The notes under the pieces were generated by a model. It searched no databases. It saw nothing but the letters and a program-made list of their open reading frames with translations, and had not been told where the DNA came from. A program made the translations under genes and the position numbers. Shown in pieces: positions 1 through 43,788 of a DNA stretch of 43,788 nt (position 1 is the stretch's first letter; every line of letters begins with the position of its first letter). Origin of the DNA: Paludibacteraceae bacterium (GTDB lineage: Bacteria; Bacillota; Clostridia; Lachnospirales; Lachnospiraceae); the NCBI GenBank assembly GCA_963646925.1, contig CAVIYT010000149.1:1-43788 (forward strand), read 5' to 3'.

Positions 1-129
1 AAAAAGTGGATGATAAAATAAAAATACAGAAGATAAAATGTACGGATCGATCAGGAAAACAGTGTAAAATAGGGATTCAGTGGTGAATGATGAAGGAAAT
101 ACAGTTTTAAATCGGGGGAAGGTGATTGG

Positions 130-1407
130 ATGAGAAATAGAAAAGTCTGGATGCCGATGCTTGCGGCAGGGATGAGTGTGTTTTTATTTGGATGCTCGGC
201 GGGGTTTGTTCCTGTGGATAATGGCAGTGAATCGCAGACGGAAAGTGGAAAAACAGAGGCGGTGGAGACAGCGCCTGTGGATAATTTGAAAACAGAGCCA
301 GCGTATGATCCGCTTTCGGAGGCAAAGCGTATGGAGATCCGGGATGAACTGGAAACATTTGATTCCGATCACAGTTATAGGGATATGGATCCGGAGAAGG
401 CGGCTGCGTGCGGCGGTGATATTGTGGATGCCTATGAGTTTCTGGGACGGGAAACGGAAGACGGATATGGGTATGTCCTGGGATTTCGAAAAGGCAGTGA
501 GGATCCACTAAAGAATCTCAGTATATACAGTCTTGATGATGTGATCGAGGCGGATAAATGGAATGAGGACAAAAATATTTTCGAAAGAGTGTATACATTC
601 GAAAATGTTCATGAAATGTACTATACGGAATCGAAGGATATTCTCTTTTTGGTTCCTATGGAAATTGAGGAGCCGGAAGAACTCAGGAAAGCTTTTGAGT
701 ACAGTCTCTGCGGCGGTGATGAGGGAGTTCGGTATCTGGAGAGCGTGAAGGAGCGTGGTGTGCGGATGTCGCCGCCGGAGAATGGAGGTTATCTGACGGT
801 CCGCAGATTTGCAGATGCAGAAGTTTTGGAAGAGTATGTTCCGCTGACGGTGGATCAGGAGAAAGAGATTATCAGTTCGGATGAGGTCGTGGAGCCGGAG
901 GTTTATGGAAGTGATGGAATCATATATACGGCGAGTCCAGAGATCTATGAGTCAGAAAATCCGGATGAGGATGAGATCACGGTTCCGGCGCTGAGACTTG
1001 CAGAAGAGAGATGTGAGTTTCAGACGGTTGGAGCGGAGAATATGAAAGAGATCACGGGCGCGGAACTTGAAATTATTCCGGGGTACGGTGAACTGTCAGA
1101 ATCTGCAGATGATGAAATGGTGGATTCTGCGGATTCGGAAGTGGTTGGAATTTCTGAAGCGCTGTATGATCCGGTTCTGTTAAAGAGAATGGAGGAAATA
1201 CTTTCGGAGGCAGCTCCGGGAGAAGCTGGAAAATGTCCATACAGCGGGATCCTGACGCTGACGAAGTCGGATGGGACAAAGGTGACGGTGAGACTGGCTG
1301 CAGATGGGTGTGATTCCATGGTTTATGGAAGTTACAGCTTTTACCAGGCGGCTGGGGACGAAGTTGCGGAGATTTGGGATATGTTTCCTGAGTTAAAAGG
1401 AGAATAA
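130..1407 (+). CDS. Acidic lipoprotein of unknown function
   Basis: 425-aa ORF with basic N-terminus, hydrophobic stretch and lipobox FLFG-C; very Glu/Asp-rich; ends 4 nt before the next gene; no family recognised. Confidence 0.7.
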   Translation: MRNRKVWMPMLAAGMSVFLFGCSAGFVPVDNGSESQTESGKTEAVETAPVDNLKTEPAYDPLSEAKRMEIRDELETFDSDHSYRDMDPEKAAACGGDIVDAYEFLGRETEDGYGYVLGFRKGSEDPLKNLSIYSLDDVIEADKWNEDKNIFERVYTFENVHEMYYTESKDILFLVPMEIEEPEELRKAFEYSLCGGDEGVRYLESVKERGVRMSPPENGGYLTVRRFADAEVLEEYVPLTVDQEKEIISSDEVVEPEVYGSDGIIYTASPEIYESENPDEDEITVPALRLAEERCEFQTVGAENMKEITGAELEIIPGYGELSESADDEMVDSADSEVVGISEALYDPVLLKRMEEILSEAAPGEAGKCPYSGILTLTKSDGTKVTVRLAADGCDSMVYGSYSFYQAAGDEVAEIWDMFPELKGE

Positions 1408-1411
1408 GAGA

Positions 1412-3022
1412 TTGAATTACAGAAAAGAAGATCAGCCGGGAATCTTGGAGCGGCTGACGGAGTATGCGGGATCGGACGCGTATCCGTTTCATATGCCGGG
1501 ACATAAGAGGCAGGAGATCCCGGACGGGGTGCCGGGGGGATTTCCGGATCCCTATGGAATCGATATCACGGAGATCGACGGATTTGACAATCTGCACCAT
1601 GCGGAAGGAATTTTGAAGGATGCTATGGACGAGGCGGCTGCAATCTACGGGGCGGACCGGTCCTGGTATCTGGTGAATGGGAGTACATGCGGGATCTTGA
1701 GCGCGGTGTTTGCGGTGACGGAAAATGACGGGAAGATATTGACTGCCAGAAACTGTCATAAGGCGGTGTACCACGCGATCTATCTGAATCGGCTGAAGGC
1801 GGAGTATCTGTATCCGGAAGAGATCGTGGAGTTTGGGATCAACGGCGGAATCCGGGCGGAAGATGTGCGGGAGGCACTTGAAAAAGATGCGATGAAATCG
1901 GGAAGAAAACAGGCAAATGCGGAAGAAGCGGGAAATTTTGAGAATGGGGAGAATTCTGAAGACATAAGTGACTTGGAAGGCACGCATAGAAGGAAGGGTG
2001 AAATTCAGGCGGTACTTATTACATCCCCGACTTATGAGGGCGTTGTGTCGGACATTCGGGCGATTGCGGATGCGGCTCATGAGTATGGGGTTCCGCTGAT
2101 CGTTGATGAGGCGCATGGGGCGCACCTGGAGTATGCGGACCGGTGTCACAGTTTTCCAAAGTCGGCGCTGGAATATGGGGCGGATCTTGTGATCCAGAGT
2201 CTTCATAAGACGCTGCCGTGCTTTACGCAGACGGCGATCCTGCATGTGAAGAGCAGGATCGTAGATCAGGATAAGATTGCGAGATATTTGGGCATGTTTC
2301 AGACGTCCAGTCCGTCGTATTTATTTATGGCGGGGATGCAGCGGTGCATCCGGTATATGGACGGCGCTGGAAGAGATGAGATGGTCCGGTATGAGAAGCG
2401 GCTGGAGCGCTTTATGGAACGGATGAAAGGGCTGCAGGTGCTTGCGGTTCTGACACATGAGGTCTGCGGGAAGTACGAGGCTGCAGCAGGATGGGATCTG
2501 TCGAAGATCGTGGTTTCTACGGTGCATGCAAAAGAGTTTCATGGGGAAGAGCTGGCGGAGGTATTGCGGAATCAATATCACCTTGAGATGGAGATGACGG
2601 CGCCGGAGTATGTGATCGCGATGACGTCGGCTATGGATACGGATGAGGGATTTGAGAGACTGGCGACGGCGCTTGTTGAGATCGATAGAGGGCTGATGAA
2701 ATCGGAGCAGGAAAGAAAAAATTCTAAAGCTCCAGGGACCTTAGAATCAAAGATTTCACGACCGATCGAGAGAATGCCTATCTGCGAGGCGATGGATGCC
2801 AATACGGGGCGCACAGCGCTTCAGGATACAGTTGGAAAGGTATCTGCGGAGTTTGTTTATCTTTATCCGCCGGGAATTCCGATCATCGCGCCGGGGGAAG
2901 TATTTACGGAGGAGATCGTAAGGAAGATCGAGGCGTACAAGGCGGCAGGACTTCTCGTACAGGGGCCTGCGGATCCGGCGGCTGGCATGATTTTAACGGT
3001 TGCAGAGAGTAGTGGATTTTGA
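1412..3022 (+). CDS. PLP-dependent Orn/Lys/Arg decarboxylase, class I (YaaO-like)
   Basis: Motifs FHMPGHK, DITEIDGFDNLH, LVNGST, RNCHK, DEAHGAH, QSLHKT (PLP lysine), TSSPSY, YPPGIP; TTG start. Confidence 0.9.
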   Translation: MNYRKEDQPGILERLTEYAGSDAYPFHMPGHKRQEIPDGVPGGFPDPYGIDITEIDGFDNLHHAEGILKDAMDEAAAIYGADRSWYLVNGSTCGILSAVFAVTENDGKILTARNCHKAVYHAIYLNRLKAEYLYPEEIVEFGINGGIRAEDVREALEKDAMKSGRKQANAEEAGNFENGENSEDISDLEGTHRRKGEIQAVLITSPTYEGVVSDIRAIADAAHEYGVPLIVDEAHGAHLEYADRCHSFPKSALEYGADLVIQSLHKTLPCFTQTAILHVKSRIVDQDKIARYLGMFQTSSPSYLFMAGMQRCIRYMDGAGRDEMVRYEKRLERFMERMKGLQVLAVLTHEVCGKYEAAAGWDLSKIVVSTVHAKEFHGEELAEVLRNQYHLEMEMTAPEYVIAMTSAMDTDEGFERLATALVEIDRGLMKSEQERKNSKAPGTLESKISRPIERMPICEAMDANTGRTALQDTVGKVSAEFVYLYPPGIPIIAPGEVFTEEIVRKIEAYKAAGLLVQGPADPAAGMILTVAESSGF

Positions 3023-3281
3023 TACAATGAAAAGATAGAACCTAGAAAAGAAAAGCACATAAAAGATAAAAGTTTGTTCCATAGAATCTGTTTAATCGAA
3101 TAAATTTTTAACAAGAATCTTTATAACGAAAGCGAATAACTGCAAAATGTTTTTGAGAAAGTTATTCGAAACAGTAAACAGAGAATCAATTGGGCTGCTG
3201 TGAAAATTTTTATCGGATGAGCGTGTAAGGCTAATAGTTCTATTAGGTAAAACTATAAACACAGAAGGCTGAGAAAAGGAA

Positions 3282-3863
3282 ATGGGCAGGATATATTATC
3301 TTCTTGGGAAGAGCGCGACAGGAAAAGATACGCTGTATAAGGAAATTTTGAAACGACGGCCTAATCTGCGGACGGTGACGATGTATACGACACGGCCGAT
3401 CCGGGAAGGCGAGACGGACGGCGTGGAATATTTCTTTACGGACCGGGCGGAACTGGAAAAACAGGAGGCTGCCGGAAAGGTGATCGAAGAGAGAACCTAC
3501 CAGACGGTGGCGGGGCCATGGACGTACTATACGGTGGATGATGGACAGTTTGATGGTGTCGGCGATGAGTCCTGTCTCATGATCGGAACGCTGGAATCTT
3601 ATGAGAAGATGTGTTCCTACTTCGAAGCCGGAAAGATGGTTCCGGTCTATATCGAGGTGCCGGACGGCGTGAGACTCATGCGGGCGGTAAAGAGAGAGGA
3701 AAACCAGAAAAAACCGAATTACCGGGAAGTCTGCCGGAGATATCTGGCGGATGAGAAGGACTTTTCGGAGGAAAATCTGGAACGGCTGGGACTCACGAAG
3801 AGATACCAGAATACGGATATCGAGACCTGCGTGGAAGAAATCCTCAGGGATTTAGATAAATAA
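3282..3863 (+). CDS. Guanylate kinase-like nucleoside monophosphate kinase
   Basis: P-loop GKSATGKDT and GK signature TTRPIREGETDGVEYFF; lacks the canonical YGT motif. Confidence 0.75.
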   Translation: MGRIYYLLGKSATGKDTLYKEILKRRPNLRTVTMYTTRPIREGETDGVEYFFTDRAELEKQEAAGKVIEERTYQTVAGPWTYYTVDDGQFDGVGDESCLMIGTLESYEKMCSYFEAGKMVPVYIEVPDGVRLMRAVKREENQKKPNYREVCRRYLADEKDFSEENLERLGLTKRYQNTDIETCVEEILRDLDK

Positions 3864-4069
3864 CTTTTTATGGACGATGTTTTGTGGTAAGATAAGGTGG
3901 AAACACCGTTATCGATAGGAGTTCTGCTGGACAACCCAAATGAAGGGGAACAGCCGGAAGAAAACCTAAAAATAATAAGATCTGCGGAAAGTACTGAGTG
4001 TTTGAAATGCGGGCACTTGATACGGAAAGCAGGGGTGTTTTGAAACAACAAGATGAGGAGGGATGAGCC

Positions 4070-5077
4070 ATGTCAGAGGGAAAGATCACAGGATTTGAGG
4101 AAATTCTTGGGAATGAAATGGTGAAAGACCACTTTAAGAAAGCAATCGCGAATCATAAGATCTCGCACGCCTATATTCTGACGGGGGAAGCCGGTATGGG
4201 GCGGAAATCCATCGCGAACGCGTTTGCGATGACGCTGCTCTGTGAGAAAGGCGGCAGTGAGCCGTGTATGACCTGCCATTCCTGTAAACAGGTCATGAGC
4301 GGGAACCATCCGGATCTCATCTATGTAAAGCATGAAAAGCCGGGAAGCATCGGTGTGGATGATGTGCGGGAACAGATCAACGATACGATCATGATCCGCC
4401 CGTACAGCAGTTATTATAAGATCTATATCGTGGATGAGGCGGAAAAGATGACGGTCCAGGCGCAGAATGCCCTGTTGAAGACCATCGAGGAGCCGCCGTC
4501 CTACGCGGTCATCATTCTGATCACGACGAATCAGGAAGCGTTTTTACCGACGATCCTCTCCAGATGCGTCCAGATGAAATTAAAGCCGCTTAAGGATTTT
4601 ACGATCAAGAGTTACCTGACCAAGAACCTCCATATTCCGGAGAAGGACGCGGATATCTGCGCGGCCTTCGCGAGAGGCAATCTTGGAAAGGCGATCCACC
4701 TGGCTTCATCGGATGAATTCAAGGAGCTTTTCCAGAAGGTCATGGTCCTGGTGAAAAACGTGAAAACCATGGATATTTCCATGCTTCTGGACTGTATCCG
4801 GGAGATGAAAGAGCAGAACTTTGATATCGGCGAGGTGCTGGACTTAATGCAGCTCTGGTACCGGGACGTGCTCATGTTCAAGGTTACGAAGGACATGAAC
4901 CTGCTGATCTTCAAGGATGAATATAAAATGATCAATGAGACGGGTGAGAAAGTCGATTATGCCGGTTTGGAAGCGATCCTGGCGGCGATCGATACGGCGA
5001 GAACACGTTTAAATGCGAACGTAAATATGGAATTAGCGATGGAATTACTCCTGCTGACCATGAAGAACCCGTCATAA
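4070..5077 (+). CDS. holB: DNA polymerase III delta-prime subunit
   Basis: SHAYILTG, zinc-binding C..CxxCxxC (LLCEK..PCMTCHSC), HPD, DEAEKMT, AQNALLKTIEEP, TILSRC; RBS GAGGAGG upstream; position before yaaT. Confidence 0.93.
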   Translation: MSEGKITGFEEILGNEMVKDHFKKAIANHKISHAYILTGEAGMGRKSIANAFAMTLLCEKGGSEPCMTCHSCKQVMSGNHPDLIYVKHEKPGSIGVDDVREQINDTIMIRPYSSYYKIYIVDEAEKMTVQAQNALLKTIEEPPSYAVIILITTNQEAFLPTILSRCVQMKLKPLKDFTIKSYLTKNLHIPEKDADICAAFARGNLGKAIHLASSDEFKELFQKVMVLVKNVKTMDISMLLDCIREMKEQNFDIGEVLDLMQLWYRDVLMFKVTKDMNLLIFKDEYKMINETGEKVDYAGLEAILAAIDTARTRLNANVNMELAMELLLLTMKNPS

Positions 5078-5087
5078 GGAGCAAAGA

Positions 5088-5999
5088 ATGACGAAAGTAA
5101 TCGGAATCCGCTTCCGAAAAGCGGGAAAAGTATATTATTTCAGCCCTGGCGAGAATGAGATCAAGACCGGCGACCATGTGATCGTCGAGACGGCCAGAGG
5201 CGTGGAGTATGGTTATGTGGTGCTTGGAACCCACGAGGTGGATGACAAGAAGGTGATTCAGCCGTTAAAATCCGTGATCCGTATGGCGACACCGGCGGAT
5301 GAGGAGACGGAGCGCCGCAACAAGGAGAAGGAAAAAGAGGCTTTCAAGGTCTGCGTTGAGAAGATCAAGAAGCACAACCTCAGCATGAAGCTCATCGACA
5401 CGGAGTACACCTTCGATAATAACAAGGTGCTGTTTTACTTTACCGCGGACGGAAGAATCGATTTCCGTGAGCTGGTAAAGGATCTGGCTTCCGTGTTTAA
5501 GACGAGAATCGAGCTTCGCCAGATCGGTGTCCGCGACGAGACTAAGATCGTGGGCGGAATCGGTATCTGCGGAAGACCGCTCTGTTGCGCGTCCTATCTT
5601 TCTGAGTTTATTCCGGTGTCCATCAAGATGGCGAAGGAGCAGAACCTGTCCCTGAACCCGACGAAGATCTCCGGCGTCTGCGGCAGACTGATGTGCTGCT
5701 TAAAGTACGAGGAAGATACTTATGAGGAGTTAAACGGCAGACTTCCGAATATCGGTGACTATGTGACGACGGACGATGGCTTAAAGGGCGAGGTCCACAG
5801 TGTGAGCATTCTGCGCCAGCTTGTGAAGGTCATCGTGACTGTGAACAACGATGAGAAGGAGATCCGTGAGTATAAGGTGGATCAGTTAAAATTCCGCCCG
5901 AAAAAGAGGCGGGAAAAACAGTCCTCCAACGACGCGGAGCTTAAGCAGTTAGAGGCTCTTGAGAAAAAAGAAGGGAAATCAAAACTCGATGGCGATTGA
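5088..5999 (+). CDS. yaaT: PSP1-domain protein / stage 0 sporulation protein YaaT (RicT)
   Basis: RIDFRELVKDLA, RIELRQIGVRDE, CGRPLCC and CGRLMCC Cys motifs; follows holB. Confidence 0.92.
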   Translation: MTKVIGIRFRKAGKVYYFSPGENEIKTGDHVIVETARGVEYGYVVLGTHEVDDKKVIQPLKSVIRMATPADEETERRNKEKEKEAFKVCVEKIKKHNLSMKLIDTEYTFDNNKVLFYFTADGRIDFRELVKDLASVFKTRIELRQIGVRDETKIVGGIGICGRPLCCASYLSEFIPVSIKMAKEQNLSLNPTKISGVCGRLMCCLKYEEDTYEELNGRLPNIGDYVTTDDGLKGEVHSVSILRQLVKVIVTVNNDEKEIREYKVDQLKFRPKKRREKQSSNDAELKQLEALEKKEGKSKLDGD

Positions 6000-6726
6000 G
6001 TTAAAGGAAAATGAACGTCTGGATGATCTTCAGAGAAATGGACTGCAGGTCATCCAGAAGACAGATGGGTTCTGTTTTGGAATGGACGCAGTGCTGCTTT
6101 CCGGTTTTGCGGCTGTAAAGCCTGGAGAGCGGGTGCTGGACCTTGGAACCGGGACAGGGATCATTCCGCTTCTTCTTTCTGCAAAGACGGAGGGGGAACA
6201 CTTTTCGGCACTTGAGATCCAGGATGAGATCGCCGAGATGGCGGAGCGGAGTGTGAAGTTGAACCATCTGGAAGAAAAAATTGAGATCGTACATGGGGAT
6301 ATTAAGGAAGCCAGCCGGATTTTCGGAGCGGCTTCCTTTGATGTCGTTACGACAAATCCGCCGTATATGAATGATGCCCATGGACTTAAGAATCCGACGG
6401 AAGTGAAGGCGATCTCCAGGCATGAGGTGCTCTGCACGCTGGAGGATGTGGTCCGGGAAGGCGCGAAGGTGTTAAAGCCCGGCGGAAGAATGTATATGGT
6501 CCACAGACCGCACAGACTGATTGAGATCTTGGGGACCATGAAGCAGTATAAGCTGGAGCCGAAGCGGATGAAACTGGTACATCCGTTTAAGGATAAGGAC
6601 GCGAATATGGTCCTCATCGAAGCGGTCCGCGGCGGCGGGGCCTGGATGAAGGTGGAGGCGCCGGTGATCGTTTATAAGGAGCCGGGAGTGTATACGGACG
6701 AGATCTACTCAATTTATGGATACTAA
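5989..6726 (+). CDS. tRNA1(Val) A37 N6-methyltransferase (YabB-like)
   Basis: FCFGMDAVLLS, SAM motif VLDLGTGTG, NPPY, RHE; start moved to ATG 5989, overlapping the end of yaaT. Confidence 0.88.
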   Translation: MAIELKENERLDDLQRNGLQVIQKTDGFCFGMDAVLLSGFAAVKPGERVLDLGTGTGIIPLLLSAKTEGEHFSALEIQDEIAEMAERSVKLNHLEEKIEIVHGDIKEASRIFGAASFDVVTTNPPYMNDAHGLKNPTEVKAISRHEVLCTLEDVVREGAKVLKPGGRMYMVHRPHRLIEILGTMKQYKLEPKRMKLVHPFKDKDANMVLIEAVRGGGAWMKVEAPVIVYKEPGVYTDEIYSIYGY

Positions 6727-6749
6727 AAAGGCAGCAGGAGGAATTGGTC

Positions 6750-7598
6750 ATGCAGGGAAAGTTATATTTATGCGCAACGCCCATCGGAAACTTGGATGAT
6801 ATCACGCTGCGGGTGTTAAATACGTTGAAAGAGGTGGATCTGATCGCCGCGGAGGATACGCGGCACAGCATCAAGCTCTTAAACCATTTTGACATCAAGA
6901 CGCCGATGACCAGTTACCATGAGTTCAATAAGGTGGAAAAAGCCAGAGTTCTCGTCGAGAAGATGAAGGAAGGCACGAATATTGCGCTAATCACGGATGC
7001 CGGGACACCGGGAATCTCGGATCCGGGCGAGGAGTTTGTAAAGCAGTGCTATGAGGCGGGAATCGAGCTGACCTCCCTTCCGGGTCCGGCGGCATGTATC
7101 ACGGCGCTCACGATCTCAGGTATGGCGACGAGACGGTTCGCGTTCGAGGCGTTTCTGCCGTCTGATAAGAAGGAAAAGCAGAGAATTCTGGAAGAATTAA
7201 AGTCTGAGACACGGACGATCATTCTCTACGAGGCTCCGCACCGCCTGGTACGGACGCTGGAAGAGCTTCTTGAGGCGTTAGGAGACCGGAAGATCACGAT
7301 CTGCCGGGAACTTACAAAGAAGTATGAGACTGCGTTCCGGACCACGTTTAAGGGGGCTTTAGAGCACTTTGAGACGGAGGAGCCGAGAGGCGAATGTGTC
7401 ATCGTGGTCGAGGGAAAGAGCCTGGAGGAGATCAAAAAAGAAAAAGAACAGACATGGGAAGCCATGTCGATTTCTGAGCACATGGATGTCTATCTGTCAC
7501 AGGGAATCGAGAAGAAAGAAGCGATGAAACTTGTTGCGAAGGACCGCGGAATCGGGAAGCGGGATGTGTACCAGATGTTGTTGGATGAGCAGGAATAG
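6750..7598 (+). CDS. rsmI: 16S rRNA (cytidine1402-2'-O)-methyltransferase
   Basis: LYLCATPIGNL, AAEDTR, DAGTPGISDPG, YEAPHR, RELTK; AGGAGG 8 nt before ATG 6750. Confidence 0.95.
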   Translation: MQGKLYLCATPIGNLDDITLRVLNTLKEVDLIAAEDTRHSIKLLNHFDIKTPMTSYHEFNKVEKARVLVEKMKEGTNIALITDAGTPGISDPGEEFVKQCYEAGIELTSLPGPAACITALTISGMATRRFAFEAFLPSDKKEKQRILEELKSETRTIILYEAPHRLVRTLEELLEALGDRKITICRELTKKYETAFRTTFKGALEHFETEEPRGECVIVVEGKSLEEIKKEKEQTWEAMSISEHMDVYLSQGIEKKEAMKLVAKDRGIGKRDVYQMLLDEQE

Positions 7599-7671
7599 GA
7601 AGCTTAACGATATAGGAAAAATGACTTTTCATGGACTGAAAAATTGACAGCGAAGCCGCTTCCTGCAGGAT

Positions 7672-7688
7672 TTTACAAAGGTTTTACA
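7672..7688 (+). promoter_or_regulatory. Putative Pho box (PhoP-type direct repeat)
   Basis: TTTACA-N5-TTTACA (11-bp period) upstream of a candidate -10 TAGAAT at 7710-7715, in front of a phosphonate cluster. Confidence 0.5.
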
Positions 7689-7730
7689 CACGGGTTCCGG
7701 AAATTTTTGTAGAATAGAAATAGCTTATTT

Positions 7731-7778
7731 TGTAGGAGAAATACATGATAAGTGATGGAAAAATGTAGTGATTCTACA
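7731..7778. promoter_or_regulatory. Two putative RpiR operator palindromes
   Basis: TGTAG-GAGAA-ATACA (7731-7745) and TGTAG-TGATT-CTACA (7764-7778); same motif recurs at 8685-8699. Confidence 0.6.
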
Positions 7779-7790
7779 GGCGGAGGAAAA

Positions 7791-8666
7791 ATGGTAGAAC
7801 AGAAGGAATCGATCGATTATAAAATACGCAGGAATTACGCCTCACTTCGAAAGTCGGAGAAGAAGGTAGCGGACTATGTTCTGGCAAATGAGGCGGTGTG
7901 CGGGAAGATCTCGCTGGAAAAATTGGCAGCGCGGAGTGATGTGAGTCAGCCGACGGTGGTGCGGTTTGTGAAGGCGTTAGGATACCCGGGATTTAAAGAA
8001 TTCCGGTATCAGATCATAGAAGATATCGCCAATCGGAAGAGAGCCCAGCAGGAGGCCGGTTCCACATATGGATATCCGATCCAGCCGGAACAGAGCTTAA
8101 AACTGGTTCCGGTGCGGGTCGTGGCGGCGTCCGTGAAGATCATGGAAAACATGTTGAAAAGCATATCGGGAGAGGAGTTTGAGGAGACAATTCGGATCCT
8201 TTCCGGGGTGCGGAAGATCGTCATATGCGGCGTGGAAAATTCAGCCGCCGCGGCGAGAGATCTGATGATCAAGCTTATGTATCTTGGATATGACTGCAGA
8301 TATGATGCGGACAGCTATATGCAGAATGTTATGGCGGCTTCCCTGACGGAAAAAGATGTCATGATCGGAATCTCCTATTCCGGACAGTCGAAGGACACGG
8401 TAGATACCATGAAAGCGGCGAAAAAGGCCGGGGCCCGCACGATCTGCATCACGAATTTCCGCAACTCCAAGATATGCAAATGGGGGGATGTGATCCTGTG
8501 CAGCTCGCAGGAACAGTGGATGTACGGGGAGTGCATTTTCTCAAGAAGTTCGCAGATGGTGATCAATGATATGATCTACACGGGACTTCTCAGCATCGAC
8601 TATGAGAAGCGGACGCAGTACCTCGACCGCAACAGTAAGATCATCAGCAACCGCGGTTACGAATAG
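7791..8666 (+). CDS. MurR/RpiR family transcriptional regulator (HTH + SIS domain)
   Basis: SEKKVADY, VSQPTVVRFVKALGYPGFKEF (RpiR HTH), IGISYSGQS (SIS); GGAGG before ATG 7791. Confidence 0.92.
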   Translation: MVEQKESIDYKIRRNYASLRKSEKKVADYVLANEAVCGKISLEKLAARSDVSQPTVVRFVKALGYPGFKEFRYQIIEDIANRKRAQQEAGSTYGYPIQPEQSLKLVPVRVVAASVKIMENMLKSISGEEFEETIRILSGVRKIVICGVENSAAAARDLMIKLMYLGYDCRYDADSYMQNVMAASLTEKDVMIGISYSGQSKDTVDTMKAAKKAGARTICITNFRNSKICKWGDVILCSSQEQWMYGECIFSRSSQMVINDMIYTGLLSIDYEKRTQYLDRNSKIISNRGYE

Positions 8667-8669
8667 AAG

Positions 8670-8719
8670 AAAAAGAGTGTGATATGTAGTTTTGCTACAA
8701 AATATCACGCTCTTTTTTT
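8670..8719 (+). terminator. Intrinsic terminator containing an RpiR-type palindrome
   Basis: AAAAAGAGTGTGATAT ... ATATCACGCTCTTTTTTT stem with T-tract; the centre contains TGTAG-TTTTG-CTACA (8685-8699). Confidence 0.75.
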
Positions 8720-8728
8720 GTGCGGATC

Positions 8729-8756
8729 TTTACATTTACGTTACGAAAGCTTTATG
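8729..8756 (+). promoter_or_regulatory. Degenerate Pho-box-like array upstream of the phosphonate ABC operon
   Basis: TTTACA (8729), GTTACG (8740), TTTATG (8751) at 11-bp period; candidate -10 elements TAAGAT 8776-8781 or TATACT 8789-8794. Confidence 0.35.
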
Positions 8757-8863
8757 GCGATTTGATTGTTTTTGATAAGATGTGTACCTATACTTTACCT
8801 TGACAAAACGAGTTAAGAACAGGCTTTTAAAGAAAAGCGGAAAAGAAAAAGGAGCAGATCTGA

Positions 8864-9610
8864 ATGTTAAAACTGGAAAACATAACAAAGTCATATGATG
8901 GCGTGACTATCTTAAACAACATCAATTTAAATATAGAAGATGGCGAGATCGTCTCGATCTTAGGACCATCCGGGTGCGGAAAAACAACTCTTCTTAATTT
9001 AATTCTCGGCATGACGGAGGCAGATTCCGGAACGATTACCTTTAATGAGGAAGATATCACGAGAATGCCGATGGAAAAAAGAGGATTCAACATTGTATTC
9101 CAGGATTACGCGTTATTTCCAAATATGAATGTGATCCAGAATATCCGTTACGGACTGAAAAATAAGCCGAATATCTCTACAGAAAAAGAAGTGGAGGACC
9201 TGATCGACTTATTGGGACTCCGTCCTCATTTAAATAAGAGGATCGATCAGTTATCCGGCGGACAGAAACAAAGGGTGGCTCTGGCAAGAACACTTGTCAT
9301 GAAGCCGAAAATTCTTCTCTTAGATGAGCCGTTAAGTGCCCTGGATGGCGTCATCAAGGAATCAATCAAAGAAAAAATCAAGATGATCGCGAAAGAATTC
9401 CATCTGACAACGATCATTGTCACACATGATCCGGAAGAGGCACTTACCTTATCGGACCATGTGATGATCATCAACGAGGGAAAGATCTCCCAGTACGGAA
9501 AACCGGAGGAGATCGTAAAGACCCCGAAGAACGATTTTGTAGAAAAGTTTATCTTACAGCAGCTTATGATCAAGAGAAACAACATTTATTCTCTGTTTTC
9601 AGTAGCTTGA
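8864..9610 (+). CDS. ABC transporter ATP-binding subunit, probable 2-aminoethylphosphonate uptake
   Basis: GPSGCGKT, FQDYALFP, LSGGQKQR, LLLDEP, VTHD; operon with phnW/phnX. Confidence 0.9.
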   Translation: MLKLENITKSYDGVTILNNINLNIEDGEIVSILGPSGCGKTTLLNLILGMTEADSGTITFNEEDITRMPMEKRGFNIVFQDYALFPNMNVIQNIRYGLKNKPNISTEKEVEDLIDLLGLRPHLNKRIDQLSGGQKQRVALARTLVMKPKILLLDEPLSALDGVIKESIKEKIKMIAKEFHLTTIIVTHDPEEALTLSDHVMIINEGKISQYGKPEEIVKTPKNDFVEKFILQQLMIKRNNIYSLFSVA

Positions 9611-9620
9611 GGAGAACGCA

Positions 9621-11243
9621 GTGAAAACTAAGAATAAAGAAATCATCGTAATATTTATCGTAATCGTTTCGGTATTTGCTTTTTTTCTTATCTATCCGGT
9701 TGCGAGGCTGCTCATAAAGTCACTTGCGGGTGCTGACGGAATTACACTTCGCTTTTACCAGGAAGTGCTGACCGAAAAGGGCTTTATGCAGGCGCTCAGA
9801 AACAGCTTTGTGATTGCGGGAACGAGCGCTCTTCTGACAACAGCAGTCGCGTTTCTTCTGGCGTATGCGGTCCACTACACCAATATACCGAAGTGGAATA
9901 AGAAACTTATCCGCGGCGTGGCCATGCTTCCGATGCTTCTGCCGACGCTGACCTACGGATTTGCGCTGATCTACTCCTTCGGTAAACAGGGACTTCTGAC
10001 AAGACTGTTTGGCTGCCAGCTTTTTGAAATCTATGGATTTCACGGCCTTCTGATTGGCTACATGATCTATACACTGCCGATCGCCTTTATGCTGATCCTG
10101 AACACGATGGGGTACATTGACAAGAAATACACGGTAGTGTCCCGACTGATGGGGGACAGCATGTGGAGAAACTTCTGGGTTACAGTACTGCAGCCGCTTT
10201 TAGGAACACTGGCAGCGGCGTTTATCCAGTCATTTTTCCTCTGCTTTACGGATTTCGGTATTCCGGCATCTGTGGGCGGAAAATATGAGGTAATCGCGAG
10301 TGTCCTGTACAAGCAGATGCTTGGAAGTGTACCGGATTTCAACAAGGGAAGCGTAGTCGCGATGGTGATGCTGATTCCTTCCGTTATCAGTATCGTGCTC
10401 TTAAACTTCCTGGAGAGATACAACATCCGGTATAACAAGATCTCTACACTGGAATTAAAGAAAAACAGAGTGCGGGATATCGGATTCAGTATGATAACGC
10501 TGGCGGTCTGCGTGATGGTATTATCGGTCTTTGCGGTCATCTTCCTGATCCCGTTTGTATCAGACTGGCCTTACCGACTGTTCTTCTCCCTGGATCATGT
10601 GAAAGCGGTGTTTACGGACAGCGGACTGGCAGCAGTCGTGAAAAACTCCCTGTTTGTCTCGATTTTCACCGCAATTGCAGGTACATTGACGGCGTACGGA
10701 GCCGCGATCGTCACGGCGAGAAGTACGGTCAGCGTGAAATGTAAACGTGTGATCGAGAGCATCGCGCTCACCACAAACTCGATTCCCGGAATGGTTCTTG
10801 GTCTTGCGTTCCTGTTTACGTTTTCGGGAACAAGTTTACAGAGTACTTTCTGGATCCTGATCATCTGCAATGTGATCCACTTCTTCTCAACGCCGTATCT
10901 GATGATGAAAAGTTCACTGGAAAAGATGAACGCGTCATGGGAGACCACGGCAATGCTGATGGGAGATCACTGGTTCCAGACGATCGTCCGGGTCGTGACA
11001 CCGAACGCGTTCACAACGATCATCGAGGTAGTCAGCTACTATTTCATCAACGCCATGGTCACAGTCAGCGCTGTCATCTTTATCGCGGGTGCCAGAACGA
11101 TGGTCATTACGACAAAAATGAAGGAATTACAGTATTACAACAAATTTAATGAAGTATTTGTGCTGTCCCTGCTTATGCTGCTGATCAACTGTGCGGCAAA
11201 GATCTTATTCGGACATCTGTCAAATAGAAAAAATGATAAATGA
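9621..11243 (+). CDS. ABC transporter permease (double domain), probable 2-aminoethylphosphonate uptake
   Basis: 540-aa polytopic membrane protein with two permease halves (FTDFGIP; WETTAMLMG loop); between the ATPase and binding protein. Confidence 0.88.
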   Translation: MKTKNKEIIVIFIVIVSVFAFFLIYPVARLLIKSLAGADGITLRFYQEVLTEKGFMQALRNSFVIAGTSALLTTAVAFLLAYAVHYTNIPKWNKKLIRGVAMLPMLLPTLTYGFALIYSFGKQGLLTRLFGCQLFEIYGFHGLLIGYMIYTLPIAFMLILNTMGYIDKKYTVVSRLMGDSMWRNFWVTVLQPLLGTLAAAFIQSFFLCFTDFGIPASVGGKYEVIASVLYKQMLGSVPDFNKGSVVAMVMLIPSVISIVLLNFLERYNIRYNKISTLELKKNRVRDIGFSMITLAVCVMVLSVFAVIFLIPFVSDWPYRLFFSLDHVKAVFTDSGLAAVVKNSLFVSIFTAIAGTLTAYGAAIVTARSTVSVKCKRVIESIALTTNSIPGMVLGLAFLFTFSGTSLQSTFWILIICNVIHFFSTPYLMMKSSLEKMNASWETTAMLMGDHWFQTIVRVVTPNAFTTIIEVVSYYFINAMVTVSAVIFIAGARTMVITTKMKELQYYNKFNEVFVLSLLMLLINCAAKILFGHLSNRKNDK

Positions 11244-11265
11244 GAAATCAAAGGAGAAAAAGAAA

Positions 11266-12270
11266 ATGAAAAAGTGTGCAATGAAACGTATGGTATGTGT
11301 CGGAATGACAGGAGTTTTAGGATTATCCACTGTTATGCTTGGCGGCTGCGCAAAGAAAAGCGCGGATGCCCAGGTCGTTATCTACTCAAACGCGGACGAT
11401 GAGGCGGTTGACGCGATGAAGGCGGCGTTGGACCAGAATGGATTTGAAGGACAGTACATTTTCCAGACATTCGGAACCTCTGAGCTCGGCGGAAAACTTC
11501 TCGCAGAAGGAAAAAATATTGAAGCGGACCTTGTGACCATGAGTACCTTCTATGTGGAGAGCGCCCAGGATCAGAACCAGATGTTCAAGGATCTCACTTT
11601 TGATCCGGGTACCATCGAGGAATACCCGTCCTACTGCACACCGATCACAGCGCAGGAAGGCACGATCATCGTAAATACAGAGCTTATGAGCCAGGACAAC
11701 CTTGAGATGCCGGCATCTCTTAAGGATCTTGCGAAACCGGAGTACGCGGGAAAGATCGCGGTAACAGATATTGCGTCTTCCTCCACCGCATGGCTTCTGA
11801 TCCAGGGACTTGTTTCCGAGTACGGTGAGGACGGTGCGAAGGAAGTGCTTACCGACATTTATAAGAATGCTGGAGACCATATCGAGGAGTCCGGTTCCGG
11901 TCCGCTGAAACTCGTCCGTGCAGGTGAGGTTGCCATCGGTTTCGGACTTCGTCAGCAGGCAGTTGCGGATAAGGCTGCAGGTCTTCCGATCGACTATGTA
12001 GATCCGGCAGAGGGAAACTTCACACTGACAGAGTCTGTAGCAGTTGTCGATAAGGGCGATAAGACAAATGCCAAGGCGATGGATATGGCAGAGTGCATCA
12101 TCAAAAAGGGCCGCGCACAGCTTCTTGAGAACTATCCGATCCCGTTATATGACGGTGAGACTGTAGATGCGTCTGAAAAATCCGGAAACCCGAAAAACTT
12201 TGCGGAGAAGCTTACATTTGATCTGTTAAAACAGCACCAGGCACTCTCTGAGGAATGCAAACCGCAGTAA
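11266..12270 (+). CDS. ABC substrate-binding lipoprotein, probable 2-aminoethylphosphonate binding
   Basis: Lipobox VMLGG-C; AAGGAG upstream of ATG 11266; fold features SLKDLAKPEYAGKI, SSSTA, SGSGP; directly upstream of phnW. Confidence 0.85.
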   Translation: MKKCAMKRMVCVGMTGVLGLSTVMLGGCAKKSADAQVVIYSNADDEAVDAMKAALDQNGFEGQYIFQTFGTSELGGKLLAEGKNIEADLVTMSTFYVESAQDQNQMFKDLTFDPGTIEEYPSYCTPITAQEGTIIVNTELMSQDNLEMPASLKDLAKPEYAGKIAVTDIASSSTAWLLIQGLVSEYGEDGAKEVLTDIYKNAGDHIEESGSGPLKLVRAGEVAIGFGLRQQAVADKAAGLPIDYVDPAEGNFTLTESVAVVDKGDKTNAKAMDMAECIIKKGRAQLLENYPIPLYDGETVDASEKSGNPKNFAEKLTFDLLKQHQALSEECKPQ

Positions 12271-12329
12271 GGATACGGACATGCTGCTGGAGGGCGGCAC
12301 TGTTATAACGGGAAAAAGAAAGGGAAACC

Positions 12330-13439
12330 ATGAAATATTATAAATTATTAACACCGGGACCGTTGACGACAACAGAGACAGTAAAAAGGGAAATGATGTT
12401 TGACCATTGTACATGGGATGATGATTACAAGGCAATCACACAGGAGATCCGCGCGAAGCTTTTAAAGCTGGCTCATGTGTCTGAGAACAAATATACCGCG
12501 ATCTTAATGCAGGGAAGCGGAACCTTCGGCGTGGAGTCTGTTCTGACAAGCGTCATCGGGGCAGATGAGAAGCTTTTGATCTGTGCCAACGGTGCCTACG
12601 GTGAGCGAATGGGAGATATCGCGAAACATGCCGGAATCCAGCATGTGATCTATCACCAGGACTATGACAAGGTGCCGGACGCAGAGGTTGTGGAGAAAAT
12701 GCTGAATGAGGATCCGGAAATCACCCATGTATCCATGGTACACAGCGAGACTACTTCCGGAATCCTAAATGATATCGAGTCCGTAACCCGGATGGTCAAG
12801 GCACACGGCCGCACTATGATCGTGGATGCCATGAGCAGCTTTGGCGGAGTGGATATTCCGGTGGAGAGCTGGGGCATTGACTTCATCATCAGCAGCGCGA
12901 ACAAGTGCATCCAGGGCGTTCCGGGATTTTCCTTCATTATCGCAAATAAGGAAAAACTGATGGAATCCAAGGGCAAGGCGAGAAGTCTTTCTCTCGACCT
13001 CTATGACCAGTGGGAGACCATGAACAAGGACGGAAAATGGCGCTTTACATCTCCGACTCATGTAGTTCTCGCCTTCGCGCAGGCGCTACGTGAGATGGAG
13101 AAAGAAGGCGGAATCGAGGCGAGAAATAAGCGTTATGCGGACAATAACAGACTTTTGATCGCGGAGATGGGAAAACTTGGAATCCATCCGTACATTGACA
13201 GCGAACATCAGGGACCGATCATCACCACATTCTTCTATCCGGAGAATCATAAGTTTTCCTTCACGGATATGTATAACCATATTAAAGAGAGAGGCTACGC
13301 GATCTATCCGGGCAAGGTAACAGAGGCGGAGACATTCCGGATCGGCAATATCGGAGAGATCTACGAGGAAGATATCAAGAAGCTGATCGCGATCCTGAAG
13401 GAATTTTTAGAGAAGTACAATTGTGTGGAGGTTGCGTAA
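12330..13439 (+). CDS. phnW: 2-aminoethylphosphonate--pyruvate transaminase
   Basis: LLTPGPLTT, QGSGTF, NGAYGERM, HSETTSG, DAMSSFG, SSANKCIQGVPG, WRFTSPTH, IYPGK, FRIGNIG. Confidence 0.95.
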   Translation: MKYYKLLTPGPLTTTETVKREMMFDHCTWDDDYKAITQEIRAKLLKLAHVSENKYTAILMQGSGTFGVESVLTSVIGADEKLLICANGAYGERMGDIAKHAGIQHVIYHQDYDKVPDAEVVEKMLNEDPEITHVSMVHSETTSGILNDIESVTRMVKAHGRTMIVDAMSSFGGVDIPVESWGIDFIISSANKCIQGVPGFSFIIANKEKLMESKGKARSLSLDLYDQWETMNKDGKWRFTSPTHVVLAFAQALREMEKEGGIEARNKRYADNNRLLIAEMGKLGIHPYIDSEHQGPIITTFFYPENHKFSFTDMYNHIKERGYAIYPGKVTEAETFRIGNIGEIYEEDIKKLIAILKEFLEKYNCVEVA

Positions 13440-13441
13440 CG

Positions 13442-14212
13442 ATGGAAAATCGATTTGACGCTGTCATTTTTGACTGGGCAGGAACAACGGTAGACTATGG
13501 ATGTTTTGCCCCGGTGCAGGCTTTCGTGGAGATATTTAAGCATTTTGGAATCGAGCCGACGATGGAAGAGGTCCGGAAGCCCATGGGAATGCTGAAACGC
13601 GATCATATCCAGACGATGCTTTCCATGGAGCGCATCGCAGGGCTCTGGAGAGAAAAGTATCAGAGAGACTGGAACCAGGACGATGTGGACGATTTATATG
13701 GCCTGTTTGAGGAAAAACTTCTGTCGATCTTAGACCAGTTCGCGGATGTGAAGCCTTATGTGCTGGAGACCATGAAGGAGCTGAAGCGACGTGGGATCCA
13801 TGTGGGGTCTACCACCGGCTACACAGACAAGATGATGGCGATCGTGGTACCGAAGGCAAAGGAAAACGGATATGAGCCGGACGCATGGTTTTCTCCGGAT
13901 TCTGTTGAACATATGGGACGTCCGTATCCGTACATGATCTACCGGAACATGGAAAAATTCCGCGTTATATCCGCAGACCGTGTGCTGAAAGTCGGAGATA
14001 CGATCTCAGATATCAGGGAAGGAAAGAATGCCGGTGTATACACAGTCGGCGTCGTTGAGGGAAGTTCTGAGATGGCATTGACAAAAGCGGAGTATGAGGC
14101 ACTGAGCGAAAATGAGCGTGCGGCGCGGGTGGAGGAAGTGAAAAAGAAATTCCTCGCGGCCGGGGCAGACGCAGTAATCTTAAATATGCAGGAACTGACC
14201 GGACTGCTGTAA
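13442..14212 (+). CDS. phnX: Phosphonoacetaldehyde hydrolase (phosphonatase)
   Basis: HAD motif FDWAGTTVDYG, Schiff-base lysine region PMGMLKRDHI, STTGY, GRPYPYM, KVGDT. Confidence 0.95.
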   Translation: MENRFDAVIFDWAGTTVDYGCFAPVQAFVEIFKHFGIEPTMEEVRKPMGMLKRDHIQTMLSMERIAGLWREKYQRDWNQDDVDDLYGLFEEKLLSILDQFADVKPYVLETMKELKRRGIHVGSTTGYTDKMMAIVVPKAKENGYEPDAWFSPDSVEHMGRPYPYMIYRNMEKFRVISADRVLKVGDTISDIREGKNAGVYTVGVVEGSSEMALTKAEYEALSENERAARVEEVKKKFLAAGADAVILNMQELTGLL

Positions 14213-14214
14213 GT

Positions 14215-14258
14215 GAAAAAGAGAGATACCGTCATGACCGATGGTATCTCTCTTTTTC
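14215..14258. terminator. Bidirectional intrinsic terminator
   Basis: GAAAAAGAGAGATACCGTC-ATGACC-GATGGTATCTCTCTTTTTC between convergent phnX and ECF genes. Confidence 0.9.
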
Positions 14259-14274
14259 AGCAGGTTATAATGTT

Positions 14275-14802
14275 TTACGCAAATTTTGCCTTTAAGGATT
14301 TGATCGCCGGGGACTGTACGAGGATCGTGTAGGCTACGCCGCCGAGAACGATTCCTGCGAGAGTCTGCATGGACAGGGTGAACATTTCGCCGAAGGCAAC
14401 GACTGTGCCGTAGAGCGGGATCTTTACTAAGGTGTAGCCGACGATGTGGGCGATGCCGCCTACGATGGCGCCGACAAGCCAGGAATATTTAAAGTTCGGC
14501 AGAAGCTTGTAGGCGATAGTTCCGGCGATAAACGCCCAGAGTCCCTTTAATACCATAGTCGGGAGTACCCATACCGCGTAGCCGCCGAGAAAATCGGAGA
14601 GGCCTGCGCCGATGGCACCGGCGAGTACGCCGCGTCTTGTGCCGAATAAGCAGACGGTCAGGATGATCATGCAGTCGCCGAGGTGGGTGTAGCCGAAGGC
14701 GGAAGGAATTTTAAAGAAATATGTTCCGACGAAGACCAGGGCGCTCATTAAGCCGATGATGGAGACGTCGAGGGTGGTGTCCTGGGATGAGTGATTTTTC
14801 AT
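14275..14802 (-). CDS. ECF transporter S component (HmpT/PdxU-like)
   Basis: 175-aa hydrophobic protein; GYTHLGD, GAIGAGLSDFLGGY, W..PT..LKG pattern typical of ECF S components; AGGAGG RBS. Confidence 0.85.
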   Translation of the reverse strand: MKNHSSQDTTLDVSIIGLMSALVFVGTYFFKIPSAFGYTHLGDCMIILTVCLFGTRRGVLAGAIGAGLSDFLGGYAVWVLPTMVLKGLWAFIAGTIAYKLLPNFKYSWLVGAIVGGIAHIVGYTLVKIPLYGTVVAFGEMFTLSMQTLAGIVLGGVAYTILVQSPAIKSLKAKFA

Positions 14803-14977
14803 AGGGGTGTCCTCCTTGAATACAATAATTTCAAATTTTTAATAAATTTAAATAATTCAAACACATACAACAAAATTCTGCGATATGCAGATGAAAACTT
14901 TTGGCAGGGGTTGAATGAAAATTCGCATGGACAAAATCAGAGTAATATGAACTCTTTTTCTGCAGTGAATAAAAATT

Positions 14978-15736
14978 CTATTTCAGTCCCATGAATTTTG
15001 CTGCGTTGTTGTAGAAGATATTCTCAAGTCCTTCATCGTCCACGCCGCAGGCCATGATCTTCTGGATCTCGACGGTCGGCGCATGGAACGGGGAGTCGAT
15101 GCCGAACATAACTTTCTCGTGACCGACGGTATTGTAGGCGTTGCCGATCTGGACGCTCATGGAGGTTCCAGAGGTCTCGAGCCAGATATTGTCGTATTTT
15201 CTTGCCATGGTGATCGCCGCGTCAACGTAGACGCCGTGGGCATGTCCCATGTGGATCATGACGATCGGGAGATGCGGATGGCGCTCAGCGAGAAGACCGA
15301 TCTGCCACGGGAGAGAGAACGGTGGATGACCGGAATGGATGAATAACGGTTTTCCGTACTTCTCACAGATCTCAGCTACCGGATCCACGCACGGATCATC
15401 GGCGCAATAGCCATCAAAGAGAGACTGAAGCTTCGCACCGGCGAAATGTTCGTCGCGGATGTAGTGCTCTAAGGCATCGTAAGCCGGTTTGCCCTCGGCG
15501 CAGTTGATCCACATTAACGGGATGATCTTATCAGGGTGGGCCTTGAAGGCGGCAACCGTCTCCTCATTTGTGTGCGGACCGTCGGAACAGAGGATCGTCT
15601 TTTCAATATTGAACTCTTCCATCTGTTTTAAGAGGAGGTCAGCGTTGAAGTGGATATTGAACGGGCTGCCGAATGTGCCGATGTGGCTGTGGGCATCGAT
15701 CTTTTTAAATTTGCTGAAATCGCTTATAATACTCAT
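14978..15736 (-). CDS. Metal-dependent amidohydrolase superfamily protein (Amidohydro_2-like)
   Basis: IDAHSH (HxH), IHSG, HMG, FGIDSPF metal-ligand motifs; AAAGGAG before ATG at 15736. Confidence 0.85.
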   Translation of the reverse strand: MSIISDFSKFKKIDAHSHIGTFGSPFNIHFNADLLLKQMEEFNIEKTILCSDGPHTNEETVAAFKAHPDKIIPLMWINCAEGKPAYDALEHYIRDEHFAGAKLQSLFDGYCADDPCVDPVAEICEKYGKPLFIHSGHPPFSLPWQIGLLAERHPHLPIVMIHMGHAHGVYVDAAITMARKYDNIWLETSGTSMSVQIGNAYNTVGHEKVMFGIDSPFHAPTVEIQKIMACGVDDEGLENIFYNNAAKFMGLK

Positions 15737-15920
15737 AATATCGCTCCTTTTAATAAGGTATTGTCGGTAAACTTTCGCATGCGGTAAATATGTGACTATC
15801 ATATCGGACATATGGCATTGTTGGAATATCCAATTTTGAATAATTTGACCAGTCCAGCAGAAACGAAAAACAGATAATAAACAGAGACATATAAAAATGT
15901 GAAAAAATTTATCATACTAC

Positions 15921-15952
15921 CACTTTACAAAATCATCATAATAAAGTATAGT
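15921..15952 (+). promoter_or_regulatory. his operon promoter overlapped by a HisR-like inverted repeat
   Basis: TTTACA (15924-15929)-17 bp-TATAGT (15947-15952); inverted repeat CACTTTA-N14-TAAAGTA (15921-15948). Confidence 0.55.
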
Positions 15953-15995
15953 AAAAAACAAAATACACCGTAAAAACGCCGGAGGTGAAACGAGA

Positions 15996-17579
15996 ATGGA
16001 ACTGGATCTGAGTTGCTTTCGTTCTGCGGAACGCGCGCAGCTGGAGCTTCGCGCATTATATGAAAAAGCAGGATATCACAAATACCACATGAGCCGTTTT
16101 GAGGAATACAGCCTGTATCAGGAGAACAGGAGATTCCTGAGCAGTGACCAGGTGATCACATTTACGGATCTGGATGGCCGTCTTCTGGCACTGAAGCCGG
16201 ATGTGACGCTCGGAATCGCAAAAAATGCGCAGCCATCCCCTGGAGAATGCAAAAAATATTATTATGTGGAAAAAGTTTACCGTCCGAGTCTGGAAAGCCA
16301 TACGTTTGAGGAGATCAACCAGATGGGGCTGGAATGCATTGGGGCCGTCGATGATAATGTGGTCAGGCAGGTCATGAGTCTTGCCGTGCAGAGTCTTTCG
16401 GTGGCAGAAGTCCCGTATGTGCTGGAGATCAGTCACATGGGTTTTATTAAGGGACTTCTGGATGCCATCGGCGCGCCGGAGATGAGCCGCCCGGTGCTGT
16501 TAAAGTATCTGCAGAGCAAGAATGCCCATGATCTGCGTTCAACCGCCATGAAAGCGGGAATCAGCGCATGGGGGGCCGATGCGCTCTGCGGTCTTTTGGA
16601 ATTAAACGGACCTTTTGCAGAGACGATTCAGAAGGCGCGGGAAATGGTAAAAAGTGAAGCCATGAGCGCGGCGCTTGATGAGCTTACGGTCCTGTGTGAA
16701 GTCCTTGAAAATGAGACACAGGGAGTTCAGCTGGACCTCAGTCTGGCAGGAGAGATGGAATATTACAACGGTCTCGTGTTTAACGGCTATCTGCAGGGAC
16801 TGCCCCGTGCTGTGGTGCGGGGAGGCCGGTATGACCTTCTGGCACAGAGATTCACATCGGGGGCAGGAGCAATCGGTTTTGCGGTATATCTGGATGAACT
16901 TGAGCGGCTTCAGACCGTATCGGCGCCGCTGCAGAAAGACAGCGAGGAGCGCACGATGTTAAATGTGGCACTTCCGAAGGGGCGTCTTGGCGATAAGGTA
17001 TATCAGATGCTTGAGAGCGTGGGCTACGGATGCCCGGAAAATTACAACGAGACACGGAAGCTTGTTGTGGAGAACCCGAAGGCGGGGGTCCGGTATTTCC
17101 TGGTGAAACCGAGTGATGTGGCGATCTATGTGGAACATGGCGCGGCCGATATCGGTATTGTCGGAAAGGATATTCTGGTGGAAAGCGGCGCGGATGTGTA
17201 TGAGCTTTTGGACACCGGGCTTGGAAAATGCCGGATGTGCGTGGCGGGACCAAAGGATTTTGCGGACGACGAGAGCCGGAGCCTGCGGGTGGCGACAAAA
17301 TTTGTAGATATCGCAAAGCGGCATTACTCCGAACGCGGGCGGGATATCAATATTATCAAGCTCAACGGTTCCATCGAACTGGCGCCCATCCTGGGACTGG
17401 CGGATGTGATCGTTGATATCGTTGAGACGGGAACGACACTCCGAGAAAATAATTTAGCTGTCCTGGAAGAATTTATGCCGATCAGCGCCCGTTTTATCGC
17501 GAATAAAGCCAGCAGTAAATTTAAGGAAAAAGAGCTGCAGACGCTGCTAAAAAAACTGAGAGAGGTGATTGCGAGATGA
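15996..17579 (+). CDS. hisZ/hisG: Fused ATP phosphoribosyltransferase regulatory subunit HisZ and short-form HisG
   Basis: N-terminal ~320 aa HisRS-paralog motifs (LALKPDVT, QMGLE, YYNGLVF, GGRYD); from M321 HisG motifs (VALPKGRL, ADIGIVGKD, VATKF, GSIELAP, IVDIVETGTTLREN); no stop between the two parts. Confidence 0.92.
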   Translation: MELDLSCFRSAERAQLELRALYEKAGYHKYHMSRFEEYSLYQENRRFLSSDQVITFTDLDGRLLALKPDVTLGIAKNAQPSPGECKKYYYVEKVYRPSLESHTFEEINQMGLECIGAVDDNVVRQVMSLAVQSLSVAEVPYVLEISHMGFIKGLLDAIGAPEMSRPVLLKYLQSKNAHDLRSTAMKAGISAWGADALCGLLELNGPFAETIQKAREMVKSEAMSAALDELTVLCEVLENETQGVQLDLSLAGEMEYYNGLVFNGYLQGLPRAVVRGGRYDLLAQRFTSGAGAIGFAVYLDELERLQTVSAPLQKDSEERTMLNVALPKGRLGDKVYQMLESVGYGCPENYNETRKLVVENPKAGVRYFLVKPSDVAIYVEHGAADIGIVGKDILVESGADVYELLDTGLGKCRMCVAGPKDFADDESRSLRVATKFVDIAKRHYSERGRDINIIKLNGSIELAPILGLADVIVDIVETGTTLRENNLAVLEEFMPISARFIANKASSKFKEKELQTLLKKLREVIAR

Positions 17580-18868
17580 TCCGGATCTATGATTTTGATA
17601 AGATCAGCGCGGATGCGATACTGAACCGGGATATCCGTGCTGAGAAAAATGTGGAGGATGTAGTTGATTCCATCATTGCGGATGTAAGGCGGCGCGGCGA
17701 CGAGGCGCTGATTGAGTATGCGGCGAAATTTGACGGCGCGGAGCTTGAAAACCTTCGTGTGAGCCGGCAGGAGATCGATGAGGCGTTTGCTGACGCCGAT
17801 CCGGAGTTTGTAAAAACACTGCACATGGCTGCGGCAAATATTGAAAAATTCCATTCAGCGCAGGTACATAAGAATTTCACGGTCAATGATCAGCCGGGCG
17901 TGATCCTTGGACAGAAATATACTCCCATCGAGAAGGCGGGCGTGTATGTGCCGGGCGGAACCGCGGCCTATCCGAGTACTGTGCTGATGGATGTCATTCC
18001 GGCGAAAGTCGCGGGAGTCGGGGAGATCGTGATGACGACTCCAGCAGGAAAAGATGGAAGGGTAAATCCGGTGATTCTGGTCGCTGCCGCAGTCGCGGGT
18101 GTGGATACGATCATCAAGGCGGGAGGCGCGCAGGCAGTGGCAGCACTGGCCTATGGAACGGAGAGCGTGCCTGCGGTAGATAAGATCGTGGGTCCGGGAA
18201 ATATTTATGTGGCGACCGCGAAGAGAAAGGTATTCGGCAAGGTCGGTATCGATATGATCGCCGGACCGAGTGAGATCCTGGTCCTGGCGGACGGAACCTG
18301 CAATCCGGCCTGGGTCGCTGCCGATCTTTTAAGTCAGGCAGAACACGACAAGCTCGCAAGTCCGGTTCTGGTGACAGACAGCGCGGAGCTTGCGAAGATG
18401 GTTCAGAAGGAACTGGAAATTCAGATCCCGCTTCTGCCGCGCAGGGAGATCGCCAGGGAGAGCGTGGACACAAACGGAAAGATCATTGTCTGCGGTGACC
18501 TCAGAAAAGCCGTGAAGGCGGTCAATATGATCGCCCCGGAGCATCTTGAAGTATGTGTGGATGAACCTTTCGGACTCCTGTCTGAGATCCGGAACGCGGG
18601 AAGCATTTTCCTCGGGAAAAATGTGCCGGAGGCGCTTGGAGATTACTTCGCGGGATCGAACCACACGCTTCCGACCAGCGGAACGGCACGGTTCAGCAGT
18701 CCGCTCAGTGTGGATGATTTTGTAAAAAAGAGCAGTTTTATCTATTACACAAGAGAGGCATTGAGAGAAGTGCAGGGACGGATCGCGGATTTTGCTGAGC
18801 GCGAAGGCCTGCATGCGCATGCAAAAAGTGTGACCATCCGCTATGAGGACGAAAACGGAGAAAAGTAA
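17576..18868 (+). CDS. hisD: Histidinol dehydrogenase
   Basis: YVPGG, GGAQAVAALAYGT, GPGNIYV, IDMIAGPSE, QAEHD, APEHLE, GDYFAGSNHTLPT. Confidence 0.97.
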   Translation: MIRIYDFDKISADAILNRDIRAEKNVEDVVDSIIADVRRRGDEALIEYAAKFDGAELENLRVSRQEIDEAFADADPEFVKTLHMAAANIEKFHSAQVHKNFTVNDQPGVILGQKYTPIEKAGVYVPGGTAAYPSTVLMDVIPAKVAGVGEIVMTTPAGKDGRVNPVILVAAAVAGVDTIIKAGGAQAVAALAYGTESVPAVDKIVGPGNIYVATAKRKVFGKVGIDMIAGPSEILVLADGTCNPAWVAADLLSQAEHDKLASPVLVTDSAELAKMVQKELEIQIPLLPRREIARESVDTNGKIIVCGDLRKAVKAVNMIAPEHLEVCVDEPFGLLSEIRNAGSIFLGKNVPEALGDYFAGSNHTLPTSGTARFSSPLSVDDFVKKSSFIYYTREALREVQGRIADFAEREGLHAHAKSVTIRYEDENGEK

Positions 18869-18888
18869 GAAGAAAGGGGAGTACGAGC

Positions 18889-19962
18889 ATGAGCAGATTT
18901 TTTACCGGAACATTAGGTACACTGGATCCCTATACTCCAGGCGAACAGCCGCAGGAGAGAACCTATATCAAGCTGAACACAAATGAGAGCCCGTTTCCTC
19001 CGAGTCCCAGGGTCATAGAAGCAGTTGACCGCAGGGAAGTGGAAAAACTGCGCCTTTACAGTGATCCGACTGCAGAAAAGCTCTGCAGCGCGATCGCGGA
19101 TCATTACGGACTGAAGACGGAAAATGTGATCTGCGGAAATGGAAGCGATGAGCTGTTAAGTTTTGCGATCCGCGCGTTCTGCGACGTGGATCATCCGCTG
19201 GCGTGTCCTGATATCACTTATGGATTCTATAAGGTATGGTGCCGTCTCTGGGGAGTTCCAAACCATGAGATCCCGTTGAAAGAAGACTTTTCCATTGATC
19301 TCGCGGAATATGGAAATCCGGGTGAGACCGTTATGATTGCAAATCCGAATGCGCCCACGGGAAAGTTCATAGACAGGAACGCCATCGAAGAACTTCTTAG
19401 GAGGACTCCGGATCAGGTAATCATCATAGATGAGGCATATGTGGATTTTGGCGGTGAAAGCTGCATTCCCCTGATAGAAAAATATCCGAATCTTCTTGTG
19501 GTCCAGACTTATTCCAAGAGCCGAAGCCTCGCGGGCGCGCGTCTCGGCTTCGCGCTTGGACAGAAAACGCTGATCGATGATCTGAACCGGATCAAATACA
19601 GCTTTAATCCTTATAACATCAACCGGCTGACCATGGCGGCAGGCATTGCGGCGATGGAGGACGAGGAGTACTTTAAGACATGTACGTCAGAGATCATAAA
19701 AAATCGTGAGTGGACGACAGAGCGTCTTCGGGAACTTGGATTTGAAGTGATCGACAGTCTGACAAACTTCCTATTTGCTCGTTTTCCGTCGGTTCCCGGC
19801 GGAGACCTGTATGCGCAGTTAAAGGAACGCGGGATCCTGGTGCGGCACTTTGAAGCACTGCGGACGGCAGACTGGCTGCGGATCACGATCGGAAGCGGCA
19901 CAGAGATGGAACGGTTCGTGAAAACAGTAAGAGCGATCTTATCCGGGAAAGAAGAGGAGTAG
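18889..19962 (+). CDS. hisC: Histidinol-phosphate aminotransferase
   Basis: KLNTNESP, GNGSDE, NPNAPTG, DEAYVDF, SKSRSLAGARLG. Confidence 0.95.
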   Translation: MSRFFTGTLGTLDPYTPGEQPQERTYIKLNTNESPFPPSPRVIEAVDRREVEKLRLYSDPTAEKLCSAIADHYGLKTENVICGNGSDELLSFAIRAFCDVDHPLACPDITYGFYKVWCRLWGVPNHEIPLKEDFSIDLAEYGNPGETVMIANPNAPTGKFIDRNAIEELLRRTPDQVIIIDEAYVDFGGESCIPLIEKYPNLLVVQTYSKSRSLAGARLGFALGQKTLIDDLNRIKYSFNPYNINRLTMAAGIAAMEDEEYFKTCTSEIIKNREWTTERLRELGFEVIDSLTNFLFARFPSVPGGDLYAQLKERGILVRHFEALRTADWLRITIGSGTEMERFVKTVRAILSGKEEE

Positions 19963-19966
19963 GAAT

Positions 19967-20560
19967 ATGCGCACAGCAAAGATAGAAAGAAATACCGCGG
20001 AAACAAAAATCAGGCTCTCTCTGGATCTTGACGGAAATGGAAATTATGAAAACAATACGGGATGCGGTTTCTTGGATCACATGCTGGATCTCTTCGCGAA
20101 ACACGGGAGATTTGACCTGACCGTCTCCTGCCAGGGGGATACGCAGGTCGACGATCACCATACCGTGGAGGATGTGGGAATCGTTCTGGGAAAAGCGTTT
20201 TCCGAGGCATTGGGGGATATGCGGGGCATCACGCGGTACGGGAGTTTTATCCTGCCCATGGATGAGGTCCTGATGGTATGCGCCGTAGATCTTTCCGGGC
20301 GGAGTTCACTGGGATACCAGATCGAGCTGCCGTCAGAGAAGGTCGGAACCTTTGACACCGAGCTTGCGAAAGAATTCTGGCTCGGATTTGTCCGAAACTG
20401 CCCGTGCAGCCTGCACTTTAAGCAGCTTGCGGGGGAAAATACGCATCATATTCTGGAAGCATGTTTTAAGGGCATGGGGCGCGCGCTGGCACAGGCGGCG
20501 GCGATCGATGAGGCCCATAAAACAGAGGTTCCCAGCACAAAAGGAGTGCTTATATCATGA
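19967..20560 (+). CDS. hisB: Imidazoleglycerol-phosphate dehydratase
   Basis: GFLDHML, DDHHTVED, PMDE, NTHHILEA, PSTKG. Confidence 0.97.
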   Translation: MRTAKIERNTAETKIRLSLDLDGNGNYENNTGCGFLDHMLDLFAKHGRFDLTVSCQGDTQVDDHHTVEDVGIVLGKAFSEALGDMRGITRYGSFILPMDEVLMVCAVDLSGRSSLGYQIELPSEKVGTFDTELAKEFWLGFVRNCPCSLHFKQLAGENTHHILEACFKGMGRALAQAAAIDEAHKTEVPSTKGVLIS

Positions 20561-21168
20561 TTGCAGTGATCGATTACGGTGTTGGAAATCTGTTCAGCCT
20601 GTCTTCAAGTCTCCGGTATCTTGGACAGGACGCGGAGATCACATGTGACAGAAACGTGATACAGAAGGCGGACCGGGTCATTCTTCCGGGAGTCGGGGCG
20701 TTCGGCGACGCGATAAAAAAATTGGAAAGCACAGGGCTCATTCCAGTTATAAAGGAAGAAGCGAAAAAAAAGCCGCTTCTCGGGATCTGTCTCGGAATGC
20801 AGCTGCTGTTTGAAAGAAGCTATGAATACGGCGAGTATGAAGGACTTGGGCTGATCCCGGGAGAGGTCGTCTCTCTCAGGGAAGATCTCCAGGATCCGGA
20901 GCTAAAGGTGCCGCACATGGGATGGAACGCGCTGGAACTTTTACAGCCGGAGGACCCGCTGTTCCGGTATATAAAGGAAGGCGAATGCGTGTATTATGTA
21001 CACAGCTTTTACGCGAAAAACTGTCTGCAAAATACGCTGGCCGTCAGTGAATACGGAATCCGCGTAACCGGTGCGGTGAAAAAAGGACTGGTGTACGGAA
21101 CGCAGTTTCACCCGGAAAAAAGCGGGGATACAGGACTTCGCCTTCTGAAGGCATTTGCGGAAATTTGA
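20557..21168 (+). CDS. hisH: Imidazole glycerol phosphate synthase, glutaminase subunit
   Basis: DYGVGNL, LPGVGAF, GICLGMQ, VPHMGWN, QFHPEKS. Confidence 0.97.
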   Translation: MIAVIDYGVGNLFSLSSSLRYLGQDAEITCDRNVIQKADRVILPGVGAFGDAIKKLESTGLIPVIKEEAKKKPLLGICLGMQLLFERSYEYGEYEGLGLIPGEVVSLREDLQDPELKVPHMGWNALELLQPEDPLFRYIKEGECVYYVHSFYAKNCLQNTLAVSEYGIRVTGAVKKGLVYGTQFHPEKSGDTGLRLLKAFAEI

Positions 21169-21181
21169 GGAGGAAACATCT

Positions 21182-21901
21182 ATGCAGATCTATCCTGCTA
21201 TTGATTTGCGGGGCGGACATGTGGTGCGCCTTTTTCAGGGAGATTACGATAAAATGACTGTTTACGGTCAGGATCCGGCGGCCCAGGCAAAGAAGTTTGC
21301 CGGGGCAGGGGCAAAATATCTTCATGTGGTGGATCTTGACGGGGCGAAGGATGGGACCCTGGCGAATTTTCAGTCGATCCGGGATATCGCAAAGGAAAGC
21401 GGACTATTTATTGAGGTCGGAGGCGGAATACGCACAGAGGAGCGGATCGAGACATACCTTTCGCTCGGTGTAGGGCGGTGTATTCTCGGCACCATCGCGG
21501 TGAAAGATTTTGATTTCACGGTCCGCATGGCGAAAAAGTACGGCAGCAGGATCGCTGTCGGTGTGGACACCAAAGATGGTTATGTCGCCATCAACGGCTG
21601 GAAAGAGCTGAGCCGCGAGAAGGGCGTTGATTTTTGCAGGCGGCTGTACGATGCGGGAGTGCAGGCGGTGATCTACACGGATATTGCCTGTGACGGCACC
21701 ATGCAGGGCACAAATCTTAAGGTATATGAAGATCTGAGGAAGATCGCGGGACTTAAGATCACGGCGAGCGGGGGCATCAGCAGCATCCATGAGTTGAAAA
21801 TGCTGGATCAGATGGGGATCGACGCGGCAATTCTCGGAAAGAGCCTGTATACGGGAGCCATCGATCTGACAGAGGCCGTGCGGACGGCACAGGAAAAATA
21901 A
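21182..21901 (+). CDS. hisA: ProFAR isomerase
   Basis: IYPAIDL, VRLFQGDY, LHVVDLDGA, GGGIR, ASGG; GAGGAGG before ATG 21182. Confidence 0.95.
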   Translation: MQIYPAIDLRGGHVVRLFQGDYDKMTVYGQDPAAQAKKFAGAGAKYLHVVDLDGAKDGTLANFQSIRDIAKESGLFIEVGGGIRTEERIETYLSLGVGRCILGTIAVKDFDFTVRMAKKYGSRIAVGVDTKDGYVAINGWKELSREKGVDFCRRLYDAGVQAVIYTDIACDGTMQGTNLKVYEDLRKIAGLKITASGGISSIHELKMLDQMGIDAAILGKSLYTGAIDLTEAVRTAQEK

Positions 21902-21912
21902 GAGGATAACAT

Positions 21913-22668
21913 ATGATCACAAAACGTATCATTCCCTGCCTGGATGTAAAAAACGGGCGGGTGGTCAAAGGCGTGAATTTTGAGGGTTTGAAGGATATGG
22001 CAGATCCTGTGGATATGGCGCGGATGTATAATGCTGCGGGAGCCGATGAACTGGTATTTTACGATATCACAGCCAGTTTTGAAGGACGCGCCCTGTTTAC
22101 GGATATTCTGACAAAGGTCGCAAGTGAAATTTTTATTCCGCTTACAGTCGGCGGCGGAATCAACACGTTAGAGGATTTTGACCGGGTATTAAAATGCGGA
22201 GCCGATAAAGTGAGTGTAAATTCCGGCGCGATCCGGAATCCGCGGTTAGTCGCGGAGGCGGCACAGAAATACGGGGACCAGTGCGTAGTGCTCTCCTGCG
22301 ATGTCCGGCGGGTGGATGGAGAATTCCGCGTGTTCGCAAAAGGCGGACGTGAGGACACCGGCTTAAACGCATTGGACTGGATCGAACAATGCGTAAAAAA
22401 CGGGGCAGGGGAGATCTGTTTAAACAGCATTGATACCGACGGTGTCAGGGGCGGTTTTGACCTTGAGATGCTGGACGCAGTGGCAGCCAGGGTGGATGTT
22501 CCGATCATCGCCAGCGGGGGTGCGGGAAAACCGGAAGACTTTAAGGAACTGTTTTCCCATAGGGGGATCGATGCCGGTCTGGCAGCGGGGATCTTCCACT
22601 CAAAGCTTGTGGAGATTCCAAAACTTAAGCAGTATCTGAGAGAACAGGGTGTTCAGGTAAGACTCTGA
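21913..22668 (+). CDS. hisF: Imidazole glycerol phosphate synthase, cyclase subunit
   Basis: RIIPCLDV, VVKG, GADELVFYDI, GADKVSVN, ASGGAG. Confidence 0.97.
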   Translation: MITKRIIPCLDVKNGRVVKGVNFEGLKDMADPVDMARMYNAAGADELVFYDITASFEGRALFTDILTKVASEIFIPLTVGGGINTLEDFDRVLKCGADKVSVNSGAIRNPRLVAEAAQKYGDQCVVLSCDVRRVDGEFRVFAKGGREDTGLNALDWIEQCVKNGAGEICLNSIDTDGVRGGFDLEMLDAVAARVDVPIIASGGAGKPEDFKELFSHRGIDAGLAAGIFHSKLVEIPKLKQYLREQGVQVRL

Positions 22669-22699
22669 AACGGAATAGAAAAGAAAGGTCAGATGAATT

Positions 22700-23335
22700 A
22701 TGGAACTGAAATTTGACGCGAATGGACTGATCCCTGCGATCGTGCAGGATCATTATACAAAACAGGTTTTGACACTGGCATATATGAATGCTGAGACACT
22801 GGCCCTCACGATCGCTGAGGGACGCACGGTGTTTTACAGCCGCAGCCGCCAGGAGATCTGGAGAAAAGGCGAGACGAGCGGGAATGTGCAGAGAGTTGTC
22901 TCTATCACGGCGGACTGCGATGCGGACGCGCTTGTGGTGGAGGTCGTGAAGGATGGTCCTGCCTGCCACACGGGAGCGGAGAGCTGCTTCTTTCATGAAG
23001 TGTATGTAAGTCCGGAATTAAAGCAGTTCAGCTGGGAAGGTCTGTATGAGCTGATCCGAGGCAGAAAGACGGACCCGAAAGAGGGAAGCTACACGACATA
23101 CCTGTTTGAAAAAGGGATGGAAAAGATCTTAAAAAAAGTCGGGGAGGAATCCACAGAGGTCATCATCGGCGCAATGAAAAACAGCAAGGAGGAGACTGTG
23201 TACGAGATCGCTGATGTGGCGTATCATGTCATGGTCCTGATGGTGGAAATGGGGATCAGCATCGAGGATATTACGAGGGAACTGGAAAAACGCCATGTGA
23301 TCGATCACAAGGTAAAGCAGGAGACGATGCAGTAA
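22700..23335 (+). CDS. hisIE: Bifunctional PR-AMP cyclohydrolase / PR-ATP pyrophosphatase
   Basis: KGETSG, DCDAD, ACHTG..SCF, then GSYT, KKVGEE, EIAD..YH. Confidence 0.97.
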
Positions 23336-24162
23336 TGGCAGATTATCGAAGAAGCAGCGTCCACTGTCACAGCAGTCTTTGCGACGGAAAAAATACACTG
23401 GAAGAAATGGCAGAGACGGCGTGGAAACTGGGATTGCAGACGATCGGGTTTTCCGGTCACAGCCATACGCCCTGTGACCTCTCTTATTGTATGAGTTCTG
23501 AAGGAACGGGGCGGTATCTGGCGTCCATTGCCGGTTTAAAACGTCGGTATCAGGGACGGCTCGACATTCTCTGCGGACTTGAGTGGGACCTGTTTTCTGA
23601 CACGGATCCGGGAAATTTTGACTATTTTATCGGAAGCGTCCACTATATCCGTGGGCCGGAGACCGGAAGATATTATGCGGTGGACTGGGAAAAAGAAGAG
23701 CTTATGGCATGTATGGAGCAGGAGTTTTCTGGTGACGGGCTCGCCATGGCGGAGTATTATTTTTCCCAGGTGGTGGAGTTATCGAAAAAACGTCCGGATA
23801 TTCTGGGGCATTTTGATCTGATAAAAAAGCTGAACAGCAATGGGGAGCTCTTTGATGAAAATGCCCCGAGATACCGGAAAGCGGCGCTGACAGCGCTTGA
23901 AAAAGCCTTTTTGAACTGTCATTTGTTGGAGATCAACACAGGTGCTGTCTCGCGTGGGTACCGGAATGACTTTTATCCGGCTGATTTTCTGCTTGAAAGA
24001 TGGCGGGAACTTGGGGGAGACGTTGTGATCACCGCGGATTCACACAGCGCGGACACGTTGACGGCTTATTATGATGAGGCGGCAGAAGCCGCGAAAAAGG
24101 CGGGATTTTCCCGCGTTATGGTTTTAACAAAAAACGAATTTGAAGAGTGTGAACTCGGGTAA
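23335..24162 (+). CDS. Histidinol-phosphatase, PHP/HisJ family
   Basis: HCHS..CDG, SGH, GLE, IGSVH, GHFD, EINTG, DSH; 1-nt overlap with hisIE stop; supplies the only his step otherwise missing from the operon. Confidence 0.85.
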   Translation: MADYRRSSVHCHSSLCDGKNTLEEMAETAWKLGLQTIGFSGHSHTPCDLSYCMSSEGTGRYLASIAGLKRRYQGRLDILCGLEWDLFSDTDPGNFDYFIGSVHYIRGPETGRYYAVDWEKEELMACMEQEFSGDGLAMAEYYFSQVVELSKKRPDILGHFDLIKKLNSNGELFDENAPRYRKAALTALEKAFLNCHLLEINTGAVSRGYRNDFYPADFLLERWRELGGDVVITADSHSADTLTAYYDEAAEAAKKAGFSRVMVLTKNEFEECELG

Positions 24163-24211
24163 AAGTCCGGCTCTGCGTCGAGTGATATCGAAGACGTCAG
24201 GGCCGGACTTT
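24162..24211. terminator. Long hairpin at the end of the his operon
   Basis: AAAGTCCGGCTCTG..CGTC...GACG..CAGGGCCGGACTTT inverted repeat right after the stop codon. Confidence 0.65.
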
Positions 24212-24221
24212 AAAAATTTAC

Positions 24222-24250
24222 TTGACAAAACATCAGATATCCATTACCAT
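24222..24250 (+). promoter_or_regulatory. sigmaA promoter of the fab cluster
   Basis: TTGACA-17 bp-TACCAT. Confidence 0.7.
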
Positions 24251-24263
24251 TAGAATCAAACAT

Positions 24264-24292
24264 TTTGAATATCAAACTATTTGAAACTAAAA
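24264..24292. promoter_or_regulatory. FabT-type (MarR) operator, tandem
   Basis: Palindrome TTTGA-ATA-TCAAA (24264-24276) and weaker copy TTTGA-AAC-TAAAA (24280-24292), just downstream of the promoter. Confidence 0.7.
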
Positions 24293-24348
24293 ACTATTGC
24301 GGAGGAAAAATTCTTCCGCATCAATGAAATGGCAGGATTTAGAAGATT

Positions 24349-25311
24349 ATGACAGCCAGAATTGCTGGAATCGGCGCGTATGTGCCGGAGAATTTGATTA
24401 CGAACGACGATCTGGCGAAGATCGTGGATACGAATGACGAGTGGATTCGGACACGGACCGGGATCCGGGAACGGCGGATCTCCTCCGGCGAGGGAACACG
24501 CCATCTGGCGGCGAAAGCGGCTGAGAGAGCGCTTAAGGCGGCGGGAGTTGTGGCGGAAGAGATCGATATCATCATTCTTGGAACCTCTTCCCCGGACCGA
24601 AATTACCCGAGCGATGCCTGCAGCGTACAGGCGGCCATCGGCGCGGTGAATGCGGTTGCTTTCGATATCTCGGCGGCATGCGCGGGATTTATTTTCGCCA
24701 TGAACATCGTGGAAGGATTTTTTAAAGCCGGGATCTATAAGACGGCGCTGATCATCGGAGCGGAAACACTCAGCAAGGTGACGGACTGGACCGACCGCGG
24801 AACCTGTGTCCTCTTCGGTGACGGAGCGGGAGCAGCCGTTTTAAAGGCGGAAGAAACAGGAATTATCGACATGATGATGGGGGCGGACGGAACGAAGGGC
24901 GATATCCTCGCCTGCACGTCAAGAACCGTCGGAAACTTCCTCACAGGAACAAAACCGGAACTTGGTTTTATGACCATGGACGGGCAGGAAGTCTTTAAGT
25001 TCGCGGTCCGCAAGGTACCGGAGAGTGTCACAGAGCTTCTTCGCCGGACCGGGACAAAGAAGGAAGACATTAAATACTATGTTCTCCACCAGGCAAACGA
25101 GCGGATCATCGAGGCGGCGGCCAGACGGCTGAAGGAACCGATGGAGAAATTCCCGATGACTATCGACCAGTTTGGAAATACATCCACGGCGTCGATCCCG
25201 TTGCTGTTAAATGACATGATCCAGAAGGACATGCTGAAGCGGGGAGACAAGATCATCATGTCAGGATTTGGAGCTGGAATGACATGGGGTGCGGTGCTTA
25301 TGGAATGGTAG
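24349..25311 (+). CDS. fabH: 3-oxoacyl-ACP synthase III
   Basis: WIRTRTGI, AACAGF, LFGDGAGA, HQAN, GNTS, GFGAG. Confidence 0.96.
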   Translation: MTARIAGIGAYVPENLITNDDLAKIVDTNDEWIRTRTGIRERRISSGEGTRHLAAKAAERALKAAGVVAEEIDIIILGTSSPDRNYPSDACSVQAAIGAVNAVAFDISAACAGFIFAMNIVEGFFKAGIYKTALIIGAETLSKVTDWTDRGTCVLFGDGAGAAVLKAEETGIIDMMMGADGTKGDILACTSRTVGNFLTGTKPELGFMTMDGQEVFKFAVRKVPESVTELLRRTGTKKEDIKYYVLHQANERIIEAAARRLKEPMEKFPMTIDQFGNTSTASIPLLLNDMIQKDMLKRGDKIIMSGFGAGMTWGAVLMEW

Positions 25312-25431
25312 AGAGCCGCTGCAGCTGAAAAGCAAAAAGTTATGATTTGCGCATGCTGCAAAAAAACAACTTAAAAAATCATAAAAATATATAAAACATA
25401 AAAAATAAGAACATTCAAAGGAGATCAAACC

Positions 25432-25665
25432 ATGTTAGAGAAGATGAAAGAAATTATTGCAGAGCAGTTAAGCACAGATGCAGACGGCATCACAGAGGCA
25501 ACTTCCTTCAAGGATGACCTTGGCGCAGACTCCCTCGACTTATTCGAGCTTGTTATGGCTCTTGAGGATGAGTATTCCGTAGAGATCCCGGCTGAGGACC
25601 TTCAGAACCTTGCTACTGTCGGCGATGTTATGAAGTACTTAAAAGACAAGGGTGTTGAGGAATAA
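25432..25665 (+). CDS. acpP: Acyl carrier protein
   Basis: 77 aa, acidic, DLGADSLD phosphopantetheine site. Confidence 0.97.
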   Translation: MLEKMKEIIAEQLSTDADGITEATSFKDDLGADSLDLFELVMALEDEYSVEIPAEDLQNLATVGDVMKYLKDKGVEE

Positions 25666-25686
25666 GCAAACCGAATAAACAAAAGC

Positions 25687-25711
25687 TAAAACGCGTCTCT
25701 GACGCGTTTTA
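25687..25711 (+). terminator. Terminator or stabilising hairpin after acpP
   Basis: Perfect stem TAAAACGCGTC-TCT-GACGCGTTTTA. Confidence 0.7.
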
Positions 25712-25858
25712 CTGATATAGAGATAAGAAAACGTTCAGCAGGACTGCACAGGCAGAATGCTGAAATATTGTAATAAAAATTCGGCGGAAAGCACAGTCCC
25801 TGTGCTGACCGCAAATTCCGGGCATAGCCCGACAGCTAGATTTCAGGAAGTGAGAGCA

Positions 25859-26797
25859 ATGGAAATGAAGACAAGAGTTACAGAGATGCTGGGAATCGAA
25901 TATCCGATCATTCAGGGCGGTATGGCATGGGTCGCTGAGCACAATCTTGCGGCGGCTGTTTCAGAGGCAGGCGGTCTTGGCCTCATCGGCGGAGCAAACG
26001 CGCCGGGCGAGGTAGTCCGCGAGGAGATCCGCAAGGCGAAGGCGCTTACAAAGAAACCGTTCGGCGTGAATGTCATGTTGATGAGTCCGTATGCGGATGA
26101 TGTGGCAAAGGTTGTTGTGGAAGAGGGCGTGAAAGTCGTTACGACTGGAGCCGGAAATCCTGCAAAGTATATGAAGATGTGGAAGGAAGCGGGAATCATC
26201 GTGATCCCGGTCGTTGCCTCTGTAGCTCTTGCGAAGCTCATGGAGCGCGGCGGCGCTGACGCTGTCGTTGCGGAGGGAACCGAGTCCGGCGGACATATCG
26301 GCGAGGCGACGACAATGACCCTCGTTCCGCAGGTCGTTGACGCGGTATCCATTCCGGTCATCGCGGCAGGCGGCATCGGCGACGGAAGAGGAATCGCGGC
26401 GGCATTCATGCTGGGCGCTGAGGCTGTCCAGATGGGAACAAGATTCGTTGTTTCAAAGGAGTCCACTGTCCATGAGAACTACAAGCAGAGAATTATCAAG
26501 GCGAAAGACATCGATTCTGCTGTAACAGGAAGAACCCACGGACATCCGGTCCGCTGTCTGAGAAACCAGATGACGAGAGAGTACAACCGTCTCGAGGCGG
26601 AAGGAAAATCCTTTGAGGAGTTAGAGTATCTGACACTTGGAACCTTAAGAAAGGCCGTTCAGGAAGGCGATACCACAAACGGAACCGTCATGGCAGGTCA
26701 GATCGCGGGTCTCGTAAAGAAAGAGCAGACCTGCAAGGAAATGATCGACGAGATGATGGAGCAGGCGAATAAGCTGCTTAGCGGATGCGGTAAATAA
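25859..26797 (+). CDS. fabK: Enoyl-ACP reductase II
   Basis: PIIQGGMAW, PFGVN, TTGAGNP, EGTESGGHIG, AAGGIGDGRG, MGTRF, MAGQ; start moved to ATG 25859. Confidence 0.93.
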   Translation: MEMKTRVTEMLGIEYPIIQGGMAWVAEHNLAAAVSEAGGLGLIGGANAPGEVVREEIRKAKALTKKPFGVNVMLMSPYADDVAKVVVEEGVKVVTTGAGNPAKYMKMWKEAGIIVIPVVASVALAKLMERGGADAVVAEGTESGGHIGEATTMTLVPQVVDAVSIPVIAAGGIGDGRGIAAAFMLGAEAVQMGTRFVVSKESTVHENYKQRIIKAKDIDSAVTGRTHGHPVRCLRNQMTREYNRLEAEGKSFEELEYLTLGTLRKAVQEGDTTNGTVMAGQIAGLVKKEQTCKEMIDEMMEQANKLLSGCGK

Positions 26798-26878
26798 AAG
26801 GCTTATGCAGGAAAGTCCGCAGCACCGGTTCCTGAGTGGATCGGTGCAGGGCTGAACTGCTGCAATATAAGGAGAATC

Positions 26879-27787
26879 ATGGGAAAGACAGCATTTATTT
26901 TTCCAGGTCAGGGCGCGCAGGTATGCGGCATGGGCCAGGATTTTTATGAGAATTCAGAGACTGCGAAGGCAGTGTTCGACCGCGCGACGGAGCTTTTAGG
27001 ATTTTCCGTGCCGGAGTTATGTTTTGAGAAGAATGACCGCCTTGACATTACGGAGTACACGCAGGCTGCGATGGTGACCGCAAGCGTTGCCATGATGAAG
27101 GTGATGGAAGAGCGCGGCGTCCATGCGGATGTGGCTGCGGGCTTAAGCCTTGGCGAGTATTGCGCGCTGGTTGCCGCAGGCGTTATGACTGCGGATGACG
27201 CGATCCGCACCGTCCGGGAGAGAGGAATCCTCATGCAGGAGGCGGTTCCGGCGGGCGTCGGCGGAATGAGCGCCGTTCTCGGCATGACAGCGGAGCAGAT
27301 CAACGCAGTCGTTGACGAGATCCCGAACGTGCAGGTCGCAAACTACAACTGCCCGGGCCAGATCGTAATTTCCGGTCTCAAGGAGGCGGTTGAGACCGTG
27401 GCAGTGAAGTTAAAAGAGGCGGGCGCGAGACGCGTGATCCCGCTGAACGTCAGCGGACCGTTCCACTCCTATCTTTTAGAGGAAGCGGGAGAGAAGCTTG
27501 GAAAGTTCCTGGAGAACATTCCGGTATCCGAGCCGGTGAGCCCGTATGTGGCCAATGTGACAGCCGCTTACGTGACAAAGGCGGAGGACGTAAAGCCGCT
27601 TTTAACACGCCAGGTATCTTCTTCTGTGAGATGGCAGCAGAGCGTGGAGACCATGTTGGCGGACGGTGTTGACCGGTTTATTGAGATCGGACCGGGAAAG
27701 ACACTGGCTGGATTTATCAGAAAGATCAACCGGGAAGCTACGGTTATCAATATTGAGAAATTTGAGGATCTTGAGAAGCTGAACTAA
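26879..27787 (+). CDS. fabD: Malonyl-CoA:ACP transacylase
   Basis: FPGQGAQ, GLSLGEY, NYNCPGQ, VSGPFHS, EIGPG. Confidence 0.96.
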
Positions 27788-27815
27788 TTATATCGATAGA
27801 AACACGGAGGGAAAC

Positions 27816-28559
27816 ATGAATTTAACAGGAAAAATCGCTCTTGTGACAGGCGCAAGCCGTGGAATCGGCTGTCAGATCGCACTGACACTGGCAGGATACG
27901 GAGCAACTGTCATCGTCAACTATAACGGCTCTGCGGCAAAGGCGGAGGAAGTCGTAAATGAGATCACATCAAACGGCGGAACAGCCGAGAGCATGCAGTG
28001 CAGCGTCAGTGATTTCGAGAAGTCCAAGGAAATGATCGATGGGATCGTAAAGAAATACGGCCGTCTCGATATTCTGGTAAACAACGCCGGAATCACGAAG
28101 GACAACCTGATCATGAAGATGTCCGAGGACGATTTTGACGCCGTTATCGACACAAATTTAAAGGGTGCGTTCAACTGCATCAAACATGTTTCCCGCCAGA
28201 TGTTAAAACAGAGAGGCGGACGGATCATCAACATCTCCTCCGTTTCCGGAGTGATGGGAAATGCGGGCCAGGCAAACTACTGCGCATCCAAGGCAGGCAT
28301 CATCGGACTCACAAAATCTGTCGCGAGAGAGCTTGGAAGCCGCGGAATCACATCAAACGCGGTCGCACCGGGATTTATCCGCACGGAGATGACGGATGTG
28401 CTTCCGGAGGACGTAAAGAAAGCCATGGGTGAACAGATCCCGTTAAAGCGTTTCGGCGAGACAAAAGACATTGCGGAGGCAGTCGCATTCCTTGCTTCCG
28501 ATGAGGCAGCTTACATTACCGGTCAGGTCCTTCATGTGGACGGCGGCATGGCGATGTAA
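27816..28559 (+). CDS. fabG: 3-oxoacyl-ACP reductase
   Basis: [29 protein letters not shown]. Confidence 0.96.
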
Positions 28560-28665
28560 GAATAAAAAAGCACCTGTTCCGGCTGCACCGCCGGACAGCG
28601 GATATTTCGGTTATTGTTCGCGCGGAGTGTGAACCGTAACATTTTTAGAACAGGAGAACGTAAGC

Positions 28666-29901
28666 ATGAGAAGAGTTGTAGTAACAGGAATGGGTGCGAT
28701 CACCCCGATCGGAAATGATGTCGAGACATTCTGGAACGGATTAAAAGAGAAAAAGCTTGGATTCGGACCGATCACGTATTTTGATACAACAGATTATAAA
28801 GCAAAGATCGCGGCGGAGATCAAGGACTTCGAGCCGAAGGACTACATGGACCCGAAGGCGGCGAGAAGAATGGAGCGTTTCGCGCAGTTCGCGGTAGCGG
28901 CATCCCGCCAGGCCATCGAGGATTCCGGCCTTGATATGACAAAGGAAGACCCGTTCCGCGTCGGTGTCTGCGTAAGCTCCGGTATCGGAAGCTTACAGAT
29001 CATTGAGAAAGAATACAAGAAACTTCTGGAAAAAGGACCGAACCGCGTGAATCCGCTGTTAGTGCCGCTTATGATCAGCAACATGGCAGCAGGAAACGTG
29101 TCCATCCAGTTTGGCTTAAAAGGAAAGAACATCAACGTCGTGACCGCATGCGCGTCCGGCACAAACTCCATCGGTGAGGCCATGCGTGCGATCCAGCACG
29201 GCGAGGCGGAAGTCATGGTTGCAGGCGGAACCGAGAGCTGCATTACCCCGATCGGTGTTGCGGGATTCTCCGGACTTACCGCGCTTTCCACCTCCGAGGA
29301 CCCGGAGCGGGCGTCCATCCCGTTCGACCTTGAGAGAAACGGATTCGTCATGGGCGAGGGCGCAGGTGTTGTTGTCTTAGAGGACCTTGAGCACGCGAAA
29401 GCCCGCGGAGCGAAGATCTACGCGGAGTTAGCCGGATATGGCGCGACAGGCGATGCGTACCACATCACTTCCCCAGCTGAGGACGGAAGCGGCGCTGCAA
29501 AGGCAATGGAATACGCCATCGCTGACGCGGGAATGAAGCCGGAGGACATCGATTACATCAATGCCCACGGAACAGCGACCCACCACAACGATTTATTCGA
29601 GACAAAGGCCATCAAGCTTGCGCTTGGCGACCATGCATATAAAGTAAAGATCAACTCCACAAAGTCCATGATCGGCCACCTTTTAGGAGCTGCCGGCGGC
29701 GTTGAGTTCATCGACTGTGTAAAATCTATCCAGGACGGCTTTGTTCATGCCACAGCAGGCTTAAAGGTGGACGATCCGGAATGCGATCTTGACTACACAA
29801 AGGGCGACGGCGTTTCCATGGAAGTGAAGACAGTCTTAACAAACTCTCTGGGATTCGGCGGACACAACGCCTGCCTGCTTGTCAGAAAGTTTGAGGAGTA
29901 A
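28666..29901 (+). CDS. fabF: 3-oxoacyl-ACP synthase II
   Basis: RVVVTG, TACASG, GFVMGEGAG, NAHGT, KSMIGHLLGAAG, NSLGFGGHN. Confidence 0.96.
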   Translation: MRRVVVTGMGAITPIGNDVETFWNGLKEKKLGFGPITYFDTTDYKAKIAAEIKDFEPKDYMDPKAARRMERFAQFAVAASRQAIEDSGLDMTKEDPFRVGVCVSSGIGSLQIIEKEYKKLLEKGPNRVNPLLVPLMISNMAAGNVSIQFGLKGKNINVVTACASGTNSIGEAMRAIQHGEAEVMVAGGTESCITPIGVAGFSGLTALSTSEDPERASIPFDLERNGFVMGEGAGVVVLEDLEHAKARGAKIYAELAGYGATGDAYHITSPAEDGSGAAKAMEYAIADAGMKPEDIDYINAHGTATHHNDLFETKAIKLALGDHAYKVKINSTKSMIGHLLGAAGGVEFIDCVKSIQDGFVHATAGLKVDDPECDLDYTKGDGVSMEVKTVLTNSLGFGGHNACLLVRKFEE

Positions 29902-29912
29902 GGAGAACGGCA

Positions 29913-30386
29913 ATGGAAGTAAAAGAGATCATTGAGTTAATGAAAGCGATGTCAGAGAACGGCATGACCGGCTTCGAGCTTGCGGAAGGCGACTGGAAGC
30001 TGAGCATGAAGCGGGAAAAAAAGGTCGTTGCGGCGGCACAGACTCCGGTCGTTATGCAGGTTCCGGGACAGACGATGATCCAGACCGCGGATGTGACCGC
30101 GATGGAGCAGGTCTCCGGTGAGACAAGTGAAAAGAAGACATCTGGAATCTCTGAGAAAGTCATCAGCTGCCCGCTCGTGGGTACATTCTACTCTTCCCCG
30201 GCGCCGGACGCTGAGGACTATGTAAAAGTCGGAGACACCGTGAAAAAAGGTCAGGTCATCGGAATCGTGGAAGCCATGAAGCTGATGAACGAGATCGAGA
30301 GCGAGTATGACGGAATCGTTGAGGAGATCCTTGTGAAGAACGAGGAGACGGTGGAGTACGGTCAGCCGTTGTTTAGAATTCGATAA
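29913..30386 (+). CDS. accB: Acetyl-CoA carboxylase biotin carboxyl carrier protein
   Basis: PLVGTFY, EAMKLMN biotinylation site, VEYGQPLF. Confidence 0.96.
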   Translation: MEVKEIIELMKAMSENGMTGFELAEGDWKLSMKREKKVVAAAQTPVVMQVPGQTMIQTADVTAMEQVSGETSEKKTSGISEKVISCPLVGTFYSSPAPDAEDYVKVGDTVKKGQVIGIVEAMKLMNEIESEYDGIVEEILVKNEETVEYGQPLFRIR

Positions 30387-30536
30387 GTATAGAGATAACA
30401 GGCCTGCGCCTTGCCGCGTGGGACGCAAACATTGTGTAGAGCAAAATTCTATAGGATTAGTCCATTGAAAATAGGTTTTTGCAGGTAACTGTTACGCTGC
30501 GTTGTGAGAATGCCGGACAGTTACGGAGGAGGAAAA

Positions 30537-30959
30537 ATGTTAGGAATCAAAGAAATTCAGGAGATCATCCCGCACAGACACCCGTTTCTTCTCGTGGACT
30601 GCGTGGAGGAGCTGGAGCCGGGCGTGAGAGCCGTTGGTTATAAATCTGTCACATACAATGAGCCGTATTTCGCGGGCCATTTCCCGCAGGAGCCGGTAAT
30701 GCCGGGCGTTCTGATCGTTGAGGCACTGGCACAGACAGGCGCTGTGGCGATCTTAAGCGTTGAGGGAAATAAGGGAAAGACCGCGTATTTCGGCGCGATG
30801 AACAATGTAAAGTTTAAGAAGAAGGTAGTTCCGGGCGACAAGCTTCGCCTGGAGTGCGAGATCATTAAGCAGAAAGGACCGGTCGGTGTTGGAAAAGCGG
30901 TCGCTACCGTGGACGGAAAAGTCGCGGTATCTGCAGAACTCACATTCATGATCGGTTAG
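30537..30959 (+). CDS. fabZ: 3-hydroxyacyl-ACP dehydratase
   Basis: [37 protein letters not shown] before ATG 30537. Confidence 0.96.
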
Positions 30960-30972
30960 GACTGGTGAAGAG

Positions 30973-32328
30973 ATGTTTCAGAAGATTTTAATCGCAAACC
31001 GCGGCGAGATCGCCGTTCGGATCATCCGGGCATGCCGGGAGATGGGAATCAAGACGGTTGCCGTCTATTCAGAGGCGGACCGGGACGCGCTCCACACACT
31101 TCTTGCGGACGAGGCGATCTGTATCGGACCGGCGCCGTCCACGGAGAGTTATCTCGACATGGAGCGGATCTTAACTGCATGTGTTGTCATGAAGGCGGAT
31201 GCCATTCATCCTGGTTTCGGATTCTTATCGGAGAATGCCCGCTTCGCGGAGCTCTGCGAGAAGTGCAATATCCGCTTTATCGGTCCGTCCGCGGAGATCA
31301 TCAATAAAATGGGAAATAAGTCCGAGGCGAGAAAGACCATGATGGCGGCAGGCGTTCCGGTGGTTCCGGGAAGCAAAGAGCTGGTCTTCACCGTGGAGGA
31401 AGGTCTGAAGACCGCGAAGGAAGTCGGATTTCCGGTGATGATCAAGGCGTCCAGCGGCGGCGGCGGAAAGGGAATGCGTGTCTCAAGATCAGAAGAGGAT
31501 TTTGAGGCGAATTTCCTGAACGCGCAGATGGAATCCGTCAAAGGATTTTCCGATAATACCATGTATATCGAGCGGTTTGTGGAGAATCCGAGACATATTG
31601 AGTTCCAGATCCTGGGGGACCGCTACGGAAATGTGGTCCATCTCGGCGAGCGCGACTGCTCGATCCAGAGAAGACACCAGAAAGTTCTTGAGGAGTCCCC
31701 GTCAGCGGCGATCTCCGAGGAACTCCGGGAAAAGATGGGCGAGACGGCGGTCCGGGCGGCAAAGGCTGTGGGATATGAGAATGCCGGAACCATCGAATTC
31801 CTTTTAGATAAACAGAAAAATTTCTATTTTATGGAAATGAATACCAGGATCCAGGTGGAACATCCGGTGACGGAAGCTGTCACAGATATGGATCTCATCA
31901 AAGAACAGATCAGGATCGCGGCGGGCGAACCGCTCTCTGTAACGCAGGAGGACATTAAGATCTCCGGCCATGCCATCGAGTGCAGGATCAATGCGGAGAA
32001 TCCGGAGAAGAATTTCATGCCATGTCCGGGCATGATCACGGATATTCATCTTCCGGGCGGTCGGGGAGTCCGCGTGGACACGGCGGTCTACAACAATTAT
32101 AAGATCCCGCCGAACTATGATTCCATGATCTTAAAGCTGATCGTGAGAGACAAGGATCGGGAGTCCGCCATCGCGAAGATGCGCAGCGCCCTCGGGGAGC
32201 TTGTCATTGAGGGAATCAATACGAATCTGGATTTCCAGTATGATATTTTGAGCGATCCGGATTTCCAGGCGGGGAATGTGGATACGAACTTTATTCCGTC
32301 ACATTTTCCAGAGTATTGCAAAGAATAG
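30973..32328 (+). CDS. accC: Acetyl-CoA carboxylase biotin carboxylase
   Basis: [51 protein letters not shown]. Confidence 0.97.
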
Positions 32329-32382
32329 CATGACTAAACGAGACATTCGCCATTTTCACAGACTTGAAAGGAGCTTTTATAT

Positions 32383-34161
32383 ATGTTAAGGGATATGTTT
32401 AAGAAAACATATACGATGATCGATATGAAACACCGTGCGGGAGAAAAGGAATCTGCCAGGGCGGCAGAGGAAGACACGCCGGTAATTCCTACCGGTCTGT
32501 GGAAAAAGTGCAATAAATGCGGAAAGTCGATCTATTCGGACGACGTGAAGGCGAACTTCTATATCTGCCCGAAATGCGGCGGATATTTCCGTGTCCATGC
32601 GTACCGCCGGATCGAGATGATCGCGGACGCGGGAACATTTGAGGAGTGGGATAAGTTCATGCAGGTCTCCAACCCGTTAAATTTCCCGGGATACGAGAAA
32701 AAACTCGCGGCGGCCCGCGAAAAATCCCAGCTCAACGAGGCGATCGTCACCGGAACATGCGAGATCCACGGACAGAAGACCGTTGTCGGTGTCTGTGACG
32801 CGAGATTTTTAATGAGCAGCATGGGCCACAACGTGGGTGAGAAGATCACGAGAGCCGTTGAGCGCGCCACAGAGGAGAAACTTCCGGTGATCCTTTTCGC
32901 CTGCTCCGGCGGCGCGAGAATGCAGGAAGGAATGGTCTCCCTGATGCAGATGGCGAAGACTTCCGCGGCCTTAAAGAGACATCATGAAGCGGGACAGCTC
33001 TACGTGAGCGTCCTGACAGACCCGACAACAGGCGGCGTGACGGCAAGCTTTGCGATGCTTGGAGATATCATTCTCGCAGAGCCGGGAGCGCTGATCGGCT
33101 TTGCGGGTCCCCGTGTCATCGAGCAGACGATCAGGCAGAAGCTTCCGGAAGGTTTCCAGAGAGCGGAGTTCCTTGTGGAGCACGGTTTTGTCGATAAGAT
33201 CGTGAAGCGCGAGGAGTTGAAGGAGACGCTGGCGATGATCTTAAAGCTTCATAGAAAGCCGGAGAGCGGATGCCTGACAGAATGGAAAAACGCGGCGGAG
33301 GAAGCTGCTGATATGAAAGAAAGTGAAGCTGTTTCCTCGGAAAAGAAAGCCCATCATGGCGGCGCGACAGCGGCGGCGATCCGCAGCGCGTGGGATTCCG
33401 TCCTGCTCTCTAGAAAGGCGGACCGCCCGGTAGCTACCGATTATATCAACGCTATTTTTGACGATTTCATGGAATTCCATGGAGACCGCTACTGCAAGGA
33501 TGACGGCGCCATCGTCGGCGGAATCGCGTCCTTCCACGGAATGCCTGTGACGGTGATCGGTCAGGAAAAAGGAAAGAATACGAAGGACAATATCAAGCGC
33601 AACTTCGGCATGCCGTCCCCGGATGGATACCGCAAAGCGCTGCGCCTCATGAAACAGGCGGAGACATTCGGACGTCCGGTGGTCTGCTTTGTGGACACCC
33701 CAGGCGCGTTCTGCGGGCTGGAAGCCGAGGAGCGCGGTCAGGGCGAGGCGATCGCGAGAAACCTCTTTGAGATGTCAGATCTTAAAGTGCCGGTGCTCTC
33801 CATCGTCATCGGAGAAGGCGGAAGCGGCGGAGCGCTGGCCATGGCTGTTGCGAACGAGGTCTGGATGATGGAGAACGCGGTGTATTCCGTTCTCTCCCCG
33901 GAAGGTTTCGCGTCGATCCTCTGGAAGGACAGCAAGCGCGCCGACGAGGCGGCACGGGTCATGAAGATGACCGCGAAGGAATTAAAGGAACTTGGAATCA
34001 TCGAGCGGGTGATCCAGGAGCCGGAACCGGCAGACCCGGAGACGCTTCCGGAGATCGCGAAGACCATGGAAGACGCCATGGAAGAATTCTTTGTGGAGTG
34101 GACGAAGCTTGACGGGAAGACGTTGGCGGAGCGCCGGTATGAGAGATTTAGGGAATTTTAG
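32383..34161 (+). CDS. accD/accA: Fused acetyl-CoA carboxylase carboxyltransferase beta+alpha
   Basis: Zn ribbon CNKC...[29 protein letters not shown] (beta); then [32 protein letters not shown] (alpha), in one 592-aa ORF. Confidence 0.95.
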
Positions 34162-34245
34162 GCAGTGCTTCAGCTTGGGGATGATTTCTGTTTAGTTCTG
34201 CGAAGGGATTGGACAGATATGGAGCGTTATAATTTAGGAGGGAAT

Positions 34246-35385
34246 ATGGAGACAGCTATCAGCTTGAAACCATTAAAAATAGGGAATCTCGTGGCGAAGC
34301 GCCCGGTGATCCAGGGAGGCATGGGCGTCGGCATGAGTCTTTCGTCCTTAGCCGGAGCTGTCGCGAAGGCTGGCGGAATCGGGATCATTTCCACGGCCCA
34401 GATCGGGTTTAAGGACCATGATTTTGGGAAAAATCCCATGGCGGCGAACTTGAGAGCGATCCATTCGGAGCTTAAGAAAGCCAGGGAGAAAGCGCCTCAG
34501 GGTATTTTAGGCTTTAATATCATGGTTGCGACAAAGGAATACGCATCATACGTGAAAGAAGCTGTGAAGGCTGGTGCGGATGTGATCATCTCTGGCGCCG
34601 GTCTTCCCATCGACATGCCGAAATTTGTCGCTGAGGCGGAGAATGAGGACGGAAGCTCCGAGAAAAAAGAGCGCCGCACCATGATCGCGCCCATCGTCTC
34701 TTCTGTGAAATCCGCTCTCGTGATCTGCCGGATGTGGGACAGAAAGTACCACACGGCGCCGGATTTCGTTGTAGTGGAAGGTCCCTGCGCGGGCGGTCAC
34801 CTGGGATTTTCCAGGGAACAGCTTGCGGAGCTTGGAGCCGACACGGATCATGTGGCGGAGACATTTGATGAGCCGGCATATGATAAGGAAGTCCGCGGGA
34901 TCATCGAGACGGTGAAAGGCTTTGCGGAGAAGTATAAAAAGCATATTCCGGTAATCACGGCGGGCGGAATCTTTGATCATAAAGATGTTCTGCACCAGTT
35001 TGAGCTTGGGGCAGAGGGCGTCCAGGCGGCGACGAGATTCGTCACCACCGAGGAATGTGACGCGGATATTGCATACAAAGAGGCGTATATCAACGCGAAA
35101 GAGGAAGACATCGTCATCGTAAAGAGTCCGGTTGGAATGCCGGGGCGGGCGATCAAGAATAAATTCTTAGAGCGGGTCGCAAAAGGCCCGGTGAAGGTGG
35201 AGCGGTGCTTCCAGTGCCTGGAACACTGCAATCCGGCGGAAACGCCTTACTGTATCACGAAGGCGCTGATCAACGCAGCGGAAGGAAAGATCGACGATGC
35301 GCTGCTGTTCTGCGGAAGCAACGCGTACCGCTGTGAAAAGATTGAGACAGTGCCGGAGGTTATGGCGGCGCTGTGCGGAGAGTAA
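34246..35385 (+). CDS. Nitronate-monooxygenase/FabK-family flavoprotein with 4-Cys motif (FabX/UfaA-like)
   Basis: PVIQGGMGVG, SGAGLP, EGPCAGGHLG, SPVGMPGRA, C-terminal CFQCLEHC-x6-YCI; AGGAGG before ATG 34246. Confidence 0.8.
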   Translation: METAISLKPLKIGNLVAKRPVIQGGMGVGMSLSSLAGAVAKAGGIGIISTAQIGFKDHDFGKNPMAANLRAIHSELKKAREKAPQGILGFNIMVATKEYASYVKEAVKAGADVIISGAGLPIDMPKFVAEAENEDGSSEKKERRTMIAPIVSSVKSALVICRMWDRKYHTAPDFVVVEGPCAGGHLGFSREQLAELGADTDHVAETFDEPAYDKEVRGIIETVKGFAEKYKKHIPVITAGGIFDHKDVLHQFELGAEGVQAATRFVTTEECDADIAYKEAYINAKEEDIVIVKSPVGMPGRAIKNKFLERVAKGPVKVERCFQCLEHCNPAETPYCITKALINAAEGKIDDALLFCGSNAYRCEKIETVPEVMAALCGE

Positions 35386-35462
35386 AAATGCGGATCGGCT
35401 GCCGTATAGATAGTGTGAAGCAGTCTGGATAAAAGCATTGAAAAAAATTCGTTTTATAAAGT

Positions 35463-35491
35463 TCATAGATCCCGTGTTTTTGTCATAAGAT
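35463..35491 (+). promoter_or_regulatory. sigmaE-type sporulation promoter
   Basis: TCATAGA-14 bp-CATAAGAT matches the Bacillus sigmaE consensus and spacing; upstream of spmA, a sigmaE target in Bacillus. Confidence 0.6.
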
Positions 35492-35580
35492 AAAGAAATT
35501 CAGGTGGAGTTTGGTGTATCTGTACTTTAAGAGCAGATAACCGAAGAGCCGCCGGCTTTGACAGAAATGCGGGATTTTTT

Positions 35581-36372
35581 ATGTTGAATGTTCTATGGGC
35601 AGGAATGATGGCGGCCGGGATCTTCTGGGCGGCGTTTCATGGAAATATGGGGGCGGTGACAAATGGGCTGCTGGACTCAGCGAAGGAGGCGGTGACTCTA
35701 GGCATCACGATGCTTGGAATCATGTCGTTCTGGTGCGGGATCCTGAAAATCGGCGAGCGGGCGGGACTCATCGAGGCGTTGACGGAGAAAATGCGGCCTG
35801 TGATAAGATTTCTCTTCCCGAATCTGCCGGACGGACATCCGGCGGGGAAATATATCGCGACAAATATGATCGCGAACATGCTGGGACTCGGATGGGCGGC
35901 GACACCGGCGGGGGTGAAGGCGATGGAGGAGTTGGGAAAGCTGGAGGAAGAAAGACGCAATCTGTGCGTCAGCGGTAAAGATGAGCAGTCGAAAAAAACA
36001 GGTACTGTATGGAATACTCAAAAAAATCAGACATCAGAGAAAATTAGAGACGAAGCAAAACAGGAAAGAACCTTGAGAAACATAGATTTAGATAAAAGAG
36101 TACAAAAAGAATTAGAAAAACGGGACAGAAGGATAAAGAATATTGGTTCCGCAAGGCAAGCAGGTACCGCCAATAATGAGATGTGCACGTTCCTGATCGT
36201 AAATATCTCTTCGCTGCAGCTCATCCCCATCAACATGATCGCCTACCGCAGCCAGTACGGCAGCGTCAACCCGGCGGCGATCGCCGGACCGGCACTTCTT
36301 GCAACTATCGCCAGTACGGCGGCGGGCGTGGTATTCTGCAAGGTCATGGACCGGAAAAAAGTTGATTTTTGA
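35581..36372 (+). CDS. spmA: Spore maturation protein A (nucleoside-recognition/gate domain)
   Basis: MLNVLW, LRFLFP-like IRFLFP, NMIANMLGLGWAATPAGVKAM, EMCTFLIVNISSLQLIP; carries a ~70-aa insertion. Confidence 0.88.
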   Translation: MLNVLWAGMMAAGIFWAAFHGNMGAVTNGLLDSAKEAVTLGITMLGIMSFWCGILKIGERAGLIEALTEKMRPVIRFLFPNLPDGHPAGKYIATNMIANMLGLGWAATPAGVKAMEELGKLEEERRNLCVSGKDEQSKKTGTVWNTQKNQTSEKIRDEAKQERTLRNIDLDKRVQKELEKRDRRIKNIGSARQAGTANNEMCTFLIVNISSLQLIPINMIAYRSQYGSVNPAAIAGPALLATIASTAAGVVFCKVMDRKKVDF

Positions 36373-36390
36373 AAAAAAGTTTACTATAAT
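36362..36390 (+). promoter_or_regulatory. sigmaA promoter of the nickel/peptide ABC operon
   Basis: TTGATT-17 bp-TATAAT; alternative TTGAAA (36369)-18 bp-TACTAT (36393). Confidence 0.6.
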
Positions 36391-36399
36391 ATTACTATT

Positions 36400-36456
36400 A
36401 TGCGGCAGAAGCCCATACTCATAAAAGAGTCCCCCGCCCAAGGCGGTCATACATAG
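36400..36456 (+). CDS. Possible leader peptide MRQKPILIKESPAQGGHT
   Basis: ATG..TAG, 18 codons, starting about 3 nt after the predicted start site; no Shine-Dalgarno; stop codon abuts the first helix of the attenuator chain. Confidence 0.3.
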   Translation: MRQKPILIKESPAQGGHT

Positions 36457-36551
36457 AACTGAGTGAATGTTCATCCATACAGTTCATGAAAAATACAGGC
36501 AGAAGAATCGGTTTTCGGAACTTTTGCAGAACGTATATAATTTGAAATTGC

Positions 36552-36606
36552 AGTACCAGGAAGGTAGAGGTCTACAGAACGTGGGCCGCTTTTCTGGTAC
36601 TTTTTT
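36552..36606 (+). terminator. Intrinsic terminator in the 5' leader of the ABC operon (attenuator)
   Basis: AGTACCAGGAAGG..GGTCTAC-AGAAC-GTGGGCC.GCTTTTCTGGTACT followed by a T-tract, 40 nt before the start codon. Confidence 0.8.
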
Positions 36607-36645
36607 ATGGAGCCGAAGACACTTGCACCGAAAGGATATATATTC

Positions 36646-38325
36646 ATGAAAAAACGTACAATTAAATCAATATTAGCGTCAGCCGTGATCGCAGGCGTCG
36701 TCTGTTCAGCCGCTGGCTGCTCCGGCGCAAAGCCGTCAGCAGACCAGACAGCCGCGTCCGCGAATGCGGAAAACGGGCAGGCAGCTGCGAATGAGACAAG
36801 TGGAGCAAAAACGGATCTCGCGGAAAAAGATTCCGTGATCATCGTCATGGACCCGTCCTCAGAACCGGCAGCGGGATTCGACCCGGCGTACGGCTGGGGC
36901 GCCGGAGAGCACGTCCATGAGCCGCTGATCCAGAGCACACTGACGGTCACAAAGGCAGATATGACTATCGGTTATGATCTGGCAACAGATATGAATGTCA
37001 GTGATGACGGTATGACTTGGACCGTGACGATCCGGGACGGAGTAAAATTTACGGACGGGGAAGAGCTTACGGCAGAGGACGTGGCGTTCACCTACAACAC
37101 GCTGCGGGATACCAGTTCCGTCAACGATTTTACGATGTTGAAAGAGGCGAAAGCCCTGGACGACACCACCGTGGAATTCGATATGACCCGCCCATATTCC
37201 ATCTGGCCCTACACCATGGCGATCACGGGAATTGTCCCGGAACATGCATACGGACCGGATTACGGCTCAAATCCGATCGGTTCCGGCCGCTATATCATGA
37301 AACAGTGGGATAAAGGGCAGCAGGTCATCTTCACGGCAAACCCGGACTATTACGGAGAGGAGCCAAAGATGAAGACGGTGACGGTCTTATTTATGGACGA
37401 GGACGCGGCCTATGCGGCAGCGCTCTCAGGGCAGGTAGACCTCGCCTACACTTCCGCGGCGTACTCTGACCAGACGGTAGACGGATTTTCCCTTCTCGCC
37501 TGCAAGACCGTGGACAACCGCGGCTTCAACCTGCCGGTGATCCCGGCGGGGGAGACGGACGAGAACGGCGTGCCTCTCGGAAATGACTTCACCAGCGATA
37601 TCAACGTGCGCCGGGCCATTAACCTGGTGATCGACCGTGACGAGATGATCGAGCATGTGTTGAACGGATACGGAACCGCGGCGTACAGTGTCTGTGACCA
37701 GATGCCGTGGTACAATCCGGCGGCGAAGACGGACTATGATCCGGATATGGCGATGGCGATCTTAAAGGAAGCGGGATGGACGGCTGGAAGCGATGGAATC
37801 CTGGAGAAAAACGGCGTCCGCGCCGAGTTCACCATGCTCTACCCGACTGGGGACTCCGTCCGCCAGGCACTTGCGGAGGACACCGCAAACCAGTTAAAAG
37901 AGATCGGAATCAAGGTGACGACAGAGGGCGTCGGCTGGGATACCGCCTATGACCGGGCGCAGTCTACGCCATTAATGTGGGGCTGGGGCGCCCACACACC
38001 GATGGAACTATACAATATTTACCACACGGCGCCGGGAAAGAAATACGCGGAGTATTCCCCTTACGCCAACGAGAAAGTGGACGAATACATGGACGCGGCG
38101 CTGGCGGAGAGTGACCTGGAAAAGTCCTACGAGCTCTGGAAAAACGCCCAGTGGGACGGAACGACGGGAATCACCCAGGATGGCGATCTTCCGTGGATCT
38201 GGCTTGTAAATATTGATCATTTATACTGGGTGAAGGATGGTCTGCAGGTGGCGGAGCAGAAGCTTCACCCACATGGACATGGCTGGTCGATCGTAAATAA
38301 TGTCGACCAGTGGACATGGAATTAA
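36646..38325 (+). CDS. ABC substrate-binding lipoprotein, family 5 (nickel/peptide type)
   Basis: Lipobox SAAG-C; IRDGVKFTDGEELTAEDVAFT, PIGSGRY, NVRRAINLVIDR; His-rich EHVHEP and C-terminal HPHGHG. Confidence 0.9.
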   Translation: MKKRTIKSILASAVIAGVVCSAAGCSGAKPSADQTAASANAENGQAAANETSGAKTDLAEKDSVIIVMDPSSEPAAGFDPAYGWGAGEHVHEPLIQSTLTVTKADMTIGYDLATDMNVSDDGMTWTVTIRDGVKFTDGEELTAEDVAFTYNTLRDTSSVNDFTMLKEAKALDDTTVEFDMTRPYSIWPYTMAITGIVPEHAYGPDYGSNPIGSGRYIMKQWDKGQQVIFTANPDYYGEEPKMKTVTVLFMDEDAAYAAALSGQVDLAYTSAAYSDQTVDGFSLLACKTVDNRGFNLPVIPAGETDENGVPLGNDFTSDINVRRAINLVIDRDEMIEHVLNGYGTAAYSVCDQMPWYNPAAKTDYDPDMAMAILKEAGWTAGSDGILEKNGVRAEFTMLYPTGDSVRQALAEDTANQLKEIGIKVTTEGVGWDTAYDRAQSTPLMWGWGAHTPMELYNIYHTAPGKKYAEYSPYANEKVDEYMDAALAESDLEKSYELWKNAQWDGTTGITQDGDLPWIWLVNIDHLYWVKDGLQVAEQKLHPHGHGWSIVNNVDQWTWN

Positions 38326-39311
38326 GAAAAACGGGTCTGTGGCTTGGCAGACAGGCAGTGCGGATGTGTCTGATGGTGCTCTTCGTGAGCATTCTGGCGT
38401 TTGGGCTCCTGGCGGTCTCGCCCATAGACCCGCTTCAGACAAATGTGGGCCAGACGGCCCTGGGGTCCATGAGCCCGGAACAGATCGCGAAGCTCAGAAG
38501 TTACTGGGGAACGGATCTGCCGCCGGTGGAGCGGTATCTGAACTGGCTGAAGGATTTCCTTCACGGAAATATGGGAACCTCCCTTTTATACCGCCGCCCG
38601 GTGGCGGAGGTCATCGGTGAGAAGGTCATGAATTCCGTCTGGCTGTTGTTTACGGCATGGCTGTTATCCGGCATCCTGGGCTTTTTCCTCGGCATTCTCG
38701 CCGGAAAAAAGCGGGGCGGGATCATGGACCGGATCGTCACGGGATATTCCCTGTTTGTGGCCAGCACTCCGGCGTTCTGGGTGGCAATGGTGTTATTAAT
38801 GGTGTTTGCGGTAAAACTTCACTGGTTCCCCATTGGTTTCAGCGTGCCCATCGGTATGGACGCAGGCGCGATCTCTGTCGCGGACAGGATCCGCCATGCG
38901 GTTCTTCCGGCGGCGGCTCTGAGCATCACGGGAATCTCCTCCATCGCCCTGCACACGAGAGAAAAGCTGATCGAAGTCATGGAAAGTGACTATGTGCTGT
39001 TCGCAAGAGCCAGAGGCGAGTCGGAGTGGTCGATCTTACGCCGCCATGGACTTCGGAACATTCTTCTCCCGGCCATGACGCTGCAGTTCGCGTCGGTGAG
39101 TGAGATCATCGGAGGTTCCGTCCTCGTGGAACAGGTCTTTTCTTATCCGGGTCTGGGACAGGCCGCGGTGACGGCGGGACTTGGAAGCGATGTGCCTCTT
39201 CTTTTGGGGATCACGGTGATCACGGCGGTGATCGTCGCGGCGGGAAATCTTGCGGCAAACGTCTTATACAGCGTGATCGACCCACGGATCAGAGAGGGGG
39301 CGAAGCGCTGA
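38316..39311 (+). CDS. ABC permease (NikB/DppB-like)
   Basis: GNMGTSL, STPAFW, SDYVLFARARG, HGLRN, VEQVFSYPGLG, DPRI. Confidence 0.9.
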   Translation: MELRKTGLWLGRQAVRMCLMVLFVSILAFGLLAVSPIDPLQTNVGQTALGSMSPEQIAKLRSYWGTDLPPVERYLNWLKDFLHGNMGTSLLYRRPVAEVIGEKVMNSVWLLFTAWLLSGILGFFLGILAGKKRGGIMDRIVTGYSLFVASTPAFWVAMVLLMVFAVKLHWFPIGFSVPIGMDAGAISVADRIRHAVLPAAALSITGISSIALHTREKLIEVMESDYVLFARARGESEWSILRRHGLRNILLPAMTLQFASVSEIIGGSVLVEQVFSYPGLGQAAVTAGLGSDVPLLLGITVITAVIVAAGNLAANVLYSVIDPRIREGAKR

Positions 39312-40132
39312 TGAAGAAAAATCGCAGAATGGAAAGCTTGGTGCTGCTGATTCTGGCAGCTTTGGTGCTGGTGGTCATCGCGGTCCTTGGAAGTTGCTGG
39401 CAGGAAGCCGCAATCGAAACTGATTTTACGAGAAAAAACGTGGCGCCGTGTATACAATATCCTTTTGGAACGGACTGGATGGGCCGGGACATGTTCGTGC
39501 GGACCATTGCGGGTCTGTCCTTAAGTATCCGGATCGGACTTCTGACCGCGGCGGTCAGCGCTGCGGTGGCCTTCATTCTGGGACTCTGCGCGGCAGTCTT
39601 TGGAAAATATGTGGACAGTGCGGTGCGGATGCTCATCGATATCGTCATGGGAATTCCCCACATGCTGCTGCTGATCCTGATCTCCTTCGCCTGCGGGCGG
39701 GGATTCTGGGGCGTTGTATGGGGAATCGCGTTTACCCACTGGGCGTCTCTGGCGAGACTGATCCGGGGGGAGGTTTTGCAGTTGAAGCAGAGCCAGTATG
39801 TGAAGATCGCGGAAAAGCTTGGAAAAGGGAAGCTTTATATCGCGTTTTTCCACATGGCACCGAACCTGATCCCGCAGTTTATCACGGGACTGGTTCTCAT
39901 GTTCCCCCATGCGATCTTACATGAAGCCAGCATCACGTTTCTGGGCTTCGGACTTTCCGCGGAGAGCCCGGCGATCGGCGTGATCCTGTCGGAGAGCATG
40001 AAATATCTGGCGATGGGAAAGTGGTGGCTGGCGCTGTTTCCGGGACTTTTCCTTGTGGGAACGGTGCTGTTGTTTCATTATATCGGACAGGAACTCTGCA
40101 GGATCTTAGATCCTGGAAGTGTCCATGAATAG
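39311..40132 (+). CDS. ABC permease (NikC/DppC-like)
   Basis: PFGTDWMGRD, ARLIRGEVL, EASITFLGFG, WWLALFPG. Confidence 0.9.
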   Translation: MKKNRRMESLVLLILAALVLVVIAVLGSCWQEAAIETDFTRKNVAPCIQYPFGTDWMGRDMFVRTIAGLSLSIRIGLLTAAVSAAVAFILGLCAAVFGKYVDSAVRMLIDIVMGIPHMLLLILISFACGRGFWGVVWGIAFTHWASLARLIRGEVLQLKQSQYVKIAEKLGKGKLYIAFFHMAPNLIPQFITGLVLMFPHAILHEASITFLGFGLSAESPAIGVILSESMKYLAMGKWWLALFPGLFLVGTVLLFHYIGQELCRILDPGSVHE

Positions 40133-40144
40133 GAGGCGGGGAAG

Positions 40145-40984
40145 ATGAAGGATACGATTCTGGAAGTAAAAGACCTCTCCGTCACCTTCACCCAGTATGA
40201 CAGGGGATTTTCGAGGCGGACGCTCCATGCGGTGGAGAAGATGGATCTTACGGTGAAGAGCGGCGAGATCGTCGCGGTCGTGGGATCCAGCGGTTCGGGA
40301 AAGAGTCTTTTAGCCCATGCGATCATGGGAATTCTTCCATATAACAGTGGGATGGACGGGGAGATCCGATTCCTTGGAGAGCCGCTGAAAAAGGAGCGGA
40401 TCAAAAAGCTCCGTGGACATGAGATCGTCCTTGTGCCCCAGAGTGTGTCCTATCTGGACCCACTGATGAAGATCGGGGATCAGATCCAGAATGGGAAAAA
40501 AGATGTGTCAGTGAAGGAAAAGTGCCTGGCGGTGCTGAAGCGTTATGGACTTTCACCTGATATCCGGGAAAAATATCCGTTTCAGCTCTCCGGCGGCATG
40601 ACGAGGCGTGTCCTGATCTCCACGGCGGTGATGGAAAAGCCGAAGCTTGTCATCGCGGATGAGCCGACGCCGGGACTTCATTTGGAGGCGGCAACCCGGG
40701 TCATGGGACATTTCCGGGAGATGGCGGACGATGGAGCAGGCGTGCTTCTCATCACCCATGATCTGGAGCTGGCGCTTCTCACGGCGGACCGTGTTGTTGT
40801 GCTCTACGGCGGAAGAGTCATCGAGGAGACGGACGCGGCGGCGTTTCAGGACGAGAGGAATCTCAAGCACCCGTACACGAAGGCGCTGTTCCGGTCCATG
40901 CCGAAGAACTGGGAAAAGGATGGGGAACGCCTCTGCGATACGGGCGGGATTTTGGACACGATGCGAAAGGAATACGGCAGATGA
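40145..40984 (+). CDS. ABC ATP-binding subunit (NikD/DppD-like)
   Basis: GSSGSGKS, YPFQLSGGM, IADEPT, ITHD, HPYT. Confidence 0.92.
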   Translation: MKDTILEVKDLSVTFTQYDRGFSRRTLHAVEKMDLTVKSGEIVAVVGSSGSGKSLLAHAIMGILPYNSGMDGEIRFLGEPLKKERIKKLRGHEIVLVPQSVSYLDPLMKIGDQIQNGKKDVSVKEKCLAVLKRYGLSPDIREKYPFQLSGGMTRRVLISTAVMEKPKLVIADEPTPGLHLEAATRVMGHFREMADDGAGVLLITHDLELALLTADRVVVLYGGRVIEETDAAAFQDERNLKHPYTKALFRSMPKNWEKDGERLCDTGGILDTMRKEYGR

Positions 40985-41598
40985 GGCTGGAAGCGAGAGA
41001 GATTTCTTTTAAATACGGAAAAGGAACGAGACAGATCCTGGACCATGTGAACCTTACGGTGGAACCCGGCGAAAAGGTGGGGATCATGGCGCCCAGCGGG
41101 TATGGAAAGACTACGCTCTGCAAGATCCTTGCCGGATATGAGAGGCCGGAGCAGGGGGAGGTTCTGCTTGATGGTACACCGGTGCTTAAGTATCGCGGCT
41201 ACTGCCCGGTGCAGATGGTCTGGCAGCATCCGGAGCTTTCGGTGAATCCGAAGAGGCGGCTGAGCACAGTGCTGGCGGAAGGTGATTGGACTTTCGAGGA
41301 TCCCAGCGAGCGGGCGCGGATCGAAAATGGACTTGGGATCCGGGACGAGTGGAAGGACCGGTTTCCGGTGGAGGTTTCCGGCGGGGAACTCCAGCGATTC
41401 TGTATTGAGAGGGCGCTTGGGAGGCGGACGAAGATCCTGATCGCGGACGAGATGACGACGATGCTGGATCTCATCACCCAGGGGCAGATCTGGGACTTTG
41501 TCTTGAAGGAGCTGAAGCGCCGGGAGATGGGGATGATCGCGGTGAGCCATTCGCCGGAGCTTTTGGAGAAGGTGTGCGACCGGGTGGTGCGGCTGTGA
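40981..41598 (+). CDS. ABC ATP-binding subunit (NikE/DppF-like)
   Basis: APSGYGKT, VSGGELQR, IADE, VSH; ATGA overlap with the previous gene. Confidence 0.9.
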   Translation: MRLEAREISFKYGKGTRQILDHVNLTVEPGEKVGIMAPSGYGKTTLCKILAGYERPEQGEVLLDGTPVLKYRGYCPVQMVWQHPELSVNPKRRLSTVLAEGDWTFEDPSERARIENGLGIRDEWKDRFPVEVSGGELQRFCIERALGRRTKILIADEMTTMLDLITQGQIWDFVLKELKRREMGMIAVSHSPELLEKVCDRVVRL

Positions 41599-41684
41599 GA
41601 GATGCGGTGTGCGTCGGGTGCCAGACGTGGCGGAAACTTTGCGGGTGAGATCGGCCGGAAGTAGCCCGGCTGCGGACAAATGCA

Positions 41685-41713
41685 TTGACAAGTTTTGATG
41701 GATTCCGTAAAAT
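41685..41713 (+). promoter_or_regulatory. sigmaA promoter of the type IV pilus locus
   Basis: TTGACA-17 bp-TAAAAT. Confidence 0.7.
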
Positions 41714-41738
41714 AGGATCATAAAAATATTGACTTTAT

Positions 41739-41771
41739 GCGGTGCAGTGGATAACTGCGCCGTTTTGTTTT
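41739..41771 (+). terminator. Terminator-like hairpin between the pil promoter and first gene
   Basis: GCGGTGCAGT-GGATA-ACTGCGCCGT then TTTGTTTT. Confidence 0.55.
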
Positions 41772-41785
41772 GTATGGAGGAAAGT

Positions 41786-42256
41786 ATGAAGCTTTGTATG
41801 GATCTGTGTCTTGCGGCAGCATTTATCTGGATCGCGTGGACAGATATCCGGACGATGACGATACCGGATAAAGTGCTGGTTCCGCTGCTGATCCTGGCTG
41901 TTTTGTCTTTGTTTGCGGAGTCGGAAATCTCACTTACTGCCCGGATTATTGGGGTATTTTCCACTGCGCTTCCAATGTATCTTGTCGATCTTTTCGTGGA
42001 CGGCGCATTCGGCGGCGGTGATATCAGACTCCTGGCAGTCATGGGATTTTATCTCGGATGGAAGACATGCCTGGTTGGAACTTTTATGGGGTTCTTCTTT
42101 GGCGGTCTTCAATCTGTGGCGTTGCTGGCCCTCGGCAGGGTAAGATTTGGAGAGCGGGCGAGAATTCCGTTCGCTCCGGCGCTCTGTTTAGGGCTGTATG
42201 CGGCGAAGCTCTGGGGCAGCCAGATCATCGACCTGTTCTTTGGACTGACATGGTAA
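41786..42256 (+). CDS. Prepilin peptidase, A24 family (short form)
   Basis: Catalytic aspartate motifs WTDIRTMTIPD and GGGDIRL, IPFAP; GGAGG before ATG 41786. Confidence 0.88.
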   Translation: MKLCMDLCLAAAFIWIAWTDIRTMTIPDKVLVPLLILAVLSLFAESEISLTARIIGVFSTALPMYLVDLFVDGAFGGGDIRLLAVMGFYLGWKTCLVGTFMGFFFGGLQSVALLALGRVRFGERARIPFAPALCLGLYAAKLWGSQIIDLFFGLTW

Positions 42257-42287
42257 AAATTTGGACCGATAAAGGTGGGGATATGTT

Positions 42288-43331
42288 ATGAAAAAGCTGA
42301 AGAAACTTGGAACCTCGAAATTGTCGGAGTTTTTCAGACAGTTTTCGGTGTTGGTGAGTTCTGGCCTTCCGGTTCCGAAGGCACTTGAGATCATGGAGAC
42401 AGATGAAACGGATAAAAGATTTTCTCTTGCGTGCCGGGAACTGAAGCGGCGGATGACCGACGGAATGTCCATCGGCGATGCAATGGAAGAGACGGGATGT
42501 TTTCCAGAGCTGGCAGTTCAGATGATCCGGTCGGCGGAGATGGGCGGTCATCTCGGGACAACGACCATGCGGCTGTCGACCCATTATGAAAAAGAGCATC
42601 GGACAGAGGGAAAGATCCGAGGTGCCATGCTGTACCCGAAGATCCTGCTCTTAATGATGATATTTCTGATCCTGTTCGTCTTTCTGGCGATCCTTCCGAC
42701 GCTGGAACCGCTTCTGGAGGACGCGAAACTGCCGTTTCTCACGAGAGTATTGATGAACATCAGTCATTTTCTGTATGAATATCGGTATTTTCTTCCGGCG
42801 GCAGCGCTGATCCTCCTTGTATTATGGAATTTGCTGATTACGAGACCGGGAATCCGGCGTGGATATGACCGCATGCTGTGCGTTCTGCCTGTTCTCGGAA
42901 GACAGGTAAAGATCATCTGTACCGCGAGATTCTGTGAAAACATGTCGAGTCTCTACTCCAGCGGACTGCCGATTCCACTCTGTTTAAAGTATACAATGGG
43001 AACCATCGGAAACCGGTACCTGGACGGAAAGATCCGGGTGATCATGGAACATGTGAAAAACGGAAAGTTACTCAGCGAGGCGATCCGGGAGAGCGGAGGC
43101 TTCGATAAGAAGTTAGCGGCAGTGATCGTCACGGGTGAGGAGGCAGGCCGGTTGGATGACATGTTAAAGAGACTGGCGGAAAATTATGAGCATGAGGCGG
43201 ATCTGGCGCTCACGAAGCTGATGAATCTTCTGGAACCGGCGATGATTCTGGTCATCGGTGCGCTTACAGGCCTCCTGATCCTCGGAATCATGGAACCGAT
43301 GTGGAATATGTACGGAAGTATCGGCGGTTGA
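42288..43331 (+). CDS. Type IV pilus/T2SS platform protein (PilC/GspF family)
   Basis: FFRQFSVLVSSGLP, AEMGGHL, AMLYP, GEEAGRLDDML, LLEP. Confidence 0.9.
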   Translation: MKKLKKLGTSKLSEFFRQFSVLVSSGLPVPKALEIMETDETDKRFSLACRELKRRMTDGMSIGDAMEETGCFPELAVQMIRSAEMGGHLGTTTMRLSTHYEKEHRTEGKIRGAMLYPKILLLMMIFLILFVFLAILPTLEPLLEDAKLPFLTRVLMNISHFLYEYRYFLPAAALILLVLWNLLITRPGIRRGYDRMLCVLPVLGRQVKIICTARFCENMSSLYSSGLPIPLCLKYTMGTIGNRYLDGKIRVIMEHVKNGKLLSEAIRESGGFDKKLAAVIVTGEEAGRLDDMLKRLAENYEHEADLALTKLMNLLEPAMILVIGALTGLLILGIMEPMWNMYGSIGG

Positions 43332-43345
43332 GAGGAGGAAACGGG

Positions 43346-43788
43346 TTGAAAAAGAACGGGAATGACGGTTTTGTCATGTCGGAGGTTCTGATGACGGTCA
43401 TGCTTCTCATGGTTGTTGGAACACTGCTCTTTTCCTACGCGTCCAGGAGATACGCCTGGGCGGAGCGGAACGCCGCGAAAACGGAGGCGAGGCTGGCTGC
43501 GGAGTCGGCAGTGCAGGTTCTCGCGGAAAAGATCCTGAGGGAAGAGACGTCGGATATCGTCGAGAAACTTGTTGCGGAGCGCGGGCTTCCGAGGACAGAT
43601 GGTGTGATCTGGGCGGATAACGGGGATGCTGAGTCTGAAAAGATCGAGACAACTGTGACATCGTTCTGGAATACGGACGGTTCTAGCCTGATTCTGCAGG
43701 CAGAGTGTGCGGTGAGCGGTCAGAAGGAAAGCGCGTCGATCGTTCTGAAGAGAGAGCGGCTGTCCGTGTATACACCATCCAATGCGGA
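43346..43788 (+). CDS. Type IV minor pilin-like protein (partial, runs off the window)
   Basis: Not in the ORF track; GAGGAGG then TTG 43346; translates MKKNGNDG|FVMSEVLMTVMLLMVVGTLLF (class III signal, Glu+5), then EARLAAESAV; open to the window end. Confidence 0.8.
   Translation, partial: MKKNGNDGFVMSEVLMTVMLLMVVGTLLFSYASRRYAWAERNAAKTEARLAAESAVQVLAEKILREETSDIVEKLVAERGLPRTDGVIWADNGDAESEKIETTVTSFWNTDGSSLILQAECAVSGQKESASIVLKRERLSVYTPSNA

What the first reader, a model, noticed from the sequence alone, without database searches (positions are those of the whole stretch)
36362..36645. Unrecognised multi-helix attenuator or riboswitch-like leader upstream of a His-rich metal/peptide ABC importer
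Seen in sequence: between a sigmaA promoter (36362-36390) and the binding-protein ATG (36646) lies a chain of mutually exclusive pairings. Segment 1 GAACTG (36456-36461) pairs with CAGTTC (36480-36485). Segment 2 AGTTCATGAAAA (36481-36492) can instead pair with segment 3 TTTTCGGAACT (36512-36522). Segment 3 nearly copies the terminator's right arm (TTTTCGGAACTTTT vs TTTTCTGGTACTTTT), so it can capture segment 4 AGTACCAGGAAG (36552-36563), the left arm of a long T-tailed terminator (36552-36606). Inference: 1:2 plus 3:4 gives read-through, while blocking segment 1 gives 2:3 plus termination. The 5' part has three small hairpins (GGC-AGAA-GCC, ACTC-ATAAAA-GAGT, CCGCC-CAA-GGCGG) that could be an aptamer. 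I cannot match it to T-box, cobalamin, SAM, TPP or lysine riboswitches. AACTGAG...ACAGTT resembles, from memory, the outer helix of NiCo riboswitches, but the internal junction is missing.
Basis: partly seen in the sequence, partly recalled or inferred. Interest (0 to 1): 0.78.

Follow-up and report, generated by a model that had tools for sequence, protein, structure and literature searches.

The report
Hairpin attenuator before nickel importer
The leader in front of this nickel-type ABC importer is a conserved, so far undescribed RNA switch made of small look-alike hairpins and a terminator, and it occurs only in genomes that also carry an uncharacterised protein (DUF3842) that may be its regulator.

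Summary
The promoter, three small 5' hairpins and the T-tailed terminator are real.

What is conserved:
- Hairpins with a C-NNAA-G loop sit at the 5' end of the transcript.
- The terminator's 5' arm, UACC-AGGAA-GGUA (36554-36566), can fold into another such hairpin (H3). H3 and the terminator exclude each other.

No Rfam 15 family matches. ANTAR target RNA is the closest known analogue, but its defining hexaloop (A1, G4) is not met.

The binding protein is YntA-like (nickel). Variants of the motif precede CbiM/NikM-LarB-LarC, LarB, LarC, LarE, other binding proteins and an ECF S component with a kinase. The window's own genome has a second copy before larB-larC.

In two samples of 151 genomes, every true motif hit (10 and 10, own genome in both) lies in a genome with DUF3842 (31/151 and 50/151). 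The DUF3842 gene sits directly upstream of the motif in at least 16 genomes. Orthologous importers in four DUF3842-free genomes carry a DNA operator-like motif instead.

Best reading (about 0.5): DUF3842-dependent antitermination of a nickel / nickel-pincer-cofactor regulon. Main rival: a riboswitch.

The parts
36362..36390 (+). Sigma-70-type promoter: -35 TTGATT (36362-36367), 17-nt spacer, -10 TATAAT (36385-36390).
   Evidence: 10 of 12 matches. Conserved in same-genus loci. Equivalent -10 boxes lie 8-13 nt before H1 in most of the 32 leaders where the script found both.
36399..36417 (+). Hairpin H1, at the inferred 5' end of the transcript. Core is GGC-AGAA-GCC (36404-36413): tetraloop NNAA closed by an invariant C-G pair.
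   Evidence: -6.1 kcal/mol. Alignment A3 of 33 H1 hairpins: closing C-G 33 of 33, loop positions 3-4 AA 33 of 33, 6 of 7 stem pairs change on both sides, 0 of 500 shuffles reach the covariation score. The C-NNAA-G pattern and the three pairs next to the loop were selection criteria.
36417..36430 (+). Small hairpin ACTC-ATAAAA-GAGT. It stands where H2 stands in other genera.
   Evidence: -2.3 kcal/mol. Kept within the genus. Not traced outside the genus.
36434..36446 (+). Hairpin CCGCC-CAA-GGCGG (H2-like, C..AAG type loop).
   Evidence: -7.0 kcal/mol. Identical in all 6 same-genus sequences. The typical H2 of other genera is in alignment A4: 16 sequences, closing C-G 16 of 16, 5 of 6 pairs covary.
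36447..36551 (+). Variable spacer.
   Evidence: Not alignable to four same-genus genomes. In other genera the distance from the first hairpin to the H3 core ranges from about 50 to about 135 nt and the sequence is unrelated.
36554..36566 (+). Hairpin H3, UACC-AGGAA-GGUA. It is the proposed antiterminator and binding site, and it lies inside the terminator's 5' arm.
   Evidence: The core CCAGGAAGG is the same in all 46 aligned leaders, though they were picked with a looser pattern of that type. Over 46 distinct cores, H3 pairs 1-4 are paired in 100, 100, 91 and 85%. Pair 3 is AT 35, GT 4, GC 3, AG 4. H3 forms in the MFE fold of the nascent RNA 36397-36588.
36569..36587 (+). Inner hairpin H4 of the terminator (loop AGAAC). 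The stem varies between genera; the loop is often of the same C..AAG type.
   Evidence: -8.4 kcal/mol.
36552..36606 (+). Intrinsic terminator: outer stem 36552-36565 with 36588-36601, T-run 36601-36606.
   Evidence: -28.5 kcal/mol. Outer stem in A1 (46 sequences): 95.8% of cells paired, 3 of 12 pairs change on both sides, 0 of 500 shuffles reach the covariation score.
36630..36648 (+). Ribosome-binding site GAAAGGA (36630-36636) and start codon ATG (36646-36648) of the binding protein.
36646..41598 (+). Regulated operon: YntA-like binding lipoprotein (36646-38325), two permeases (38310-39311, 39311-40132) and two ATPases (40145-40984, 40981-41598).
   Evidence: Pfam. NCBIfam nikA/B/C/D/E are the best or near-best hits, all below cut-off. 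Best solved relative is Y. pestis YntA nickel-binding protein 4ofl, E 1.4e-100.

Best explanation
The leader 36391-36645 is a transcription attenuator of a so far undescribed class.

How it is built (shown). Transcription from the promoter at 36362-36390 first makes small hairpins whose loops read C-NNAA-G (H1, plus two more in this genus). A non-conserved spacer follows. Then comes a strong intrinsic terminator. Its sequence-conserved 5' arm, UACC-AGGAA-GGUA, can fold into one more hairpin of the same kind (H3). H3 and the terminator cannot both form.

How it works (inferred). Left alone, the 20-pair terminator wins and transcription stops at 36606. A trans-acting factor that recognises the repeated C-(N)NNAA-G hairpins holds H3 closed. 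RNA polymerase then reads through into the YntA-type nickel importer operon.

The factor (inferred from co-occurrence and gene order; not shown biochemically). The most likely candidate is the DUF3842 protein. It is about 135 aa, has a Rossmann-like nucleotide-binding fold and an invariant Cys, and in this genome is encoded on another contig. It probably acts as an oligomer.

The regulon. The same module controls nickel uptake and nickel-pincer-nucleotide (Lar) genes, including larB-larC in this genome. The signal is therefore probably nickel or cofactor status. Which form of the factor binds RNA is unknown.
For: Structure:
- H1, H2 and the terminator stem covary.
- H3 pairs 1-4 are kept in 85-100% of 46 cores. 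Pair 3 changes A-U to G-C three times and never to A-C.
- In L052, L065/L085, L253 and L015-type leaders the terminator has a different build but still overlaps the same H3.
- H3 forms in the fold of the nascent RNA.
- C-NNAA-G hairpins of 5 bp or more occur at 6.3 per kb in 48 leaders, against 0.086 per kb in the genome. Only 2 of 252 coding control windows hold one.
- H1 starts 8-13 nt after the -10 box in most leaders. The loops of H1 and H2 are 19 nt apart in most.

Nickel link:
- YntA is the best solved relative.
- An orthologue directly follows LarC.
- Motif variants precede CbiM-PDGLE/CbiQ/ATPase/LarB/LarC, CbiM, LarB, LarC and LarE.
- A second copy lies before larB-larC in the own genome.
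- No NikR_C was found in the own genome, 96% complete.

DUF3842 link:
- Family sample: DUF3842 in 31 of 151 genomes. All 10 true R1 hits are among the 31; 0 are among the other 120. Fisher p = 3.5e-8.
- Order sample: 50 of 151. All 10 true hits are among the 50. Fisher p = 8e-6. Related genomes are not independent.
- Hits were sorted into true and false before DUF3842 was searched.
- DUF3842 lies directly upstream of the motif, on the same strand, in at least 16 genomes.
- Of 15 genomes with an importer orthologue of 65% identity or more, 10 have DUF3842. Seven of these carry the R1 motif and two carry a variant.
- The other 5 lack DUF3842. Four of them have a DNA motif over the -35 box and no RNA motif; one is cut by a contig end.
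- All 5 still have LarC. DUF3842 therefore tracks the RNA, not the pathway.
- The number of hairpins varies from 1 to 4. That suits repeated protein sites better than a fixed aptamer.
Against: - No experiment and no RNA data. No RNA-binding motif is recognisable in DUF3842.
- Its fold matches only generic nucleotide-binding domains (UbiX-like, NAD Rossmann; TM 0.43-0.53).
- Its strong conservation (58% mean column identity, 25 invariant columns) would also fit an enzyme.
- In the window's genome DUF3842 is not next to either target.
- In four leaders (L022, L024, L032, L035) and in the own larBC copy, H3 has only the two C-G pairs.
- Among 20 DUF3842 loci of R1-negative genomes, only 3 showed a variant motif next to the gene.
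- In the order sample, 9 of the 33 DUF3842 loci that could be read showed one.
- R1 is biased towards the importer type of the motif, so the co-occurrence counts rest on a subset.
- Hairpins in A3 and A4 were picked for having 3-4 contiguous pairs. The pairs next to the loop are therefore paired by selection.
Confidence: 0.5

Rival explanations
1. It is a true riboswitch. The hairpin set binds a small ligand directly and this shifts the balance between H3 and the terminator. Candidates are Ni2+ or Co2+, the nickel-pincer nucleotide, one of its precursors, or a product made by DUF3842. DUF3842 would then be a pathway or ligand-making protein, not the regulator.
For: - No regulator gene lies next to the operon in the window.
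- There are one to two copies per genome, always in 5' leaders of transport or cofactor genes.
- The regulon is coherent around nickel and Lar genes.
- Tiny tandem-hairpin riboswitches are known (guanidine-II; recalled, not tested here).
- DUF3842 looks like a nucleotide-binding protein or enzyme.
Against: - The conserved unpaired nucleotides are few: NNAA loops only.
- The number and spacing of hairpins vary from 1 to 4, and there is no conserved junction or pseudoknot.
- The loops cannot pair with one another.
- The motif was found in none of the 120 and 101 DUF3842-free genomes sampled, although at least 5 of them have both the importer and LarC.
- DUF3842 lies upstream of the motif, outside its control, which is unusual for a regulon member.
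Confidence: 0.25
2. It is the target of another RNA-binding antiterminator. Candidates are an ANTAR protein (this genome has a REC-ANTAR response regulator beside a PdtaS-like kinase) or an unidentified factor.
For: - The layout is that of ANTAR targets: small hairpins, the last one at the 5' base of the terminator (passages of PMC3369931).
- ANTAR proteins are present in the own genome.
Against: - ANTAR targets are defined by hexaloops with A at position 1 and G at position 4. Here the loops have 4 or 5 nt.
- ANTAR is in 135 of 151 genomes, so it does not track the motif.
- G172 has a variant motif and no ANTAR hit at 98% completeness.
- In G054 and G055 the only ANTAR hit lies in an open frame of 585-591 aa, the length of the CTP synthase fusion seen in the own genome. 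This was read from the frame length and not checked by Pfam.
Confidence: 0.08
3. One reading: a riboswitch with four mutually exclusive segments (1:2 plus 3:4 gives read-through; 2:3 gives termination).
For: The pairings can be drawn in this sequence, and 1:2 appears in the centroid fold.
Against: - Segments 1-3 are absent from four same-genus genomes that keep the rest of the leader.
- The 3:4 duplex is only -4.6 kcal/mol, against -28.5 for the terminator.
- In the folds, segment 3 pairs locally.
Confidence: 0.03
4. There is no regulation. The hairpins only stabilise the 5' end of the mRNA, and the terminator is a leaky insulator or the terminator of the upstream gene.
For: - The upstream ORF ends at 36372 and has no other terminator.
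- 5' hairpins can protect mRNA (general knowledge).
Against: - The terminator lies after the promoter and H1, inside the leader, in every genus.
- The loop sequence, the closing pair and the H3 sequence are conserved across families of the order, while the stems covary.
- The module moves between unrelated nickel and Lar operons.
Confidence: 0.05

Closest known systems
ANTAR target RNAs (EutV, NasR, AmiR dual-hairpin antiterminators)
   Same: Small tandem hairpins with conserved loops. The last hairpin is formed by the 5' base of an intrinsic terminator, so that binding a protein dimer blocks termination (passages of PMC3369931).
   Different: Loops here have 4-5 nt (C-NNAA-G, CC-ANNAA-GG), not hexaloops with A1 and G4. 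There are 1-4 hairpins. The motif tracks DUF3842, not ANTAR.
HutP / hut operon antitermination (Bacillus subtilis)
   Same: A small, ligand-activated, oligomeric protein is encoded directly upstream of the terminator it overrides and binds repeated short RNA sites (passages of review PMC12591593). DUF3842 shows the same gene order in at least 16 genomes.
   Different: No homology to HutP was tested. Here the sites are hairpin loops, not clusters of single-stranded NAG triplets. The regulon is nickel and cofactor uptake or synthesis, not catabolism. In the window's genome the protein gene is unlinked.
NiCo (czcD) riboswitch
   Same: An RNA element tied to nickel and cobalt homeostasis.
   Different: No match to any Rfam model. 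From recall, NiCo is a four-way junction in front of exporters and switches them on. This element is a row of hairpins before importers and cofactor genes.
Guanidine-II (mini-ykkC) riboswitch
   Same: From recall: two very small hairpins with a conserved tetraloop and closing pair, joined by a variable linker.
   Different: From recall, its loops pair with each other around the ligand and it acts on translation. Here the loops are not complementary, the output is a terminator, and no Rfam hit was found.
YntABCDE / NikABCDE nickel ABC importers (the regulated genes)
   Same: Five-gene layout. The binding protein matches YntA at E 1.4e-100. It is genomically linked to LarC.
   Different: All NCBIfam nickel models score below their cut-offs. 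The substrate is untested. Known nickel importers are controlled by NikR-type DNA-binding repressors (recalled), and NikR_C was not found in this genome.

Membership tests
Any Rfam 15 family | Covariance-model match at or near the gathering score | tested here: not met
   Whole window at gathering threshold: 0 hits. Window 36300-36700 at E <= 10: only MIR8008 (22.8 and 20.5 bits against 66) and psRNA6 (8.7 against 60). Twelve related loci at E <= 0.1: only a tRNA elsewhere.
ANTAR target RNA | Two small hairpins, the second overlapping the 5' base of a terminator | tested here: met
   H1/H2 plus H3 inside the terminator's 5' arm. Definition taken from passages of PMC3369931.
ANTAR target RNA | Hexanucleotide loops with A at position 1 and G at position 4 | tested here: not met
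   H1 and H2 loops have 4 nt: NNAA in 33 of 33 and 16 of 16. The H3 loop has 5 nt: AGGAA, or ANGAA in variants.
ANTAR target RNA | Cognate ANTAR protein tracks the RNA | tested here: not met
   ANTAR is in 135 of 151 genomes whatever the motif status. G172 has a variant motif and no ANTAR hit.
NiCo riboswitch | Match to the Rfam model; four-way junction (recalled) | tested here: not met
   No hit at E <= 10. The folds show a row of hairpins and no junction.
Riboswitch (generic) | Conserved ligand-binding aptamer of fixed architecture; direct ligand binding | tested here: inconclusive
   Hairpin number and spacing vary. Ligand binding cannot be tested with these tools.
Intrinsic (Rho-independent) terminator | G+C-rich stem-loop directly followed by a U-run | tested here: met
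   36552-36606, -28.5 kcal/mol, six T. The stem covaries.
HutP-like protein-mediated antitermination (works like, not membership) | Regulator gene directly upstream of the target terminator; repeated RNA sites | tested here: inconclusive
   Gene order met for DUF3842 in at least 16 genomes, but not in the window's genome. RNA binding was not tested.
YntA/NikA-type nickel ABC importer (downstream operon) | Homology to characterised nickel-binding proteins and link to nickel-dependent pathways | tested here: met
   4ofl YntA at E 1.4e-100, and E. coli-type nickel-binding periplasmic proteins at about E 1e-28. An orthologue follows LarC. NCBIfam equivalog cut-offs were not reached, so the substrate remains inferred.

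The most novel reading that the evidence does not exclude
DUF3842 founds a new family of ligand-sensing RNA-binding antiterminators.

- It would be an oligomer with a Rossmann-like fold. It has an invariant Cys, which two genomes replace by an in-frame TGA, a possible selenocysteine.
- It would read nickel or nickel-pincer-nucleotide status.
- By clamping C-NNAA-G hairpins it would switch on nickel importers (YntABCDE and NikMNQO types), LarB, LarC and LarE, and an ECF transporter with a kinase that may bring in a pyridine precursor.

This would be the first RNA-level control of nickel uptake and of nickel-pincer cofactor synthesis.
Probability: 0.4. Interest if true: 0.85.

Novelty: new variant of a known kind. 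Interest (0 to 1): 0.78.

Why it matters
- From recall, nickel uptake in bacteria is known to be controlled by DNA-binding repressors such as NikR, and the known nickel/cobalt riboswitch acts on exporters.
- This would be an RNA-level switch on nickel importers and on the Lar genes that build the nickel-pincer nucleotide cofactor. It is spread over several families of gut Clostridia (Lachnospiraceae and relatives).
- It gives a first testable function for DUF3842. My searches found nothing in print on that function: one unrelated paper for 'DUF3842', none for 'PF12953'.
- It predicts new regulon members, such as an ECF S component with a kinase and siderophore-type binding proteins. These may belong to nickel or cofactor supply.
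- The importer is the same in both groups, but DUF3842-free genomes carry a DNA operator-like motif instead. That makes a natural comparison for how regulatory systems replace one another.

Tried and rejected
- Rfam at gathering and permissive thresholds: nothing.
- nhmmer profile of the 5' module: found only same-genus loci.
120 stretches came back and 19 had a T-run, 2 of them later rejected. It was too loose to show the distribution.
- A leader-peptide reading of the AGGAAGG in H3, or of the 60-aa ORF 36467-36649: rejected. Start codons after it are not conserved.
- RNA-seq: no RNA holder was listed for window 36200-37000, so no reads were laid.
- R1 with filters off did not reach E <= 1 on the more divergent variants L245, L253 and L261. 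In a second run L245 scored 11.7 bits (E 1.9), and L253 and L261 gave nothing at E <= 10. The alignment it made (A5) mixed in antisense matches and was not used.
- No second, more general covariance model was built, so the share of DUF3842 genomes that hold a motif is a lower bound.
- DUF3842 against PDB sequences: no hit at E <= 1. Foldseek gave only generic Rossmann or flavodoxin-like matches. The ESM Atlas returned only DUF3842 clusters.
- NikR as regulator: NikR_C not found in the own genome.
- Literature: six searches gave no paper on this RNA or on DUF3842 function. A 2025 review of RNA-binding antiterminators (PMC12591593, passages only) has no occurrence of 'nickel' or 'DUF'.
- No complex prediction was run.
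Full report
**1. What is in the window**

Between the stop of a membrane-protein ORF (36372) and the ATG of a lipoprotein (36646) lie the following features.
- A promoter, TTGATT-17-TATAAT, at 36362-36390.
- Three small hairpins: H1 36399-36417 with core GGC-AGAA-GCC, ACTC-ATAAAA-GAGT at 36417-36430, and CCGCC-CAA-GGCGG at 36434-36446.
- A 105-nt stretch (36447-36551).
- A long hairpin, 36552-36600, followed by six T.

The leader folds better than all 200 shuffles, z = -3.23. The downstream operon encodes an SBP_bac_5 binding protein, two permeases and two ATPases. No Rfam 15 family matches. The whole window gave 0 hits at gathering threshold. Window 36300-36700 at E <= 10 gave only chance-level hits, far below their cut-offs.

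**2.

A DNA search of 41 related genomes found the leader in 6, the own genome included.
- One genome keeps the leader whole, at 89% identity.
- Four same-genus genomes keep only window 36382-36447 (91-97%) and 36551-36606 (about 79%).

In the alignment the part that holds segments 1-3 is replaced by unrelated sequence. The proposed 3:4 duplex is worth -4.6 kcal/mol, against -28.5 for the terminator.

**3. What is conserved**

Homologues of the binding protein were collected: 434 relatives found, the best 80 loci kept. A start codon and an upstream region could be set for 63 sequences, the window included. Of these, 35 carry CCAGGAAGG inside a T-tailed hairpin. With extra members from a pattern scan, 48 distinct leaders were compiled. 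The common plan has four parts.

(a) H1. A hairpin begins 8-13 nt after the -10 box in most of the 32 leaders where the script found both.
- Its tetraloop is NNAA (AGAA, UGAA, CGAA, ACAA, AUAA or AAAA), closed by an invariant C-G pair.
- In A3 (33 sequences) 6 of 7 stem pairs change on both sides.
- No shuffle in 500 reaches the observed covariation score, and sliding the partners halves the pairing.

(b) H2. In many genera a second hairpin of the same kind follows, with the two loops 19 nt apart in most. In A4 (16 sequences) 5 of 6 pairs covary.

(c) A spacer that varies in length and sequence.

(d) The terminator. In A1 (46 sequences) its outer stem is 95.8% paired and 3 of its 12 pairs covary.

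A caveat applies to A3 and A4. The hairpins were picked for the C-NNAA-G pattern and for 3-4 contiguous pairs, so the loop, the closing pair and the pairs next to the loop are there by selection. As a control for chance, such hairpins (5 bp or more) occur at 0.086 per kb in the own genome and at 6.3 per kb in the 48 leaders. Only 2 of 252 coding windows of the same loci hold one.

**4. The conserved arm of the terminator is itself a hairpin**

UACC-AGGAA-GGUA (36554-36566) can fold on itself, which I call H3. It has the same loop type and a C-G closing pair.
- Over 46 distinct cores, pairs 1-4 are paired in 100, 100, 91 and 85%.
- Pair 3 is A-U 35, G-U 4, G-C 3 and A-G 4. The U-to-C change occurs only together with A-to-G.
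- The GGUA strand has no conserved partner in the terminator's 3' arm. Its conservation is best explained by H3.
- In L052, L065/L085, L253 and the G015 orthologue the terminator is built differently, starting in the loop or 3' strand of H3, yet it overlaps the same H3. In L253 the 5' strand of H3 and the 3' arm of the terminator have the same sequence and compete for one partner.
- In the window, the MFE fold of the nascent RNA up to 36588 shows H3 formed.

Exceptions: in L022, L024, L032 and L035, and in the second copy in the own genome, H3 has only its two C-G pairs.

**5. What the element controls**

The binding protein's best solved relative is the Yersinia pestis nickel-binding protein YntA (E 1.4e-100). 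E. coli-type NikA follows at about 1e-28. NCBIfam nickel models are the best or near-best hits but stay below their cut-offs. A 69%-identical orthologue directly follows LarC.

A covariance model of H3 plus the terminator (R1) was run on one genome per genus of the family. It hit 12 of 151 genomes, one site each. By inspection:
- 7 sites, the window among them, lie before importer orthologues.
- 3 are variants with loops AUGAA or ACGAA and a co-varying terminator arm, before other genes.
- 2 are plain terminators.

The variants precede the following genes.
- A CbiM-PDGLE, CbiQ, ATPase, LarB, LarC operon (G146).
- A methyltransferase with a second Opp/Nik-type ABC system (G080).
- An ECF S component (G050).

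In a sample of the order, 13 of 151 genomes were hit. Ten hits are true, the own genome included, and 3 are false. The new ones lie before these genes.
- CbiM.
- Siderophore-type binding lipoproteins.
- Six times, an ECF S component of about 180 aa, followed where the next ORF was scanned by a gene with a uridine-kinase-like domain.

The own genome has a second, weaker copy before larB-larC on contig C209 (R1 15 bits). NikR_C was not found in the own genome, and neither was LarA.

**6. The tie to DUF3842**

A gene for a DUF3842 protein of about 135 aa lies directly upstream of the motif, on the same strand. This holds in G146, G080, G275, G293, G214, G199, G018, G109, G172, G268, G288, G244, G269, G283, G211 and G277, and probably in G027 and G219. 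Elsewhere DUF3842 is followed directly by LarB or LarE.

Co-occurrence:
- Family sample: DUF3842 is in 31 of 151 genomes. All 10 true motif genomes are among the 31, none among the other 120, and the two false hits lack DUF3842.
- Order sample: 50 of 151. All 10 true motif genomes are among the 50. Of the three false hits, two lack DUF3842 and one has it.
- Fisher tests give 3.5e-8 and 8e-6. Related genomes are not independent, so these values overstate the case.
- I sorted hits into true and false before searching for DUF3842.

The importer itself gives the cleanest contrast. Fifteen genomes of the family sample have an orthologue of 65% identity or more.

| DUF3842 | Genomes | What lies before the importer |
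|---|---|---|
| present | 10 | R1 motif in 7; variant motif in 2 (G015, G102); in 1 (G077) the gene follows LarC inside an operon |
| absent | 5 | DNA motif (TATCCCCC, 3-4 nt, then a G-rich GGCTTG that overlaps the -35 box) and no RNA motif in 4; 1 cut by a contig end |

All five DUF3842-free genomes still encode LarC. DUF3842 therefore follows the RNA element rather than the cofactor pathway. The same DNA motif stands before about 23 of the 28 orthologues without the RNA motif. That count was made by eye, not by script.

**7. What DUF3842 looks like**

- 24 sequences align with 58% mean column identity and 25 invariant columns. These include a glycine-rich N-terminal loop, GTN, ATGEN and one Cys.
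- The AlphaFold model is confident (pLDDT 95).
- Its best structural matches are UbiX-like flavin prenyltransferases and NAD-binding Rossmann domains, at low TM-scores of 0.43-0.53. This points to a nucleotide-binding fold without a close relative.
- No PDB sequence matches.
- In G215, and by the search table in G259, the reading frame has an in-frame TGA. In G215 it falls exactly at the invariant Cys. A hairpin 20 nt downstream is only weakly supported.
- Nothing here shows RNA binding.

**8. Mechanism**

Shown: a conserved promoter, 5' hairpins with covarying stems and fixed loops, a conserved H3 that excludes the terminator, and a link to nickel and Lar genes and to DUF3842.

Inferred: the terminator is the default state in the window (-28.5 against -2.9 kcal/mol for H3). 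A factor that binds the repeated hairpins must stabilise H3 to allow read-through. DUF3842 is the best candidate for three reasons.
- The RNA was never found without it.
- It lies upstream of, and outside, the attenuator, as hutP does (passages of PMC12591593).
- The number of hairpins varies from 1 to 4, as expected for repeated protein sites.

The signal and its sign are unknown. End-product control by the nickel-pincer cofactor, or by nickel, would fit the regulon.

The main rival is a riboswitch, with DUF3842 as a pathway partner. ANTAR is the nearest known system in layout, but its defining loops are not met and the ANTAR domain does not track the motif.

**9. Novelty**

No Rfam family matches. 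Six literature searches found nothing on this RNA or on the function of DUF3842. The mechanism class, competition between an antiterminator and a terminator, is classical. The RNA family, its nickel and Lar regulon and its candidate protein partner are new as far as I could see. Supplementary files of the motif-discovery papers listed were not opened, and a candidate motif listed only there could have escaped me.

Noticed in passing
Upstream regions of L042-L086; L309, L311, L313, L315: Orthologous importers without the RNA leader carry a conserved DNA motif (TATCCCCC, 3-4 nt, then a G-rich run ending GGCTTG) that overlaps the -35 box. In L072, L074 and L080 a second copy stands on the other strand. 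It is probably the operator of an unidentified, possibly metal-sensing, transcription factor. It is found in the DUF3842-free genomes.
   Followed up: partly
G000 contig C209 = L303, reverse strand, about 100 nt before larB: A second, weaker copy of the attenuator (GCCAUGAAGG ... CUUUUCAUGGC plus six U) lies upstream of larB-larC in the window's own genome.
   Followed up: partly
L212:1477-3114 (-) = G000 contig C161: A CTP synthase with a C-terminal ANTAR domain. The same long open frame carries the only ANTAR hit in G054 and G055.
   Followed up: no
L211:1078-2914 (+) = G000 contig C202: A REC-ANTAR response regulator with two ANTAR-like stretches lies next to a PdtaS-type histidine kinase (GAF_PdtaS, HisKA_2).
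   Followed up: no
L263:383-385 (G215); also G259: DUF3842 has an in-frame TGA exactly where all other members have the invariant Cys. This may be a selenocysteine form. A hairpin 20 nt downstream is weak, z = -1.95.
   Followed up: partly
L230, L232, L233, L234, L238, L239, L218/L228, L276, L277, L294: In other families of the order the same motif precedes an ECF-type S component of about 180 aa (motif LPMHIPVLL). Where the next ORF was scanned, a gene with a uridine-kinase-like domain follows. The substrate is unknown.
   Followed up: partly
L226:5090-5170 (-) (G146 leader): Three to four tandem copies of a 15-nt unit containing UUCAGUGAAGG precede H3 in the leader of the NikM-LarBC operon.
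   Followed up: no
window 35581-36372 (+): The upstream ORF (263 aa) has only a sub-threshold match to the Gate (nucleoside recognition) domain (26.2 bits against a cut-off of 29.6) and no NCBIfam hit. It has no terminator of its own before the leader's promoter.
   Followed up: no
window 36467-36649 (+): A 60-aa ORF overlaps the spacer and the terminator. It lies in the non-conserved part and is probably not coding.
   Followed up: partly
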